IMG/VR virus record: IMGVR_UViG_3300023174_000056
Location: 32,001-96,000 of that record
From: a virus
DNA length: 64,000 nucleotides
Direction: 5' to 3' (one strand)
Below are positions 1 to 64,000 of this stretch, piece by piece. The translations under genes were made by a program, and so were the position numbers. Within the stretch, counting starts at the first letter, position 1, and each line of letters starts with the position of its first letter. Under the pieces are notes generated by a model. It ran no database searches, had not been told where the DNA came from, and saw only the letters and a list, made by a program, of their open reading frames with translations.

Positions 1-178
1 ATATAATTTTCAACATTTCAAGCATCTGATATTTATATGAAATAAAGTGTGCAGATCCCAAAAGGAATCTTATCTCTAATTCTCTTAGATTTTTTTTATG
101 GGCTTGTTCATTTGCATAAAACGCATAAACTGTAATAATGAAAGCAGTAACAATAAAAACAGTTGTAAAAATGTCCAT
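1..178 (-). CDS. small membrane protein, runs off the window edge (partial)
   Basis: ATG at 178, frame open to position 1, hydrophobic N-terminus MDIFTTVFIVTAFIITVYAFYA; not in ORF track. Confidence 0.5.
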   Translation of the reverse strand, partial: MDIFTTVFIVTAFIITVYAFYANEQAHKKNLRELEIRFLLGSAHFISYKYQMLEMLKII

Positions 179-191
179 TTAAAATCCCATA

Positions 192-226
192 AAATAAAAC
201 CCGCTACCTTATTAAAGTAGCGGGCT
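192..226 (-). terminator. intrinsic terminator
   Basis: Minus strand GCCCGCTACTTT-AATA-AGGTAGCGGGT followed by TTTATTTT. Confidence 0.8.
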
Positions 227-251
227 GTTATTTATAACTATACTACAGTTT

Positions 252-518
252 TTATTCTTCTACAACTTCTTTTAATAAAGGAGCGACGATTTCTTCTGGA
301 AGGTTATTCATGAATGCCTCAAAAGCAATTTTTGGTATTTTTGTTTCTTGTAGAACTTCTAAGAAGTCAATAATTGCTTCCTTGGAAATTGTGTCCTCAT
401 CTATTTCATAAGATAGGCTATAGTTTTCAATCAAGGTTTCAACTTGGTCACTTTCGTTTGCAATATTTTCCATTTCTTCAGAAATTATTTGCTTTAGCTG
501 GCTTTTTGTAATTTGCAT
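252..518 (-). CDS. small acidic protein with MxITKxxLxxIIxEE N-terminal motif (putative internal head protein)
   Basis: Start moved to MQITKSQLKQIISEE at 518 (AAGGGA upstream); motif shared with other ORFs in the window. Confidence 0.7.
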   Translation of the reverse strand: MQITKSQLKQIISEEMENIANESDQVETLIENYSLSYEIDEDTISKEAIIDFLEVLQETKIPKIAFEAFMNNLPEEIVAPLLKEVVEE

Positions 519-538
519 TTTTTTATCCCTTATAGTCC

Positions 539-573
539 AACACCGACACACCTTTATAGGATATGTCGGTGTT
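539..573 (-). other. long intergenic stem-loop without U-tract
   Basis: AACACCGACATATCCT-ATAA-AGGTGTGTCGGTGTT inverted repeat. Confidence 0.6.
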
Positions 574-596
574 AAACATAGATTATCTATTTTAGA

Positions 597-1547
597 TTAT
601 TTCTTGTTGCCACCCTTGCCAGTTACAGGGCTTGTTTTACCGTGGCTTACTGTGTGTTTGCCTTCGCTTGGAGCTGCATGTAATTCATGACCGCCCTTTG
701 AATTCTTTTCGCCTTCCTTCCATTCTTGATCAGCTTGTTTTTTTGTTCCAAAAACGCTTGAACCTGGACCGTGGCCTTTTGCAACACCAGCTTTGCTGCC
801 ATTTGACATTGATGATTTTGGAGCAGGGGCATTAGCTTCTTTTAGCTCTTTTTTATCATCTGCGCCATCTGCTTTTTTCTTTTTTGCTGCTGCTGCTTTT
901 TTCTTCATTTCTTCTTTCTTCTTTTCAGCGGCAGTCATCTTTTTCTTCTTCTTAGCTTCTTCTAGAAGACGAGCGGTAACACGTGCCAATACAGTATTGA
1001 TAAGTGCTTCATCCATCTTGTGATCATACTTTTTGGCTTCGTCTGTTTCTTCTTCTTGCTCTTCCATCATTGGAGTTTCGCCTTCGTTCTCTTCGTCGGC
1101 TTCGCCTTCTTCTGATTCTTCAGAATCTTCTTCGCCTTCTTCTTCCTCTTTTTCATCAGCTGGTGCTTCCATTTCTTCTTCATCAGCTGCTTCACCACTA
1201 GCGTCCATCTCAACGTCTACGCCAACTAGATCAGCTAACATTGTTACTAGCTCTTGAAACTTAGCTTCTTTGTCTTCGCCACCAGCAGCTTCTTCTTCAC
1301 CGCCCATCTCTTCGCCAGCGTCTTCTTGATCGCCGCCTAATTCGTCGGCAGCCATATCAAGCATTTCTTCTTCTTGAACAGTTTCGTTTTCATTTCTTGC
1401 TAGTGAACCATATTCTTGTCTATCTTCTGGTTTTGCAGCCATTGGCAGATTTTCGTTAATTTCTGGTCTGTTGATGACTGGAATATCCGCAAGTGCCATA
1501 AAACGACGAACTTCTGACTCTGTTAATAGCTGTTTCTTATTGCTCAT
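597..1547 (-). CDS. acidic/lysine-rich low-complexity protein, putative prohead core/internal protein
   Basis: 316 aa, Glu-rich middle, Lys-rich C-terminus, LxE sites, EVRRFMALADI motif resembling scaffold C-terminus; AGGAG RBS. Confidence 0.6.
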   Translation of the reverse strand: MSNKKQLLTESEVRRFMALADIPVINRPEINENLPMAAKPEDRQEYGSLARNENETVQEEEMLDMAADELGGDQEDAGEEMGGEEEAAGGEDKEAKFQELVTMLADLVGVDVEMDASGEAADEEEMEAPADEKEEEEGEEDSEESEEGEADEENEGETPMMEEQEEETDEAKKYDHKMDEALINTVLARVTARLLEEAKKKKKMTAAEKKKEEMKKKAAAAKKKKADGADDKKELKEANAPAPKSSMSNGSKAGVAKGHGPGSSVFGTKKQADQEWKEGEKNSKGGHELHAAPSEGKHTVSHGKTSPVTGKGGNKK

Positions 1548-1586
1548 TTTTTATCTCCTAAAGGATTTTAGTTTCAAAATTTAAAA

Positions 1587-1594
1587 TAAATAGT
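1587..1594 (-). promoter_or_regulatory. ACTATTTA motif, putative late promoter
   Basis: Same 8-mer recurs upstream of many virion genes; 40 nt before ATG 1547. Confidence 0.6.
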
Positions 1595-1624
1595 TACATT
1601 CATCACAAAAGGAACTATTCAACA

Positions 1625-1885
1625 TCATAAATAGTTTCCAATATCTATTTGATCCTTAATTTTTTCTAATACTTCTTCTTCTATTTGTTTTACTCGCACA
1701 AAACTACAGCCAATTCTTTTAGAAACATCTCGTAACGTCATGTTACCATTCTTTTCTACTGCTATATGAACGCAATTAAGGTCTTCCTCAAAATCAATCC
1801 AGCTTCTGCATTCTTTATTTGGACAAGATTCTTCTAATGTTTTGCAGGCTTCTGTACATGTTTTAAACTTATAATCACTCATCAT
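1625..1885 (-). CDS. stand-alone sigma70 region 4-like HTH protein with Cys-rich N-terminus
   Basis: MTLRDVSKRIGCSFVRVKQIEEEVLEKI matches sigma 4.2 pattern (TLxEIG..GVSRERVRQIE..AL.KL); CxxxC..CxxxxC..C cluster. Confidence 0.75.
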   Translation of the reverse strand: MMSDYKFKTCTEACKTLEESCPNKECRSWIDFEEDLNCVHIAVEKNGNMTLRDVSKRIGCSFVRVKQIEEEVLEKIKDQIDIGNYL

Positions 1886-2186
1886 TATCTTCCAATTCTA
1901 TTTGGTCGTAAATATCAGCTACTTCCTCTTCGGATAGCATAAAATATTCTTCTTGCTTTTGCTGTTCTTTTTCGTCTTTTTTCATTTTTTTTAATGATCT
2001 TTTACCTATTCTTTCTTCATTCAGTTCTTTTATTAAAGAACGCATATGAGGATTATCTTCAACATATGCCTTTACAAGCATTTTAAAAAAAGTTTGTTGT
2101 GGTAAATTATCATAACGAAATTTTAATCTCATATCTGCATGAGCTGTATTGCTTAAATAAAAGGTATACTTCTTCCAACCTTCCAT
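1875..2186 (-). CDS. hypothetical protein, possible ribbon-helix-helix DNA-binding N-terminus
   Basis: KKYTFYLS beta-strand followed by two amphipathic helices; coupled to neighbours. Confidence 0.55.
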   Translation of the reverse strand: MEGWKKYTFYLSNTAHADMRLKFRYDNLPQQTFFKMLVKAYVEDNPHMRSLIKELNEERIGKRSLKKMKKDEKEQQKQEEYFMLSEEEVADIYDQIELEDNDE

Positions 2187-3211
2187 TAACGGTTCCTAGA
2201 AAGAATGTGTGTAGAGCTTTCGTGTTGACCAGCACTCGTTTGACGGATAAACTCCGACCTAGCTTGTAGTCCACCAATATTTATAGCACCAGTATACGAT
2301 AAACCGCTCTTAATATTACCAACAAGATCATTAAAAATATTTTCTACTGGGCCTTTATACGGTACAGTTGTAGCAATGCCTTCTGGGGCTGAGGATTTAC
2401 CACGCCACTCTTCTTGAGCTTCACGGGAAGCCATGCCACGATAGGCTTTCATTTTCATGCCATAAATTAGTGATTCGGTAATTTCACCTGGTGCTTCGTC
2501 TGTTCCTGCTAGTAATGAACCTAACATTACAAAATCCGCTCCAGCGGCTAACGCCTTAATAATATCTCCAGCGTTTTTGATACCACCGTCAGCAATAAGA
2601 GTAGCGGTAGTAGCAACTTTAGCGCAATCCATAATAGCAGTAATATTAGGGACACCATGACCTGTTTGAATCCTTGTGGAACAAATTGAACCACCACCAA
2701 TACCAACACGAATAGAATTCGCACCCCACGCTTGCAATGCTTCAAAAGCTTCTGCTGTAGCTACATTGCCAGCCATAATATGGATAGATGGTCCATAGTG
2801 GTCACGGATACTACGAATAGCATTATAAACATTGAGGTGATGACCGTGAGCAACGTCAATGCAGATAAAATCAACACCAGCATTATACAGGGCAGTAACC
2901 CGCTCCATATAATCGCCAGTGCTACCAACAGCAGCGCCGACACGTTCGCCATTGCGCTTAACTGAACGAACAATTTCAGCTTGCTCCTCAATTGAGTTGT
3001 AACGGTGAATAATAGCTACACCACCTAGCTTTGATAGCGCTACAGCCATATCAAAACCACTAACTGTGTCCATTGGACTTGCAATGATAGGTGTTTGAAA
3101 CTCTAAACTTGGTCCAAGACCACTTTTTAAAGTCACTTGTGACCGACTTTCGATTTCGCTATAATGTGGAACTAGTAATACATCATCATAACTTAATGCT
3201 TCTTTAAACAT
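2186..3211 (-). CDS. IMPDH/GMP reductase family enzyme lacking CBS domains (likely GMP reductase)
   Basis: [36 protein letters not shown] catalytic Cys loop, IADGGI, YRGMAS; start moved to MFKEAL (GAGG RBS). Confidence 0.92.
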
Positions 3212-3428
3212 TTTTCCTCTTTTCTTGGCAGGATGGGCAATAAAGATCAACTCGTTTTTGTTCGCTGAACACCTCTACGAACCAAGTCATCGCCATCTGC
3301 TTGTCTTTTTTATCAAAAATTGCGTCACAAGTCAAGCATTTGTTTGGCATATCAAGCATCAAATTTACGCTCTTAAATGCCTCTTTTCCCATTAGTTTTT
3401 CAGCTGTACGTCTTTCTTTGCGGTTCAT
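3204..3428 (-). CDS. small zinc-finger protein
   Basis: MNRKERR start, CxxC...CxxC. Confidence 0.7.
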   Translation of the reverse strand: MNRKERRTAEKLMGKEAFKSVNLMLDMPNKCLTCDAIFDKKDKQMAMTWFVEVFSEQKRVDLYCPSCQEKRKNV

Positions 3429-3934
3429 TTTGCACCACTTGATCCAAACCCGCCAGAACCTCGGCTATTCTCTGGTGTGGAAAATTCTTCCACTTGCACA
3501 AGTTCGCTTTGCCAAACACGTTGCACTGTAAATTGTGCAATCTTATCATGGTGGTTGACTACCACTCTTTCAGTTGTAGCATTATGAAGAACAATACCCC
3601 AAGGACCAGTATAAAAACTATCTACAAGACCAAGGATAACAAGCTTACCCTTGCTATTCATGCCGCTTCTACCACGGATATCACAACACCAACCATTTGG
3701 TGGCATAATAGCTAAACCAGTTGGTACAATTCGTGTATCACCTGGAAGTAGAACAATTGGCTCATTTGGGCAATCCGCATAAAGATCCCAAGCCGCATCT
3801 TCGGCATGTGCTTTTTGTGGACCTTTTGCTGTTTGTGTTAGTGGTTTCCACTGCAATGTTGCAGAAATCATATTTTCCCATACTTTCTTTTTTTCTTTTA
3901 AAGATTCCCATGTTTCTAGATTAATTGTTGTCAT
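3425..3934 (-). CDS. dut: trimeric dUTPase
   Basis: AWDL, RGRSG, GLVDSFYTG, KIAQ, RGSGGFGSSG motifs I-V. Confidence 0.95.
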   Translation of the reverse strand: MTTINLETWESLKEKKKVWENMISATLQWKPLTQTAKGPQKAHAEDAAWDLYADCPNEPIVLLPGDTRIVPTGLAIMPPNGWCCDIRGRSGMNSKGKLVILGLVDSFYTGPWGIVLHNATTERVVVNHHDKIAQFTVQRVWQSELVQVEEFSTPENSRGSGGFGSSGAK

Positions 3935-3942
3935 TTTATCTC

Positions 3943-4164
3943 CTAAAAAATTTTATCTGCCTTGTTTTCCATTTCATGGGCAAGGTTTTTAAGCATATTT
4001 GCCGTATCTACCAAAACTCTTCTAGCTCCAAGATGGTGTAATTCAGGTTCTTTACAGGCCATCAATTCTAAGACAATACCATTGTGTTCTAAAATAATGT
4101 GACTTTTAGAATGAATTTCACTATTAACCGCTTTAATATCTGTGTGTTTAATTTCCCACTTCAT
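3943..4164 (-). CDS. hypothetical protein
   Basis: 73 aa ORF filling the gap in the operon. Confidence 0.6.
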   Translation of the reverse strand: MKWEIKHTDIKAVNSEIHSKSHIILEHNGIVLELMACKEPELHHLGARRVLVDTANMLKNLAHEMENKADKIF

Positions 4165-4165
4165 T

Positions 4166-4564
4166 TTAACCCTTTTTGAGAAGCCAAGAAGAGCTTTGTA
4201 TTTTTTCTCCTAGCCCGTCTACCATTTCTATTCCTAATTCTTGACAAATCTTAGCCTCTGGTATTTCTGATGAAAACCTATCGCCCCCCTTGGCAAAAAT
4301 GTTAGGCTTCACCAGAGCTAAAGTATCGCACACCGTGCCATCCTTGTCAATCGAAAGAATAACTTCGTCCACGCAGCGGAGAGCAGCGACGATTTCCATA
4401 CGCTCGTCTTCTTTCATGAATTCTTTAGAGCCTTTTAAAGATCTTTGGTGGTCGCTATTAACAATAACAACTAAGTGATCTCCTAATTGTTTTGCTTTTT
4501 CTAGGTATTCTACGTGTCCTTTATGGAGTGGGTTAAAATAACCACTTGTTGCTATTTTTTTCAT
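4166..4564 (-). CDS. HIGH-family cytidylyltransferase (TagD/RfaE-bifunctional-II-like)
   Basis: SGYFNPLHKGH, VIVNSD, ER..IV.ALRCVDEV, FAKGGD, SSS. Confidence 0.9.
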   Translation of the reverse strand: MKKIATSGYFNPLHKGHVEYLEKAKQLGDHLVVIVNSDHQRSLKGSKEFMKEDERMEIVAALRCVDEVILSIDKDGTVCDTLALVKPNIFAKGGDRFSSEIPEAKICQELGIEMVDGLGEKIQSSSWLLKKG

Positions 4565-4905
4565 TTAACTCTCCCATAAATGTCATCAAATCTTTGTATG
4601 TCGTCCTCACCAAAATAAGTACCAGTTTGTACTTCAACAAACTCAAGATTATTTTTACCAATATTTTCTATTCTGTGCATAAAACCAACAGGTACAATAA
4701 CGGTATTCCCTGTTTTTACTTCCCAATCATTTCCATTAACGTGAACGTTCCCTGTACCAGCAACAACAACCCAAATTTCACTTCTTTTTTGATGCTTTTG
4801 CAAACTAATTTTTTGTCCAGGGTTAACTACAATACGCTTTACTTTATGCGTTTCGGTATCTTCTAAAATAATGTAATGTCCCCAAGGTCTTTCTGTTTTT
4901 TCCAT
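4561..4905 (-). CDS. cupin, mannose-6-phosphate isomerase type II C-terminal-like domain
   Basis: ERPWG, VKRIVVNPGQKISLQKHQKRSEIWVVV, HRIEN, EVQTGTYFGEDDIQRFDD.YGR. Confidence 0.9.
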   Translation of the reverse strand: MEKTERPWGHYIILEDTETHKVKRIVVNPGQKISLQKHQKRSEIWVVVAGTGNVHVNGNDWEVKTGNTVIVPVGFMHRIENIGKNNLEFVEVQTGTYFGEDDIQRFDDIYGRVK

Positions 4906-4909
4906 ATTT

Positions 4910-7900
4910 TTATCCTAATAGTTTGAAATTGTATTTAATACTTCTCGTGCTAAATCCCCAGTCGTCTTTTTGTAATTTTCCAAGATATGGTCTGTTTTTC
5001 CAAATTTTATCTTTTTTAGGATCAACACCCCAACACTTAATATTAGTAATTTTGTTAGTTGTGTCAGTAACTTCAAGAACCCAATAAAGTTTACCATTTT
5101 TAGTTTTCTTTTCTATTATATTTCTAGGAATAAACCAAACAACTTCTCCTAGTTCCTGTTCGTTTTCTCCAATTGATGGAATGTATTTCTCTTCTAATCT
5201 TTTAAGAATTTGCGGATCCATTACAAGATTGATTGGATAGATACCAGACAAGGATGTAAGATTATCAATCTTTTCCTCTAATGTAAAATCTCCTTCTGGT
5301 TTATATTTTTCAATATTTTCATCAAGCTTCTTTTTTGTCTTTGGCCGGTCAACAACGCAAGCAGACCAAAAATGCTTCAAGCCTGTAAAACGTTTATCTA
5401 CCAGCGATGTTAGAGCTTCACTTCTTGTAAGTGAATCGAGTGCTTTCTTATTAAGCTTGCTATATGTAACTTCTGGGTGGAACAGCAAATCTTCAGCCGT
5501 TTTGAACGGACGGTATTTCATAATCTGTTCAATCGCCGTATCTCCTAAACCCTTGATTGACGACAGCGGTTGAATAAGTGTTTTGGCATCGTTTACGTCT
5601 ACTTCCCATTTAACACCAGATTTATTGATATCAAGGTTTCTTACAGTGAATCCAAAAGATTTAGCAGTTGCGATTGCCGCTTCCTTGCGCTCTTCTGGTT
5701 CTTTATCAAGGAATGCCGCAAGCCATTCAGCTGGAAAATGGTAGAAGAGGTAAGCACACTGATAAGATAGAATTGAGTAACAGACAGCGTGGCTAAGATT
5801 AAAGCCATATCCCGAGAAGAATTCCATAGTTTTCCAGAGATTAATTGCATCGACTTCTGCAATTGATTTTTCTTTGCATCCTTCAATGAATTTTCCATAT
5901 AGTTTTTCCTTTACTTGCGCTTCCTTACCAGTGCCTTTTTTAGTTAGAACTTTACGTAATTCGTTACCTTCATCAAGAGTAATATCCTTGCCAAGCTTGT
6001 GTGCAAGTAGCGACAATTGTTCTTGGAAGACAATAAATCCATAAGTCTCTTCAGTTACTTCTCTGACTAAATCATGGATATATTGAATATTGCTTGGATC
6101 ATTTTTAGCTTCAATATATTTGTTATGAACATTCGCAGATAATGGCCCAGGTCGATAAATTGAGGTAATAGCAGCAATATCTACAATATTTTTTGGTTTT
6201 GCATCCATACAGAATTTTCTGGCTCCATGATTTGTGAACTGGAACGTCCCACAAAAATTGCCTTCTTGGAATACATGTTCATAAACTTTTTCATCGTTGA
6301 GGTTGATCTTTTCTGGGCTTAGGAAGTTGTCGTAATACTTCTTAATATCTTTAAAAGTCGGCTCTTTAACTCCGTGATGACGCTTCAAAATATGCTCGAT
6401 ACAAGTTTCGATCATTCTAAGAGAAGCAAGACCAAGAACGTCAAACTTAATAAAACCAAGTGGTTCCAAATGACGAACTGTTTGCCCCTCAGTCCAAGGC
6501 GTTTGAACAACGCCGCCGCTGTTGATTAGCGGCATTTTTTCATTCAAGTTGTCGGCAAATAGAACACCACCAGCATGGCGAGAAATTGAACGAATTTGAC
6601 CTTGCAAGTTTTCAACGTGTGTCGCAACATGTGGATATTTTGTTAAGAACCCTAGCAATGATGGTGAATGCTGTTTGAGTTCATCCCACGTTGGATTATA
6701 AACACCAGCAGTAATGCCATGTAATTGCTTGCAAATTGGAGTTGCTTCACTTAACATTTTGCTAGTTACTTCATTCACTTCTTGGAAGTTAATATCATAA
6801 AGTTTAGAAATATCCTTTATTAGCGAACGAATTTGTAGTGTGTTGTAGTTTGAAATCGGAACAACGCAGTTTTCACCAAATTCTTTAATCATTGCTTCTT
6901 TAATTTCCATTGGATCGGAAACGTCGAAGTCAATATCTGGGTAATCTTTAGCATTCTTACGAATAAAACGTGAGAACTGGAGCTTGTATTTGATTGGATC
7001 AACTTCTGTAATGTTTAACAAATATGAAACTAGCGAGCCAGCACCAGAGCCACGACCTGCGCCACACAATTGTTTTTCTTTTGACTTGTCAGCAATTGTT
7101 TTCATAGTCAAGAAATACTTAGAAAATCCACGATCCTTAATTGTGTGCAATTCTTCCTTGAGGCGAGCGACATATTCGCTATCCTTGTGAAGATTGTTTT
7201 TCTTTAGATTTTCAATAGCAATTTTTACCAAAGTATCATCAGCCGTTTCGCCTTCTGGGACGACGAAAGACGGAAGTTTGATGGTTGTATCTGGCGTATA
7301 ATTTTCAATACGATTTTCTAGAATCTCTGACGTTCTTTCAATGCTGTCAGCAATAAGCTGATCGTCATAAGCAAAGCCCAGCTTTTTAGAAGTAAGTTTA
7401 TAGAATTCATATAGTTGATCGCCATTCTTTGGATAAAGTTGATAAGCCATTTCATCCAATGAAACAGGAAGATTGCCAATGCTCAGTTCATCCTTGTTCT
7501 TTCCAAGCCAACCAAGCATTTTATAGATTTCACGATCCTTCCACATGTCTGGAGAAGGGTAATGGGCATCGCAAGTCGTGATTAATTGGAAGCCATATTG
7601 TTTAGAAAGTTGAATAATGAATTGATTGATCTTGTGTTGGTCTGGATTCATAGCCCATTGAAGTTCGCCATAGAAGCGATCTCCAAAGATATCCATCATT
7701 TTTTCGACTGTCTTAGCCATCGCTCCAAGAACTGCACTATCGCCATTGTCACGATTGCGCCAATAATCATTCCCAAGAATACCACCAATACAAGCGGAAG
7801 ATGCAATAATACCATTGCTATGACGCTTGAGAAGATCATAATCCATCCTAGGGAAGCGGTAAAAATTATCCCCACGATAGGAGTCGCTAACCATTTTGAA

Positions 7901-8344
7901 AAGATTGTTAAGACCCTCTTGATTGATTGCGTTAAGGACAAGGTGACTTCTTTGGTTGAGCGTACCATGTTTACCCTTCTTTGTTTCACTTTCGTCTTCT
8001 ACAACAAGTCCAACGTCATCATCAACTTGTTTTGCAAGTTTGGCGTCTTCCTTGTGCTTTTCTTTATCTTTTTTCCAATCTGGAATCGATGGATGTATGT
8101 AAGCTTCAATACCATAAATAACCTTGAAATCGGTTTTGCCTTCATCCTTCATCTTTTTAGACTTCATCATTGCATATGAAAATGAATTCATATTACCATG
8201 ATTGGTAAAAGCCATACCATCAAGACCATTGCTATATGCAAAATCAATATGTTCGTCTGGAAAACCCATTCCATCAAAAATACTGAAAGTATCGTGTCCG
8301 TGAAGATTTGTAAATTTTAGTGATGGTTTCTTACGCTCTGTCAT
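4910..8344 (-). CDS. dnaE: DNA polymerase III alpha subunit (family C, DnaE-type)
   Basis: PHP domain, GRGSGAGSLVSYLL.ITEVDP, PDIDFD, RHAGG, KFDVLGL, SIYRPGP, FQEQ, YGFN.SHA; ATG 8344 with GGAG RBS. Confidence 0.97.
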   Translation of the reverse strand: MTERKKPSLKFTNLHGHDTFSIFDGMGFPDEHIDFAYSNGLDGMAFTNHGNMNSFSYAMMKSKKMKDEGKTDFKVIYGIEAYIHPSIPDWKKDKEKHKEDAKLAKQVDDDVGLVVEDESETKKGKHGTLNQRSHLVLNAINQEGLNNLFKMVSDSYRGDNFYRFPRMDYDLLKRHSNGIIASSACIGGILGNDYWRNRDNGDSAVLGAMAKTVEKMMDIFGDRFYGELQWAMNPDQHKINQFIIQLSKQYGFQLITTCDAHYPSPDMWKDREIYKMLGWLGKNKDELSIGNLPVSLDEMAYQLYPKNGDQLYEFYKLTSKKLGFAYDDQLIADSIERTSEILENRIENYTPDTTIKLPSFVVPEGETADDTLVKIAIENLKKNNLHKDSEYVARLKEELHTIKDRGFSKYFLTMKTIADKSKEKQLCGAGRGSGAGSLVSYLLNITEVDPIKYKLQFSRFIRKNAKDYPDIDFDVSDPMEIKEAMIKEFGENCVVPISNYNTLQIRSLIKDISKLYDINFQEVNEVTSKMLSEATPICKQLHGITAGVYNPTWDELKQHSPSLLGFLTKYPHVATHVENLQGQIRSISRHAGGVLFADNLNEKMPLINSGGVVQTPWTEGQTVRHLEPLGFIKFDVLGLASLRMIETCIEHILKRHHGVKEPTFKDIKKYYDNFLSPEKINLNDEKVYEHVFQEGNFCGTFQFTNHGARKFCMDAKPKNIVDIAAITSIYRPGPLSANVHNKYIEAKNDPSNIQYIHDLVREVTEETYGFIVFQEQLSLLAHKLGKDITLDEGNELRKVLTKKGTGKEAQVKEKLYGKFIEGCKEKSIAEVDAINLWKTMEFFSGYGFNLSHAVCYSILSYQCAYLFYHFPAEWLAAFLDKEPEERKEAAIATAKSFGFTVRNLDINKSGVKWEVDVNDAKTLIQPLSSIKGLGDTAIEQIMKYRPFKTAEDLLFHPEVTYSKLNKKALDSLTRSEALTSLVDKRFTGLKHFWSACVVDRPKTKKKLDENIEKYKPEGDFTLEEKIDNLTSLSGIYPINLVMDPQILKRLEEKYIPSIGENEQELGEVVWFIPRNIIEKKTKNGKLYWVLEVTDTTNKITNIKCWGVDPKKDKIWKNRPYLGKLQKDDWGFSTRSIKYNFKLLG

Positions 8345-8394
8345 TTTTTCTCCACTCAATAAAATAATGAGCTGCTACGTTGCCTATGAAAAGT

Positions 8395-8423
8395 ATACTA
8401 ACACGCCATAAAAATTCTTGCAA
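8395..8423 (-). promoter_or_regulatory. sigma70-type promoter of dnaE
   Basis: TTGCAA-17 nt-TAGTAT with TG extension. Confidence 0.7.
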
Positions 8424-8433
8424 GGTGAATGTA

Positions 8434-9267
8434 TCATACATTTTCACCTCTTTTTTTAAACATGTGGATTGCATAGTCCACTGGTTGTCCAAGTGTGCCG
8501 CTCTCGTAATCTTCTGGTTCGGTGTTTTCGTGAGTGATGCCTAGCTTTTCATAAAAAAGTAAAATATCTTCTTTTTTAATTGCATTCTTATTACGAAGAA
8601 TACTTTTTACATTACTCATATCCGTACTTTTATTATTACATGATTCTAGTAATTTTGCTAAAACCTGTTCATAATTTGAAGGCCATAAAGAATAATCAGT
8701 TCCTAAATATTTCTTTAATCTCCAAGGAAAATATTTACCAGATAAATTATCTACACGAATAATTTTCTGATCTTCTAACCCTTCCCAACCATCGACCATC
8801 CAAATAAATTTACCATCAGTGGCAATTTTACAATTAGCAATATCAAAACGATTTAGAACTTCTTCTGGCGAACCCGTACTTTTGGCAATAAATTGGAACT
8901 TAACAACAGCTGGTTTTTTCATGCTGTTTAATCTCAAGCCGCCATTTCCCTCATATGCAAAACCAGTTACGCTGTTTGGAGCAAATGTAGAGGGTCTAGG
9001 GATAAACGTTCCAACGTGCTTGGTAAAATATTCAAAAGCTTCTTGAGCGTGCTGCTCAGAGTAGAAAAAGAAATCAATATCTCCTGCTGATAATCCGTCT
9101 TTGATAGTTTCTATAACACTACCATTCTTAATTACCTTACGTAGAAATCCACCCGCTAGATAACCTCCGTTAATAAAATAGTTTGATTGGCTATCATAAA
9201 ACTCCATGAAATCTGGGACTTTACCTAATAGCCACGAAATATCTTTTTTAATAACACTAGTTGCCAT
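8434..9267 (-). CDS. Pol-beta superfamily nucleotidyltransferase (CCA/polyA polymerase head-like)
   Basis: LAGGFLR...GDIDFFF and EVLNRFDIANCKIA motifs. Confidence 0.7.
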   Translation of the reverse strand: MATSVIKKDISWLLGKVPDFMEFYDSQSNYFINGGYLAGGFLRKVIKNGSVIETIKDGLSAGDIDFFFYSEQHAQEAFEYFTKHVGTFIPRPSTFAPNSVTGFAYEGNGGLRLNSMKKPAVVKFQFIAKSTGSPEEVLNRFDIANCKIATDGKFIWMVDGWEGLEDQKIIRVDNLSGKYFPWRLKKYLGTDYSLWPSNYEQVLAKLLESCNNKSTDMSNVKSILRNKNAIKKEDILLFYEKLGITHENTEPEDYESGTLGQPVDYAIHMFKKRGENV

Positions 9268-9481
9268 TTTTCAAATCCTTTTCAAAGTTTTCAATTAGTT
9301 TAATTGCTTCAAACAACTCTTTCGTTGGCTCACCAATAAATTCACCATCATATCCACTGTTGCGCAATCTTTTTGCTGCAAAATAACAACGGTATAATAC
9401 ATCGTTGTATCGGTCAAGTCTATCGAAATTAATCTTCAGATTGTCGTATTTGTTCTTCCAGTCTTCCTTGTTTTTGCTCAT
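9257..9481 (-). CDS. hypothetical protein
   Basis: 74 aa ORF overlapping both neighbours, GAGA RBS. Confidence 0.6.
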   Translation of the reverse strand: MSKNKEDWKNKYDNLKINFDRLDRYNDVLYRCYFAAKRLRNSGYDGEFIGEPTKELFEAIKLIENFEKDLKNGN

Positions 9482-10349
9482 CCATATCTCTTTCAGTTGG
9501 AAATATTTTTCTTTTTTCTTTAATAAAGACTTCTTTATGTCTTTTTAATTGTAAGGCTTGCTGACTCGAAGTATATTTACAATATTTTTCCCACGAACTG
9601 ATCTCATGGAACCAAGGTAACTCTACCACAGAGTTACTACCCGTGTCAAGAGGCTCAAATATTTCTTGTAGAGAAAATTCTCTAGCATCCTTTTCTTTTC
9701 TTTTTTCCCAATCTTCTATATTTTTTTTCTTAACTATATCTCTACAATTTTTATAATCTTTTGCATCGAATGTAAATGGGAGATGGAAACCGTCTTTAAT
9801 GGTTTTATTTTCATAAGAAAAAAAAGTTTGCTTTTCTGATCTTAAAAAGTTTTGTCTTTCTGATTTAATTGCCTCTGGTGGAACTATGCCGTAAGGAAAC
9901 GAGCAAAAAAATCTTGTTGGAGCAGTCCATTTACTAATAAAGCAAGAAACTCTAAAAGCAGAATCTGCACCGTGTAAAACACTCCATCCTAAAGAATCCC
10001 TTCTATCATAATCTTTTGGTAGGATTGGAACATAAAAAATTGGTATGTGTTTTCTTATGCTGGAATATTTATAAGTCTCGCTTGCTACTTCATTTGCTGG
10101 GTCTAGTACATAATCTCCAAGCCTGTGCCTTACCAGTGGAGTTATGCCTTTATGACCCACTATCCATATTGTTTCACAACCAGCAATTGCACATTGATAA
10201 ACAGATTGTTCTACCGCTAAATAATCAGGTGCCACTGGCATTAAGGAATCATGCCAAGGCATTCGAAAATCTAAAATTTTTCCACCAATAGGAACAATAC
10301 CAGCTAAGTGGTCAATTTGATTGTACTTGTAATTTTTGTATTTCGCCAT
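9429..10349 (-). CDS. divergent sugar-phosphate nucleotidyltransferase-like (GT-A/NTP_transferase fold)
   Basis: GIVPIGG..., SLMPV, AIAGCETIWIVG, SLGWSV pattern resembles RmlA/GalU N-terminus but G.G.R..PK motif is degenerate. Confidence 0.55.
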   Translation of the reverse strand: MAKYKNYKYNQIDHLAGIVPIGGKILDFRMPWHDSLMPVAPDYLAVEQSVYQCAIAGCETIWIVGHKGITPLVRHRLGDYVLDPANEVASETYKYSSIRKHIPIFYVPILPKDYDRRDSLGWSVLHGADSAFRVSCFISKWTAPTRFFCSFPYGIVPPEAIKSERQNFLRSEKQTFFSYENKTIKDGFHLPFTFDAKDYKNCRDIVKKKNIEDWEKRKEKDAREFSLQEIFEPLDTGSNSVVELPWFHEISSWEKYCKYTSSQQALQLKRHKEVFIKEKRKIFPTERDMDEQKQGRLEEQIRQSED

Positions 10350-11136
10350 ATAATTCCTCTTTTAAAGTTGGTGCAGGAACATTATACAGCAATTGTATAT
10401 TGTTTGGAAGATCTTTATAGATTAAAGTATAGGAAGGATATATAAATCGGCATATTGATTCAAGTTTTATTTTCTTGAAGTATCCATTTGTTTTATCCCA
10501 TCGTCCTTTTATTCCTGCTTTTTCCATGAAATGTGCGGTTTTCATTCTTGCAGCTATTTCTGAGCAGTCGAATCTTTCCATGTCCTCTTGCTTTATATAT
10601 GATAGAGCAACGCAGTCTTTTTTATTATCCGTATTCTTATAAAAGAAACGACTAGATAATTCAAACTTTATTTTTTTAACAAAGTTATCGCCATCAGTAT
10701 CTAATTCCCAATAATCATGGTAAAGGCCAGAGCGAACGCTTATTGTATCTGCAACAAGATTTATATGATTATGTGTTTCATACTCTGGTGGCATTCCTTC
10801 TAAATTTATTGCACCAGCATTTGTAACCCACAATTTATTGAATTTTATGTTAATAACAAAATTTTGTGTTGTTATTAATTTTAAATTATTGTTATCCTCT
10901 AGTCTTGCAGAATATGCATTTTGTGTTGGGAATAATCCAAGTAAAGAAATTCTAGAATATAAATTCTCGTATTCCTTTCTTTTTATCTGTGGGTCTACAA
11001 AATCATAATTTGGAGGAAAATTAATTGAACTAATCGTATAAAATAACGGTATATTTTTTGTATAAGCAAAACGAAGCGAGTCTAGATTTAGACCGAAGAT
11101 TATCTCATCGTATTCTAATTCTAAGACTCGCTGCAT
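10312..11136 (-). CDS. hypothetical protein with degenerate Rossmann-like N-terminus
   Basis: EYDEIIFGLNLDSLRFAY resembles YDxIIxGxGxxGxxAA without the glycines. Confidence 0.55.
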   Translation of the reverse strand: MQRVLELEYDEIIFGLNLDSLRFAYTKNIPLFYTISSINFPPNYDFVDPQIKRKEYENLYSRISLLGLFPTQNAYSARLEDNNNLKLITTQNFVINIKFNKLWVTNAGAINLEGMPPEYETHNHINLVADTISVRSGLYHDYWELDTDGDNFVKKIKFELSSRFFYKNTDNKKDCVALSYIKQEDMERFDCSEIAARMKTAHFMEKAGIKGRWDKTNGYFKKIKLESICRFIYPSYTLIYKDLPNNIQLLYNVPAPTLKEELYGEIQKLQVQSN

Positions 11137-11145
11137 TTTTAAATA

Positions 11146-11613
11146 CTATTTTCCTTCTAGGGCATTATTTACGGCTTTAGCTTTACTGTCAATGTCTCCA
11201 TCGCCAAAACCATCCCTTACTGGGGTATTTTTAACTGTCCATTCAGCAAGAGCTTTTGTAAAAACAAAGCGATTGTGATTTTCTTTGTAAATATCAGTAG
11301 ATGCCACAGTAGCTCTTACAGCAACTGTCCCTGGCTTTCTCTTCCAAAACATTAACATATAAACAAAGTTCATAAATAGACGCTTCCAATTTACTTGGTA
11401 TTTTCTACGATATACACGCCTTACTTCAATTACTTCTTCAAGTTCAAAAGCCTTTAAAAAAGAAGGTAGATTACGTTTTTTATTAAAACCGCTGCAATCT
11501 CCACACAACATAAAAAGATCATCAGTTTTAAGATTGATGGATTTATATAGTGCTTCTTCTTTCTCGCTTAATTTTTTAATTGCTTTATTGCATTTTTTAC
11601 AATTTAGTTCCAT
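11146..11613 (-). CDS. hypothetical protein with CxxC...CxxC
   Basis: 155 aa ORF, GAGG RBS. Confidence 0.65.
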   Translation of the reverse strand: MELNCKKCNKAIKKLSEKEEALYKSINLKTDDLFMLCGDCSGFNKKRNLPSFLKAFELEEVIEVRRVYRRKYQVNWKRLFMNFVYMLMFWKRKPGTVAVRATVASTDIYKENHNRFVFTKALAEWTVKNTPVRDGFGDGDIDSKAKAVNNALEGK

Positions 11614-12292
11614 TTTTTACCTCGTTATATGCTTTAATTGTTTCTGGAAACAAATCCTCAAGAATTTTTAGCATTGCTTCAGCAACTTTTTGGATTTCAA
11701 GTTGCGCTCCTTCGTGAGAGCGTAATTCAATAAACTTGAGAATGTTGTTAAGATTTGCACTTGCGTAATATTCAGTGTACATATTTTGTGGAAGAATTCC
11801 ACGGGCTTGTTCACGGCATACACCTTTTCGCATCATTTCTTCGTAGAGAAACACAGCAGCCAAATGGTGATCTCTGATAGCTCTTGAAGCTGTAACTTCT
11901 CCAAGTTCATAAACAATTGGATCAATTAAATCATCTTCATTGCTAGCCTGACGGTTTTTTTCATGTTGAGTTCTGAACTTCATTGGTTCATAAAATTCTA
12001 GATTCTCCGCTGTATAGCGACGAGAGATTTCATTGTATGACCAAGTACGATGCCGGTGATGCTGCGAACGGATAAAGAGCGGAACCTTTACCCGAAACGT
12101 AACAAAACAATGCTCTAACGTGCTTGTGTGCTTATGCTTAATAAGATAACGAATAAGTTTACGATCCTTGTCGTCTAGTTCAGATTTATGAACCCCAAAT
12201 GATACCCGAGCAGAATTAACAATAGTAAGGTCTGAACCGATAGAGTCAACAAGTTCAACTTTTCCAATCCCATCTCCATATATATCAATCAT
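11597..12292 (-). CDS. thyX: flavin-dependent thymidylate synthase
   Basis: NSARVSF, HTSTLEH, QHHRHRTWSYNEISRRY, REQARGILP, LR...AQ.EI. Confidence 0.97.
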   Translation of the reverse strand: MIDIYGDGIGKVELVDSIGSDLTIVNSARVSFGVHKSELDDKDRKLIRYLIKHKHTSTLEHCFVTFRVKVPLFIRSQHHRHRTWSYNEISRRYTAENLEFYEPMKFRTQHEKNRQASNEDDLIDPIVYELGEVTASRAIRDHHLAAVFLYEEMMRKGVCREQARGILPQNMYTEYYASANLNNILKFIELRSHEGAQLEIQKVAEAMLKILEDLFPETIKAYNEVKNGTKL

Positions 12293-12294
12293 TA

Positions 12295-12588
12295 TTATAC
12301 CTTTACAACCACGCCATAAACAACGTGTTCTGGGACTACTGATACTTTCAGTCCATCGAATTCAACTGTTTCAATATTATGAGAGGGTACTAAAAGATAT
12401 GAACCCTCATCTTTTGAATAATCTGAACCTTTTGCAGCGGAAACTAATTTAACAACAGCTAGCGGGCTGCTCTGCCGTTTATATTCTGGTGGCAGAACAA
12501 AACCGCTAAATGTTGTATTAGTATTATCCTCTGCTTTTTCTTCTGGCAATTCCACATGAAGGTACTTGTTGCGAGGATAAAAATACAT
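12295..12588 (-). CDS. GroES-like co-chaperonin
   Basis: 97 aa; YPRNKYLHVE (cf. PLxDRVLV), TTFSGFVLP mobile loop, VEFDG, VVYGVV. Confidence 0.65.
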   Translation of the reverse strand: MYFYPRNKYLHVELPEEKAEDNTNTTFSGFVLPPEYKRQSSPLAVVKLVSAAKGSDYSKDEGSYLLVPSHNIETVEFDGLKVSVVPEHVVYGVVVKV

Positions 12589-12851
12589 TATGCACCTTTA
12601 ACTTTCTTGTACATTTCTAGAAGAGCATCCATGTCTGTTTCATCTTTTACAAGGCGCATCGCCTTGGTTAGATTGCTCATCTCGTTCTTATCTAGCCAAC
12701 CATTTTCGACATAGTTCTTCTTTAGATCTCTACGTTGATCCTTGAATGGCTCCATAGCTTGTTCGACCGCACGCATTGATTTTACGAAATCTTTAACTCT
12801 CTCTTCTTTGCTCTTTGGCTTCTCGTCGCTAACACCCATCACTGATCCCAT
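12588..12851 (-). CDS. small dsDNA-binding protein, GapR/T4 DsbA-like
   Basis: VKDFVKSMRAVEQAMEPFKDQRRDLKKNYVENG helical pattern and size. Confidence 0.45.
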   Translation of the reverse strand: MGSVMGVSDEKPKSKEERVKDFVKSMRAVEQAMEPFKDQRRDLKKNYVENGWLDKNEMSNLTKAMRLVKDETDMDALLEMYKKVKGA

Positions 12852-12852
12852 T

Positions 12853-13092
12853 TTATTCTCCGTTTAATTTAGAAGCTAGCTTGTCTAGCTGTCTGTCTAA
12901 GATACCACGCTGTTCGTACTCTGTCAAGTCATCTAGGTCGAATTTAATTCCGGTGTCCTTACCTTCTACAAAGATCTTACGGTATAACGCCATCTCTTCA
13001 GAAGAATAATAGCCTTCTTTAGATAATTCTATTTTTTTGCTTAACCGCTTTGTTAATTCTTTTTCTAAAAATTCTTTATTCAACTTCTTCAC
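12853..13092 (-). CDS. hypothetical protein
   Basis: 79 aa ORF, GTG start with GGAG RBS. Confidence 0.6.
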   Translation of the reverse strand: MKKLNKEFLEKELTKRLSKKIELSKEGYYSSEEMALYRKIFVEGKDTGIKFDLDDLTEYEQRGILDRQLDKLASKLNGE

Positions 13093-13793
13093 TTTGTCTC
13101 CAAAATTAGATGCAATTGTCCTGGACTTTGAATACTATACCACTCTCCATCCCCGATGTCAACTATATCTTTGACGATATCATAGTCATTTCCATTTTTG
13201 TCCGTTCTATCGCCAAAGAACAAAATCTTTCCACCAATATTTTTACGAATCCATTTTGATGCTAGACTTTTATTATTTCCTTTGTTCTGGATGTCGATGC
13301 TGATTTGACCACCAATTCTTGCTTCTAATGTATCAAAATTAGAATTAATAAAGTTGGTAATAGTTCTACGTTCATTATTTTTCAAATCATAAAGATAATA
13401 TTGCTCCCTTTCTTCATTTGAAGAATTGCGGCCAGCAATTGAAAAATTCAACATTCCTTTGCGATATTCAAAATTGTTTGAACGTTTTGGTGAGTATGCA
13501 GAATGCATGAGAAATATATTTAAATATTCTAAAACTTTTTCTGGTAATTCTAGCTCGTTTGAATATACTAACTTACCCTTAATATAAAATTCATTCGCCA
13601 TAGAACAAAATATACCAGCACAACTATCAATAATTCTTTGTGATAGTTGTTCTTTTACTTTTTTCATGTCACTACCAGTTACAAGATACACGCTTTTATC
13701 TTGCATCCAATTAAAGAAAAAGTCTTCAAATTTTGGATCTATCGGCTGTCTTGGTAATGTTAAAGTGCCATCAATATCAAATAAATAATTCAT
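13089..13793 (-). CDS. HAD-IIB phosphomannomutase-like enzyme (eukaryotic PMM type)
   Basis: FDIDGTLT.PR, VTGSD, RKGMLNFSI.GRN, IGGQISIDI, FFGDR...GNDY. Confidence 0.9.
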   Translation of the reverse strand: MNYLFDIDGTLTLPRQPIDPKFEDFFFNWMQDKSVYLVTGSDMKKVKEQLSQRIIDSCAGIFCSMANEFYIKGKLVYSNELELPEKVLEYLNIFLMHSAYSPKRSNNFEYRKGMLNFSIAGRNSSNEEREQYYLYDLKNNERRTITNFINSNFDTLEARIGGQISIDIQNKGNNKSLASKWIRKNIGGKILFFGDRTDKNGNDYDIVKDIVDIGDGEWYSIQSPGQLHLILETK

Positions 13794-13842
13794 AAAAGAA
13801 CCCCTCTGTGACTTTTATATCACAGAGGGGTTTGAGTGTAAA
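13794..13842 (-). promoter_or_regulatory. sigma70 promoter embedded in SD-sequestering hairpin
   Basis: TTTACA-17-TATAAA; 13-bp stem AACCCCTCTGTGA/TCACAGAGGGGTT with -10 in loop and GAGGGG SD in 3' arm. Confidence 0.75.
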
Positions 13843-13850
13843 GAGCCTAA

Positions 13851-16241
13851 TTAATAACACTTACTCCAGCCACAGCCTTCTTTACAGGTAGCGCAGCCAT
13901 CTTGATAAACTAGTTTGCCACTACAATCTGGACAGGTAGATGCTGAACCAGTTACTTCCTCGCCTTGCTTGATGTATTCTTTCAATACACGGGCAACTGC
14001 TTTACTAAAAGTTGTCATGCTTTCAGTTTCGCTCTTGAGAATTTGCTCAACGATAAACTTAACATCAGCACCGTGGCGTAGTGATAGTGAAATCAAACGA
14101 GTCAAGTCGGCGTATTGAGTATTTTGGAATGCATCCTTGATATCATCAATTAGTCCGTCTTCACCAAAGGTTAGTTGGTAATGACCTGTTTTCTTTTTAA
14201 TTACCTTGCCTGATTTGATGCTTGAAGGAATGGTAATTTTATTTGCTTGTCCACCAAAGACTTCATATGGCTTCCCGTCAAATAAGCCAACCAACACGAC
14301 CCACTTTTCACCTTTAACTGTCAAGTGATGAATGTTGCAGTCTAGAGCTTGCTTGCGTTTTGGAGCCTTGTGTTGTTGGAATTCTTCTTCCTTCTTTGGT
14401 TCCGCCGTGATTAATACACCGTCACGTGAACCATCAACATAAACAGTAATACCCTTTAAGCCTAGCTTCCAGCCATTTAGGTATAGTTCACCAACAACTT
14501 CTGGTGTTGTGCCTCTTGGAAGATTAATTGTTGATGAAATTGAGTGGTCAATATAGTTCTGAATCGTCGCTTGGATCTTAACACGATTCTGCCAGTTAAT
14601 ATTATCGCTCTCAACGAAGAAATCTGGAACCGTATCGGTTTTCATCATTTCAAGATATTCTAGTACGTTATGATGATAAACCTTGAAGTTAATCCAGCGA
14701 TCACCAAGTTGATCAACGAAATCAGCCTTTGTATTCATCTCTGATTGATCTAGTTTACGACGACGAATATAGAAGTTCTTGAATACTGGTTCAATACCAG
14801 ATGATGTTTGTGATTCAATAGAAACTGATCCTGTTGGAGCATTGGTCAATAAGGCAATGTTGCGGCGACCGTGTTTTGCCATTTCCTTCTTGATTTGCTC
14901 TGGGAGGCGTTTGATGAATTCATTTTCTTTCTCTAGACCCCAGTTGAAGATTGGGAATGCGCCACGCTCTTTAGCCATATTAACGCTCATGGCATAAGCT
15001 GAATCACGTAATACCTTATAGATTTGGTCAATTAGTTCAATACCTTCTTCTGAATCATAGCGAATGCCGCAACGAGCAATAGCATCAGCTAGACCGTGTG
15101 TGCCTAAACCAGTTCTACGCCCATCTTCACAAGCCTTTAATAGTTTAGTCCAAAGCTCTTTTTCATTTTGTGTATCACATAGATTAATAATTGCAGTGAG
15201 CTTTTCAATCTCAAGGTCAATCAAATCATCTGATAGACGCATAGCTTTACGAGCTACTTGCTCAAAATGAGTTAAATCAAAATAAGCCTCTTTAGTAAAA
15301 GCGTTCTTTACAAAGTGCTTTAGGTTAATTGAGATTAAGCGGCAGCTATCGTAAGCAGATAGTGGGATCTCTCCGCATGGGTTTGTTGTTAGGGTCTTAA
15401 ATTGTGGATAGCTATGAGCTGGTAGATTCTTTACAATATTGTCCCACATCAACAAACCAGGTTCAGCAGTCTTTGTAGCTGATTCTACTACTAGTTTCCA
15501 GATTTCCTTGGCTTTTACAACCTTAGTGAATTTTGGATTTGGTGAACCAACTGGGAAGTGAAGGGTAAAATCTTCATCAGCTTCTACAGCCTTCATGAAA
15601 TCATCAGTAATACGAATTGATACGTTCGCACCTGTTACCTTGGTGAGATCGTGCTTCATTACTGCAAATTTCTCAACGTCTGGATGGCGAACGTCAATTG
15701 AAATCATAAGAGCGCCACGGCGGCCATTTTGACCAATCATACGGCAAACATATGAATAAAAGTCAGCAAATGACCAAGCACCAGTTGTAGTACCAGCACT
15801 ATTATTTACTGGCATATTCTCTGGACGTAGATCGGTAATATCAATACCAACACCGCAACGACGCTTAAATAGGTTTGCTAGATCCTTACCCGCATCAATA
15901 ATTGACGTAACTGTATCTTCTGGATTAGCAACTACAACACAGTTGCTTAATGAAGATAGCGCAAAGTTGTTACCAATACCATACATTGGTGAACCTTGTG
16001 GTACAACCCATTTAAATTCCTTGAATAGTTCAAGAATCTCTTGCTCTGACATGGCATTAGGATATTTAGCTTCTACTCTAGCAAATTCCTTAGCAAGACG
16101 GCTATGCATATCGTCTGGTGTCAGTTCGTAATAATTCTCTTGCTTATCTTTTAGGGCGTATTTAAAGAATACGTTTGCAGCCAGACCATCGCCCTTAAAG
16201 TATTTATTTGTAGCTTCTTGTACTTGTTGTTTAGTATACAT
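13851..16241 (-). CDS. nrdJ: class II (adenosylcobalamin-dependent) ribonucleotide reductase
   Basis: SLSNCVV, GRRGALM, TNPCGEIPL...SCRL, GLGTHG, APTGSVS, GLKGITVYVDGSR, C-terminal Cys-rich tail; no small subunit nearby. Confidence 0.93.
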   Translation of the reverse strand: MYTKQQVQEATNKYFKGDGLAANVFFKYALKDKQENYYELTPDDMHSRLAKEFARVEAKYPNAMSEQEILELFKEFKWVVPQGSPMYGIGNNFALSSLSNCVVVANPEDTVTSIIDAGKDLANLFKRRCGVGIDITDLRPENMPVNNSAGTTTGAWSFADFYSYVCRMIGQNGRRGALMISIDVRHPDVEKFAVMKHDLTKVTGANVSIRITDDFMKAVEADEDFTLHFPVGSPNPKFTKVVKAKEIWKLVVESATKTAEPGLLMWDNIVKNLPAHSYPQFKTLTTNPCGEIPLSAYDSCRLISINLKHFVKNAFTKEAYFDLTHFEQVARKAMRLSDDLIDLEIEKLTAIINLCDTQNEKELWTKLLKACEDGRRTGLGTHGLADAIARCGIRYDSEEGIELIDQIYKVLRDSAYAMSVNMAKERGAFPIFNWGLEKENEFIKRLPEQIKKEMAKHGRRNIALLTNAPTGSVSIESQTSSGIEPVFKNFYIRRRKLDQSEMNTKADFVDQLGDRWINFKVYHHNVLEYLEMMKTDTVPDFFVESDNINWQNRVKIQATIQNYIDHSISSTINLPRGTTPEVVGELYLNGWKLGLKGITVYVDGSRDGVLITAEPKKEEEFQQHKAPKRKQALDCNIHHLTVKGEKWVVLVGLFDGKPYEVFGGQANKITIPSSIKSGKVIKKKTGHYQLTFGEDGLIDDIKDAFQNTQYADLTRLISLSLRHGADVKFIVEQILKSETESMTTFSKAVARVLKEYIKQGEEVTGSASTCPDCSGKLVYQDGCATCKEGCGWSKCY

Positions 16242-16243
16242 TA

Positions 16244-16498
16244 TTAACCCTCTAGGAATTCCTTAACTCTTACTACGTTTTGTGCTCCAACTAGACGCTT
16301 AACTTCTTCATTGTCTTCGATAAGCATAAAAGTTGGAACACCTCTAATATCAAAATCTTTTGCCATATCAGACTGTTCATCAATATCTACAACTTCAAAC
16401 TGTACGTCACTTCTTGCCTCTTTTAACTGTTGGAATACGGGTTTCGCTTGTTTACATGGCCCACACCAACTTGCGGAAAACATTACAATTTTTTTCAT
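16244..16498 (-). CDS. thioredoxin
   Basis: FSASWCGPCK, IRGVPT. Confidence 0.95.
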   Translation of the reverse strand: MKKIVMFSASWCGPCKQAKPVFQQLKEARSDVQFEVVDIDEQSDMAKDFDIRGVPTFMLIEDNEEVKRLVGAQNVVRVKEFLEG

Positions 16499-17877
16499 GA
16501 TGCCCTTTGCTCCTTTTTATAATTTTTATACTTTTGTTTTAAGTTTTCTTCTTGTTTCTTTGTTGCTTTTTCCATAATTTCCGTTGCGGTTTCCGTGCTT
16601 TGTTGTAATACTTTAATTTTAACGTTCGCAGTATCCATGAAAATTGGGAACACCAATCCATCAGGACCATTTCTGTTCTTGGCAACAAAAATACGCCCTT
16701 CGTTTGTGTTCTTATCCTTTATTGTTCTGGAAATTGTGAAAATGAAGTCTGCGACGAAGCATTTATTGAAGGCTTCTGAAATGCTTTCCATCGTAATAAC
16801 CTCTGCGTTGAGTCCGCTTCGGTTAGTCTGAGATGCAGTCCAAACAGGACACCCATAGATCTGTGCAATAGCCCGCATTTCTTCATAGATGCTCTCCAAT
16901 TCATTACGCTTCTCTCTCTGAGCTGTGATAGGTCTAATTAGATCTCCGTAATCTACAATGACCATATCAATTTTAAAATCTTTACGTTTTAATTTTTCAA
17001 GATGGTTTTTAATTGTATTTGTCGTGGCCGACTTAGTTGGGTATTCTTTAACAATAAGTTTACCTTTGATATCCTTAATGTTTTCCCAAACCATCTCTTT
17101 TTGGTCTTTTACATCTGATAAAGCAATACCAGAAATACAAGAGTCATAACGTAGTGCCACAACTTTGTCTTGTAATTCCAATGAGTAGTGTACCACATTC
17201 TTGCCAGCTTTTAATGCAGCTGCTCCAAGATGCACAAGCGCCATACTTTTACCTGCGCCAGTTGGTGCAATAACTACTCCAAGTTCACCTTTACCTAATC
17301 CACCTTTTGTGATGCTATCAATCAGTTCCCAATCTGTTGAAAGAGGATTACGTGCCATAACTTCAAAGCGCTTCTCAAAATCAACAATAAAATCATAACC
17401 ATGATTATTATCAGTTCCAAGCTTTAACGCATCATTGATAATCTTGCTAATTTCATCATATGATGATTGTTGAATCAACCCAACTGATTTAATCATTGCT
17501 TCTTTTAATTTTTGTTTTCTACAAAAATCGAGAGAAACATCCTTAATATGTTGCTCGCCGTCCAATGAAAATTCATTAGCCTGAACTCTTGCAAAGAATT
17601 CTCTTGTTTGCTTCTGTAACAGCTCTGGTTCTTTTTCAATCTCTGTACGTAAAATAGTTGTAATCGTATCTCTTGAAGGATGCGTGCCATATTTCTTACG
17701 ATATTCAAAAACTTTTTCTACGAAAAGACGTAAATATTTTAATTCAAAAAAAATAGGATCCAGTACTTCACTAATTTGATCACAAAATACACGGTCATCT
17801 AACATAATTTGTACTAAATTTTCTTGGAACTTTGTTCCATATTTTTCAAAAGTCGCTTTTTCATTTACAAATGACAT
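16495..17877 (-). CDS. replicative helicase, DnaB/T4 gp41-like
   Basis: APTGAGKS Walker A, YSLE, IVDYGDL, TASQTNR, KNRNG. Confidence 0.95.
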   Translation of the reverse strand: MSFVNEKATFEKYGTKFQENLVQIMLDDRVFCDQISEVLDPIFFELKYLRLFVEKVFEYRKKYGTHPSRDTITTILRTEIEKEPELLQKQTREFFARVQANEFSLDGEQHIKDVSLDFCRKQKLKEAMIKSVGLIQQSSYDEISKIINDALKLGTDNNHGYDFIVDFEKRFEVMARNPLSTDWELIDSITKGGLGKGELGVVIAPTGAGKSMALVHLGAAALKAGKNVVHYSLELQDKVVALRYDSCISGIALSDVKDQKEMVWENIKDIKGKLIVKEYPTKSATTNTIKNHLEKLKRKDFKIDMVIVDYGDLIRPITAQREKRNELESIYEEMRAIAQIYGCPVWTASQTNRSGLNAEVITMESISEAFNKCFVADFIFTISRTIKDKNTNEGRIFVAKNRNGPDGLVFPIFMDTANVKIKVLQQSTETATEIMEKATKKQEENLKQKYKNYKKEQRAS

Positions 17878-17898
17878 CTTAACCCCGTTGGAAGTCTA

Positions 17899-17928
17899 AC
17901 TATACAACAGAACATTAACAGTTTTCAA
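17899..17928 (-). promoter_or_regulatory. sigma70-type promoter of helicase
   Basis: TTGAAA-18-TATAGT; weak TCTGTTG/CAACGGG pairing with the SD. Confidence 0.55.
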
Positions 17929-18880
17929 GCTGAATCTTTTTGAGCTGCATAAACAGGTCTGAAAAATCCATTTCGCCAAATCCATCTTGAATGGACATAC
18001 GAATAATTTCCAATTTATTAAATGTACATTCACTATTTTCTAGTGCATAGTTTATGCTTAGGCTATCTTGTACAGATATATTTGGCACACCTAATTGCAT
18101 TATTTTATAATTATCTCTAACACGGTTTTGTTGTTCTAGTACCATCTTATATGCTTTTACTTCCGCTTCTGTTGTTTTACAAACTTCTAAAATATCATCA
18201 ATCGTGTAACTTTTTTCTTCTTTTAGCATCGGAAAACGTTTTGCTACAGTTGGCAATCCAATACCATCAACGCCATCAATATTATCTGACTTATCGCCCG
18301 ATAATGCACGGGCTAAACAAAAATTGTTAGGATGAATACCGTATTCTTCAACAATCTTTTTTTTATTTAAGACTTCGTGTTGCACTGGTCTATAAAGTAC
18401 AGTTGATTCGTTACACAATTGTATAAAATCTTTATCACTTGATACTATAACTTTGTTATATTCTTTCAGTGTATGATGATTAGCAACGGCAGAAATAAGA
18501 TCATCGGCTTCTACTCCATCAAGTAAAAGTTGTATAACTGGCATTTCATTAATATACTCTGCAAGTCTTGTCATTTGCCAGATTTTATTATCAATTTCTT
18601 CGTTGTCTGATAGGTTCTGTATGTTCCTATTTAATCTAATAGGTTTTCTGCCTTCTTTGTAATTTTTATTCATTGCCTTACGTTTGGCAGATCCGCCTTT
18701 GCCATCCCAACAAATAACAACACGGTTGGGGTTTACTTCACGACAAAGTTTTTGTAGAATTTTAAGAAACCCTTTTAATCCACCAATTGGCTGACCATTC
18801 GTTGAAACACTTGGATCAACTATATAAGCACGAAAATAGTTATTATTTCCATCAATAATTAAAACTTTTTTCTTATCCAT
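17915..18880 (-). CDS. 5'-3' exonuclease/flap endonuclease (PolI N-terminal, T4 RNase H-like)
   Basis: LIIDGNN..FRAY, CWDG, YKEGR, EADDLI, SSDKDF.QL, GDKSDNIDGV.GIG. Confidence 0.95.
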   Translation of the reverse strand: MDKKKVLIIDGNNNYFRAYIVDPSVSTNGQPIGGLKGFLKILQKLCREVNPNRVVICWDGKGGSAKRKAMNKNYKEGRKPIRLNRNIQNLSDNEEIDNKIWQMTRLAEYINEMPVIQLLLDGVEADDLISAVANHHTLKEYNKVIVSSDKDFIQLCNESTVLYRPVQHEVLNKKKIVEEYGIHPNNFCLARALSGDKSDNIDGVDGIGLPTVAKRFPMLKEEKSYTIDDILEVCKTTEAEVKAYKMVLEQQNRVRDNYKIMQLGVPNISVQDSLSINYALENSECTFNKLEIIRMSIQDGFGEMDFSDLFMQLKKIQLENC

Positions 18881-19209
18881 TATTTACCCCTTGGATATTG
18901 CTTATAAATCTCTTCAACTGTTAAATCAAGAATTTCATTAGCATAATCTTCGGCATCGAGCCAATGTTCTTGACAGCGAATGTACCAAGCAATTGCTTCT
19001 TGGATTTCATTACGTTCTTTCTGCATTTCGTCAGCAAAATCAGCCTCGCAGCCAATTATTGTAACGGCCATTTTAGCCCTATCTAATAGGGTTGTTTCTA
19101 TTTCCTTGCCGTCAATAGTTACAAGCCCAGCTGGGTATAGTGCTTCGTAGGCTTCTTTTATTTGAGCTTTTAAATTTTTATTTTCTTCCAATAATTCTTC
19201 GTAAGTCAT
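18880..19209 (-). CDS. hypothetical protein
   Basis: Start moved to MTYEELL (GAGG RBS). Confidence 0.65.
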   Translation of the reverse strand: MTYEELLEENKNLKAQIKEAYEALYPAGLVTIDGKEIETTLLDRAKMAVTIIGCEADFADEMQKERNEIQEAIAWYIRCQEHWLDAEDYANEILDLTVEEIYKQYPRGK

Positions 19210-19216
19210 ATTATCC

Positions 19217-19655
19217 TCAAAATTTGTAAGTTCCAATAAATTCATTATCAACAGAATAATAAACCTGCCTGATACCACGCTCCTGCATTAATGCATGACA
19301 CATAGTGCAAGGCTTGCTCATTCTGTCTTCTTTTTTACCCTTAGAAGCTCTTGCAACATACATAATAGCGCCCTTAGTTTGCGAGCGAGGAATGTTAAGA
19401 AGAGCTTTAACCTCTGCGTGATACGTAGAAACACCTTTTTCTTCGGGACGAAACTTTGCACCAACAGAAGAATACTTTTCAGAATTAATACCGAGATTAA
19501 TGACAGCACCGCCCCTAACAAGAACAGCACCATGACGAAAATTACCATAAGTTGAACATTCTGCCATTTTCTTAGCTAACTGAAAGATACCTCCGTACTC
19601 TGTTGCTTGTATCCTTCTTTGCTACAATAATCTCCTGCGGGTCGTCGTTGTCCAT
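19217..19655 (-). CDS. cytidine/dCMP deaminase-family Zn enzyme, expressed via predicted +1 frameshift (join 19655-19584, 19582-19217; about 145 aa)
   Basis: HGAVL, HAE, PCTMC motifs in 19217-19567; promoter and AGGAGG RBS lead to ATG 19655 in a different frame; GGAGG-TAT-CTT-T cassette joins them giving RRYLQLAKKMAECS. Confidence 0.8.
19581..19594 (-). other. prfB-type programmed +1 ribosomal frameshift site
   Basis: CGG AGG TAT CTT TCA versus prfB AGG GGG TAT CTT TGA; internal SD 3 nt before CUU-U. Confidence 0.75.
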
Positions 19656-19661
19656 AAAGTA

Positions 19662-19708
19662 GAACCTCCTAGTGTTCTCATACTACCACTAGGAGGCTCA
19701 GTTGTCAA
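19662..19708 (-). promoter_or_regulatory. sigma70 promoter embedded in SD-sequestering hairpin
   Basis: TTGACA-17-TAGTAT; stem CCTCCTAGTG/CACTAGGAGG with -10 in loop and AGGAGG in 3' arm. Confidence 0.85.
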
Positions 19709-19905
19709 GAGGCACTCGACAGAAGTTTTAAATTCCAAGGATATACATAATTCCTATCTTTTTCATCAAGAATTAATTTGATGTTAACAGTGCCATTATG
19801 TTCGCTTGTTTTATTTATTTTCATTACAAGAGCTATGGTTTTTCTATCGCCATTCCACGTATCAGTATATTCTACTAAGTCTCCAACTTTTGGTTTGTAC
19901 CCCAT
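19705..19905 (-). CDS. small SH3/KOW-like hypothetical protein
   Basis: KPKVGDLVEY...LKLLS pattern. Confidence 0.6.
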   Translation of the reverse strand: MGYKPKVGDLVEYTDTWNGDRKTIALVMKINKTSEHNGTVNIKLILDEKDRNYVYPWNLKLLSSAS

Positions 19906-20354
19906 TGTGCGCTCCTAACTGCATCGTATTCTTTTCTGCAAGGATCGCAAAGAGTTATAATCCAACCTTCATTATTTTGTTTACCTGGATTACCGCAATG
20001 TTCACAAGTGCGGGCCGACATACCTTCAGCCATACTGATTAAGCCATAAATATATTCGTCTGTTGAATTTGTATAAAATCTTAAGCCACCAAATTTTTCT
20101 TTTACTTGTGTTGCTTGAATTACAGGAATAAGATCAGACTCTTTTGCTTTTCCATCTTCGATATCTCTTTGTATCTTCCAATTTAAATTACGGTTATACC
20201 CCATAATTCTGCCGCAAAGAGCATCAATAATATTATACCATCCATCGCCGCATTCAATTCCCCAACACATACAAGTTTGTGACATTGGAAGATCTTTTTG
20301 CACAAATATTTCAGGGTATTTTTCAAATAGTTTTTTCTCTAATTCTTCTTTCAT
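19875..20354 (-). CDS. conserved phage hypothetical protein
   Basis: GDGWY, QVKEKFGGLRFY, CEHCG..G, TLCDPC. Confidence 0.75.
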   Translation of the reverse strand: MKEELEKKLFEKYPEIFVQKDLPMSQTCMCWGIECGDGWYNIIDALCGRIMGYNRNLNWKIQRDIEDGKAKESDLIPVIQATQVKEKFGGLRFYTNSTDEYIYGLISMAEGMSARTCEHCGNPGKQNNEGWIITLCDPCRKEYDAVRSAQWGTNQKLET

Positions 20355-20356
20355 TA

Positions 20357-20629
20357 CTAAAACCTTTCTCTAAGGAATAAAAAGATAACTGTTCCAACGG
20401 TGTAACCAAATCCATTAAAAAATGCAATTTTTAATTTGTTTATCAACCCTTCTTCTTCTACCAATAAGATCATCGGCAACATACTAATAAATGGATAAGT
20501 AAAATTGGCAAGAATTGCAACTGTATAATTGTTATGATTTGCCGACCAAGCACACATCGAAAACCAAAATTCTAAGAGAAGAGATGATACAAATGCAAAT
20601 ATATATTTATGTTTTTTTATAAAATCCAT
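20357..20629 (-). CDS. small membrane protein
   Basis: Three hydrophobic segments in 90 aa. Confidence 0.65.
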   Translation of the reverse strand: MDFIKKHKYIFAFVSSLLLEFWFSMCAWSANHNNYTVAILANFTYPFISMLPMILLVEEEGLINKLKIAFFNGFGYTVGTVIFLFLRERF

Positions 20630-21558
20630 TAATTTTCAATTCCAAATTCTTGGCGCATTTTTAATAGAGCGATATTTTTCATTTTTGCCTCGACATCAAC
20701 ATCGATTATGTTACCACGAATCGCTTCCAGTTGCAAGGGTGGAACATAACGAATCATTTGTGAATGCGCTCGCTTTTGGTTGAACGCAGCATTTTCCATG
20801 CCGATTTCAGTATTTGAGATATGCTGGAGAGGCTTGATACCGCCCCAAGTGTCAATAGTGCTACGAAAAGCATCATCAAATAATAGATCGCCACTACCAA
20901 AGTTATAATGGTGGCTATCAAAAACAATAGGGACATTAGTGCGGCTGCTAATATCGAGTAGCTGGCGGACATTATAGCATTTTTCATCATTTTCAAGTGT
21001 TAATCTTCCCTTGACTGATTCTGGAAGAGTCTGAATTACTTCAACCAACTTTTCAGAACGTTTTGCCTTACCACCATGAATGTTAATTGCATAATAAGGA
21101 GTTCTATCAAAATTCATCATATCAAAAATCCAAGCATGGTATTCCAATTCCTTAATACTGTTCTGGACAACAGAATCTCTGTCGCTGCTGATGACACAAA
21201 ATTGACCTGGATGTGTTGTCACTCTAATATTTGAGGCTTTGAACCGCTTTCCAGCAAGCTGCAAGTCGTTTTTAATTTGTTCATCGTTTCTAGCAATATC
21301 TCCACAGAATTCAAATAGTGGGAACAAGCTACTTGAAATTCGGAAAGATTTGATATTGTGTTCGTTGAGTCGAGGAATGATTTGCAGGATTTCCTTGACG
21401 TTTCCACGATAAGTTGCAAGAATTCTCTCTCTGCTATATTTGCCATTTTTGTATGCGCCTAATTGTAGAGACTTTTCATCAATAATATTTTCACTAAGTA
21501 GCTTGCCGTTTCGATTTGTTCTCTGTTCGATCCACTGACAACACAACCCAAGACTCAT
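20629..21558 (-). CDS. uvsE: UV-damage endonuclease (UVDE)
   Basis: FRISSSLFP, HPGQF, INIHGG, LTLENDE, PIVFDSHH, QHIS, RAHS, VEAK.K. Confidence 0.93.
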   Translation of the reverse strand: MSLGLCCQWIEQRTNRNGKLLSENIIDEKSLQLGAYKNGKYSRERILATYRGNVKEILQIIPRLNEHNIKSFRISSSLFPLFEFCGDIARNDEQIKNDLQLAGKRFKASNIRVTTHPGQFCVISSDRDSVVQNSIKELEYHAWIFDMMNFDRTPYYAINIHGGKAKRSEKLVEVIQTLPESVKGRLTLENDEKCYNVRQLLDISSRTNVPIVFDSHHYNFGSGDLLFDDAFRSTIDTWGGIKPLQHISNTEIGMENAAFNQKRAHSQMIRYVPPLQLEAIRGNIIDVDVEAKMKNIALLKMRQEFGIEN

Positions 21559-21779
21559 TTTAAATCTCCAATTTCATATATTACGCTATCAAGCGCAGCT
21601 TGCCTTGCCTCTTCTATTGTGGAAGCATATCCTTTTTCTTCCACTTTAACGTGCCACCAATACAGTCCATCTTCGGGCCTTGGGCCACCAATGATAATTT
21701 TGATAGGGCCATTGTCGCCAATAATTTTAACTTTCTCTGCGTGTTTAAGATCTAGCGTAGTCCATTCAAGTTTAGACAT
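21555..21779 (-). CDS. hypothetical protein
   Basis: Start moved to MSKLEW (GAGGT RBS). Confidence 0.65.
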   Translation of the reverse strand: MSKLEWTTLDLKHAEKVKIIGDNGPIKIIIGGPRPEDGLYWWHVKVEEKGYASTIEEARQAALDSVIYEIGDLK

Positions 21780-21784
21780 AAAAA

Positions 21785-21827
21785 ACCTCACCCTCTAGAT
21801 AGTAGCAGGGTGAGGTAGAGATGTCAA
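21785..21827 (-). promoter_or_regulatory. sigma70 promoter embedded in SD-sequestering/terminator hairpin
   Basis: TTGACA-17-TACTAT; stem ACCTCACCCT/AGGGTGAGGT then TTTT; GAGGT SD in 3' arm. Confidence 0.85.
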
Positions 21828-21833
21828 GCTCTT

Positions 21834-22967
21834 TTATTCTGCGTGCGCTTCTTCGCTTTCACCTTCTAGGTTATAAAAGGCTTTTGCGTCACCTTCACGA
21901 TTATCAAACTTAACAACAACTTCATTTTCCATCAAATCGTAAACCGTTTTCTGGAACTCTGCGTCTGTTCGCATTAATTCGACCCATTGCTTTTCTTGGA
22001 ACTTCTTTGGTTTACCGCCAACATCTAGTTCATACCAAGCACCGCTTTGCTTAATAAACGGCTTAACGGCTTCAAAGATTGATTCTTCATCTAGAACACC
22101 GATTTGATCGGCCCACATAATACGGAAGAAGCATTCACGTCCTTGTGAACCAAAGCGTGACTTCTCAAGGCGGCATTTAACTTCAGAGCCAACACGATAA
22201 CCACGTTCGTCAACAACATAGGAATCTTTTGCTTTACGACCTGTCAACCAAATACGCAAGCTGTATGAATAAGCTAATGCTTTTCCACCAGGAGTTGAGT
22301 ATTTTTCAGAATCGGTTGCATACTTTGGATTTTGAACTGTTAAGTTTGTTTTTAATTGGTTCAAGATCAATAAGGTTGCTTGTTTGTTAGCAATTGGTTG
22401 AATCAATTTTGACAAACCTTTTGCTAGAATACGTGGTTTGACTGCCATTGATGATTGTGGATCAAAGTCACCTTCCAAATCAGTTTTGCTTGGCGTTAAA
22501 GCCATTGAATCCCAAACAAATAAGAACTTCTCGTCTGTTGTTTTTAGGAGATCTTCAATTGTTTCAAGAACGAATTCAACTGAATCGGCTTGAACATATA
22601 GAAGTTTTTGGATATCACAGCCAGCTTTTTCTAGGAAGTCTGGATCGATAGCGCTTTCGGAGTCAAAGTATACAACCGAAATGCCTTGTTTTTGTGCATT
22701 AGCAGCAATTTGTGCTGCCATATAACTTTTACCAGAACCTTCAAGCCCAGCTAATTCTGTAACTTTGCCAACTGGAATGCCAGCTAGCTTACCACGGCAA
22801 ATAATTGAATCTAGCCAACGTGAGCCTGTTGAAATCCAATCTGTGACTTCGGTTGGATTATCTTCGTGCAAATCAAATGCAACTTCACGACCTAATTTTT
22901 TATTAATCATTGAGCGCATATCTGCGATTGAAACTTTTCCTGCGCCTGTGTTTTCTTTTTTCTTCAT
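21834..22967 (-). CDS. recA: RecA/UvsX recombinase
   Basis: ISTGS..LD, GLEGSGKS, YFDSE, VWDSMA, ILNQL, TPGGKAL. Confidence 0.95.
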   Translation of the reverse strand: MKKKENTGAGKVSIADMRSMINKKLGREVAFDLHEDNPTEVTDWISTGSRWLDSIICRGKLAGIPVGKVTELAGLEGSGKSYMAAQIAANAQKQGISVVYFDSESAIDPDFLEKAGCDIQKLLYVQADSVEFVLETIEDLLKTTDEKFLFVWDSMALTPSKTDLEGDFDPQSSMAVKPRILAKGLSKLIQPIANKQATLLILNQLKTNLTVQNPKYATDSEKYSTPGGKALAYSYSLRIWLTGRKAKDSYVVDERGYRVGSEVKCRLEKSRFGSQGRECFFRIMWADQIGVLDEESIFEAVKPFIKQSGAWYELDVGGKPKKFQEKQWVELMRTDAEFQKTVYDLMENEVVVKFDNREGDAKAFYNLEGESEEAHAE

Positions 22968-22968
22968 G

Positions 22969-23187
22969 TTAGATTACACTCCGTTCTTTTAAGCTTTCTT
23001 CAAAAATGTATAAAATGTTAGCCATAGCTTGGTTTTCATTACTCGATTTTATTGATTTTAAATTTTCTTGCAATTGTGCAAAAGATTTCCAAGCTATTTT
23101 TGTATCATTTCCGTTTTTATTGACGATCCTATCATCAACTAATTTACATTGGTACTTATTTAATAAATTTTCAAAATCTTTATTCAT
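22969..23187 (-). CDS. hypothetical protein
   Basis: 72 aa, AGGAG RBS. Confidence 0.65.
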   Translation of the reverse strand: MNKDFENLLNKYQCKLVDDRIVNKNGNDTKIAWKSFAQLQENLKSIKSSNENQAMANILYIFEESLKERSVI

Positions 23188-23199
23188 TTTATCTCCTAG

Positions 23200-23260
23200 T
23201 AAAAGAGGGACAGGTTTTACCCTGTCCCTCTGTTATACTACTTTACATTTTTAGTGTTAA
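23200..23260 (-). terminator. terminator after ssb with overlapping sigma70-like promoter
   Basis: AGAGGGACAGG-GTAAAA-CCTGTCCCTCT-TTT immediately after TTAACA-17-TATAAC. Confidence 0.7.
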
Positions 23261-24051
23261 GCGTCCATTAATTCATCAAAAGCTGCATCTACTGCATTCT
23301 TTGCGAATGCCTTTGGCGCAGTCTTAGCAACTGTCTTTGCACCAAATTTGGTTGTTTCTTTTGATTCTTTTTCTACTTCCTCTTCGCTATGATCGCCAGC
23401 TAGATATTCATCTAGGATAGCAGCAACCTCTTCAGTTGTTTTACGAGTGTGTAGCTTCTCAAAATCTGGGATCGACTCTAGAAGCTGCTTGCATTCGTCG
23501 CCAGTCCCTTGGCATAGCTTACTTGTCTTAACACGTGCAACAACCTTCGTCATTGGGAAGCTTTGACCTGGGGCTTTGCTTGTGGTCAAAGTTAGATCAC
23601 GGCCTTCTTCTGGGTCTGTAATATCGCCATAATCTGGGTTTAGTACGAGGCCGATTAGCTCTTGATAAACGTTCTTGCCATAACCCCAAACCTTAACGCC
23701 TTCCTTTTCTTCGCCACGAACAACAACTGGTGAGAAGAAGCGTTGACGAGGCAGGAACTTCTTAGCCATCTTGGCTGATTCTTCGTTCTTTTCCTTGTAT
23801 AGCTTGCTTGCAAAATCACAGGCTGGGCATACATCGCCGTGATTCTTTTTTGGGCACAGAAAACCACCTTGGGTGCCTAGCTCATAGTGAAACCAGTATT
23901 CCTTGAATGGATCGCCGTCTGGCGTTGGCACAACACGGACTGAATAAGAATTACCTTCTTTTGGTGAGAAGAAGCTTGTCTTGCTTCCGCTTCCACCCTT
24001 GTTTTGTAGTGCATTAAGCTTGGCTTGCATTTTCTTTACGTCGATACCCAT
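23257..24051 (-). CDS. single-stranded DNA-binding protein, T4 gp32-like
   Basis: VRVVP, HY, CP....CPAC Zn ligands, VWGYGK, DITDPEEGRD, acidic AFDELMDA tail; start moved to MGIDVKK (AAGGAG RBS). Confidence 0.85.
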   Translation of the reverse strand: MGIDVKKMQAKLNALQNKGGSGSKTSFFSPKEGNSYSVRVVPTPDGDPFKEYWFHYELGTQGGFLCPKKNHGDVCPACDFASKLYKEKNEESAKMAKKFLPRQRFFSPVVVRGEEKEGVKVWGYGKNVYQELIGLVLNPDYGDITDPEEGRDLTLTTSKAPGQSFPMTKVVARVKTSKLCQGTGDECKQLLESIPDFEKLHTRKTTEEVAAILDEYLAGDHSEEEVEKESKETTKFGAKTVAKTAPKAFAKNAVDAAFDELMDA

Positions 24052-24099
24052 GTGTATTTCTCCTTTGTCGGGGGCAAATCTTCCCACCGAACTGTTATG

Positions 24100-24128
24100 A
24101 CTCTACCACGGTCTGTGGCGAGAGTAAA
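24100..24128 (-). promoter_or_regulatory. sigma70-type promoter of ssb
   Basis: TTTACT-17-TAGAGT with TG extension. Confidence 0.6.
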
Positions 24129-24129
24129 G

Positions 24130-24363
24130 CTAAAAATTAATATCTTTTTCTACGACCTGACCTACGACGGCATTCCAATTGAAAACACGAAATTCACGTA
24201 GTTCTAAATCATATACTACCTCAGAACCTTGAGATTGTTTAGCAGATTTACCACCTTTTAACGTTTCAGATAAAAATTGTGGTGGCAGATCTTTAAGTTT
24301 TGCAAAAGTCATAGTCCTGACGCTTCCATCTTTCTTCTTAAATGACCCAATATACGCTTTCAT
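24130..24363 (-). CDS. WYL-like/SH3-fold small protein
   Basis: FKKKDGSVRTM...VYDLE..EFRVFN pattern. Confidence 0.65.
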   Translation of the reverse strand: MKAYIGSFKKKDGSVRTMTFAKLKDLPPQFLSETLKGGKSAKQSQGSEVVYDLELREFRVFNWNAVVGQVVEKDINF

Positions 24364-25187
24364 TCTTGAACCTTTCTTGAATAAGCAACCACATAACAGT
24401 AGCTCTGATTCTGTGGCGTGCTATGTATTCTATACGAAATTTTCGTGCTGTCAAGAACTTTTTGACGCATATTTTCTTTTATTACCCTAAATAGTTTTCC
24501 ATTAGATTTTAATTCGCTTTCATTTATTACAAAATAATAGCATTTATCGTCGATAAATTCAAGAGGATATAATAATTTTTCAATATCATTTTCTAAATCA
24601 TAAACTCCAAAAGTCACTATTCTGCTAATTTCTTTTGGAGGCGTTGAATTATCAATAATAGCCTCTTGCGATGAAAGCTTCAGATACCCTGATAAACAGT
24701 TATGTATAACTTTATTTAAAGTCTCATTATATTCCATAATTGGAATATCTCCAACTATATTTTCTATCATTTGATTACTAACTATAAATGTGTTTTTAAA
24801 CACACCAGATCTTGCATATTCTTGAAATACATTAAATGTTAATTTATCTTGCAATTTTCCTGTTGTTGCTAACAACGATGTATCTGGTCTTATATAAGCA
24901 ACATTTAGCTCTTTTCCCTTTAATTCGCTTAAGACCCTCAGAGAACACCCAGAAACCTTCCCAGATCCACCAACAATTAATATAATTTTTTCTGTAACAT
25001 CTGAGAAATATTCAGAAAGATCTGGGGTATTTGCTTCGTACAACTCTGGCGTATTCTGTTTTTTTAAAGAAAAACAATTTTCGCCTTCTATGTCAACATC
25101 TATAAGTTTAACTTTAAATGCAGCGTCTCCTTCAAATTTTTCAGCAACATTGCACCCAGCAGAACCAAGACCAATTATTGTATACAT
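24360..25187 (-). CDS. divergent tubulin/FtsZ-family protein
   Basis: IIGLGSAGCNVA N-terminal GTP-binding loop; VGGSGKVSG in place of GGGTGSG; YIRP, IVSN, LNKVI elements. Confidence 0.7.
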   Translation of the reverse strand: MYTIIGLGSAGCNVAEKFEGDAAFKVKLIDVDIEGENCFSLKKQNTPELYEANTPDLSEYFSDVTEKIILIVGGSGKVSGCSLRVLSELKGKELNVAYIRPDTSLLATTGKLQDKLTFNVFQEYARSGVFKNTFIVSNQMIENIVGDIPIMEYNETLNKVIHNCLSGYLKLSSQEAIIDNSTPPKEISRIVTFGVYDLENDIEKLLYPLEFIDDKCYYFVINESELKSNGKLFRVIKENMRQKVLDSTKISYRIHSTPQNQSYCYVVAYSRKVQE

Positions 25188-26395
25188 TATTCTACCTTAA
25201 GATTTAATTTCTTCATATTACCATAATCACGACCAACTTTAATGTTACAAAGAAATTTACCAAACTGAGTGTTTTGAACAATTTTTGCAATTTCTAGCAA
25301 ATTTTGTTTTTCATCATCAGTAATATCAAGTACAAATTCGTCATGTAATAAAAAAGCAACAAAGCTTTTCTTGTCTGACAAATAATCATCGACTTTAATG
25401 ACTTGCCTGTGGAATAAATCAATAAAAGTTGACTGATTTAAGTATGGGATTGCATGATGATCATCGGCTTCAATTTTTCTACCAAATGGTGTATACACAA
25501 AACCATTTACATAATATAGTGATTTGAGAACTTCTTTTTTGAAGACATTATCAAGATTTTGAGCATATTGCTGGTATGTAGGATTGCTTGAGTTGTATAA
25601 CCACTCGATAACAACCTTCTTTGATTTATCTCTTGATAAACCTCCGATGATATCCCTCCCGATCCATTCATATAAATCTTCCTGTGGCTGAACGCAATTT
25701 AATAATGCTAATGAAGTTCTTAACTCGGCTGCATTTATATCAAATGCAACAAACCAATCGTTATGAGGTTTTAAGGCATATCTAAACTGTTTTTGAAAAC
25801 TTTGAATAGGAAAACTTCCCTTTTTCATAGCCAATCTTCCAGTAACAGCACCAAACAAATTATAATCAATTACTTTACTAACATCTCGCATCTTATGGTA
25901 ATAAGATAGATCTTTTTCATTTAAGATATTTTTCTTTAATGATTCAAGGTCAATATTTAATGGTCGATACTTTATGTCAATAAGTAACTCATTAAATCTG
26001 CGAAAGAAATCATACTGCTCTGGTTTTGGATAAGTGTCAAATACATGTCTAGTAATTTTATTTTTAATGTCACAATATTGCTCCAGAAATTTTTGTGGCG
26101 TTAAATCAAAAAAACAATTTTCTTCTAATGAAACTTTTGCTTCAATAAAAGAAGACATAAAGGCTTTTAACCTAGATCTAATTTCTGTCCATTCATTTTT
26201 TAAATGTTCTGGACAAACTTCGTCAAGTGTTTTGCCTTCACAATATAAGTTTGCATATTGGATTTTTTGCCCTTTTAAATAGGGCGAATAGCTCCAAGAT
26301 GCCGTTAAATTTTCTGGAATTTTATCAAAATGGAGTTTGCCATTCGCATAAACCCCAACGCATTCTTTTTTATCATCTAGTGTCTGGAATAGCAA
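25187..26395 (-). CDS. minimal family-A DNA polymerase-like protein (no exonuclease domains)
   Basis: TGRL, motif A FDINAAELR, motif B R...K......LY, NQST, motif C LLHDEF. Confidence 0.8.
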   Translation of the reverse strand: MLFQTLDDKKECVGVYANGKLHFDKIPENLTASWSYSPYLKGQKIQYANLYCEGKTLDEVCPEHLKNEWTEIRSRLKAFMSSFIEAKVSLEENCFFDLTPQKFLEQYCDIKNKITRHVFDTYPKPEQYDFFRRFNELLIDIKYRPLNIDLESLKKNILNEKDLSYYHKMRDVSKVIDYNLFGAVTGRLAMKKGSFPIQSFQKQFRYALKPHNDWFVAFDINAAELRTSLALLNCVQPQEDLYEWIGRDIIGGLSRDKSKKVVIEWLYNSSNPTYQQYAQNLDNVFKKEVLKSLYYVNGFVYTPFGRKIEADDHHAIPYLNQSTFIDLFHRQVIKVDDYLSDKKSFVAFLLHDEFVLDITDDEKQNLLEIAKIVQNTQFGKFLCNIKVGRDYGNMKKLNLKVE

Positions 26396-26403
26396 GTTTA
26401 CCT

Positions 26404-27612
26404 CTAATATTTTGAAAGTTGCTGGTAGTCAACCTGTGTTTTATTTAATTTTATAAAATTGTTTATAAAATTTTGCGACGACTGGAACTTGTTCTGGTCG
26501 CCCGCTACTACACCATACTTCAAAACATTTTGCATGTCAAGCACCGCTTTATTATAGACTGCTTTATTTAAGGTAATATTTTCTTCAACCAAACGAATGT
26601 CAAAATATAATTTTAACCATTCAAACTCTGAATACTCGTTGCTAACATTTTTTTCGCTAATAAGTTCTCTTTGCTGTTTTTTAATTATTGGAGATTGGCA
26701 ATCATTTATATCAACAATTGTGTCTATGCTTGGTTCATTAATACTATAAAAAGTATAGGAATGATGCAAGAATGATTTTAAAATACTTATATCCGTATAG
26801 AAAGCCTTGTAGAATCTTTTTTCGTATACATCGCTCTCGTCAGACAAGTTATATTTTGATAAATATTTTTGTGCCGCCTCAGAGTTAAAATCAAAGTGTA
26901 TCACCCAAGGTGCGTTCTTGTCAACAAAAAAAGAATGTCTTCTGCATGATTCTAGGAAAAATGGAAAATTATTATCTTTAACATAAATTTCTAGTTTTGA
27001 ATAGTCATCATCATATTGTTGGTTTGATAATGAAATTGAAAAACCAGACATAAAGCTATTAGAAAGATTTGTACCAAGAAATTTTGTTCTGGTCACAAAG
27101 ATCGTGCCTTTTTCTAAATTAATAAAATTAATAAAAGCTTTGACATAATCTTTAAAATTAATTATTTCTTTTTTATTGTAACTTGTTTTAACGTAGTCTA
27201 TTAAATATAAATTAAATTTAGATAGATAATCGCTATATTGTTTATGCACACTTATAAAAGATCTAACAGGAAGTATACCAGAATAAGGGCTACCAGGACT
27301 TCTAAGTTTTTTTGTTGCAACGCCTTTTTTAAAATATACATCTAGTTCGTTATAGGCATCCCTAACAAAATCATGAACAAATAAAAGATTGTTTATTTTT
27401 GGATTTAATTCTTTTAAAAATTTTTCAGATGGAAAGATCGAATTATTTTCTTTATCAATTCTACCAAATAATGGCTTTTCAAAATTTTGATCATAAAGCA
27501 TTCCTTGAAATCTATCTATAAATTTAGGATAAATTTCGTTTTTGAAATTATCTCTTGATAATATTAAATTGTTTGCTTCAAAATCATTTGAATCTTTTAA
27601 AAAAATAGCCAT
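26404..27612 (-). CDS. hypothetical protein at end of baseplate operon
   Basis: 402 aa ORF, no recognisable motif. Confidence 0.7.
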   Translation of the reverse strand: MAIFLKDSNDFEANNLILSRDNFKNEIYPKFIDRFQGMLYDQNFEKPLFGRIDKENNSIFPSEKFLKELNPKINNLLFVHDFVRDAYNELDVYFKKGVATKKLRSPGSPYSGILPVRSFISVHKQYSDYLSKFNLYLIDYVKTSYNKKEIINFKDYVKAFINFINLEKGTIFVTRTKFLGTNLSNSFMSGFSISLSNQQYDDDYSKLEIYVKDNNFPFFLESCRRHSFFVDKNAPWVIHFDFNSEAAQKYLSKYNLSDESDVYEKRFYKAFYTDISILKSFLHHSYTFYSINEPSIDTIVDINDCQSPIIKKQQRELISEKNVSNEYSEFEWLKLYFDIRLVEENITLNKAVYNKAVLDMQNVLKYGVVAGDQNKFQSSQNFINNFIKLNKTQVDYQQLSKY

Positions 27613-27618
27613 TATATT

Positions 27619-30030
27619 TTATCCCAAAATTCCATAATTTGTAAATCTACATCCTATTTCTGTGGAAAACTTGCCAGATTGTATTACATTTTTTGTTCTA
27701 TAAACAATGTAGAATCCACCTAGGCCAAGTTGTTGTATTGCTTCGCTTGTACCCGCTTTTGTGCTTGGTATACTTAATGTATACGCAGCATCTATATAAA
27801 CGGTAGATCCTGGTTTAAATATAGTATTTCCAACCATTGATACTTCAGCATTATATGGTGCTCTTAAAATTTGTGAATTTACAGTTCCTTGTTTTGAATA
27901 AATTAAAACTGGCATGGCTGGGTTATCGTCTTTGGCAAAATTTATTTGTTTTACAAGACCTCTATCAACACCCATCTTTAAATGGTATGTACCCTGTTGA
28001 GCATTTAAGTTTTCATTAATTATAAATGGATAATCTATATCACTATAATATATCTGCATATATAAATAAGGGATAATATTTAAATTTTGTAAATTACTGA
28101 ATTTTATTGACTGGTCGATTCTTTCAAGATCTTTGACTGTAATAATTTTACCTTCGTTTAAACCATTGCCATTATTTGCTGTATTTTTTAATGGGTCTTT
28201 GCCTCCCTGTTCAACAACATTTAATATGTGTATGTCTGTTTTTGGATTTGCGCTAACAAAGCTTTTTCCAAAACAAGATGGCCCTAAAACGTTGACAATA
28301 AATTTGCTTAGAACTGATGATAGAAATGATCTAAGTGTTACAGTTCTTCTTCTTTGAGCAACAATTTCGCTGTTAAACCAATCTAAAAACAACTCTAACG
28401 ATATTGGTAAGTCTGCAATATTAGTTTTTATAGTAACATTTGTTTTTTTCGAACGTGGTAAATCTTTTCTTTGCTGTAATTCTCTTATTGAGGAACTTTC
28501 TATCCTTTCATAAATTATAGGACCAGTTATAAGACGCAAAGGTTCATTAGCTTTATCGTCTTTGGCTGTTATATTTATATTTTCAATTATTAAATCTAAT
28601 AAATCTCCAAAATAAAAATAAGGAATCACAAATTCCTGTGTTGTGCCATCTTTTGTTACATTATTACCCAAAAAGGTTTTTTTAAGCTCTTCAATAGAAG
28701 CAGAAACATCTGTTTCGTTTCCTTTACCCTTTTTTTTAAGATCCCTATATTTTTGCTGAACGCCAGGAGCTTCGTCAATCTTCAAAAATTTTATATTAAC
28801 TAAGCTTGGTGTTTTTACACTTGGGTATAAGGCAGTTTTTAGTTTTAAAATGTCCTTATCGGTTAATTTACAGAAATTTATTAAACCTTTTTCAAAGAAT
28901 TTATCTAAAAAGTCAGAATATATTTCAAAATTTAAATTTGATTCTTTTAATTCTAATTCTTTTTCTAATTCTTGAATTTTAGCAGCAATTTCTTTATCAT
29001 CTGCTCTTAATTTTTGTTCATCACTTTTTTCTTCAATACTTTTTTGTATTGTTTGTATTTCATCTAATGATTTTGTGTTAGCAAGAATATTAGAGCGTGT
29101 TTCATCATTAATTCTAGCCTCTTGCGCCGATTGATAGTTAATACTAACAGTTACTCTACCTTGTTGGTCTATTTGAAGATCATGACCTTTATTATAAAGA
29201 TAAAGAACGTAGTTATTAGCTTTTATAGCTTTTTTTAATGCTTCTAAATTTCCGGTATATTGAAGATTATTTAAAACAGAGTCTTCAAACTCCCATCCAA
29301 TAGATATTTTTATTTTAAATTTTCTTGGATTAGCTACCTGTTGATCGGCTTGTAAATCTTTATCTGGTGCCGATGCATTTACTTTTGCTGGCACTTGATA
29401 TATCAGTTCCAAAAAGCTAAATTTTTTATATTCATCTTTATCTGGGACTTTTTTTGGGTCACCTGCGATTATACCAGTTCTTACTTTTGTAAAAGAATCT
29501 AAATTTGAGAACTTCATTATAAGTGTAGCACTTATGTTTCTATCAAATTCATTAAAACTGGTATTTTCCCATGAAAAACTTTCAAGACCATATCCAAAAC
29601 CTTTACCAATATGCTCTGACAAAATATCTTCTTGTGAGATTTTATCCTCCATTGGGAGTTCGATATCAAATTTTTGCCCTCCATCCAAAATATAACTTTT
29701 GTAAAGTCTTATTTTTGGAACAAGCGCAGATAAAATATGATTTGGAACATTAATAAATGGCATAAAATACTTGGAACCATGAATAATATTATTAGCACTT
29801 CTAATTTCGTCTTGATTTAAAGCTTTTAGATAAAATAAATTGTCATAATAATAGCCATTTTCTGGATCTCTTATTTTAAGTCTCTCAAGGAATTGATTTA
29901 ACTCCTTAATCATAATACATTGTTGATCATATTTACTAAAATTCTTTAAAATCTCCTTACCCTCTTTACTACTTGGGTCTGGAGGCGTTGGGTTTGCATC
30001 TGGTAAATCTGTTTTTGTTGCTTCTGCCAT
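27619..30030 (-). CDS. baseplate hub protein (gp27/gpD-like)
   Basis: C-terminal VSMVGNTIFKPGSTVYI...GFYIV....VIQSGKFSTEI; position after LysM/gp53-like gene. Confidence 0.65.
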   Translation of the reverse strand: MAEATKTDLPDANPTPPDPSSKEGKEILKNFSKYDQQCIMIKELNQFLERLKIRDPENGYYYDNLFYLKALNQDEIRSANNIIHGSKYFMPFINVPNHILSALVPKIRLYKSYILDGGQKFDIELPMEDKISQEDILSEHIGKGFGYGLESFSWENTSFNEFDRNISATLIMKFSNLDSFTKVRTGIIAGDPKKVPDKDEYKKFSFLELIYQVPAKVNASAPDKDLQADQQVANPRKFKIKISIGWEFEDSVLNNLQYTGNLEALKKAIKANNYVLYLYNKGHDLQIDQQGRVTVSINYQSAQEARINDETRSNILANTKSLDEIQTIQKSIEEKSDEQKLRADDKEIAAKIQELEKELELKESNLNFEIYSDFLDKFFEKGLINFCKLTDKDILKLKTALYPSVKTPSLVNIKFLKIDEAPGVQQKYRDLKKKGKGNETDVSASIEELKKTFLGNNVTKDGTTQEFVIPYFYFGDLLDLIIENINITAKDDKANEPLRLITGPIIYERIESSSIRELQQRKDLPRSKKTNVTIKTNIADLPISLELFLDWFNSEIVAQRRRTVTLRSFLSSVLSKFIVNVLGPSCFGKSFVSANPKTDIHILNVVEQGGKDPLKNTANNGNGLNEGKIITVKDLERIDQSIKFSNLQNLNIIPYLYMQIYYSDIDYPFIINENLNAQQGTYHLKMGVDRGLVKQINFAKDDNPAMPVLIYSKQGTVNSQILRAPYNAEVSMVGNTIFKPGSTVYIDAAYTLSIPSTKAGTSEAIQQLGLGGFYIVYRTKNVIQSGKFSTEIGCRFTNYGILG

Positions 30031-30033
30031 TTA

Positions 30034-30372
30034 TTAACCCTTAATATAAAATAAAATCTTATCTAGCGGTTGTGGTATTATAATTACATCTCCCGCTTTT
30101 AGTTCTGCTTCAGTTGGTTTTTTATTGTAAAAAGAAATAACCCACCAGTATTTTGGATCGCCATAATATTTGTCGGATAATCTCCAAAATTTATCGTGTT
30201 GCTTCCAGACATATTGGCTTAGTGTAAGCTCCGATATTTGTTCTAGGTCTGGATATGATAACTCTTGCGTGCCGTATTGTTTAATTACTTTTATATTTCT
30301 ATCTTGCAAAGATTTATCATATAAAAAATTATTATTAGAAAATATCTCTGATCTCTCGTATCTTTCTGACAT
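30034..30372 (-). CDS. LysM-like baseplate wedge protein (gp53/tail X-like)
   Basis: YVWKQHDKFWRLSDKYYGDPKYWWVI...LKAGDVIIIP. Confidence 0.85.
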   Translation of the reverse strand: MSERYERSEIFSNNNFLYDKSLQDRNIKVIKQYGTQELSYPDLEQISELTLSQYVWKQHDKFWRLSDKYYGDPKYWWVISFYNKKPTEAELKAGDVIIIPQPLDKILFYIKG

Positions 30373-30383
30373 TTTATATTTTC

Positions 30384-31232
30384 CTATGTAGGTTCAAGTA
30401 TACCTGCTGATGCGTTTTGTAGTGCATCATTTACCGCTTCGCTTTCTGCTACTTTTTGTGCTTGTTCTTTATTTAATACACCTTCTGTTGTTGAGAAGCC
30501 GTAAGGATAATAGCTTGTATTTGCTTGTTCATCACGTGATCCAAAAACATAAGTTCTTTCTGCGCCTTGCTTTGTATTTTGAATCCACCCTACAGAATGT
30601 TCGTGGATTACGTTAAATCCAGATATATTAATACTAAATAATTTTGGAACAAAATATCTTGGAATATTATTTGTGTCTAGGACTTTTTTTGATAATTCAT
30701 TAACGTTATAATCAACATCTTTATCGTTTCGAGAAAACGAGTGAAAACCAGCTTCTAAATTAGGAGAAAAATTTATATTTTTAATTTTACCTAATAATCC
30801 ATTATTAAAAGTGCTAGAATCAACGCTGAAATTGGAGAATTTTAATCTAACAAGAGGTGAGGATGAAATTGTCAAGGCATTTCCACCCTGCTTATAAGAT
30901 GGATATAAAAATTGCTTTAGAAGCGACATCTTCTGCATATTTTCAATAGCTTCTTCTATTCCATAGGATGGAACCTCAAAAGCAATGCTCACTATTCTTT
31001 TTGTACTTTGAAAAGTAGAAATATCATCCATTCTACCATAAACAGATTCATCTGACCATGTTGACTGGTGATCGTCACTAAATTCTGTTATAAAAGCTTT
31101 AAATCTAACAGCTTGATTTGTCAATAAATGATAAACTTCAATATAAGATCTATCGTTATTTGTTGTTAAATCGGTGCTTGATTCACCGTTTCTAAAATTA
31201 TATGGAAGATATCTTGTTTTATCGTTTGCCAT
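30384..31232 (-). CDS. tail tube initiator/baseplate tube-like protein
   Basis: FKAFITEFSD, VYGRMD, YPSY, PLVRL; follows tape measure. Confidence 0.65.
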   Translation of the reverse strand: MANDKTRYLPYNFRNGESSTDLTTNNDRSYIEVYHLLTNQAVRFKAFITEFSDDHQSTWSDESVYGRMDDISTFQSTKRIVSIAFEVPSYGIEEAIENMQKMSLLKQFLYPSYKQGGNALTISSSPLVRLKFSNFSVDSSTFNNGLLGKIKNINFSPNLEAGFHSFSRNDKDVDYNVNELSKKVLDTNNIPRYFVPKLFSINISGFNVIHEHSVGWIQNTKQGAERTYVFGSRDEQANTSYYPYGFSTTEGVLNKEQAQKVAESEAVNDALQNASAGILEPT

Positions 31233-31244
31233 TTATTATGCCTC

Positions 31245-33680
31245 TTATATAGCTTGTGGTCTTAATTCTGCATTTGCCAATCTTGCTATTTCTCTTCCGT
31301 TTGCTTGGATGACTAATGGACGATTTGCTAAAGCCATCATTGCTTGATACATTTTATCATCATTATTGCCAGAATTACGACCAGCTTTTGTAAAATCTAC
31401 TAGCATAGCAGTATCATTTTGTGTACCACTTATAAGTTTGCCAGCAGCGGTTTTAATAACTGGTAATCCAGGCGATGAAAGAACGTCCTCTCCTTTTTCA
31501 TCTGGTTTCAATGCTGTAGAAGATTTATTATCTGGAGCCATCTTATCCGTGAGTACTCCTCCAACACCCTTCATAAAATCTTCTGCAATGCCTAGTTTAT
31601 TCAATCCTTTTACTAAAACATCACCAGCACTCCATCCAAAAGCACCTGCAAGACCATTAACTATACTTAAACCAATACCAATTGGTCCTCCAAAAGCTAA
31701 AAGACCATTTAATATAGTATTGGCACCACCTTTTACGGCTATCTCGCCAACAGTTTTTTTAAGACCATCATCTGGCGTTTTCCCACCAGCTGTACCAGTT
31801 TCAATAGCATCCTTGATATCTTTATAAGTGAAAAACACGTCTAAGGCTGGTCCAAGGAATTTTAAAGCAGTTTTCAAGGCACCTTTTGCTGCTGCTTTAG
31901 CACCACCAGCAGCAACTTTGCCTCCAACATCAGCAGTGGCTTCTAGACCAGCTCTTTCTGCACCGCTTGCTAATTTATAAGCTTCTTTTGCGGTTTTTCC
32001 AGACGCACGGGCCTCTTTAAATATTTTGGTACCTTCTTCGCTTAGATTACCGATTGATTTTTTGCCAGCTTCTGCTACTGTTTTTGACCCTGCGGATGCA
32101 GGAACTGGTAAATTTCCTGCGCCTCCTCCCTTAAATATACCACCAATCTTATCCTTTAAAAATCCACCAGCCATATTTGCTGCAACTGCTCCAGCTAGGG
32201 CAGTAATTGTTCCAGCTAGAAAGAGTATCTTTCCTCCCAAAGAATCTAAAGTTTTGTCTAACTTATCATTCATTTGCAAATAAGTGTCAACTGCACCGGC
32301 ACCGCCTACTGCTTCAGTCATTCTAGCAGTAGTTTTACCAGCAGCACGCTCTTCACCAGTTGCTGCTTCTTTAGCTAAATCTCTTACACTTTTTTCTTTC
32401 TTTAAATCTTCCTGTTCTCTAATTGCTTTAGCTAATTTATCTCCTGTCAAATTAGCTAAACCTTTAAATGTTTGCGGATCAATACCAGAAGCTTGTGTGA
32501 CTGCTCTCATTACTTTTGGATCGTTTAAATCTAGACCCGCTCTTTGAATGTTTTCAACGATATATTGAATTTTTTCTGCGCCTTCTAGATTCACCAACTG
32601 CCCAACATCAAAAAGATCCATACCTGCTAAAGCATTCAATCTACCGGCAAACTCTCCTGCACCTTCAAATGTTGATAGCTTTTCCGTTAAGTCAGTTAAT
32701 GTACTAACTTGCGTTCCAGCTAAATGAGCTTGCCTCTCTAGCCCTTCAAATTGTTTTCCAGCGTTAGAACCATAAATTGCTAAACGATTTAAGTTTGAAG
32801 TTAAATCTGAGTTTACTTCTGAAGCTGTTTTTCCTATGGATCTTGCTAAATGCACTAAATTTTCTTCTAAATCTATTGCTGTTTCTTTAGAAACTCCAAG
32901 ATTTGTATTTAAAGTATTAACAACAGTAGAAAACTCCTTTGAAGGAACTCCTAATTGTTCAAGGCTTCTTGCCATTTCGGCCGCTCTTGAACGAAACTCT
33001 AAACTAGTATCATTAAAACCAACTATTGTAGTTGATAGATTACTAAAAACCCTAGCTGCGTCTTCATGTTGAGTTCCTAAATCTGCGGTAGCTTTCTGCA
33101 AGGCTACCATTTCTTCTTTATATTTTCTACCAGCTCCTGTTGTTTTAGCAAAGCTTGCTTGTGCTGCGTCCATTTGCTTTATCATTCCAATTGCCATTTC
33201 AGGAGTGTATAATCCTTTAATATTAAAGTAGGCTTTTCCGGCCTCCATGCCCATATCTTTAATATTACCAGCAATTTTTTTAAATGCTTCAGACGCTTTT
33301 GAAGTATTATTTTCAACTTCTTTTAATTCTTTATTGATTGTTTTTAGGTCTGCAATATATCTTTTTGCTTCTTCGCTATTCTTTTTTCCAGCCTTTATTT
33401 CGGCTTCGAGGGCGTCTTCAAGCGTGCGTTGCATCTGTTTTAATGCACGTTGCTTTTCACTTCTTAATTCTTCTCTTTTTTGCTCGCCAGAATAAATTTC
33501 TTCTATTAATTCTTTTTGAATTTTATAAACTTCATTTTGCTTTTGCAAACTAGCAGGAACATCAGAGGAATCACTATCGTCAGTAGCTGTTCTTCTTGTG
33601 GCTCTTGAAGATGTGCCACCTTTTACAACTTTAAGAAGGTTTTCTAAAGCCGACTCTAATTCTTTTGGATCATATGCCAT
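31245..33680 (-). CDS. tail tape measure protein
   Basis: 811 aa Ala/Gly-rich helical protein with hydrophobic segments, after tube and chaperone. Confidence 0.8.
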   Translation of the reverse strand: MAYDPKELESALENLLKVVKGGTSSRATRRTATDDSDSSDVPASLQKQNEVYKIQKELIEEIYSGEQKREELRSEKQRALKQMQRTLEDALEAEIKAGKKNSEEAKRYIADLKTINKELKEVENNTSKASEAFKKIAGNIKDMGMEAGKAYFNIKGLYTPEMAIGMIKQMDAAQASFAKTTGAGRKYKEEMVALQKATADLGTQHEDAARVFSNLSTTIVGFNDTSLEFRSRAAEMARSLEQLGVPSKEFSTVVNTLNTNLGVSKETAIDLEENLVHLARSIGKTASEVNSDLTSNLNRLAIYGSNAGKQFEGLERQAHLAGTQVSTLTDLTEKLSTFEGAGEFAGRLNALAGMDLFDVGQLVNLEGAEKIQYIVENIQRAGLDLNDPKVMRAVTQASGIDPQTFKGLANLTGDKLAKAIREQEDLKKEKSVRDLAKEAATGEERAAGKTTARMTEAVGGAGAVDTYLQMNDKLDKTLDSLGGKILFLAGTITALAGAVAANMAGGFLKDKIGGIFKGGGAGNLPVPASAGSKTVAEAGKKSIGNLSEEGTKIFKEARASGKTAKEAYKLASGAERAGLEATADVGGKVAAGGAKAAAKGALKTALKFLGPALDVFFTYKDIKDAIETGTAGGKTPDDGLKKTVGEIAVKGGANTILNGLLAFGGPIGIGLSIVNGLAGAFGWSAGDVLVKGLNKLGIAEDFMKGVGGVLTDKMAPDNKSSTALKPDEKGEDVLSSPGLPVIKTAAGKLISGTQNDTAMLVDFTKAGRNSGNNDDKMYQAMMALANRPLVIQANGREIARLANAELRPQAI

Positions 33681-33711
33681 TTAAATTTCCTCAAAACTCT
33701 TTATATACAAA

Positions 33712-33719
33712 TAAATAGT
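33712..33719 (-). promoter_or_regulatory. ACTATTTA motif, putative late promoter
   Basis: 32 nt before tape measure ATG, just after a terminator. Confidence 0.65.
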
Positions 33720-33726
33720 GATAAAT

Positions 33727-33754
33727 AAAAAATCCCAGCTATTAGGCTGGGATT
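33727..33754 (-). terminator. intrinsic terminator
   Basis: AATCCCAGC-CTAATA-GCTGGGATT-TTTT. Confidence 0.85.
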
Positions 33755-33756
33755 AA

Positions 33757-33945
33757 TTATCTGGAAGTATTTGCTTTTTTATTTTCTTCTGCTTCCTCTT
33801 TCTTTAACTTAATAAGTCTTCTGAGCATCCACCGTCTTAGACCTATTGGCATATTATAAGTTTCAACTAAACTCCAGCCGTTATAATACTTAAGAAGAAA
33901 CATTTCCTCATATATAGATTCAATATATTCTTTACTTAGACCAAA
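33757..33945 (-). CDS. C-terminal frameshift extension of tail assembly chaperone (gp51/gpT-like), not in ORF track
   Basis: Open frame FGLSKEYIESIYEEMFLLKYYNGWSLVETYNMPIGLRRWMLRRL... begins at the T7 run ending the upstream gene. Confidence 0.7.
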   Translation of the reverse strand, partial: FGLSKEYIESIYEEMFLLKYYNGWSLVETYNMPIGLRRWMLRRLIKLKKEEAEENKKANTSR

Positions 33946-34771
33946 AAAAGTTTACGTTAAACGGCACCTCCATGTCCGTTTCGTTTTGGCATACAGTACA
34001 AGTAACCACTGTATTGGTTGTAATATTTGGGAAGCATTCTGCATAAACATTTCTTAAAAACTTGGAGTCTCTAGCTGGCATACTCATTATTGCCTGATAG
34101 ATTATGTTTTCCTCAGAAACTCCATTAATTGAATAAATAAAAGTCTTAGCAGTTTCAATTAATGTATTTTCTTCTAGTTTATGTTTTTTTCTACCTTCTA
34201 GGATTTTTTGAAGTTTTTCTTGTTCATATCCATCTAATGGCTTCACTTCTATTTTCCATTTTGTTACTGGTAGTACAACTTCAACTAATCCATTTTCTAA
34301 TAATCTACAACCTTCTTTTAATTCAGGCTCTTTTATCTTCAAAAGCGTGCTTAAATCTACTTCAGTATCAAAAGAGCTACCACAAGAGGAACATTCCGCT
34401 TTTATTGGATATTCTGGCCCATAACCACTGATTCTTGCTGCTAACAATAGAGCATTTTTGTCTATAACAAGTAAAGATGTTGGGTCTATTCTTTTGTCAA
34501 CCAAAATTGATTGCAAAAGGCGATCCATAACAATACCTTTTTCTAAAAATGATTTATTGTAGAGAATGTCCTCTTCACGGGCAGTCATTTCCTTTATTTC
34601 GGCTGACTCTTTACCGTGAAGAGGATGTTCTGGAGGATAATACGCACCTTTTGATGGTAAATCCACTAATTGCGTTGGTACTACATAATTAAACGGACTT
34701 CTTACTGCTTCTACATCTGAATCTTGCGTGTGTAATTGATTACTTGTCAAGCGGTCTTGATTATTTCTCAT
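33932..34771 (-). CDS. tail assembly chaperone / baseplate hub assembly protein (gp26-like)
   Basis: VDLPSKG.YYP, MTAREEDIL, ARISGYG, two CxxC, ends FFW; between tube and tape measure. Confidence 0.8.
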   Translation of the reverse strand: MRNNQDRLTSNQLHTQDSDVEAVRSPFNYVVPTQLVDLPSKGAYYPPEHPLHGKESAEIKEMTAREEDILYNKSFLEKGIVMDRLLQSILVDKRIDPTSLLVIDKNALLLAARISGYGPEYPIKAECSSCGSSFDTEVDLSTLLKIKEPELKEGCRLLENGLVEVVLPVTKWKIEVKPLDGYEQEKLQKILEGRKKHKLEENTLIETAKTFIYSINGVSEENIIYQAIMSMPARDSKFLRNVYAECFPNITTNTVVTCTVCQNETDMEVPFNVNFFWSK

Positions 34772-34790
34772 CTAAAACTCTTTTCTTTTG

Positions 34791-35381
34791 TTATGATAAG
34801 TTTCCTACTACCCAGTATTTTCTTGTAGGTGAAATTCCGTTAGCTGTGTGGCGTGAGCCTTGGTTTACTGTTGATAATTGTGCCCAGTCATAAGCTAATG
34901 TCATTTTAACTTCAATTAAACCTTCATTTTCATATGAGAGCGAACCACCAAAGTCTGCTGATTTAACGATTGGATTTGTTAATCTCCAAACTTCGATTGG
35001 CTTACCTTGTGCATCAACTTGCTTAATATAAACTTCTCCCAAAGTGTTTGTTGATTTTTTCTTTGAGATTGTTTCCACACCAACACCTTGTGGTGCAGCA
35101 ACTGGTGGGTTATAACCAGATTGGCGTAAGATTGTAGCCAAAATATTTACTGAGTCTGGTTGAACTGGATCTACCAATGTAATATTAATGTCATTCCAAG
35201 TAACGTTACCTGGATATTTATAGGTATGTCCAAAGAACTTGTGTTCTTGTGCGCCAACAGTTGCTACTGGTTTATCGACTGATTTAACCACCCATAAAGG
35301 GATATGGTTTGATAAACCAAATACCCATCTAAACTGTCTCTTTGGTTCTACGCTGCTATCGCTCCAAAATGATCCTGCCAT
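34791..35381 (-). CDS. tail tube protein (gp19-like)
   Basis: EPKRQFRW, YPG.VTWNDINITLVDP, EVWRL, LAYDWA; follows sheath. Confidence 0.9.
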   Translation of the reverse strand: MAGSFWSDSSVEPKRQFRWVFGLSNHIPLWVVKSVDKPVATVGAQEHKFFGHTYKYPGNVTWNDINITLVDPVQPDSVNILATILRQSGYNPPVAAPQGVGVETISKKKSTNTLGEVYIKQVDAQGKPIEVWRLTNPIVKSADFGGSLSYENEGLIEVKMTLAYDWAQLSTVNQGSRHTANGISPTRKYWVVGNLS

Positions 35382-35413
35382 CTTTTTTTTCCTCTTTTAT
35401 TATACTTCTGTTT

Positions 35414-35421
35414 TAAATAGT
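35414..35421 (-). promoter_or_regulatory. ACTATTTA motif, putative late promoter
   Basis: 33 nt before tube ATG. Confidence 0.65.
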
Positions 35422-35435
35422 GTTAAAACTATTTT

Positions 35436-38285
35436 TTAATCGTTGAAAGAAGCACCGCTATTTGTTACAACGAAATCTAGAGCAATAAATTCAATTGCAC
35501 GTGCTGGCTTCAATAGGATCTTGGCATACATGATGTTTCTATCAACTAGTTCTGGAGTTGTTGTTGTTTCGTCAAGAATGACTCTGAAGTCTGTTAATCC
35601 TAATCTTGCTTGAATGCTTGCCAAGAATGGATTAACTTGACCCAAGAATCTTTCCCAAGTTACTTGAACGTCTGGATCAAATAGCACAGTTGAAGCAACA
35701 CGACTAATTTCTTTCTTAACGTAATTCATTAATCTACGAACGTTAATACGGTCAAGAGCGCTTTCAGTTACTTGTAGGGTCTTTTGACCAAAGATAACGA
35801 TACCCTCTGCTGGGAATGAAGCGATTGGGTTAATATTTGTTTCGTATAATAAATCACGTTCTTTTGAATTAAGTTTTTGTGATACTGCTGTAACTGTCAA
35901 ACCGCCAGCGCTATTTTCTGATAGTCCGCCACGGGTGAACCCTGCTGGGGCAAACCATATTTCTGAGAATCTTCTTGTTGTTGCAAAAGTCCCCAAGGCA
36001 ACAACTGATGGAGGCATCCAAACAGTGTTTGTTGAATAATCATCCTTGACTAATACCCAAGGATAGAAAGCGCATCCATATGAGCTATTAATAGTTAAAT
36101 CGTCCTTAACATAGGATACAGCGTCAGCAACGTTTGGTTTACGAGCAGATTCTGCGTCTTTATTTTCTGTGCTTGGTGTGTAATCGCCTTGTAAGTCAAT
36201 GATTGCCAATGAATCTCCACGTGTTTCACATGCTGCAATCATTTTTTTATGAATACTTGTGTTTTTAATTCCTGGGATTGCCAAAGTATTCATTTCAACA
36301 ACTTCTGGATCTGAAACAGCGTCAATGGCAACGTTTAATGAATTAATTGCATAGCTTGTTGTTTCATCGGCTGTTGCATCTAGAACTGCCGCTGAGTTGT
36401 TGAATGGTTCTTTTTCTGTAATGTCTAGACCTTCAAATCCGCCAGCTAATGGCAAGGTGAATTTATTAAAATGAGCTAAGAATGTACCTAGTTCATCGCC
36501 ACCCATATTTGAAGTTACAGAATTTCCAGAAGCTCTATTTCCTGGTGTCCATGAGGCTTCCTTGTATTTACCAGTTTGTGAATTTAAAGAACCAGAAATA
36601 TCATCTAAAGAAAACACAAATGAGTATTGTTTAACTGATTCAGGTACGCCAACTGGTTTAGTTCTTAAGTACTCTGGGATTTCTTTATTAAATAACTTTG
36701 TACCTTCTACTGCTGTCTTCATACCCCAGTAAATATTCTCTGGTCTTGTGATGTAGTTATCTTCAATGCTACTTGTTAGAACTGCTGGCAATTGTGGGAA
36801 TGCAAAGCTTGCTGTCCATTCGGCTGTGCAAGTAGGACCGCTTGAGCTTACTACGCCATAAAATTGAGTTGTTAAGTAGCTTGAACCATCAGATTTTGAT
36901 AAGTTTGTAGCTGCGGCATTTGCAGAAGCTGAAACATTAGCAACTGTCTTATATGTTTCTGGACCGTAGAAACCAAATGGTAGTAAGTCTTGGTCAGTTA
37001 TACCAGCCTCTACATCTGGATCTACTTCTACACGAACATATCTTGACATATTTTCATATGTGCCATATTCTTTAAATCTTCTGTTTATATAATCCCATTC
37101 TGTGTATTTATCGCCAATCTTCTTTGAGATATAATTTGGCGATGAAGGATCAAGAGAAATTTGATCAAATCTTTCTAGCACAATTTGTTGATCATCAGTA
37201 TCTTTAATATCTCTGATTACAACTGCAAAGCTTCCAAATTTAAGGTACTTGCTAGCTGGGACTTTGATGTCTTGGATAGAAATTTTTACACTTTTTTGTA
37301 CTGATTCGTCTTCTGATAAAGTGTGAAACTTGAAAAGTTTCTGTGATGGTGCGCCAACTGTTAAATCTGTGCTTGCAGCCCACTCTACTGGTTGCCCTTT
37401 ATGTTGTGCAAAAATCCAACCACTTTCTGATTTTGCAGCATCTTTTTTGAAATTGCTTGCTTTTTTATCACCTTGAGCTAAACCTAAGATAATGGCTGCT
37501 ACTTCGCCATTATATGATTTAACTGCGTTTTCAAATGTTTCACCCAACCAATAAATCTCTGGTTGTGACGATAGGGCATCATTTACTTTTGAAGGGCTTG
37601 TATTTAATACGTTTCTAATGAATAATTTTGAATCTTCATTAAAGTTTACAATTTTTGAAGGCAATGCGACATTGCTTTTGCTTTTAAAAGTTAGTTTAAA
37701 TTCTTTTGCTTGTAAGTCTGTAGAAGTTGTTTTAACCCAAGTGCCAGCTTTACCGTCTACTGCTGAATTGTCTAAAGCACTTCCTGAAAGACCGACGCTT
37801 CCTTCGTCTACATAAATAATTGCTGCTAATTGTGCAGTACCACTAACTGTTGTACCGCTCACAGGAGCTAGGAACAAACCAAAGGCTCCACCGTTTAAGT
37901 TTTGAGTAACGTTTAAGCTATTTGTTGTAGACCATCCTGCATACCCCAACTCTGAAGCGTCTGGATTTTGATATCCGCCCAAACGAACGAAGGTTAGTGG
38001 ACCTGCATTTTTTAAATATGCTTCTGCTGCATAAGCGCCATAGGTTGGAGCAATTTGATTACCTTCTCTCCATACATCTACATTTTTTGAGCCAGCTACT
38101 GGTTTACCAAATAGTTGTTCAAATTCTAATACTGATTGTACTTTTACTGGACGTAAAATTGGGCCTTTTAGTGAACGACCAACAACAACTGGACCGATTT
38201 CTTCAAATTCTCTTGGTAATTGTGATTGATCAATTTCATTTACGAAAACGCCTGGAGACACGAACTTAAAGCTGTTAACTGACAT
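35436..38285 (-). CDS. contractile tail sheath protein (gp18-like)
   Basis: FVSPGVFVNEID, YPWV, WFAPAGFTRG, INPI, GQKTLQ, LDRINVRRL, P.RAIEFI. Confidence 0.97.
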   Translation of the reverse strand: MSVNSFKFVSPGVFVNEIDQSQLPREFEEIGPVVVGRSLKGPILRPVKVQSVLEFEQLFGKPVAGSKNVDVWREGNQIAPTYGAYAAEAYLKNAGPLTFVRLGGYQNPDASELGYAGWSTTNSLNVTQNLNGGAFGLFLAPVSGTTVSGTAQLAAIIYVDEGSVGLSGSALDNSAVDGKAGTWVKTTSTDLQAKEFKLTFKSKSNVALPSKIVNFNEDSKLFIRNVLNTSPSKVNDALSSQPEIYWLGETFENAVKSYNGEVAAIILGLAQGDKKASNFKKDAAKSESGWIFAQHKGQPVEWAASTDLTVGAPSQKLFKFHTLSEDESVQKSVKISIQDIKVPASKYLKFGSFAVVIRDIKDTDDQQIVLERFDQISLDPSSPNYISKKIGDKYTEWDYINRRFKEYGTYENMSRYVRVEVDPDVEAGITDQDLLPFGFYGPETYKTVANVSASANAAATNLSKSDGSSYLTTQFYGVVSSSGPTCTAEWTASFAFPQLPAVLTSSIEDNYITRPENIYWGMKTAVEGTKLFNKEIPEYLRTKPVGVPESVKQYSFVFSLDDISGSLNSQTGKYKEASWTPGNRASGNSVTSNMGGDELGTFLAHFNKFTLPLAGGFEGLDITEKEPFNNSAAVLDATADETTSYAINSLNVAIDAVSDPEVVEMNTLAIPGIKNTSIHKKMIAACETRGDSLAIIDLQGDYTPSTENKDAESARKPNVADAVSYVKDDLTINSSYGCAFYPWVLVKDDYSTNTVWMPPSVVALGTFATTRRFSEIWFAPAGFTRGGLSENSAGGLTVTAVSQKLNSKERDLLYETNINPIASFPAEGIVIFGQKTLQVTESALDRINVRRLMNYVKKEISRVASTVLFDPDVQVTWERFLGQVNPFLASIQARLGLTDFRVILDETTTTPELVDRNIMYAKILLKPARAIEFIALDFVVTNSGASFND

Positions 38286-38351
38286 TTATTTTTCTCCTTG
38301 GGAGCAAATTTTTTTTCAAAATTTAGTCAAATATTTTAAAAATATTTATTA

Positions 38352-38359
38352 TAAGTAGT
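38352..38359 (-). promoter_or_regulatory. ACTACTTA variant of late motif
   Basis: One mismatch, intergenic upstream of sheath. Confidence 0.5.
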
Positions 38360-38382
38360 ATTTTGTGTTTTGAAATGTCAAA

Positions 38383-38889
38383 TTACTTTGAATTGAAAAC
38401 ACTTTCTCTGGCTTTGATGCACTTGGCAATAATTTCAAATTTATGATCTATTTGACCAAATAATCTCTTACTTTCATTTAATGTAACAATTTCGTAGAAT
38501 GTATCGCCATATGCAACAAAATCTCCTTCTCTTACATACAAATCTTGATCTTCAATAAGCCTTCTACGATGAAATTTAACAGTTATTGAAGTAACACGAT
38601 CAATACCAAATGCTTCTGTTGATGTTTTTGAGCCTTCCCATTCAACTAAAACATTTATTTTAACTGGTGCAAGGAATGTTTTTTGCACAGCCTCGCCATA
38701 AATTGGATGATAGTTCGTTAACTCTCTGCTTATAGGATAGTATACAATTGTTTGTCCAATAACTCTTTCAATTAGCTCATCATTTACTTGTTTTACTAAA
38801 TTTCTCTCCTTTTCACCAAGAAAAAGAGGAGGAGGAGGCGATTCAGGCGGTAATTGCGCTATATTATCGTCTTTTTTTCTTCTAGCCAT
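38383..38889 (-). CDS. neck/head completion protein (gp14-like)
   Basis: ELIERVIGQ..YYP, IYGEA, EGDFV..G..FYEI; between neck and sheath. Confidence 0.75.
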   Translation of the reverse strand: MARRKKDDNIAQLPPESPPPPLFLGEKERNLVKQVNDELIERVIGQTIVYYPISRELTNYHPIYGEAVQKTFLAPVKINVLVEWEGSKTSTEAFGIDRVTSITVKFHRRRLIEDQDLYVREGDFVAYGDTFYEIVTLNESKRLFGQIDHKFEIIAKCIKARESVFNSK

Positions 38890-38895
38890 CTAGTT

Positions 38896-40170
38896 TTATC
38901 CTACAAATATTAAGTTTGGAACATACGCCTGAGTTTTATTGGCATCTTCCATCATTTTAGCGCTTTCTTCATTTATTTTAACATAAGTCATATCAGCTAA
39001 TAAAGTTTTTAGCTCCTCACGAAGCTCTCTTTGTTCTTCTTTACCTTCTGATATCAGTTTATCACCATTTAAAGTTACACTTTCGCCTGGAATTGGGATT
39101 GAACCAAACTTACTACGTATCTGACCAAGCATTTCTTTGCAAAGCGCTAGTGCAAAACGGCGAATCCATTGCTTTCCTATGCTGTTGATCTTATCATATG
39201 GTAAATTTTGAAAAGGCACCGAGTTCATGTTGTTAATTCCATTAACTCCACTTGTTGAATTTGGTGTGCTTTCTGTCCAAGCGTCAGTTGGGACTATAAA
39301 TTCAACCCAAAATTGCTGTGGGCTTGATGCATTTGGTACTGGAAATATTCGTAATTGATTATTTCTTATTTGGAATGACCAATCAGATACTCTTGTTTTA
39401 ATTGCATCCTCATAAGCCATAGCTTGTAACTTATTTTGCCACGCTGGGATAATTTCAAAAGTGCTATCATCTGCATATTGACCATATGTGCTTAAGTTAC
39501 CAACAACGTTAAGACCGCCAAAGTAGCCATAAAAGTTCCATGAAGCACCAGCAGTCTTGTAATAAACTTTTTTTATTGCTATTCTTTTATTACCAATATT
39601 CCATCCATTTGCTTCGCTTGCTCCACTAATAATACTTTGTAGGTCGTAGTCCTGCTGGGAAGGAATCATCGCAAATGAAGCTGAATAGACTGGCTCTGTG
39701 CCATTTGTCAGTGTTTCATTGGCAACGTAATTTGCAATATTTTTAGCATAAACAAACGACATTTTAGGAAATGCAAGATTTGCATTTGTTAAATCTTGGT
39801 CAGAACCCGATAATTGACCATCATTATTAAATGTGCCAGTTGTTTGTCCTAAAATAAAAGGTAAAGCATTTTTACTTTGATGCAAATTAATTAAATAAGA
39901 GTATTCTAAAGTTGCTTCTTCGTAAGCGGCATAAACGTTTCCTTCAACTAATTCAATATCAAGTACGTCACCGCCTAATTTCTTATATACGTGTGCTACT
40001 TCTTCAACCGCACCAGATTTAAACATACTTATCTGATCGTTTGACCAGTAATCTGTATTTAAATAAATTGCAAATGGTAAATTATTTGGGGTTACATTTT
40101 GTACATTACCAGTTGGCGGTAATATAACTTTACTCATTTGTGATACAGGGCTAAAAGCTGGTAGAGACAT
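38896..40170 (-). CDS. neck protein (gp13-like)
   Basis: LGGDVLDIEL, WIRRFALALCKEMLGQIRSKF, VTLNG..LISEGKEE. Confidence 0.85.
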   Translation of the reverse strand: MSLPAFSPVSQMSKVILPPTGNVQNVTPNNLPFAIYLNTDYWSNDQISMFKSGAVEEVAHVYKKLGGDVLDIELVEGNVYAAYEEATLEYSYLINLHQSKNALPFILGQTTGTFNNDGQLSGSDQDLTNANLAFPKMSFVYAKNIANYVANETLTNGTEPVYSASFAMIPSQQDYDLQSIISGASEANGWNIGNKRIAIKKVYYKTAGASWNFYGYFGGLNVVGNLSTYGQYADDSTFEIIPAWQNKLQAMAYEDAIKTRVSDWSFQIRNNQLRIFPVPNASSPQQFWVEFIVPTDAWTESTPNSTSGVNGINNMNSVPFQNLPYDKINSIGKQWIRRFALALCKEMLGQIRSKFGSIPIPGESVTLNGDKLISEGKEEQRELREELKTLLADMTYVKINEESAKMMEDANKTQAYVPNLIFVG

Positions 40171-40197
40171 TATTTTTTTCCTCTAATAATCATAAAT

Positions 40198-40205
40198 TAA
40201 ATAGT
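40198..40205 (-). promoter_or_regulatory. ACTATTTA motif, putative late promoter
   Basis: 28 nt before neck ATG, after a terminator. Confidence 0.65.
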
Positions 40206-40228
40206 TTTCTCGGAAATTTAAAGCAAAT

Positions 40229-40260
40229 AAAAACCCCGCCAATCTCTCGAAAGGCGGGGA
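40229..40260 (-). terminator. intrinsic terminator
   Basis: CCCCGCC...GGCGGGG-TTTTT. Confidence 0.8.
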
Positions 40261-40280
40261 TGATAAATTATGATTTTATT

Positions 40281-40682
40281 TTATTCTTCGCTCTTATCAA
40301 TATATTTTCCAACTTCGGCAGAGGCTTTCTTTCTAGCGTCTTTAACGAAATCTCTAGCTGCTTGCTCTGTTTCAAAAGGTCCATATGCATCGCTATATCC
40401 CAATGAATCAACGTGATCAACATAAAAACCTTTTTTCATTAAATCAGTTCTGTGAGCAGTACGAGCGGTCTTGTTTAAAGTCCCAGTATTCACATTTAAT
40501 TGTCTAATTTGCCATCTACCTTTATCTAATTCACTATCTGGATCTTGTGGCTCTGGAGTTCCCCCAGCTGGTGTTTTTTGGCTAAAGCGTCTTAATTGTT
40601 GTCTTTGTTTTGTTCCTAACGTATCTACTTCTTCAATTGCTTCTTTAATAAGTTCTCTTAAAAATTGTTTTGTAACTTTCAT
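40281..40682 (-). CDS. small protein with MKVTKxxLxxLIKE motif (putative internal head protein)
   Basis: Own RBS (AAGGAG), TCTATTTA variant upstream at 40713-40720 and own terminator. Confidence 0.7.
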   Translation of the reverse strand: MKVTKQFLRELIKEAIEEVDTLGTKQRQQLRRFSQKTPAGGTPEPQDPDSELDKGRWQIRQLNVNTGTLNKTARTAHRTDLMKKGFYVDHVDSLGYSDAYGPFETEQAARDFVKDARKKASAEVGKYIDKSEE

Positions 40683-40760
40683 ATTACTTCTCCTTCAAAT
40701 AAAATTATAACATAAATAGATGTTTGATTTACAAACTGAACTTTTTAGTTTTTTAACAAA

Positions 40761-40792
40761 AACAAAACCCCTCAAGTTTTCACAAGAGGGGC
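40761..40792 (-). terminator. intrinsic terminator after major capsid gene
   Basis: GCCCCTC...GAGGGGT-TTTGTTTTT. Confidence 0.75.
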
Positions 40793-40824
40793 GGTTTTTC
40801 AACCTTTAATTTGTTTAGCTAAGA

Positions 40825-42621
40825 TTAGCCTAATAGATCTTGTACAACAACTAAGCCGTACATGTCTGGGCGAACCATTGCCTTACCATAACGAGTCATA
40901 ACAGCCTTACGTGGTACGAAGGTGTTTGGATCGAAGATGGTTGGTGTTGATTGTAGTGGTACGTATGGAGCATAGACGTAGCCGCTTTCTAGGAAGCTAC
41001 CGCCCTTACGACCGACTAGGATTACGTTACGGTGGAAGTATGGGTGAACGATAACATCCCACTTCTTGTTTAGATCGCCAGTCTTTACTGCACCAACTGT
41101 GCCTTTTTCTGCATCGGCAGTTACTGATGCACGGAATCCGCTGGTGAATTCAAGAATGTTTGCAACTTCTGGTCCGCAAACTAGGAAGTTTGCGCCACCA
41201 CGTAATGTCTTACGGTGGATATTTGCTGAAACATCGTTGATGGTTTCAACTAGGGTTTCGTACCACATGCTTACGTTACCAGTGAAGTCTGGTGGAGCAG
41301 CGTAGTTAGCTAATACGTTACCAGCAATATCTAGGCCGGTATCACGGTTTACGAACTTACCTGGACGGCGTGACCAGTACTTAACGCCAGCAGTTTGTCC
41401 CTTGACTAGATCGTTTAGAATTTCTTGGTCAATTTCTAGACCAATTTGTTCTGACAACATTGAAGTTAATTCAACTTCAGCGTCTAGGTTGTGGTAAGCG
41501 TTTAGATCTTGGCCTAATTCTGGGGTCCAAGCAGCCTTTAGCTTACGGGTACGAGCAGTGATTGAGAATGAATCAACTTTTAGTTCAATTTCTGGAATTG
41601 CTGCTGAACCTTCAAATGTCCAAGGAGTTGCACCAACAATTGCACCTAATGCTGAGTCACCAACTGTTGACAAATTGTCTTTGATTGGGTATGATAGAAC
41701 TAAGTGGGTCTTGCCACTTAGGATAGCTGTTTTAGCAGCATCGCCACCTGAAGCTACAACGAATTGTAGAGCTGGTGTTCCGTCTAATGAACCGCTTTGA
41801 ACAACTTTAGCTAAACGACGAATTAGTTTTGTTCCAGTTCCAGCTAATGCAGCACCACCAGCGTAATCACCGGCTGCTGAACCTGCTGAAGCCGTTGTGG
41901 CAACTGCTGAAAGAGCGAATACGTCTTGAACAGCTAGTAAACCACCAAATGCTAGGTCGCTTATTCTTACTTCTAATACTGAGGCTGATACAACTGATGA
42001 GTCATTTAATAGATCTGCATCAAAGCGTACCAATTTCTTTTGTGCATCTGTTGCAGCTGCAACGCCGAAAGCTGCAAGTTCTGCTACGCTTCCTGTTGCA
42101 ATTGATTGGTAATAACGTGATGTGTTATAACCATTTGCCATGTTGTAGAAACCTTTTTCAGCATATTCTACACCATCTACACGTACACCACCAGTGATTT
42201 GAACGCCCAAACGATCACCAAAGAATGATGATGAAACTACGAAAGGACGGTTATCACCTTCAGCTGCGTTACCAATTGATGTACCACGGCGGAAGTCCAT
42301 GAAGAATACTAGACCGCTTGGTAGTGACATTGGTTGTACTGAAACTAGATCGTTAGCGATCAAGCCAGCAAATACACGACGGACGATTGGGAACGCAACA
42401 GCGGCAAAGCCTTGTACGTCACCACCAGCCATTGTGGTTGATTCTTTTAGTAGTTCTTTGGCTTGGTTCTCTAATAGAACTGCCATTGTTGATTTTTGGC
42501 GAGCTGATTTTAGACCTTCTAATAGTCCTGATTTTTCCCACTTGGAAACAACTGCTTCGGTTTCCTTTAACATATTGCGTTCAACGACGCCTTCTGTTAG
42601 TCTTTCTAATACGTTAGCCAT
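40825..42621 (-). CDS. major capsid protein (T4 gp23-like)
   Basis: LLENQ, FPIVRRVF, VSVQPM..PSGLVF, TRKLKAAWTPELGQDLNAYH.LDAE, YAPYVPL, MTRYG. Confidence 0.97.
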   Translation of the reverse strand: MANVLERLTEGVVERNMLKETEAVVSKWEKSGLLEGLKSARQKSTMAVLLENQAKELLKESTTMAGGDVQGFAAVAFPIVRRVFAGLIANDLVSVQPMSLPSGLVFFMDFRRGTSIGNAAEGDNRPFVVSSSFFGDRLGVQITGGVRVDGVEYAEKGFYNMANGYNTSRYYQSIATGSVAELAAFGVAAATDAQKKLVRFDADLLNDSSVVSASVLEVRISDLAFGGLLAVQDVFALSAVATTASAGSAAGDYAGGAALAGTGTKLIRRLAKVVQSGSLDGTPALQFVVASGGDAAKTAILSGKTHLVLSYPIKDNLSTVGDSALGAIVGATPWTFEGSAAIPEIELKVDSFSITARTRKLKAAWTPELGQDLNAYHNLDAEVELTSMLSEQIGLEIDQEILNDLVKGQTAGVKYWSRRPGKFVNRDTGLDIAGNVLANYAAPPDFTGNVSMWYETLVETINDVSANIHRKTLRGGANFLVCGPEVANILEFTSGFRASVTADAEKGTVGAVKTGDLNKKWDVIVHPYFHRNVILVGRKGGSFLESGYVYAPYVPLQSTPTIFDPNTFVPRKAVMTRYGKAMVRPDMYGLVVVQDLLG

Positions 42622-42644
42622 TTTTATTCTCCTGTGAATAATTT

Positions 42645-44042
42645 TTAAGTTTTGTTTGTAATTCCTGCTAATTTCTTCATTCTTTCAGTAAATGACTCAT
42701 CGGCCACTTGCTGTTTGCGATTTAAGAATGGCGAATTACCACGGTTTAACGCTTCGCTTAGTGATTCTTTTGGCTTTTTCGTTGAAAAAGCCCCTTGCAC
42801 TGTGCTTTGAAGCGTGTTATAGATGGTTTTTGCCTCTAAAACGCTTGTAGATTTGGAAATGTTTTCGACAATTTGTTCTTTTTGTCGCTCATTCAACGAG
42901 GCATTTCCTAATACTTTGTTAGTATATAGTAATTTGGCGTTTGAAATGCTTAATTTTTCAATATTTTCTTTCAAAGTAGCAAAATTTTCTTCGAATTCTA
43001 CCATTTTTTCAATTAATTCTTCGTTTTCTTTTTTGCTTTCTTCTAATTTGGCCTTTAAGTCTGACATTGCGGCTTCTTGTGCTGCTCTTTCTTCTTCTGC
43101 TTTGGCATCTCTTGCAGCAGCTTTTTCAACATCACCGGCAAATTTACGTTCTATTGTTGTTGTACCCATATAACCACGTAATTGACTTTCTGGCTTTAAA
43201 TCTACTTCTAAACGCTCCGCTAATTCAGCTAATTCTTCTTCTGTTATTTGGATATCTTCTTCCATAGATGTAGCACTCATTCTTCCACCAGACAAATTTT
43301 TTCTAGCTGATTTAGAGGCTAAATCGTGGTAGATTGCATCTGCTTCCAAAGCTTTTTTACGTGCGACTTGGACTGCTGGGTCTTCCCCTTGTTCTTGCAA
43401 TTCATCTTCTAGTTCGAGTTCCAATTCTTCTTCGTATTCTTCCATTTCGCCTTCGTGGCTACCTAAATGAATTTTTATAGCTTCTTCTAATTCTTCTTCA
43501 TTAATAGTCCCACCATCTAAAGCATCTGTATGAGTTGCGTCTGATGGCCCTTCGCCACGCTCTTCTAATTCCTCTTCTTCCAATTCTTGTTCTTCATTCC
43601 AGCCTTCAGCTAAAGGCTGTGTTTCTAGGGATGGTTCCTCTTCTGTTGATTGTTCAAGAGGCTCTTCTTCTGGTGATCCTAAAATTGGGTTTTCAACACC
43701 CATCATTGATGATATTTGTTTTTTTAATTGATCAAAATTAATAGTTATAATTTGATCATCATCGCCATCTAAATATGATGCAGGAACTTTCTCAAATGCT
43801 TTTTCTTTATTATCGTCTGCCCCTGTCATCTGTGGGACATCAGCACTAAGTGAAGCATCTGGTGACATCATTGGGTCTGTTTGCATTGCAGCAGTAGACA
43901 TATCTTCTTGCTCTAATAATTTTTCAACAGATTGTTTAAATTCTTTTGAATATTTTTCAATTAAAGCAGATTCTGCATTTTTTATAGCAATTTCTCGAAG
44001 CGCTGCTGCATCTACTATTGCTTGTTCTAACAAATTTGACAT
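42645..44042 (-). CDS. prohead core scaffolding protein
   Basis: Acidic coiled-coil with many LxE sites, NAKLLYTNK, ends ERMKKLAGI; directly upstream of capsid. Confidence 0.85.
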   Translation of the reverse strand: MSNLLEQAIVDAAALREIAIKNAESALIEKYSKEFKQSVEKLLEQEDMSTAAMQTDPMMSPDASLSADVPQMTGADDNKEKAFEKVPASYLDGDDDQIITINFDQLKKQISSMMGVENPILGSPEEEPLEQSTEEEPSLETQPLAEGWNEEQELEEEELEERGEGPSDATHTDALDGGTINEEELEEAIKIHLGSHEGEMEEYEEELELELEDELQEQGEDPAVQVARKKALEADAIYHDLASKSARKNLSGGRMSATSMEEDIQITEEELAELAERLEVDLKPESQLRGYMGTTTIERKFAGDVEKAAARDAKAEEERAAQEAAMSDLKAKLEESKKENEELIEKMVEFEENFATLKENIEKLSISNAKLLYTNKVLGNASLNERQKEQIVENISKSTSVLEAKTIYNTLQSTVQGAFSTKKPKESLSEALNRGNSPFLNRKQQVADESFTERMKKLAGITNKT

Positions 44043-44083
44043 ATAATTTTACTCCTGTAGACAGGAAAAGGAAACTTTGTAAA

Positions 44084-44091
44084 TAAATAGT
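44084..44091 (-). promoter_or_regulatory. ACTATTTA motif, putative late promoter
   Basis: 42 nt before scaffold ATG. Confidence 0.65.
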
Positions 44092-44114
44092 GTTTAATGG
44101 TACTAAAGGACTAT

Positions 44115-44423
44115 TTATTCTTTTTTTACAGTTTCTTGTGATTGCTTTGAATAAGCTTTTTTCTTTTTAGTTTTAACGGGACCGTCGCCGTTTAATTCAT
44201 CATTGTATTTTTTTGCATTTCTCTTATATCTTAGCTTTTTTTCTCTAGTGATAATTGATTTTTTTGTGAATCTTCTAGAAAAAGCACTATTATCAGCTAA
44301 AAATTGTAATAAAGAATCCTTACTACATTCTTTTAGAAATTTTTTGATAAGTTGTTCACTAGTCTCATCGGTTGGTCTTACGTGAGGAGGTAATTTTACC
44401 TCTAAGTTTACTGCTCTAGCCAT
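44115..44423 (-). CDS. divergent ribosomal protein bS21-like protein
   Basis: Start moved to MARAVNLEV; EQLIKKFLKECSKDSLL...RRFTKKSIITREKK aligns by eye to bS21 (E.ALRRFK..V.K.GIL...R.Y.KPS..RR.KK); head-module location. Confidence 0.55.
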   Translation of the reverse strand: MARAVNLEVKLPPHVRPTDETSEQLIKKFLKECSKDSLLQFLADNSAFSRRFTKKSIITREKKLRYKRNAKKYNDELNGDGPVKTKKKKAYSKQSQETVKKE

Positions 44424-44431
44424 GCTATACC

Positions 44432-44881
44432 CTATTCTTTCTTGCCTTTTCCATTTAAGGCAGTTGTAAAAGTTTTCCAAACTTCTTTATTTTGTCCCAA
44501 TAGCGCAGAAATATCTACGCCCTTTCCTTGAATACCTGGAACTACGGATGCTTCTGGGTTTAATGATTCTGCAATTTGTTCAGGATCATTTTCTGTAGGA
44601 GTTGATCCAGCAAATGGATCAAAACCACCCATTGAAATTTTTTCTAATAAATGCTTTTTTGCTTCTTGAATTTTATTTGGTTTATTCTCTGAAGTTTGTT
44701 TCATGAATTTAACTTCTTTTACCGCATAAGATTCTTCTTCTTTATTTTCTTTTACCATTTCACGTTGTCTTGTCTTAATAGACTCTTCAATAAGCTTATT
44801 TAAACCTTGTTCATAAAGAATCTCAGTTAAGCATTCTTTAATTAGCGGTTTAATTATTTTTTTTAAATTATTTTTATCCAT
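44432..44881 (-). CDS. hypothetical head-module protein
   Basis: MDKNNLKKIIKPLIKECLTEIL N-terminus; GAGG RBS. Confidence 0.7.
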   Translation of the reverse strand: MDKNNLKKIIKPLIKECLTEILYEQGLNKLIEESIKTRQREMVKENKEEESYAVKEVKFMKQTSENKPNKIQEAKKHLLEKISMGGFDPFAGSTPTENDPEQIAESLNPEASVVPGIQGKGVDISALLGQNKEVWKTFTTALNGKGKKE

Positions 44882-44889
44882 TATTACCT

Positions 44890-46227
44890 CTAAATAGCTG
44901 TTATAGTATATGGTTCATAATCACTTACATCTCTAATCATCCAAGTATATCCAAATTGGCTTGATGATATAGCTTGTAAGGTTATAAAATTATGTTGGTC
45001 AGTCTCATTTGCATGTGCAATCATACTTGAAAAATCTCTTACTGCATTTGTAATTAAATAACTATGAAATGTATTATTACCAGTTATTTTACCAGTACCA
45101 ATGTAATCTGTATAGCCTCCACTTGAATATGGATTAAATGTTATTTTATGGACCGAGTATTTACCATTTATTGTAAATAACCCATCAGAAGAAGAATAGC
45201 CTACCGGGTCTATGCTTGTTGTTCCTACATAAGTAGCATTAATAAAAGTAAACGTCTTACCAAGCACTAACGAAACTGGCGGTAAATTAATTGACATGCT
45301 CATATCGGAAACGGCATAATCAACACCTTTTAATCTTGGCTCTTGAGCAGTCCAAGGAGAATAGGTTATATTATTATAGTGTGGACTAAAGGAGAAATAT
45401 ATTGTTTTGTCTTCTGCTTGTGGAACATAACTGCTGGTGTTATATAAAAATTTATAACTGTCTAAAGAAGCGGTATTAAACGATAGAGTAACAGTAGAAC
45501 CGCTTCTATAAGTTAATACTTCGCCAGCAGAAACTACGTCGGTTATGTAGTTTTGATTATTATCACCACCGCTATTGCCGTTTACGGCAGCAGCAATTTG
45601 TTCTATGGATATAGTATTATTTCCAACAGAAAAATCTATACCAGCTTCTGTTAAACGGACCTTTGATTGATTGACAGAAAGTTCTATAATGTCGCTGTTA
45701 ATATTATAGCTGCTAGCGGATACATGGCCGATAGCAATAGAAGCGTTCTGCCCTTGTCCTTGACCATCTACGATTGAAGTTCCTAAGAAGTAGCTATCCT
45801 GACCGCCGCCAAATTCAGCAAATGATTGCGTAGTTTGTTGAATACAGTTATCAGCATAACTACCGCTGTCTCCACCGCCATTATCTCCACCATTATTGCC
45901 GCCGTTATCACCACCACCGTTATTACCACCCATAGATGCAAAAACATCCATGCCATTATAATAAATTGTAGCATTTCCATTGATATGCAAACTAGAATCA
46001 TTTAAGCAAATACCAGCAGAGGACGTAAACGGAGCATTTACTGTTATTAAATCAGCAGCGCTGCTTCCTAGAATTACATTATTTTTAAAGTCGGCATTTG
46101 CATAGACATACAAATCATCTACATTTCCATCATTATTTTCTAGTGGAGTTCCAATAGTAAATACATCCTTGGCGGCGGATGCCATATTAAGACCACCAGA
46201 AACTGTTAAAGTAGTTAATATTTTCAT
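44890..46227 (-). CDS. putative virion fibre/decoration protein
   Basis: Ser/Thr/Gly/Asn-rich beta-type sequence with a GGNN linker. Confidence 0.6.
   Translation of the reverse strand: MKILTTLTVSGGLNMASAAKDVFTIGTPLENNDGNVDDLYVYANADFKNNVILGSSAADLITVNAPFTSSAGICLNDSSLHINGNATIYYNGMDVFASMGGNNGGGDNGGNNGGDNGGGDSGSYADNCIQQTTQSFAEFGGGQDSYFLGTSIVDGQGQGQNASIAIGHVSASSYNINSDIIELSVNQSKVRLTEAGIDFSVGNNTISIEQIAAAVNGNSGGDNNQNYITDVVSAGEVLTYRSGSTVTLSFNTASLDSYKFLYNTSSYVPQAEDKTIYFSFSPHYNNITYSPWTAQEPRLKGVDYAVSDMSMSINLPPVSLVLGKTFTFINATYVGTTSIDPVGYSSSDGLFTINGKYSVHKITFNPYSSGGYTDYIGTGKITGNNTFHSYLITNAVRDFSSMIAHANETDQHNFITLQAISSSQFGYTWMIRDVSDYEPYTITAI
45871..45930 (-). repeat. degenerate GG(N/D)N coding repeat (flexible linker)
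   Basis: GGNNGGGDNGGNNGGDNGGG. Confidence 0.7.
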
Positions 46228-46238
46228 ATATAAATATC

Positions 46239-47822
46239 CTAAAATAGGTCTAATTCAATAGTTAAATCTGCTGCCAAACCGGGATTACCGGGGGTCGTCG
46301 TTTGAACAGCCAAATATTCACCAATGCCGAAATCCACAGAACAAAGATAGTTTGTAGCTTTTGTTTCGCCATCGGTTATACTTGCGGTCATAGCGGTTGC
46401 TACACCACTTCCAGGTATGCCTGTTGTGCTTTTTAGTATTGTGATAACAACAGTATGGACACCAACTAAATTACCAGGAGCAGTTCTTAAATTAATTGAC
46501 ATACCTTGTAAAATGCTTTTTTGTTGAAAGCGATAATAAACTTCGGTAGCATCGCCAGTAGTTTGATTGCCCTGCCAATAGTAATATGTACCATTAGGTA
46601 CATTTCCACGTAAACCATAAAGCAAAGTTGTTGGAGTAACATAGGTGGTAAAAGGTTTACCGCCAGCAGTTTTATTTATAAGATCACAGCCGGGGCCAAG
46701 TTGGATGCCAGTATTGATAAAGCCTGTACCTGGAGTTGTCTGTAAGATATCGCTACCTGTATAACTACCGCTTGTCGTTGGACCGCTAATGCTTGTTGTA
46801 CGCATTTGCAATGAACAACTTGCATTATCTGATTGTATACCTACATATGATCCGGTTGAAAGTGCGCTAGTTGGTGCTTTAACATAAATATTTGTATCAC
46901 GAAATGTTGTTACAACCGGAGTATCAGCATAAACACCACGTTTTTTTCCACCGCCATTTGAAAATACATTTATTGTTACACCACGGGTAAAATTAAATGA
47001 AAAGTCGCTTGGTGTTATACCAGTTGAACCACTGGCGTAAACTCCATAGACATTCGTGTTTGCGCTTGCAGTAACACTACTATTATCAACAGTCAATACT
47101 GCTGTACGTAATTTACTGTTTGTTCCTGTACTACCCGGTAATTTAATACCAATTAAGTTAGCGGTGCTGCTTGTTGAATAAAGTGTTAATGATAAATCTT
47201 CTATACGGCTATTGTTACCCATAGTAACCATAGTTACATCGCCGTTGCTTGCGGTTAGAACAAGTTTTGTGGTTTGTGTTGATAGACCACGTAGGGCACA
47301 ATTATCTGGCATTGTAAAACCAGAAGTTAAAGTATAAGTATTTGGCATTACCCAAATTGTAGGATAAGATAGACCACTGCCACTAACATAATTAATAGCT
47401 GCATTTACTGTTTTGAATGGAAGACCATTGACTACACCAGTACTATCATTTCCGTTTACACCATCAACAACAATAACATTGCCAGCCTTAGATGCGGCAA
47501 CACCAGCAGAAGCAGCATTTAGCGCATAAGAAGATGTTATAGAATAAGAAGAAGAAATAACACCTGTAACTTGTGAACCATCGCCTTTTAGTGAAGCGGT
47601 TACAGCCGTAATTGAAATACTTGGCTGTAATTGCACAGGGCTGCCTACTGTGCCATTTCCTTGAATACCATCAGTAGTCACAATAACAGGAACGTATGAT
47701 GCAGTTAAAACATAATCTACTAAAGGAGCCGAAACCCATCCTGCGCCGATACCATTGTTTATCAGTAAAGACGCAGTATTAGGCACTCCTTCTGGTAGTG
47801 GTTTAGGTCCAAAACGTAACAT
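46239..47822 (-). CDS. putative beta-helix fibre/spike protein (pectate-lyase-like)
   Basis: VDGVNGNDSTG...PFKTVNAAI...IWVMPNTY beta-helix cap motif; Thr/Ser/Gly rich. Confidence 0.7.
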   Translation of the reverse strand: MLRFGPKPLPEGVPNTASLLINNGIGAGWVSAPLVDYVLTASYVPVIVTTDGIQGNGTVGSPVQLQPSISITAVTASLKGDGSQVTGVISSSYSITSSYALNAASAGVAASKAGNVIVVDGVNGNDSTGVVNGLPFKTVNAAINYVSGSGLSYPTIWVMPNTYTLTSGFTMPDNCALRGLSTQTTKLVLTASNGDVTMVTMGNNSRIEDLSLTLYSTSSTANLIGIKLPGSTGTNSKLRTAVLTVDNSSVTASANTNVYGVYASGSTGITPSDFSFNFTRGVTINVFSNGGGKKRGVYADTPVVTTFRDTNIYVKAPTSALSTGSYVGIQSDNASCSLQMRTTSISGPTTSGSYTGSDILQTTPGTGFINTGIQLGPGCDLINKTAGGKPFTTYVTPTTLLYGLRGNVPNGTYYYWQGNQTTGDATEVYYRFQQKSILQGMSINLRTAPGNLVGVHTVVITILKSTTGIPGSGVATAMTASITDGETKATNYLCSVDFGIGEYLAVQTTTPGNPGLAADLTIELDLF

Positions 47823-47851
47823 CTTTCACACCCCCCCTTGCAAAACCTTTA

Positions 47852-48250
47852 TTAACCTACACCAACAGAGCCAGACCAGCTACCTGGTAATAAATTGGCA
47901 TCTATACCTGTTAGAGAAGCGATAACGGAAATACTTGCTGTGCTTGCGGTATTACTGAGCAAGTACAGTTTAGTTATTTTTACATCCGCCTCAAAAGATT
48001 CGTCTTTATCTAATAAGAAATAATTTGTTCCTTTTACGCCATTAGCACTAAAACCAACTCTAACTTTATTGGTAGAACCATTTACATTTTTTATAAGTAT
48101 TGTTTTAGTCACGCTTGGAAAAGTTACTTCTAGCGGTTCAGAAGAAGACACTGGTGCCGTTAAGGACGATGTAACCCACGGAATACCGCTTACTTGATAA
48201 TTACCTACATTATTTAAACCTGCTTTTGGGACATATGTAAAATCACTCAT
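47852..48250 (-). CDS. putative virion structural protein
   Basis: GLNNVGNYQVSGIPWVT, beta-rich, in head module. Confidence 0.65.
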   Translation of the reverse strand: MSDFTYVPKAGLNNVGNYQVSGIPWVTSSLTAPVSSSEPLEVTFPSVTKTILIKNVNGSTNKVRVGFSANGVKGTNYFLLDKDESFEADVKITKLYLLSNTASTASISVIASLTGIDANLLPGSWSGSVGVG

Positions 48251-48251
48251 T

Positions 48252-48860
48252 TTATTTTCCTACTATATCGTTCAGTAAACGATTTAATTTATCTGCCTTG
48301 CTAAAAACTTGATTAATATCTCTTCTTTTGCCTTCACTCATCATAAAAGCGCCTGGAGTTGATGGTTCTTGGACGAAATCAAAACAAATTAATTGAAAAT
48401 CATCTTCAACTATTGTTTTTCCGCCTTCTTTTCTTGTTGAGCCTAAGCCTCTAGAAGAAATTCCTAGTTTTACTCCACCTCTAACTAGATTTTTAAGAAT
48501 ATTACCAGAAGGAGTGTCTAATACCTTAACTTTGCCCATAACATTATTGCCGTCCCACCATATTTTTGTTACCATATGGGATGCATTCTTTAAATTAACA
48601 ACAGAGTCATCTGGGTGGTCCAATTCTCCCAAAGCTCTTCGGTCTTCCACTATTCTTTGATAGTTTTCAATTTCTCTTTCAAGAATATTTCTAGAATAAA
48701 CACGGCCATTTCCATTTTCTTGATCGCATTTTTGCATTATACCCGTCAAGAAAACAACGCCGTTATTTTTTATCATAATCTTCTCATCTTCCGTTAGAAG
48801 ATCTTGACAAAAACCGCCTTCACATAATTCATAATATTCTCTTAATAATTCTTGTGCCAT
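48252..48860 (-). CDS. prohead core protease (gp21-like)
   Basis: NGNGRVY, ALGELDHP, SHMVT, TPSG.IL, GISSRGLGS, DFVQEPS. Confidence 0.96.
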   Translation of the reverse strand: MAQELLREYYELCEGGFCQDLLTEDEKIMIKNNGVVFLTGIMQKCDQENGNGRVYSRNILEREIENYQRIVEDRRALGELDHPDDSVVNLKNASHMVTKIWWDGNNVMGKVKVLDTPSGNILKNLVRGGVKLGISSRGLGSTRKEGGKTIVEDDFQLICFDFVQEPSTPGAFMMSEGKRRDINQVFSKADKLNRLLNDIVGK

Positions 48861-48881
48861 GTTTTATAACCTATTTTGAGT

Positions 48882-48916
48882 TATAGCCTCCTAGATTTTT
48901 TTTCTAGGAGGCTATA
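48882..48916 (-). promoter_or_regulatory. 14-bp hairpin masking AGGAGG upstream of protease
   Basis: TATAGCCTCCTAGA-A7-TCTAGGAGGCTATA, no U-tract after it on the coding strand. Confidence 0.75.
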
Positions 48917-48989
48917 TTATGCTACCATTGCAACAACGTCTAACGGGTTGCAACATATAACGACGGATGTATACAGTTTCTGTACGCAT
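48912..48989 (-). CDS. 25-aa leader peptide MRTETVYIRRYMLQPVRRCCNGSII (not in ORF track)
   Basis: GGAGGTGAT RBS just before ATG 48989, ACTATTTA motif upstream, TAG inside hairpin arm. Confidence 0.7.
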   Translation of the reverse strand: MRTETVYIRRYMLQPVRRCCNGSII

Positions 48990-49011
48990 AATAGATCACC
49001 TCCAATCAATA

Positions 49012-49019
49012 TAAATAGT
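49012..49019 (-). promoter_or_regulatory. ACTATTTA motif, putative late promoter
   Basis: 23 nt before leader ORF ATG. Confidence 0.65.
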
Positions 49020-49023
49020 GAAA

Positions 49024-49314
49024 TTAATGTTTTTTCACTTTTATTGTTAAACCGTCGTCATCTGCTATACGTGATAACAGATACGATGTGCCAGATGAAA
49101 TACAACCAGCAACAAACCAATTAAAACTTACATCTATCAAAAAACAATTAATAATTCCAACCCAAAATCCCATACACATAGTACATTTAATCATGTATGA
49201 AATTAAATTATTATTTAAAGAATTAATTTTAATTCTTATTTTTTCAAAAATTTTGCTATAGACTAAGATCATAGTCATTCCATAGCAAGCAAGAACAAAA
49301 ATTAATAAATTCAT
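49024..49314 (-). CDS. small membrane protein with CxxC-x-GFW (DUF1360-like)
   Basis: Three hydrophobic segments, KCTMCMGFWVG. Confidence 0.7.
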   Translation of the reverse strand: MNLLIFVLACYGMTMILVYSKIFEKIRIKINSLNNNLISYMIKCTMCMGFWVGIINCFLIDVSFNWFVAGCISSGTSYLLSRIADDDGLTIKVKKH

Positions 49315-49317
49315 TTA

Positions 49318-49839
49318 TTATTCTGTGCCTTCTTCTTTACCTTGTTGGGTTTCTGCTGCTTCTGGTGATGCTTCCGCTGGCACTGGCTTTTCTTTCTTCA
49401 TTTTACCAGCGGCACCAGAACCTACCATTTGATCGTGAACTAGTTTGTCTAAATCTGTCATAGCAGACATAACTTTTGCATAAAAAGGTTTTGATTCTTC
49501 TCCTTTAAATACAATTTGCATATCTTTATGCAAATCATTAATTTTTGGAAGAATAACTTGTTGAAGTTTTACAGCTCTTTGTTTTGAGTGCGTTTGCATA
49601 CCAATAGTTTTTTTAGTTTTTTCAGCTGAAGCTGCTACATCTTTTGCGCCAACCATTCCAGCGGCTTTGCCAATTCCACCTACAGCGGCAGATTTAGCTG
49701 CGCCCTTTAATCCCTGCCAGCCGCTAGCAACACCAGCCCCAACACGATCAAAAAAACCTTCTTCTAATTGACTTTCTTGTACTACTGATTCCAATTCTTC
49801 TTTAATTATTTGTTCTAAATATTGTTTTGTTACTTTCAT
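49318..49839 (-). CDS. protein with MKVTKxxLxxIIKEE motif (putative internal head protein)
   Basis: Motif then LEEG, AGGAG RBS, ACTACTTA at 49870-49877. Confidence 0.7.
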   Translation of the reverse strand: MKVTKQYLEQIIKEELESVVQESQLEEGFFDRVGAGVASGWQGLKGAAKSAAVGGIGKAAGMVGAKDVAASAEKTKKTIGMQTHSKQRAVKLQQVILPKINDLHKDMQIVFKGEESKPFYAKVMSAMTDLDKLVHDQMVGSGAAGKMKKEKPVPAEASPEAAETQQGKEEGTE

Positions 49840-49893
49840 TTTTTATTTTCTCCTGTAACTGATTATAAATAAGTAGTTCTTGCAAACTTAAAA

Positions 49894-50418
49894 TTAATAA
49901 TTGTAACGATAAATACCACGTGTTGGGAAGCCGTATTTTGGAATGGATCCCTTGAAAGGCTCTTGAGGAACTTCTCCAAGCTCCGTAGAATTTTTGATAC
50001 TTGGCTCCAATAATTGCTTTTCTTTTGCATCATGAAATTCTTTTTCATATGTAAATTCTGGGCGTTGGTCTTCAATAAAATTTGCAATAGTATAAATTGC
50101 TACTTGTAAAGCACTTTCTCCACCTGGGGGAGTTGGATTATACATTGCTTGTAGCGAACCATAAATATTTCCACCAGTTACAGTATCAGGTAATATTGTA
50201 CCCTCTTTTAACATAAAATTAAATAATTTATCTTGTATATTATATACACGATCATTATAATCATCTTTTGGTAAAGATAGAATTTTATTTTTTTCTGGCA
50301 TTACAATAATATCAATCTCGGGGTGTTCCCTGAGAAAATAATCTCCATTAATTGTTCTTGAAATTTGAACTTCTTTTTTTAAGCCAGTTTGTCTATCCTT
50401 AATGGTGATATTTAACAT
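49894..50418 (-). CDS. hypothetical head-module protein
   Basis: 174 aa, GAGGTG RBS, coupled to upstream gene. Confidence 0.7.
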   Translation of the reverse strand: MLNITIKDRQTGLKKEVQISRTINGDYFLREHPEIDIIVMPEKNKILSLPKDDYNDRVYNIQDKLFNFMLKEGTILPDTVTGGNIYGSLQAMYNPTPPGGESALQVAIYTIANFIEDQRPEFTYEKEFHDAKEKQLLEPSIKNSTELGEVPQEPFKGSIPKYGFPTRGIYRYNY

Positions 50419-51233
50419 TATTTGTTCACCTCACTAACAAATTGTTGAATTTTTAAAACTTTTTGTAGATTATCTTGTGATAATTCTTTAATTTGCTTAA
50501 AAGAATTTAAATAATCAAGAGCTTTTTTAGTTTTATCAACTAGGGTAGGATTACTGATTATTTCTTCTTTTTCTAAAGATTTTTCTACTTGCTCTTTTAA
50601 TCTTTCTAATTCTTCATTTAAATAAATTTTTAAATCTAAACCATCATTTTGAAAAGATTCAATATATTTTGTTAATAATTTTTTTTGTTCGTTTAAAAGA
50701 GAGCTGTATTTTTCATTAAATTTTTTGCTAAATGTTTTATAAAGAAGATTATCAATTGGTTGCATAGTTTCTTTTAACTTGTCTTCTTTAATAATTTTAA
50801 TTTTTTCTACGACTGCTTGCTCTAGCAGGATTTTTTCTTTTATTGGAGTTGAGTTATTGAAAATTTGCGAAATAGTAGCAAGGTCTTTATAATTTGGAAC
50901 AAACGAGTTGTATGTATTGAATCCCAACTTCTTATTAATTTTATTAATAAGAGCTGTTTGTTCATTAAAAATTGTTTTTTTATCTAATTTTTCATATCTC
51001 GCTTCAACTTCTTTAACAAATTTTTCAGCATATTGCTCTTCTACACTATTGCTTTCTAAAGCTTCATATAATTTTAGCTCTTTGTTTAGCTCCGTCGAAG
51101 AATTAAAATGCTCACACAAAATATCTCTTACTATTTTTATCTTCTCTAAATTTTGCTCTACTGCTGCTCTTGTACCTTCTCTCAAAAGAGCCTCGTAAAG
51201 AAAAGCGGTGTTTCTTTTCTTATTATGTTTCAT
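50418..51233 (-). CDS. hypothetical protein downstream of portal
   Basis: Start moved to MKHNKKRNT (GGAG RBS); helical. Confidence 0.7.
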   Translation of the reverse strand: MKHNKKRNTAFLYEALLREGTRAAVEQNLEKIKIVRDILCEHFNSSTELNKELKLYEALESNSVEEQYAEKFVKEVEARYEKLDKKTIFNEQTALINKINKKLGFNTYNSFVPNYKDLATISQIFNNSTPIKEKILLEQAVVEKIKIIKEDKLKETMQPIDNLLYKTFSKKFNEKYSSLLNEQKKLLTKYIESFQNDGLDLKIYLNEELERLKEQVEKSLEKEEIISNPTLVDKTKKALDYLNSFKQIKELSQDNLQKVLKIQQFVSEVNK

Positions 51234-53196
51234 TTTTATTTTCTCCAATTACTTCTTTTTTATTTAATTTCTTGTCAAGACTTTTTAATTTTTCTTGAAC
51301 TTCATTTAATAACTGTTCATCTTTTTCATATAGGTCTACTTTTACGTTCTCTGTCATTCTTGCTATAGAGTCTAAGCCATCTTTACCTTTAAATAAGTTT
51401 TTTTGTGAGGAAGAGGCTATATTTGAAGAATACTTAGCAGAGTTGCTTCTCTCTCTAGGTCCATCTGTTTTTCTTTTATCTACAACTTTATATGTATAAG
51501 CTTTCTTTTTGGATTTTTCAGTTTCGTGAGGCAAAGAAGTTCCATCTGCTCTTCTAGCTGGGGCTGCTAATAGTGGAGATTCTTTGCCAGTATCGCCAGT
51601 AGCTGCTGGAGTGGCTGTTTCTGGAGTTGTCTCGGCTGCTGGTGTTTCTGTTCCTTCGTCTCCTCCAAATGTAGCGCCTCCACCAGTACCACCACCGCTT
51701 TCAGCGCCCTCTGCTCCAATAGCTTCTAAAGATTTAGAGAAAGTTGCATCATAACCAAGCTCTCTTTGATTTTTTAAGAAATCATGGTCAGAGAACTTCA
51801 AAATATTTGTAAAAATCCAGTGCTTGCTAATTCCTTGTTCTTTAGCGCTATTAGCAACGCCAAGTTGTTTATCTAAATGTTCTAACTCTTGTAACTCTGC
51901 CAATTTTGATGGATTGTGTAGTCTTAGATTAAATTTTAACAAGTCGTCATTTCTAAAACCAAGAGTGTACAAGTGGATCATACCAATTTTTTCTAGCTCT
52001 GAAATAATAACTCTTTGTAATCTTTGGATCGTGCGAGCAAAACGAATGTCTTTTTGAGCTAACATTGTCTTATCTTCTGCTGCGCCTTCGCCTCTTGCCA
52101 AGTAAGCTTGAGGAATCTTTAAAGCAGAAAATAATTTATCTCTTAAGTATTTAACGTCGTCAATGTCGCCAACAAAGTTAGCACCTGGTAGCGTTTCAAT
52201 AGCTGTAGCGCTTTGGTTACCACGAACTGGGATAAAATAATCTTCATCAATACTCATTGGATTATAACGAAGATCAACACGACCAGTATTTGGGTCAACA
52301 ATTTGATTACGCTTCATCTGCGTAATAATTTTTTGCATGTATTGTTCAACATCTTGAGGAGCAATATTGCCTACGTCAATTTTAAATACTCTACGGTCTG
52401 GCGCACGCACGATGCGGTATGCCATCATAGCGTCTTCTAGTAGTTGTAGCTGTCTCCAGATGCGTCTGGCTGGCTCTAGGATTGAGGTTCCGTATGGAGC
52501 ATATTTATCTTGTCCAAGAATACGAAAATGAGCAATTTGCCAATTTTCAAAAGTTAATTGAGCCGTGTTCCATTGAAATTGAACATAATTTGGGTTTGTT
52601 TCATCTTGTCCTTCCAGTCTTTCTACTTCAGGCGAAGGTAAACCAAGAACACTTTTAACGCCATATTGTTCATCTATATCAAGATACATGAAAAAATCGC
52701 CAAATTTGCACATTGTACGGCACCAACCATACAAATTTTGTTCGATATTTAAAGTTTTATAAAAAAGACTGTGTAAGACATGTTTTATTTCATCATTTTT
52801 ACAGTCAATAGACAATAAAGGTCTAAATTGATTACTTGTTGTCATTTCATCAGCATAAATATCCATAGCAGACGCAATCTCTGGCATGAATTCCATTTGA
52901 TCAAAGTCGCTGTATCGTTCAGCACGACTTTGATTAGCCATAATATTACTTTGAATTGCTTCAAAAGGATTATAACTCTTCTTTTTAAAGCTTTGACCGC
53001 TAGCTGATGTAAATTTAAAGCGGTCTAGATCTCGTCTTGTGAATCTTAGCTGGGCTTCTTGTTTATAATTTGCAATAGGGCCAGAAAATAAACGAGTTAA
53101 GGCAGTATATAATGCCGATTCTTCATTTTTAGGGTTCTTTTTTGATAAATTGTTTGTACCGTATCCTATTGTATTCTTTTTTATATTATTAGCCAT
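51223..53196 (-). CDS. portal protein (gp20-like)
   Basis: EIASAMDIYADE, LEDAMMAYRIVRAPDRRVFKIDVGN, EDYFIP, IETLPG, LFSALKIP. Confidence 0.96.
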   Translation of the reverse strand: MANNIKKNTIGYGTNNLSKKNPKNEESALYTALTRLFSGPIANYKQEAQLRFTRRDLDRFKFTSASGQSFKKKSYNPFEAIQSNIMANQSRAERYSDFDQMEFMPEIASAMDIYADEMTTSNQFRPLLSIDCKNDEIKHVLHSLFYKTLNIEQNLYGWCRTMCKFGDFFMYLDIDEQYGVKSVLGLPSPEVERLEGQDETNPNYVQFQWNTAQLTFENWQIAHFRILGQDKYAPYGTSILEPARRIWRQLQLLEDAMMAYRIVRAPDRRVFKIDVGNIAPQDVEQYMQKIITQMKRNQIVDPNTGRVDLRYNPMSIDEDYFIPVRGNQSATAIETLPGANFVGDIDDVKYLRDKLFSALKIPQAYLARGEGAAEDKTMLAQKDIRFARTIQRLQRVIISELEKIGMIHLYTLGFRNDDLLKFNLRLHNPSKLAELQELEHLDKQLGVANSAKEQGISKHWIFTNILKFSDHDFLKNQRELGYDATFSKSLEAIGAEGAESGGGTGGGATFGGDEGTETPAAETTPETATPAATGDTGKESPLLAAPARRADGTSLPHETEKSKKKAYTYKVVDKRKTDGPRERSNSAKYSSNIASSSQKNLFKGKDGLDSIARMTENVKVDLYEKDEQLLNEVQEKLKSLDKKLNKKEVIGENKNET

Positions 53197-53201
53197 TTAT
53201 T

Positions 53202-54779
53202 TTAACCTTTTATTAGCCAAGCAAATTCTTTATAAACATTTTGCTGCTGATTCATTTTTTGAGCATATTCATATGTTTGCATACCAGGAATGCTTGTATT
53301 TAAATGTGATCTTGAGTTACTAATTGCACCTAAGAAGGCTTTAGAATACTCTAAATTTCTCTCATTGTTAACAATAGCAGTATCACGAACCCAACATCCA
53401 ATTGCTAATGACATAACTAAATCATCATTATAACCTTTTTGGGCTTCTGGGCGGCCATTAATCCAAACAAAGGTATCTAATTCATTTATTGTTCGCTGTG
53501 AATTAATTTTTAGGATCTTATTTCTAACAAACTCATCTAATTTTGCAACAATTAATGGTCTTGTTTTCATTGTTGTTGCAAACCCTGGGACGCTGTTGCT
53601 ACTATATTGAGCGGTTGTTGTATCCATAAATTCATGAGAGCTTTTTGAGCTATAATAAATATTTGGATATCTCATGTCTATTAATTTTGTAATAACAGAA
53701 TACCCAATATTATTGTTTTCAACAACAGCCATACAACCGCCATATTCTAAACCAGTGTCATAAATTAATTTAGCAAAGTTATCTGGGTCTAGTTTACCTT
53801 GGTACTCTGCTACTTGTTCCATATTTTTTACATCAATAATATGAAATACTGAAAAATCTTTGCCGTCGCCACGGGCAACGTCAGCAGTTAAAATATAAGA
53901 ACCACCGGCTTCATACGGTTTCCATATGTGTAAATTTCTATCAACATAGCTTTTATATTTAGCCTCTGATAGATCTACCTTCATTCTTATAATATCTTCT
54001 GGATTGATAACTGTCTCACCCGACGCATTAAAATTACACTCATATTCTTGTGCAATTTCTCTCTTGGACATATTTTTTGTCATATTCGCAAACCATTCTT
54101 GCGTATATTCTGGGTGTACTGTCCAAGGAAGTCTTGTGGGTTTAAAATTATTACCGCCAGCTTCTGAGTCTATGTATGTCTTGTGGAACCAGTTACCTAC
54201 GCCGTTTGGTGTTGATAGGGCTATACAGCGACCACCAGTTGAAATGGTTGGTAATAAGCCAGTCCAAAGCTCGTCCATATCATCAACGAATGCGGCTTCG
54301 TCAATAATAAGAAGGCTCAAAGCCTGACCACGACCAGCATCTTTTGATGTTGGAGTGCCTTGGATCTTTGAGCCGTTATTTAATTCAAATGTTGTTTTAT
54401 TATTTGTTACTACTGTAGCTAGTTTAAGAAACTCTGGAATGGAGTCAATAATGTCTTTAACTTTATCAACAATTTCTATAGCTGTTTTTTGTTTTGTTGC
54501 CATACAAAGAATATTTTTTTCTTTGTGGAACAACATCATCCAAGCGCAATAGCCAGAAACAATTGTAGATATACCAAGCTGACGGCCTTTTAAAATTATA
54601 TTATATCTATGATCGTGGAAATCATTCAATAGATCTTTTTGAAACTTAAAAGTTCTAAAAGGAATTATGCCTTTTTCTTGGTGAGTAATTTTTGCATAAT
54701 TATCTAGGAAGTATGCTGGATCTCGTCCACATTTTATTATTTCGCTTCTGATCTCTTCCTTTGATAATTTATAAGACAT
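53202..54779 (-). CDS. terL: terminase large subunit (gp17-like)
   Basis: KGRQLGIST, LIIDEAAF, LSTPNG, QEYECNF, ADVARG.G.DFS, DDLVMS. Confidence 0.97.
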   Translation of the reverse strand: MSYKLSKEEIRSEIIKCGRDPAYFLDNYAKITHQEKGIIPFRTFKFQKDLLNDFHDHRYNIILKGRQLGISTIVSGYCAWMMLFHKEKNILCMATKQKTAIEIVDKVKDIIDSIPEFLKLATVVTNNKTTFELNNGSKIQGTPTSKDAGRGQALSLLIIDEAAFVDDMDELWTGLLPTISTGGRCIALSTPNGVGNWFHKTYIDSEAGGNNFKPTRLPWTVHPEYTQEWFANMTKNMSKREIAQEYECNFNASGETVINPEDIIRMKVDLSEAKYKSYVDRNLHIWKPYEAGGSYILTADVARGDGKDFSVFHIIDVKNMEQVAEYQGKLDPDNFAKLIYDTGLEYGGCMAVVENNNIGYSVITKLIDMRYPNIYYSSKSSHEFMDTTTAQYSSNSVPGFATTMKTRPLIVAKLDEFVRNKILKINSQRTINELDTFVWINGRPEAQKGYNDDLVMSLAIGCWVRDTAIVNNERNLEYSKAFLGAISNSRSHLNTSIPGMQTYEYAQKMNQQQNVYKEFAWLIKG

Positions 54780-54797
54780 TTCATTACCTATTTTCTA

Positions 54798-55301
54798 TTA
54801 TTTAGACTTTACATTCATTAGCCATCTTTTGGCAATATCTGCAAATTGTTCTTGTTCTGAGTCGTAGACCTTAACATCGCCACGATCTATTTGAACTCCA
54901 CCGATTTTATAAATTTGCACTGCATTTACGTAACAAGTTCTACGGTTAGCTGATTGAACAAGAATTTGAATGTCTCCTTCTTCAACTAAATTAAGGCTAG
55001 ATTTCATTAATTTACGATATTCTTCTTTGATGTGCTTATTTACTTGTTTTACGGTATCTCTAATGTCAGTTTCAAAATTTTTATCATGTACTTTTACTAG
55101 TGGCATTTCTGAATGGTATTTCAAGATCAACCTATCACCTTGGTATTGTACTCCAAAACCGTCCATAACTCTTGGATCATAAATTGAAACACCTTGCACT
55201 AGGTCGTGTGTTTCTCTTTTAAGACCAAATTCTGCACCACCATGATGCTTTGATTTAATTGCTTCTGAGATTCCTGTGATTACTTCTAGGATACTAGCCA
55301 T
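54798..55301 (-). CDS. hypothetical protein
   Basis: 167 aa, GAGG RBS. Confidence 0.7.
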   Translation of the reverse strand: MASILEVITGISEAIKSKHHGGAEFGLKRETHDLVQGVSIYDPRVMDGFGVQYQGDRLILKYHSEMPLVKVHDKNFETDIRDTVKQVNKHIKEEYRKLMKSSLNLVEEGDIQILVQSANRRTCYVNAVQIYKIGGVQIDRGDVKVYDSEQEQFADIAKRWLMNVKSK

Positions 55302-55303
55302 TT

Positions 55304-55642
55304 TTATTTATCCTCTAACTTGCACATATAACATCTATAGCAAGTTTTAAATTTATTTAAGTATAGATCGTCACGCTTGTCAAAAGAATATTTTTTACAT
55401 AAAGAACATTCTTTATCTATATTTTTATTAATTAGTTTCTTTGGTAATAAAACTCCGTCAACCTCTACTTTTTCCTTGTTTTGTTCATTTTTATACTTTT
55501 TATCTATAAAATGTTTTTGGTCTTCTATAAATTGCTTTTCTTTTTCTTCATTCCAAAATTGTTTTGGGTTATATGTAGCCTGTTCCCCATATTTTTCTTT
55601 AACAGCTTTCTCTAAAGCTTGAACAAAATTTAAATCTCTCAT
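55304..55642 (-). CDS. hypothetical protein with C-terminal zinc finger
   Basis: CxxC...CxxC. Confidence 0.7.
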   Translation of the reverse strand: MRDLNFVQALEKAVKEKYGEQATYNPKQFWNEEKEKQFIEDQKHFIDKKYKNEQNKEKVEVDGVLLPKKLINKNIDKECSLCKKYSFDKRDDLYLNKFKTCYRCYMCKLEDK

Positions 55643-56103
55643 TTTGTGACCTGCACTGCTGCATAAAATATAGCTATTGAAGCAGCGAACCCTAAAATAA
55701 AACCTCCAACTAACTTTACATCACTCCATTTTTGTTCTGAGGATAGTTGGTCTATTCTATCTTGTCTTATTTTTAATAAACTTTCATACATATCTTTATT
55801 GATAGCTAGTTCTATTTCTTTCTTCTTAGTTAAAGTTTCTAGTTCTAGGTCTTTCTTCTTTAGTTCTGTATTAAAAGATAATTTTAATTTAGCTAATTCT
55901 TGTTCACGCTCTGTTATTAATTTTACCATAGCGTCTTTATGCAGCAAAAAACCATCGTAAGGGGCTGGTTCTTCCTGTCTAAGCTCTATGTAATCTCCAT
56001 CGTTGTCGTCGTCGGCAACGTCTTCATTTTCAGCAATGGCTGGTAGTGCCGTCAAATAAGAAGACAGCACAATTAAAGCTAATAACTTTTTTAAAAAAAC
56101 CAT
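55639..56103 (-). CDS. secreted coiled-coil protein with C-terminal TM helix (spanin-like candidate)
   Basis: N-terminal signal peptide (..PAIA/E), coiled coil, VGGFILGFAASIAIFYAAV. Confidence 0.55.
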   Translation of the reverse strand: MVFLKKLLALIVLSSYLTALPAIAENEDVADDDNDGDYIELRQEEPAPYDGFLLHKDAMVKLITEREQELAKLKLSFNTELKKKDLELETLTKKKEIELAINKDMYESLLKIRQDRIDQLSSEQKWSDVKLVGGFILGFAASIAIFYAAVQVTK

Positions 56104-56495
56104 TACTTCGATGGTCCCTTCTTTTTCTTTTTTTCCTTTAATCCAAGGACTGCTTTTGCTTCTTTTTTAACCTCTTCTGAGGGTGCTTTTTTTAACTTTT
56201 CTACCTTTTCTTTTGTTTCAGCTTCAAGTTTTGCTTCTGCCTCTTTCTTTTCTTCTTCAAGCTTGGCTTCCGCTGCCTTTTTTTCTGCTTCAAGTTTTGC
56301 TGTTTCGGCAGCTAATTTTGCTGCTGCATCATTTTTTACTTCTTCTTCTTTTACAACTTGCTCTTGCTTTGCCCATTCATCTTGAACGTGCTTACGCCAA
56401 GCTGCAACACCAACAAGCAAGCCAGCAATTACGACACCAACCAATAATTTAAATTTCATGATAGCCTCTCCTAGCATTTTTTTTAATGTTTCCAT
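56103..56495 (-). CDS. N-terminal TM plus coiled-coil protein (i-spanin-like candidate)
   Basis: LLVGVVIAGLLVGVAAW then Ala/Glu/Lys coil; alternative start at 56459 has AGGAGAGG RBS. Confidence 0.55.
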   Translation of the reverse strand: METLKKMLGEAIMKFKLLVGVVIAGLLVGVAAWRKHVQDEWAKQEQVVKEEEVKNDAAAKLAAETAKLEAEKKAAEAKLEEEKKEAEAKLEAETKEKVEKLKKAPSEEVKKEAKAVLGLKEKKKKKGPSK

Positions 56496-56496
56496 G

Positions 56497-56793
56497 TTAT
56501 TTTCCAACTCCCTTCCACTTTGTGGCTAAATCTGTAACTCCTTGAACTCCAATATAACCTAATGATATTGCCATCCATTCGTCTGGCGTAATTTTTCCAA
56601 GGCCTAAGAATGCAGTTGATACAATCCATACAAGTAATTTTCTTGATAAGATTTTTTCAGACACAACATCAATTAAACCAACACCTTCTTTTTGAGCTTT
56701 TTCCATTTCTTCCTCAATTTCTTTTTTTAAGCTACCTAAAATACCAGTGTTAGAGGCATCTTCTGATTTTATCTTACTTCTTCCCTCTGCCAT
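56497..56793 (-). CDS. holin-like small membrane protein
   Basis: LSRKLLVWIV...W..ISLGYIGVQG..D two-TM pattern. Confidence 0.55.
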   Translation of the reverse strand: MAEGRSKIKSEDASNTGILGSLKKEIEEEMEKAQKEGVGLIDVVSEKILSRKLLVWIVSTAFLGLGKITPDEWMAISLGYIGVQGVTDLATKWKGVGK

Positions 56794-56804
56794 TTTACAT
56801 CTCC

Positions 56805-59800
56805 TTATTGATTAATATGTGCAAATCCATTAATTTTATCAATTGTAATTTGCATATCAACACAATCTTTTAAACTATCAAGATGTGAAATAAGAATAAC
56901 AGTCTTGAAGTATGATTTAATTAGTTCTAAAATGCGAACAAAGCCATCCATATTTTCTTCGTCAAGAGCAGTCCCTGGTTCGTCTAGGATGAAGATATCA
57001 CCTTTTGGAAGCGTTGTTACACTCAAAAGTGCCAATCTTATTGCCGTTGATGCGATTGTTTTTTCAGCACCGCTACCCATTTCTAGTGGGCGAGCATCAT
57101 ATTTTGGATGTTTAATCATAATGTCTAATTTATCATCATCATTTTCTAAGAAAACTCCAAATTCAACGATATTTGTTAATATTTTAGCAATTTCACCATT
57201 AATTTCTGGTAGTTTTTGTTTAATAATTTCATAAGAAATACCGCTTGGATGCATACATGACTGATAAAGGTCATATGCAGCATATTCTTTACGCAAATTA
57301 TCAAGATCAACTTTTTGTTTCTTTAAATTTTCTAATTTTTCCGTAACGGATCCATGTTTTCTATGAGCGTCAATGATTTCTGCTTCACAGTTTTTGATAT
57401 CTTTTGTTGTAGAATTAAACTGAGAGCGGCAAATTTCACGTTCGTTAAATACTGTTCCGTAATTTTCAATTGCTTCTCTATTATCGATGTAATTTTGGAG
57501 TTTTTGCTCATATTCGCCAATTTGTTTAGTTGTTTTTTCAATTGAGACATTGTTTTTTTCAATTTTTAGCTCATTCAAGCTTAAATGCTTCTCACTTTCA
57601 ATTTTCTTTTGAGAAATTTTACTTTGTTTATTAGAAAGTTCTGCGACTTTTGCATCTAATTCATCGTATCGATCATTTAATTGTTGTAATTCGTTGTTTT
57701 TACCATCAAATTTTGCATTTAGTAGCGGATATTGTGTTTTGACACCAAAGGCGTCCTTAATAAACTTGCAACTTGGGAATGAATCGCCGCATGGAACGCT
57801 TTCTAATAGCTCTAATTTATGTTTCGCAGAGCTTAATTGCGATGAGAGAGTAGAAATCTCTTTCTCAAGAGGTAAAATTTTGTTGTTAAGCTCTTCTATT
57901 TCGATACGACCATCAGAAATAGACTTAACATCTATCGTTGCTAACAATTCATCCGCTTTTTTAATGATATTTGCGAGTCTTTCATTATCTTTTTCTAAAG
58001 TATCGTTCTCGCTCTGCATTGAGGCTACAGAAGTCTTTAGGTTTTTAACTGATGCCGTTGTAGAATTGTAATCAATAACTTCCGCTGGAACGCTCGTAAG
58101 GGCTTTATTGAGTGTACAAAGCCTTTCATTGATGCTCGCTAAGTCTCTTTTTAGCTTTTCTACACTTTCTGTCTTTTCTTTGACAAGATTTTCGGCAGCA
58201 ACAACTTCTAATTCGGTTGTAGCGATATCTCTATCGTAGTTATTACCTTCAAGTTTCTTTAGGAGGCTTTTAACTTCAGCAGATTCTTCTTTTGCAAGCT
58301 TATACTTTTTTTCAAAGTTCTCAAGATCAAGGAATTTAGCAAGAATTTGCTTACGGTTTGTCGATCCTTCACCAATAAATGACAAATATCCAAATTGACT
58401 TGCCATAGAAGTCAAGAAAAAGTCATCAATTGTACCAAAGAAACGACGAATGTTCTTGTCAGTATCGTTACGAGCAAGACCATTTAATGATTCGCCGCTT
58501 GTTGTAAACTCAACATCGGTTTTTGCTTCAGTTGTTGTTACACCCTTTAGCTTTTTTGTATACTTTTCTGATGTTCTCGTGATTGTATAAGTTTCGTCGT
58601 CGATCTCAACCTCTACCTTGCCAGTACCTTTTTCACGGTTTTGATTAATAATATTGATATTTTTACGATTATTTTTGCTTGTTGTGTTATAGATAGTATA
58701 AAGCAACGAATCAATTACAGAGCTTTTACCGCTGTAATTTTTACCAAAAATACCAACGATACCATTTAAATTTTCAAAATCAATTTTATTACCTTCGCCG
58801 TAATTAAAAAGATTATCCCATTCTAATGTTTTTAATTTCCAATTAACGTTACGCAGTACTTCTTCGCTTTCTTCAAGGTATGAAGAAAACTTCTTGTTGA
58901 GTGCAACAACCTTTTCTAATACTTCCTCTTCAGCCTTGAAGTCTTTTAGATAATTACGGATCAATTTTTCTTGAACAGAAAGATCTCGCAAGTTTTCCGA
59001 CTGTGTTACTAACTCACTTACGCTCTCTGTATCAAAACTAGAAGTCGCTTTATTTAGGAAAGTAACGCTTTCTGGCGTATATCTTGATTTAACTACCTGT
59101 GTAGCCTTCTTGATTTTTTCTAAAGAAATACTTTTATCTGCAATAATACGAATTCTTGCGCCATCTTTTACTTGAACTTGTGGAATTTCTCCATTTTCAT
59201 CAAGATTAATTGTAAAAAATGGTCTTGGATTAGGAATTGCGTAGTGTACACAAGAAAATTCATCTTTACTTTCGATATCCCAAATTAAAAAACCCTTATC
59301 GTCAGTTTCGCCAAAGTTCTGCTGAACTGTTGAACCGGGATAACGAACCCGCCCAGCAACATCTAATGTTTGATTTGTTTTATGAATGTCACCAAGAAAT
59401 GCAAAATCATGGCCTTCAAAGATATCTACAGAATAATCGCCATGTTCCATCACATAGCCAATATCGGTTTGGACACCAGAAACCGAACCGTGAAACAAGG
59501 CAACATTAATTTTGTTATGATCGCTTGGTTTTACCCAATTTTCTTCGTCAAAAACACTCATAACATTAAAAGTTAGTTGGTCATTGACTTGTACCTCACC
59601 AGCATTTTTTAGTAGAGAAAGATTTGACAAATTGAGAGCATTTACAATTGGCGTAATTGCATCTTGACGACTATCATTACGTAAATTACCATCATGATTA
59701 CCAAGAATAATATATGTTGGAGCAATAGTGGCTAGATTCTTAAAAAAATCGCTAGCCATTTCAACAAATTCTGGGCTAATTTGCGTTTTTGTGTGGGCGA

Positions 59801-59933
59801 TGTCGCCGCAATGAACGATATAATCTACTTTTTGCTCTCTTAAAATATCATAAATTTTTGAAAAGATTTCACGATATTCGTCGTGGTACTTTAGGTTTTT
59901 AATGTGCGTGTCTGCAAGATGCGCTATTTTCAT
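56805..59933 (-). CDS. fused SbcD/Mre11 nuclease - SbcC/Rad50 ATPase (gp47-gp46 fusion)
   Basis: LADTH, GDIAH, LGNHD, GDIH; GKNYSGKSS Walker A, coiled coil with CGDSFPSC hook, SGAE, ILDEP, ISH. Confidence 0.93.
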   Translation of the reverse strand: MKIAHLADTHIKNLKYHDEYREIFSKIYDILREQKVDYIVHCGDIAHTKTQISPEFVEMASDFFKNLATIAPTYIILGNHDGNLRNDSRQDAITPIVNALNLSNLSLLKNAGEVQVNDQLTFNVMSVFDEENWVKPSDHNKINVALFHGSVSGVQTDIGYVMEHGDYSVDIFEGHDFAFLGDIHKTNQTLDVAGRVRYPGSTVQQNFGETDDKGFLIWDIESKDEFSCVHYAIPNPRPFFTINLDENGEIPQVQVKDGARIRIIADKSISLEKIKKATQVVKSRYTPESVTFLNKATSSFDTESVSELVTQSENLRDLSVQEKLIRNYLKDFKAEEEVLEKVVALNKKFSSYLEESEEVLRNVNWKLKTLEWDNLFNYGEGNKIDFENLNGIVGIFGKNYSGKSSVIDSLLYTIYNTTSKNNRKNINIINQNREKGTGKVEVEIDDETYTITRTSEKYTKKLKGVTTTEAKTDVEFTTSGESLNGLARNDTDKNIRRFFGTIDDFFLTSMASQFGYLSFIGEGSTNRKQILAKFLDLENFEKKYKLAKEESAEVKSLLKKLEGNNYDRDIATTELEVVAAENLVKEKTESVEKLKRDLASINERLCTLNKALTSVPAEVIDYNSTTASVKNLKTSVASMQSENDTLEKDNERLANIIKKADELLATIDVKSISDGRIEIEELNNKILPLEKEISTLSSQLSSAKHKLELLESVPCGDSFPSCKFIKDAFGVKTQYPLLNAKFDGKNNELQQLNDRYDELDAKVAELSNKQSKISQKKIESEKHLSLNELKIEKNNVSIEKTTKQIGEYEQKLQNYIDNREAIENYGTVFNEREICRSQFNSTTKDIKNCEAEIIDAHRKHGSVTEKLENLKKQKVDLDNLRKEYAAYDLYQSCMHPSGISYEIIKQKLPEINGEIAKILTNIVEFGVFLENDDDKLDIMIKHPKYDARPLEMGSGAEKTIASTAIRLALLSVTTLPKGDIFILDEPGTALDEENMDGFVRILELIKSYFKTVILISHLDSLKDCVDMQITIDKINGFAHINQ

Positions 59934-59943
59934 ACAACCCTCT

Positions 59944-60006
59944 AAAAAAAGACTCTGCTGGCTTGAACAGCAGAGTCAGTATACAACAGAGAAAATTTCT
60001 TGTCTA
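59944..60006 (-). terminator. terminator directly behind a sigma70 promoter
   Basis: TAGACA-17-TATACT then GACTCTGCTG-TTCAAGC-CAGCAGAGTC-T7. Confidence 0.8.
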
Positions 60007-60453
60007 CTCTTGAACCCAGTTTTTTTTGTAAAGATACACTGGCTCACCTTTTCTAGAGCTTTTTGTTTGCGGAGATCGCAAAAATTCTGCATCTTGATCT
60101 ATGTTAGGGTTATGATCTATTTGTGGAAAATGTGCAAATGCATTAATATTTTTTTCTTCACCACCAATAATTTTTACTATTTCATTATGTAATTGAGCGC
60201 AACGAATATAAAAATTTTGATCTACTTCCCTGTCTGGGTCTAACATATTGATCGCTAGACTTGGATTTACACCAATTTCTTCAAATGATTTAATCAAATC
60301 TTGAACAATATTTTCTTTATTAGCAGGGTCATCTGCTAATTGTATTCCTTTTATGAATAAATTAATAACTTTCCGTTTTATAGCATCGCTATAAAGCGTG
60401 TTTTGTATTTCTTCTTTTATTATTTGCTTTATGTAATTTATTTTAATTTTCAT
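60004..60453 (-). CDS. protein with MKIKxxxIKQIIKEE motif
   Basis: Shared N-terminal motif; inserted between primase and nuclease genes. Confidence 0.65.
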   Translation of the reverse strand: MKIKINYIKQIIKEEIQNTLYSDAIKRKVINLFIKGIQLADDPANKENIVQDLIKSFEEIGVNPSLAINMLDPDREVDQNFYIRCAQLHNEIVKIIGGEEKNINAFAHFPQIDHNPNIDQDAEFLRSPQTKSSRKGEPVYLYKKNWVQE

Positions 60454-61394
60454 AAATTAACCAACTTGTTTAATAAAAAATAATCTTTTCCATTAATTAG
60501 TTTTGCTTTTGATTTACATTCTAAGAATTGTTCGTGAGACATATCTCCTACGTCTATTCCGAATGGAATATCAATTTTATAAACCTCGGCGTCGTATTGT
60601 ATTAAATCTAAAATAAGACGTTCCGCCTTTTTCTCTGCATCTGGATCTAATGCAATATAAACGGCTGGATCGTTCTTGATGATCTCTTTAAAGAGTCTGG
60701 AATTTTCCCGCATTGTGGAACCAAGAATAGGGATTGCATTTTTAGCTTTAATTGCATCAAAAACACCTTCAACGATTGTAACATCTTCACTCCAATCAAT
60801 ATAAAGTTCATTAAAAACTAAATCTTTAGTTACATCTGGATTTTTATACTTGGACCAGCCGCCGCCGTCATAACGTCTGCCTATATAATAATTAACTTTT
60901 CCTTGGATATTAAATGATGGGATAATAACCCTGCTTTCATATTCGCCAGATACAGCGTATCCCATCTTCCAAAAAAGAATGTCTTGCTGAGTTATGCCAC
61001 GTTCTCGCAAATATCTACGTGCGGGTAAGGAAGTGAGAGATGGATCACGGCTACAAAGCGTTTGAAACTCTACTGGAAGCTCTGGCAATTCTTCATTCTC
61101 TTCTGCTACTTCGGTAAAATCAAAAATTTTTTCATAATCTGAAATCTCAACGACGCCGTTAAGTTCATTCCATGCACGATTATGGTTAAAATTACCAAGA
61201 CGTACAACAATTCTGCGAATAGTAGAACCATTCCAATCACAAACCCAGCACTTAAATTTATCTTTGCTAAGATTGACAGAAAGCTTTTTTTTGTGGTGCT
61301 TACATTTTGGACAAAAGAATAAGTATTCATTCCCAACATGGCTACAATTACCAAGAATTTCTTTTAAGATATTTAATTTTTTTGTTTCTGACAT
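60450..61394 (-). CDS. DNA primase (Zn-finger plus TOPRIM)
   Basis: CPKC...CWVC, YLRERGI, RVIIPS, KYKNP, IVEGVFD, LDPDA. Confidence 0.92.
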   Translation of the reverse strand: MSETKKLNILKEILGNCSHVGNEYLFFCPKCKHHKKKLSVNLSKDKFKCWVCDWNGSTIRRIVVRLGNFNHNRAWNELNGVVEISDYEKIFDFTEVAEENEELPELPVEFQTLCSRDPSLTSLPARRYLRERGITQQDILFWKMGYAVSGEYESRVIIPSFNIQGKVNYYIGRRYDGGGWSKYKNPDVTKDLVFNELYIDWSEDVTIVEGVFDAIKAKNAIPILGSTMRENSRLFKEIIKNDPAVYIALDPDAEKKAERLILDLIQYDAEVYKIDIPFGIDVGDMSHEQFLECKSKAKLINGKDYFLLNKLVNL

Positions 61395-61903
61395 AGGATG
61401 TACCCTGCTTTTGCAATTACATATGAATCAGCACGATCATATGTCCCAGGCTTGGGGTTGCCATGAGCAGTATACTCTACTTTAAATGTCGGTTCAAGAG
61501 CAAGAATATGCTTGAGGACTATTTCTTTTGCATTTTGGCCTTTTTCTACTTTAATATCTAGCTTTTTACGAGCAGAAGAAGCGCCAATATATTGTGGTTC
61601 TTTACCAAAAATTTCACAACAAATCCAACTAACTATACCATTAAATTTTCCAAGAGTCAAGATAACTTGTGCGCTGCTGAGTCCGGGTCTAAAAGCATTA
61701 AGCGACTGTTCAATATAAACTTCTTTTATGTTATATAAAAGTTTTATTTGCTGTAGCCGGTCTTTAACAACTTGTGCTTTTTGAAACATTGTTTCAAGTT
61801 TTTTAGAATCAAGACGTATTGCTTCATTATGCAAAATAATTCCGTCATCTCTAAGAACGGTAAAGCCAGTTATTGAAGTGCTTATATCTAATCCAAGTAT
61901 CAT
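61373..61903 (-). CDS. RuvC-like Holliday junction resolvase
   Basis: ILGLDISTSITG, VYIEQ, DRADSYVIA. Confidence 0.88.
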   Translation of the reverse strand: MILGLDISTSITGFTVLRDDGIILHNEAIRLDSKKLETMFQKAQVVKDRLQQIKLLYNIKEVYIEQSLNAFRPGLSSAQVILTLGKFNGIVSWICCEIFGKEPQYIGASSARKKLDIKVEKGQNAKEIVLKHILALEPTFKVEYTAHGNPKPGTYDRADSYVIAKAGYILCQKQKN

Positions 61904-61909
61904 AATATT

Positions 61910-62632
61910 TTATAGTATCACATAATCATCTGGGTTTTCATTATTTGCTAATAATTTATACTCATCCGTGTTTGTTAAGGCTGGTGCCGAAATATCAATA
62001 AAAATATTACCACCAGATACATAACTTTCAACAGCAACTAAATCGTTAGTCCATCTGCCATTATCTTTTATATATACATTTATATTTAAGAAATCTATTG
62101 AAGATGTAGGAAAAGAAGCTGCTCCATATGCAAAATTTGGCAACATAACTGTTTTAAATCCATCTATGTCAAAATAGCCAACTTCTTGGTATTTTAATCT
62201 TGCATGAGCATTTTTAACCTCTACGCCTATATTAGCATTGCCAGCGTATTCAGCATAAGACGCTGTACCAAATAAGTTACCAGTTATATTTGGTGCGACT
62301 AAGCTCTCTGAAACGTAGAGATAAGAAGAAGATATAGTGCCAATTACCAGAGGGTCTTTCAAGGCAATTGGATTTTCAAGCATACCACTACCAGTAACAG
62401 AACCAGTAGTGTAAATATTTAAATAATAGTCCGGTACATTTAACGCATACGACGCAGTACCATATAGTCGGCCTTCAATGCCAGCAGAAGCAGTTAATGG
62501 CAAAGACGTAATAACAACGCCGTCTTCTAAAGTACCGCTAACCTTGAAGAGTATATTGCCGTCTTGATCTTGTTTTAAAATCTGCTTTTTAGTTAGCAGA
62601 TCCGATAAAACTTTTACTGGCTTATTCGCCAT
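61910..62632 (-). CDS. putative virion fibre-associated protein
   Basis: GTASYA repeats; C-terminal WTNDLV..ISAPAL domain shared with 63178 gene. Confidence 0.6.
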   Translation of the reverse strand: MANKPVKVLSDLLTKKQILKQDQDGNILFKVSGTLEDGVVITSLPLTASAGIEGRLYGTASYALNVPDYYLNIYTTGSVTGSGMLENPIALKDPLVIGTISSSYLYVSESLVAPNITGNLFGTASYAEYAGNANIGVEVKNAHARLKYQEVGYFDIDGFKTVMLPNFAYGAASFPTSSIDFLNINVYIKDNGRWTNDLVAVESYVSGGNIFIDISAPALTNTDEYKLLANNENPDDYVIL

Positions 62633-62634
62633 TA

Positions 62635-62889
62635 TTACTCCTCAATTCCGTACTGTTTCTTGATATCTTTAAGATTGGTTATAAAATCTTTTTGAACGCC
62701 AACCAAGCGAATATTTCTCTCTAATATATCTTTAATTAGTTGTAGGTACTTCTTTTGAGCGTTTAAATTTTCAAGAGCATCCTGTTTAGAAACCTTCTCT
62801 TTGTCTAATCTAAGACGGAAATCTTTTAATTTACCCCTGATTACATATACCCAATTAGCCACCTGAATAAAATTAAAGTTATACTTCAT
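62635..62889 (-). CDS. hypothetical protein
   Basis: 84 aa, GAGG RBS. Confidence 0.6.
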   Translation of the reverse strand: MKYNFNFIQVANWVYVIRGKLKDFRLRLDKEKVSKQDALENLNAQKKYLQLIKDILERNIRLVGVQKDFITNLKDIKKQYGIEE

Positions 62890-63082
62890 ACTCTTCCTCG
62901 CCTTCTACAGATATTTCATCTATAATTTTATCATATTTTTTTAACATTTTGTCAATTTCTTCATAAATTTCTTGACGGTTCTTTAGAAGTTCTGCTTGAG
63001 ATTTTATATCTTTTGTATGTGTAAGAATAAATTTCATCATTTCATCAAAGTCTTTTAATAAATAAGTTACTTTTCTTTTCAT
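62879..63082 (-). CDS. hypothetical protein
   Basis: Start moved to MKRKV (GAGGT RBS); ACTATTTA at 63099-63106. Confidence 0.6.
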   Translation of the reverse strand: MKRKVTYLLKDFDEMMKFILTHTKDIKSQAELLKNRQEIYEEIDKMLKKYDKIIDEISVEGEEEYEV

Positions 63083-63108
63083 TGTCAACCTCAAGATATA
63101 AATAGTAT

Positions 63109-63142
63109 AAAAAAAGCGAGGCGGTCGTTAAACCGCCTCGCC
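63109..63142 (-). terminator. intrinsic terminator
   Basis: GCGAGGCGGT-TTAACG-ACCGCCTCGC-T7. Confidence 0.9.
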
Positions 63143-63177
63143 AATTAATCTTTATTCAAGACTAATTCTAATTTCTA

Positions 63178-64000
63178 CTAAGCAATTACGTTAGCTTTTT
63201 CGTTAACAACGATTAAGCGAACATACCCGTCAGCTGCTAATGCTGGTGCGCTGATGGTGAACTTAGGATACCAAACACTGCCTGAAGAAACAGCTTCAAC
63301 TTGGACTGAAACTAGATCGTTTGTCCACATTGCTCCTGCTGCTGATTGTACTGCAACGTCAAATGAAGCAAATGGCATAACGTTGTTTAATAGATCAGCT
63401 GCTGAAGTGCTTGAGCTTAAGCCAGTAATTGGTGCCTTGTTGTATGTGCTTCCAGCACCGTCTGCGCCTGAGCCTGAGAATTGGATAACGATATCATCGG
63501 CATTGCCTTTCTTGCGTGCTGATACTGATGCACGAACGCCGTAGTATTCAGCTGGTGAAACAGTTGCAGCATTTGCGCCTGCAATTGCAGCATCTAATTG
63601 TTTAAATGCTTTTGCAACGTCTAGCTTGTTGCCTGCACCCCAAGTTGAACCAGTAACAACTGCAAAGCTTGCAGAGTTATCTGTTGAGAACAATGACATG
63701 GTTCCGTCAACGTTAACTGCTGAAAGGGTTGAAGTGCCATTGACTTGTAGATCAGCTTGAACGTTAACAAGTCCTGCTGATTTTAGGTCAATTCCGTTTG
63801 AAGCTGATAGTGTTACGCTATCTGAATTAACCATAAAGCCTAGTGGTCCAGCGTCTACTAATACCGCATCACCCTTAAGAGCAAGACCGTTTCCACTGTC
63901 TTGTCCTGCACTAAACGCACCAGCCAATACATAAGCATCAGCGGCGCTTCCATAGTTAAGTAATGAACCAGTGAATGAAACAAGGTTAGGACCAGCTGCT
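63178..64000 (-). CDS. virion structural/fibre protein, 5' partial
   Basis: Frame is open to the window edge; Ala/Ser/Gly-rich, codon usage like the capsid gene. Confidence 0.7.
   Translation of the reverse strand, partial: AAGPNLVSFTGSLLNYGSAADAYVLAGAFSAGQDSGNGLALKGDAVLVDAGPLGFMVNSDSVTLSASNGIDLKSAGLVNVQADLQVNGTSTLSAVNVDGTMSLFSTDNSASFAVVTGSTWGAGNKLDVAKAFKQLDAAIAGANAATVSPAEYYGVRASVSARKKGNADDIVIQFSGSGADGAGSTYNKAPITGLSSSTSAADLLNNVMPFASFDVAVQSAAGAMWTNDLVSVQVEAVSSGSVWYPKFTISAPALAADGYVRLIVVNEKANVIA

Follow-up and report, generated by a model that had tools for sequence, protein, structure and literature searches.

We find that the gene for a predicted zinc deaminase in an uncultured freshwater phage is split between two reading frames by a single base, and that more than 50 diverged relatives keep both this break and the nucleotide signal around it, which makes a deliberate one-base slip of the ribosome very probable. 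Our preferred reading, to which we assign a probability of roughly 80%, is a programmed +1 ribosomal frameshift that uses a cassette of the prfB type without its stop codon, in which a Shine-Dalgarno (SD)-like element would stimulate a slip on CUU_Y. The gene lies on the minus strand of the window, meaning the whole 64,000-nt stretch of DNA analysed (positions 32,001 to 96,000 of IMG/VR virus record IMGVR_UViG_3300023174_000056). The record itself is 168,144 bp long, has 34.6% G+C and is rated 92% complete.

Layout of the split deaminase gene

Read from the ATG at 19655, the 0 frame encodes MDNDDPQEIIVAKKDTSNRVRRYL-SVS-TAA, with its stop at 19574-19572, and the deaminase domain lies in the +1 frame relative to this ATG (Table 1). 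The +1 frame is closed upstream by a TAG (19624-19622), after which no ATG, GTG or TTG occurs until the ATG at 19567. The original prediction for this stretch had described the frames, the TAG, the junction, the start codons, the promoter, the ribosome binding site (RBS) and the motifs, all of them correctly; our reading of the minus strand confirmed its statement that the deaminase frame has no start before Met 19567. The promoter is kept in the close relatives L002 and L003, and SD-like RBSs also precede the leader ATG in relatives. Within the 168-kb genome, the GGAGGNNNCTTY motif is single-copy, occurring at the deaminase gene only.

We also observed that, within the promoter spacer, CCTCCTAGTG (19696-19687) has its exact reverse complement in CACTAGGAGG (19674-19665), the segment that includes the leader RBS; the -10 box falls in the loop between the two. 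The pairing is kept in L003 and shows one compensatory pair in L002 (CCAGTG/CACTGG). Given this position of the -10 box, RNA reading through from upstream could hide the RBS, whereas RNA begun at the promoter would not.

Table 1 Features of the split deaminase gene, and the ThyX gene of the same window
Feature	Position	Strand	Remarks
Sigma-70-like promoter TTGACA-17-TAGTAT	19680-19708	-	10/12 matches; TG before -10 (extended)
RBS AGGAGG	19665-19670	-	9 nt before ATG 19655
0-frame leader ORF	19572-19655	-	27 codons + TAA; codons 1-24 read as deaminase N-terminus
Junction	CGG 19595-93, AGG 19592-90, TAT 19589-87, CTT 19586-84, T 19583, CAG 19582-80	-	
Internal SD-like GGAGG	19590-19594	-	within Arg-Arg codons CGG AGG (19595-19590)
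Spacer / E-site codon TAT	19587-19589	-	3 nt
Proposed slip site CTT_T	19583-19586	-	T 19583 is the proposed skipped base
0-frame A-site codon TCA (Ser)	19581-19583	-	sense codon
+1-frame deaminase part	19217-19582	-	Q25 to F145 + stop
HAE zinc motif	19420-19412	-	+1 frame
PCxxC zinc motif	19312-19298	-	+1 frame
ThyX (flavin-dependent thymidylate synthase) gene	11642-12256	-	about 7 kb from the deaminase gene

Diverged relatives share the frame break and a frozen junction signal

We collected 160 loci from contigs of viral and metagenomic origin, and 54 distinct sequences among them have the one-base break. These come from many freshwater metagenomes and projects and encode proteins 50-95% identical to that of the window, and all 54 have the leader MD.D...SKK.RRYL in the 0 frame and the deaminase in the +1 frame, with the 0-frame stop lying 2-22 codons past the junction. 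A mutation private to the window phage was rejected as an explanation, since 54 distinct loci share the break, and the sharing of break and flanking motif among so many loci is far beyond chance.

The break is also visible in the protein database, whose clusters include 44 frame-broken calls reading GG[IYF][FS][QK]LAKK (the +1 reading of the motif), 27 short calls whose start lies at the junction or beyond it, and 16 in-frame forms, all counted as cluster representatives. Many gene calls of 131 residues begin ...GGIFQLAKK, which corresponds to GGAGGTATCTTTCAG in the +1 frame, and in-frame relatives of 145-149 residues read ...RRYLQLAKKMAECS..., the predicted trans-frame product.

Codon differences reveal that protein-level selection switches frame exactly at the junction. 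On the leader side, the synonymous share of differences is 0.30 in frame 0 vs. 0.05 and 0.03 in the other frames; on the deaminase side, it is 0.72 in the +1 frame vs. 0.03 in the others. For instance, the conserved leader Ser at -8 is encoded by both TCN and AGY codons. The features by which programmed frameshifts are recognized comparatively are all present here, namely a break in diverged homologues, coding selection on both sides of it, and a conserved signal at synonymous sites.

To describe this signal, we counted codons at the junction in the 54 frame-broken loci and took codon usage from the phage genome. Arg at -4 is CGG in 52/54 loci and Arg at -3 is AGG in 54/54, and GGAGG is intact in 53; the spacer that follows is always 3 nt long (TAT 44, TTT 3, TTA 3, ACT 2, CTA 1, CTT 1); Leu at -1 is CTT in 51 loci and CTC in 3; the extra base is T in 27 and C in 27 but never A or G; and the first +1-frame codon is CAG in 48 and AAG in 6. 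The overall pattern is GGAGG-N3-CTY-Y-MAG, in which the C at 19586 (54/54) and the G directly after the A-site codon are invariant. No Arg codons are rarer in the phage genome than CGG and AGG (3% and 7%), and their fixation contrasts with the invariant Arg at +15, which uses five codons. Synonymous sites are frozen at the junction only (CGG AGG, CTY, Y and MAG), while other invariant residues are codon-variable. The prfB frameshift is defined by an SD-like sequence placed 3 nt ahead of CUU_U, 3 nt being the spacing specific to +1 shifts, and GG_AGG is a natural variant of the prfB SD (PMC12421855; PMC5009743).

As a separate observation, the first +1 codon (19580-19582 in the window) is never CAA or AAA in the 54 loci, against a genome preference for CAA (81%) and AAA (74%). 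RNAalifold on 23 loci found no conserved RNA structure 3' of the site, just a 4-bp hairpin within the motif that shows no covariation.

The original prediction had proposed a prfB-like +1 cassette whose slip product would read ...RRYLQLAKKMAECS..., and its main elements fared well: the break recurs in related contigs, GGAGG, spacing and CTY-Y are conserved with it across the 54 loci, and in-frame relatives encode exactly the junction expected from the slip (...RRYLQLAKK...). Conservation of the fuller string GGAGG-TAT-CTT-T(C/G)A, which it had named as a check, held for GGAGG, the 3-nt length and CTY-Y, but the sequence of the spacer and the A-site codon vary.

A single deaminase encoded across the junction

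When CTTT is read as one step, the gene yields a 145-aa protein (P0001) instead of a 116-aa ORF, and this longer reading scores higher against both family profiles that we compared. It reaches 56.7 bits against the Pfam family PF00383, well above the cut-off of 25 and compared with 49.7 bits for the 116-aa ORF, and 74.6 vs. 60.1 bits against phrog_174 (dCMP deaminase family), where the match begins at residue 13, within the 0-frame part. The zinc ligands H79-A-E81 and P115-C116-x-x-C119 are invariant. A search of the family profile against the PDB returned 4p9c, the dCMP deaminase of cyanophage S-TIM5, as best match (E 4.6e-07), in an alignment that begins at RRYL, the start of helix 1.

In the AF2 model (pLDDT 88.7), residues 9-12 form a strand and residues 18-32 a helix that crosses the junction between L24 and Q25, and a fold search was headed by dCMP deaminases. 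Strand 9-12 is absent from the 116-residue truncated form, as is half of helix 1. Profile matches and model together indicate that the gene product is probably a single 145-residue zinc deaminase of the CDA fold, whose nearest relatives are small viral dCMP deaminases.

Proposed slip on CUU and the alternatives to it

In the mechanism we propose, translation would start at ATG 19655 and the slip would occur with the Leu codon CUU (19586-84) in the P site. GGAGG, three bases upstream, would pair with the anti-SD tail of 16S rRNA, and the short SD spacing would weaken P-site pairing as in prfB; peptidyl-tRNA-Leu could then re-pair on UUU, which overlaps CUU (half of the relatives have UUC instead), and decoding would resume at CAG in the +1 frame to give ...RRYL/QLAKK.... 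Ribosomes that do not slip would read UCA GUU AGC UAA and release a 27-residue peptide. That the ribosome is responsible, where exactly it slips and what the SD-like element does are inferred from comparison, and the SD-type RBSs of the phage itself are our ground for assuming that the anti-SD is used. The restriction of the skipped base to pyrimidines is what re-pairing of a G34 tRNA-Leu on UUY requires; three loci read CUC_C, where +1 re-pairing on UCC is poor.

The chief alternative places the +1 shift elsewhere in the 13-nt block, for example on the tandem CGG-AGG acting as hungry codons, which would give ...RR/IFQLAKK, and we regard it as improbable. The rarity of these two Arg codons in the phage suits it. 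So does the block's +1 translation, which is conservative too ([I/Y/F/L]-[F/S]); where a variant has Leu at -2 in the 0 frame, the +1 frame gives Tyr or Phe, and comparison alone therefore does not fix the slip point within these 13 nt. Against this, the C at 19586 never varies even though the +1 frame would leave it free as a third codon position, and the observed change of CTT to CTC would there mean Phe to Ser. All 16 in-frame protein clusters read RR[YF]L and never RRIF, and the outgroup consensus is RY[LF]. Finally, tRNA-Arg re-pairs poorly on GGA or GGU, and a variable spacer of constant 3-nt length suits the SD model.

A split arrangement, in which a 27-codon upstream leader ORF is followed by a truncated 116-residue deaminase made from Met 19567 through termination-reinitiation, appears very unlikely, even though the window's 0-frame stop (19574-72) lies just 4 nt before ATG 19567 and gene callers give 116-aa products (P0009). 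The position of Met 19567 is occupied by Leu (CTT, CTC or CTG) in 33/54 loci and 11/54 have no ATG, GTG or TTG anywhere upstream in the deaminase frame, which argues that separate initiation is not the conserved route. The variable position of the 0-frame stop likewise speaks against reinitiation, as do the protein-level selection on the leader peptide, its in-frame fusion in relatives, and the loss of strand and half-helix that the truncated form would suffer.

Correction of the frame at the RNA level, with transcriptional slippage or editing dropping one base, is less likely still. Known transcriptional slippage requires long A/T runs (PMC5009743), but no homopolymer here exceeds 3 nt and half of the loci read CTTC; moreover, a model of this kind gives no role to a GGAGG held so strictly at a distance of 3 nt. 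The comparison rules out a decaying pseudogene or a mistake in sequencing or assembly, for although errors and mutations typically take the form of one base added to a T run, the same break appears in 54 distinct sequences from many projects, half of them without the T run, and both halves of the gene are under purifying selection.

Returning to the slip on CUU_Y, we considered what might set its efficiency. Since the A-site codon is a sense codon, unlike that of prfB, RF2 would not be the sensor. The original prediction had put the decoding of Ser UCA, and hence the seryl-tRNA supply, in its place, but the comparison leaves such a sensor unsupported: the A-site codon varies (UCA 27, CCA 21, CAA 6), UCA is the commonest Ser codon of the phage (29%), and the window phage has its own tRNA-Ser(UGA), whereas the related phage G003 has a UCA site without that tRNA. 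Matching of the A-site codon by a phage-encoded tRNA was a further candidate. The window phage, whose tRNAs include tRNA-Ser(UGA) and tRNA-Gln(UUG), fits it, and G004 has a CAA site together with tRNA-Gln(UUG), but with G003 no consistent pattern emerged across the two complete relatives, and we rejected it. A quadruplet-reading tRNA was rejected as well, because all predicted phage tRNAs have 7-nt anticodon loops.

UCA, CCA (66% of Pro) and CAA (81% of Gln) are each the commonest synonymous codon by the phage's own usage, from which the host's may differ. With an A-site codon that is neither a stop nor rare in phage usage, a prfB-like pause is not evident and shift efficiency may be low; the near-consensus promoter and perfect RBS could offset a low shift rate, and the frameshift could possibly serve, as the original prediction had also suggested, as a throttle on deaminase output. 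We also raise, as a tentative and rather doubtful suggestion, that the frameshift is more than a tolerated indel and acts as a regulatory device. How efficiently ribosomes shift would then depend on the condition of the translation machinery in the infected cell, which would time or limit deaminase synthesis. Its inputs might be, for example, anti-SD availability, or how well a host with different codon usage supplies tRNAs for the A-ending codons UCA, CCA and CAA. If true, this would be the first sense-codon, SD-driven +1 sensor outside prfB.

Gain and repeated loss of the frame break

Because the marine relatives that form the outgroup (about 45% identity, GGAGG absent) are all in frame, and some of them already read AGG TAT CTT at the junction position, the cassette probably arose in place, through a one-base insertion into pre-adapted sequence. 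The family would in this way illustrate how such a cassette can originate from outgroup-like AGG TAT CTT.

The frame-broken clade has a support of 100/99 and its earliest branches are frame-broken, with the in-frame forms appearing as tips or tiny groups nested inside it; well-supported branches force at least 6 changes, and parsimony allows at most 14. These reversions occurred via different deletions, such as loss of the A of TCA in L001 (giving RRYLS) and loss of the pyrimidine in others, and the in-frame forms all read RR[YF]L[QKS]. GGAGG is broken in 5/12 in-frame loci vs. 1/54 frame-broken loci (Fisher p = 5e-4), the in-frame variants without it reading CGAAGG, CGGAGA, AGAAGA, CTGAGG, and CGCAGG with CTG. 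Judging from the tree, the repeated reversions mean that the frameshift is dispensable, yet it has been retained over most of the clade's history.

In two in-frame lineages, we additionally observed a GIY-YIG/NUMOD3 homing endonuclease gene adjoining the 3' side of the deaminase (L171:1996-2772 and L173:1985-2764).

Phage genome and source of the deaminase gene

The window region is a replication and nucleotide-metabolism module, with genes for ribonucleotide reductase, DnaB helicase, 5'-3' exonuclease, UvdE, a RecA-like protein, a gp32-like SSB and PolA, alongside that for ThyX. No ThyA was found alongside ThyX in the phage genome, which is consistent with a route from dCMP through dUMP to dTMP in a phage rich in A+T, and the presence of ThyX together with sequence similarity points to dCMP to dUMP deamination as the putative activity of the gene product.

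Several other features of these genomes were recorded. In one relative, the DnaB helicase gene is interrupted by an intein that bears a LAGLIDADG homing endonuclease (Hom_end_hint; L167:2920-3447), whereas the window's DnaB (16495-17877) has none. Outside the window, the phage genome has a tmRNA gene (154576-154865, tag ANEDVEFESYALAA, ARAGORN) and a cluster of 9 tRNA genes (339-2638 and 152894-152967), nearly all for A-ending codons (Ser UGA, Arg UCU, Gln UUG, Lys UUU, Glu UUC, Leu UAA, Ile UAU and others). One of these, a 90-nt "tRNA-Ile(UAU)" (2549-2638), is unusual, carries a long variable arm and has a counterpart in a relative (L181:1671-1756).

Across cultured phages and the species genomes of bacteria and archaea, our searches placed the deaminase family only on uncultured phage contigs. 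No relative of the deaminase was found in the bacterial and archaeal species genomes, and a DNA search of the phage collection returned nothing but a single short unrelated match. The nearest cultured match to the phage's helicase is that of Microcystis phage Mel-JY01, at 38% identity. The best cultured-phage deaminases, from Streptomyces phages, are also just 38% identical and their gene is in frame, and the frameshifted gene thus has no annotated precedent; literature searches for a frameshifted phage deaminase likewise found no report. In metagenomes, genes of this kind are mis-annotated as truncated or chimeric proteins of 116-131 residues, and gene callers or frameshift predictors that require a stop or a rare codon will miss them.

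Comparison with known deaminases and frameshift systems

Natural programmed +1 frameshifts in bacterial-type translation are very few, with prfB as the paradigm, and a stop codon is usually considered essential for the efficiency of a prfB-type shift.

As an enzyme, the predicted product resembles the S-TIM5 dCD (PDB 4p9c) and the PBCV-1 bi-DCD in its length of about 140 aa, its CDA fold and its HAE and PCxxC motifs. Sequence identity between the window protein and these small viral dCMP deaminases is just about 20%, and the substrate assignment made here is putative. The sole deaminase frameshift in the review by Atkins (2016) is the -1 shift of Bacillus subtilis cdd. That case is alike in being an SD-stimulated frameshift in a CDA-family deaminase gene (CGA_AAG with an upstream SD) (PMC5009743), but the shift occurs at the gene's 3' end and is described as incidental, the enzyme not depending on it.

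[quoted passage not shown] The yeast sites combine a rare A-site codon with a special tRNA-Leu(UAG) and have no SD stimulator, whereas the deaminase cassette has A-site codons that are common in the phage and a conserved SD-like element.

The closest resemblance in layout is to prfB, whose signal consists of AGGGGG or GGAGG, 3 nt and CUU_UGA_C. In both, the site lies early in the gene (after about 24 codons) and a short peptide would be the non-shifted product; in each, an internal SD-like GGAGG stands exactly 3 nt ahead of CUU, UAU is the E-site codon, and the slip, a proposed one in the deaminase gene, goes from CUU to UUU; and in both the signal has been repeatedly lost in evolution, with the SD decaying in in-frame versions (PMC12421855; PMC5009743). 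The deaminase cassette differs in that its A site holds UCA, CCA or CAA rather than UGA, and hence there would be no RF2 autoregulation; in that the base after CUU may be C; in that the next conserved element is MAG, as opposed to the C after UGA in prfB; and in that it sits in a phage deaminase gene unconnected with termination. An unrelated gene for a phage enzyme has in this way preserved the cis elements of prfB (GGAGG, 3-nt spacer and CUU_Y) over deep divergence but without the stop codon, offering a natural test of how far an SD and a slippery codon alone can drive +1 shifting.
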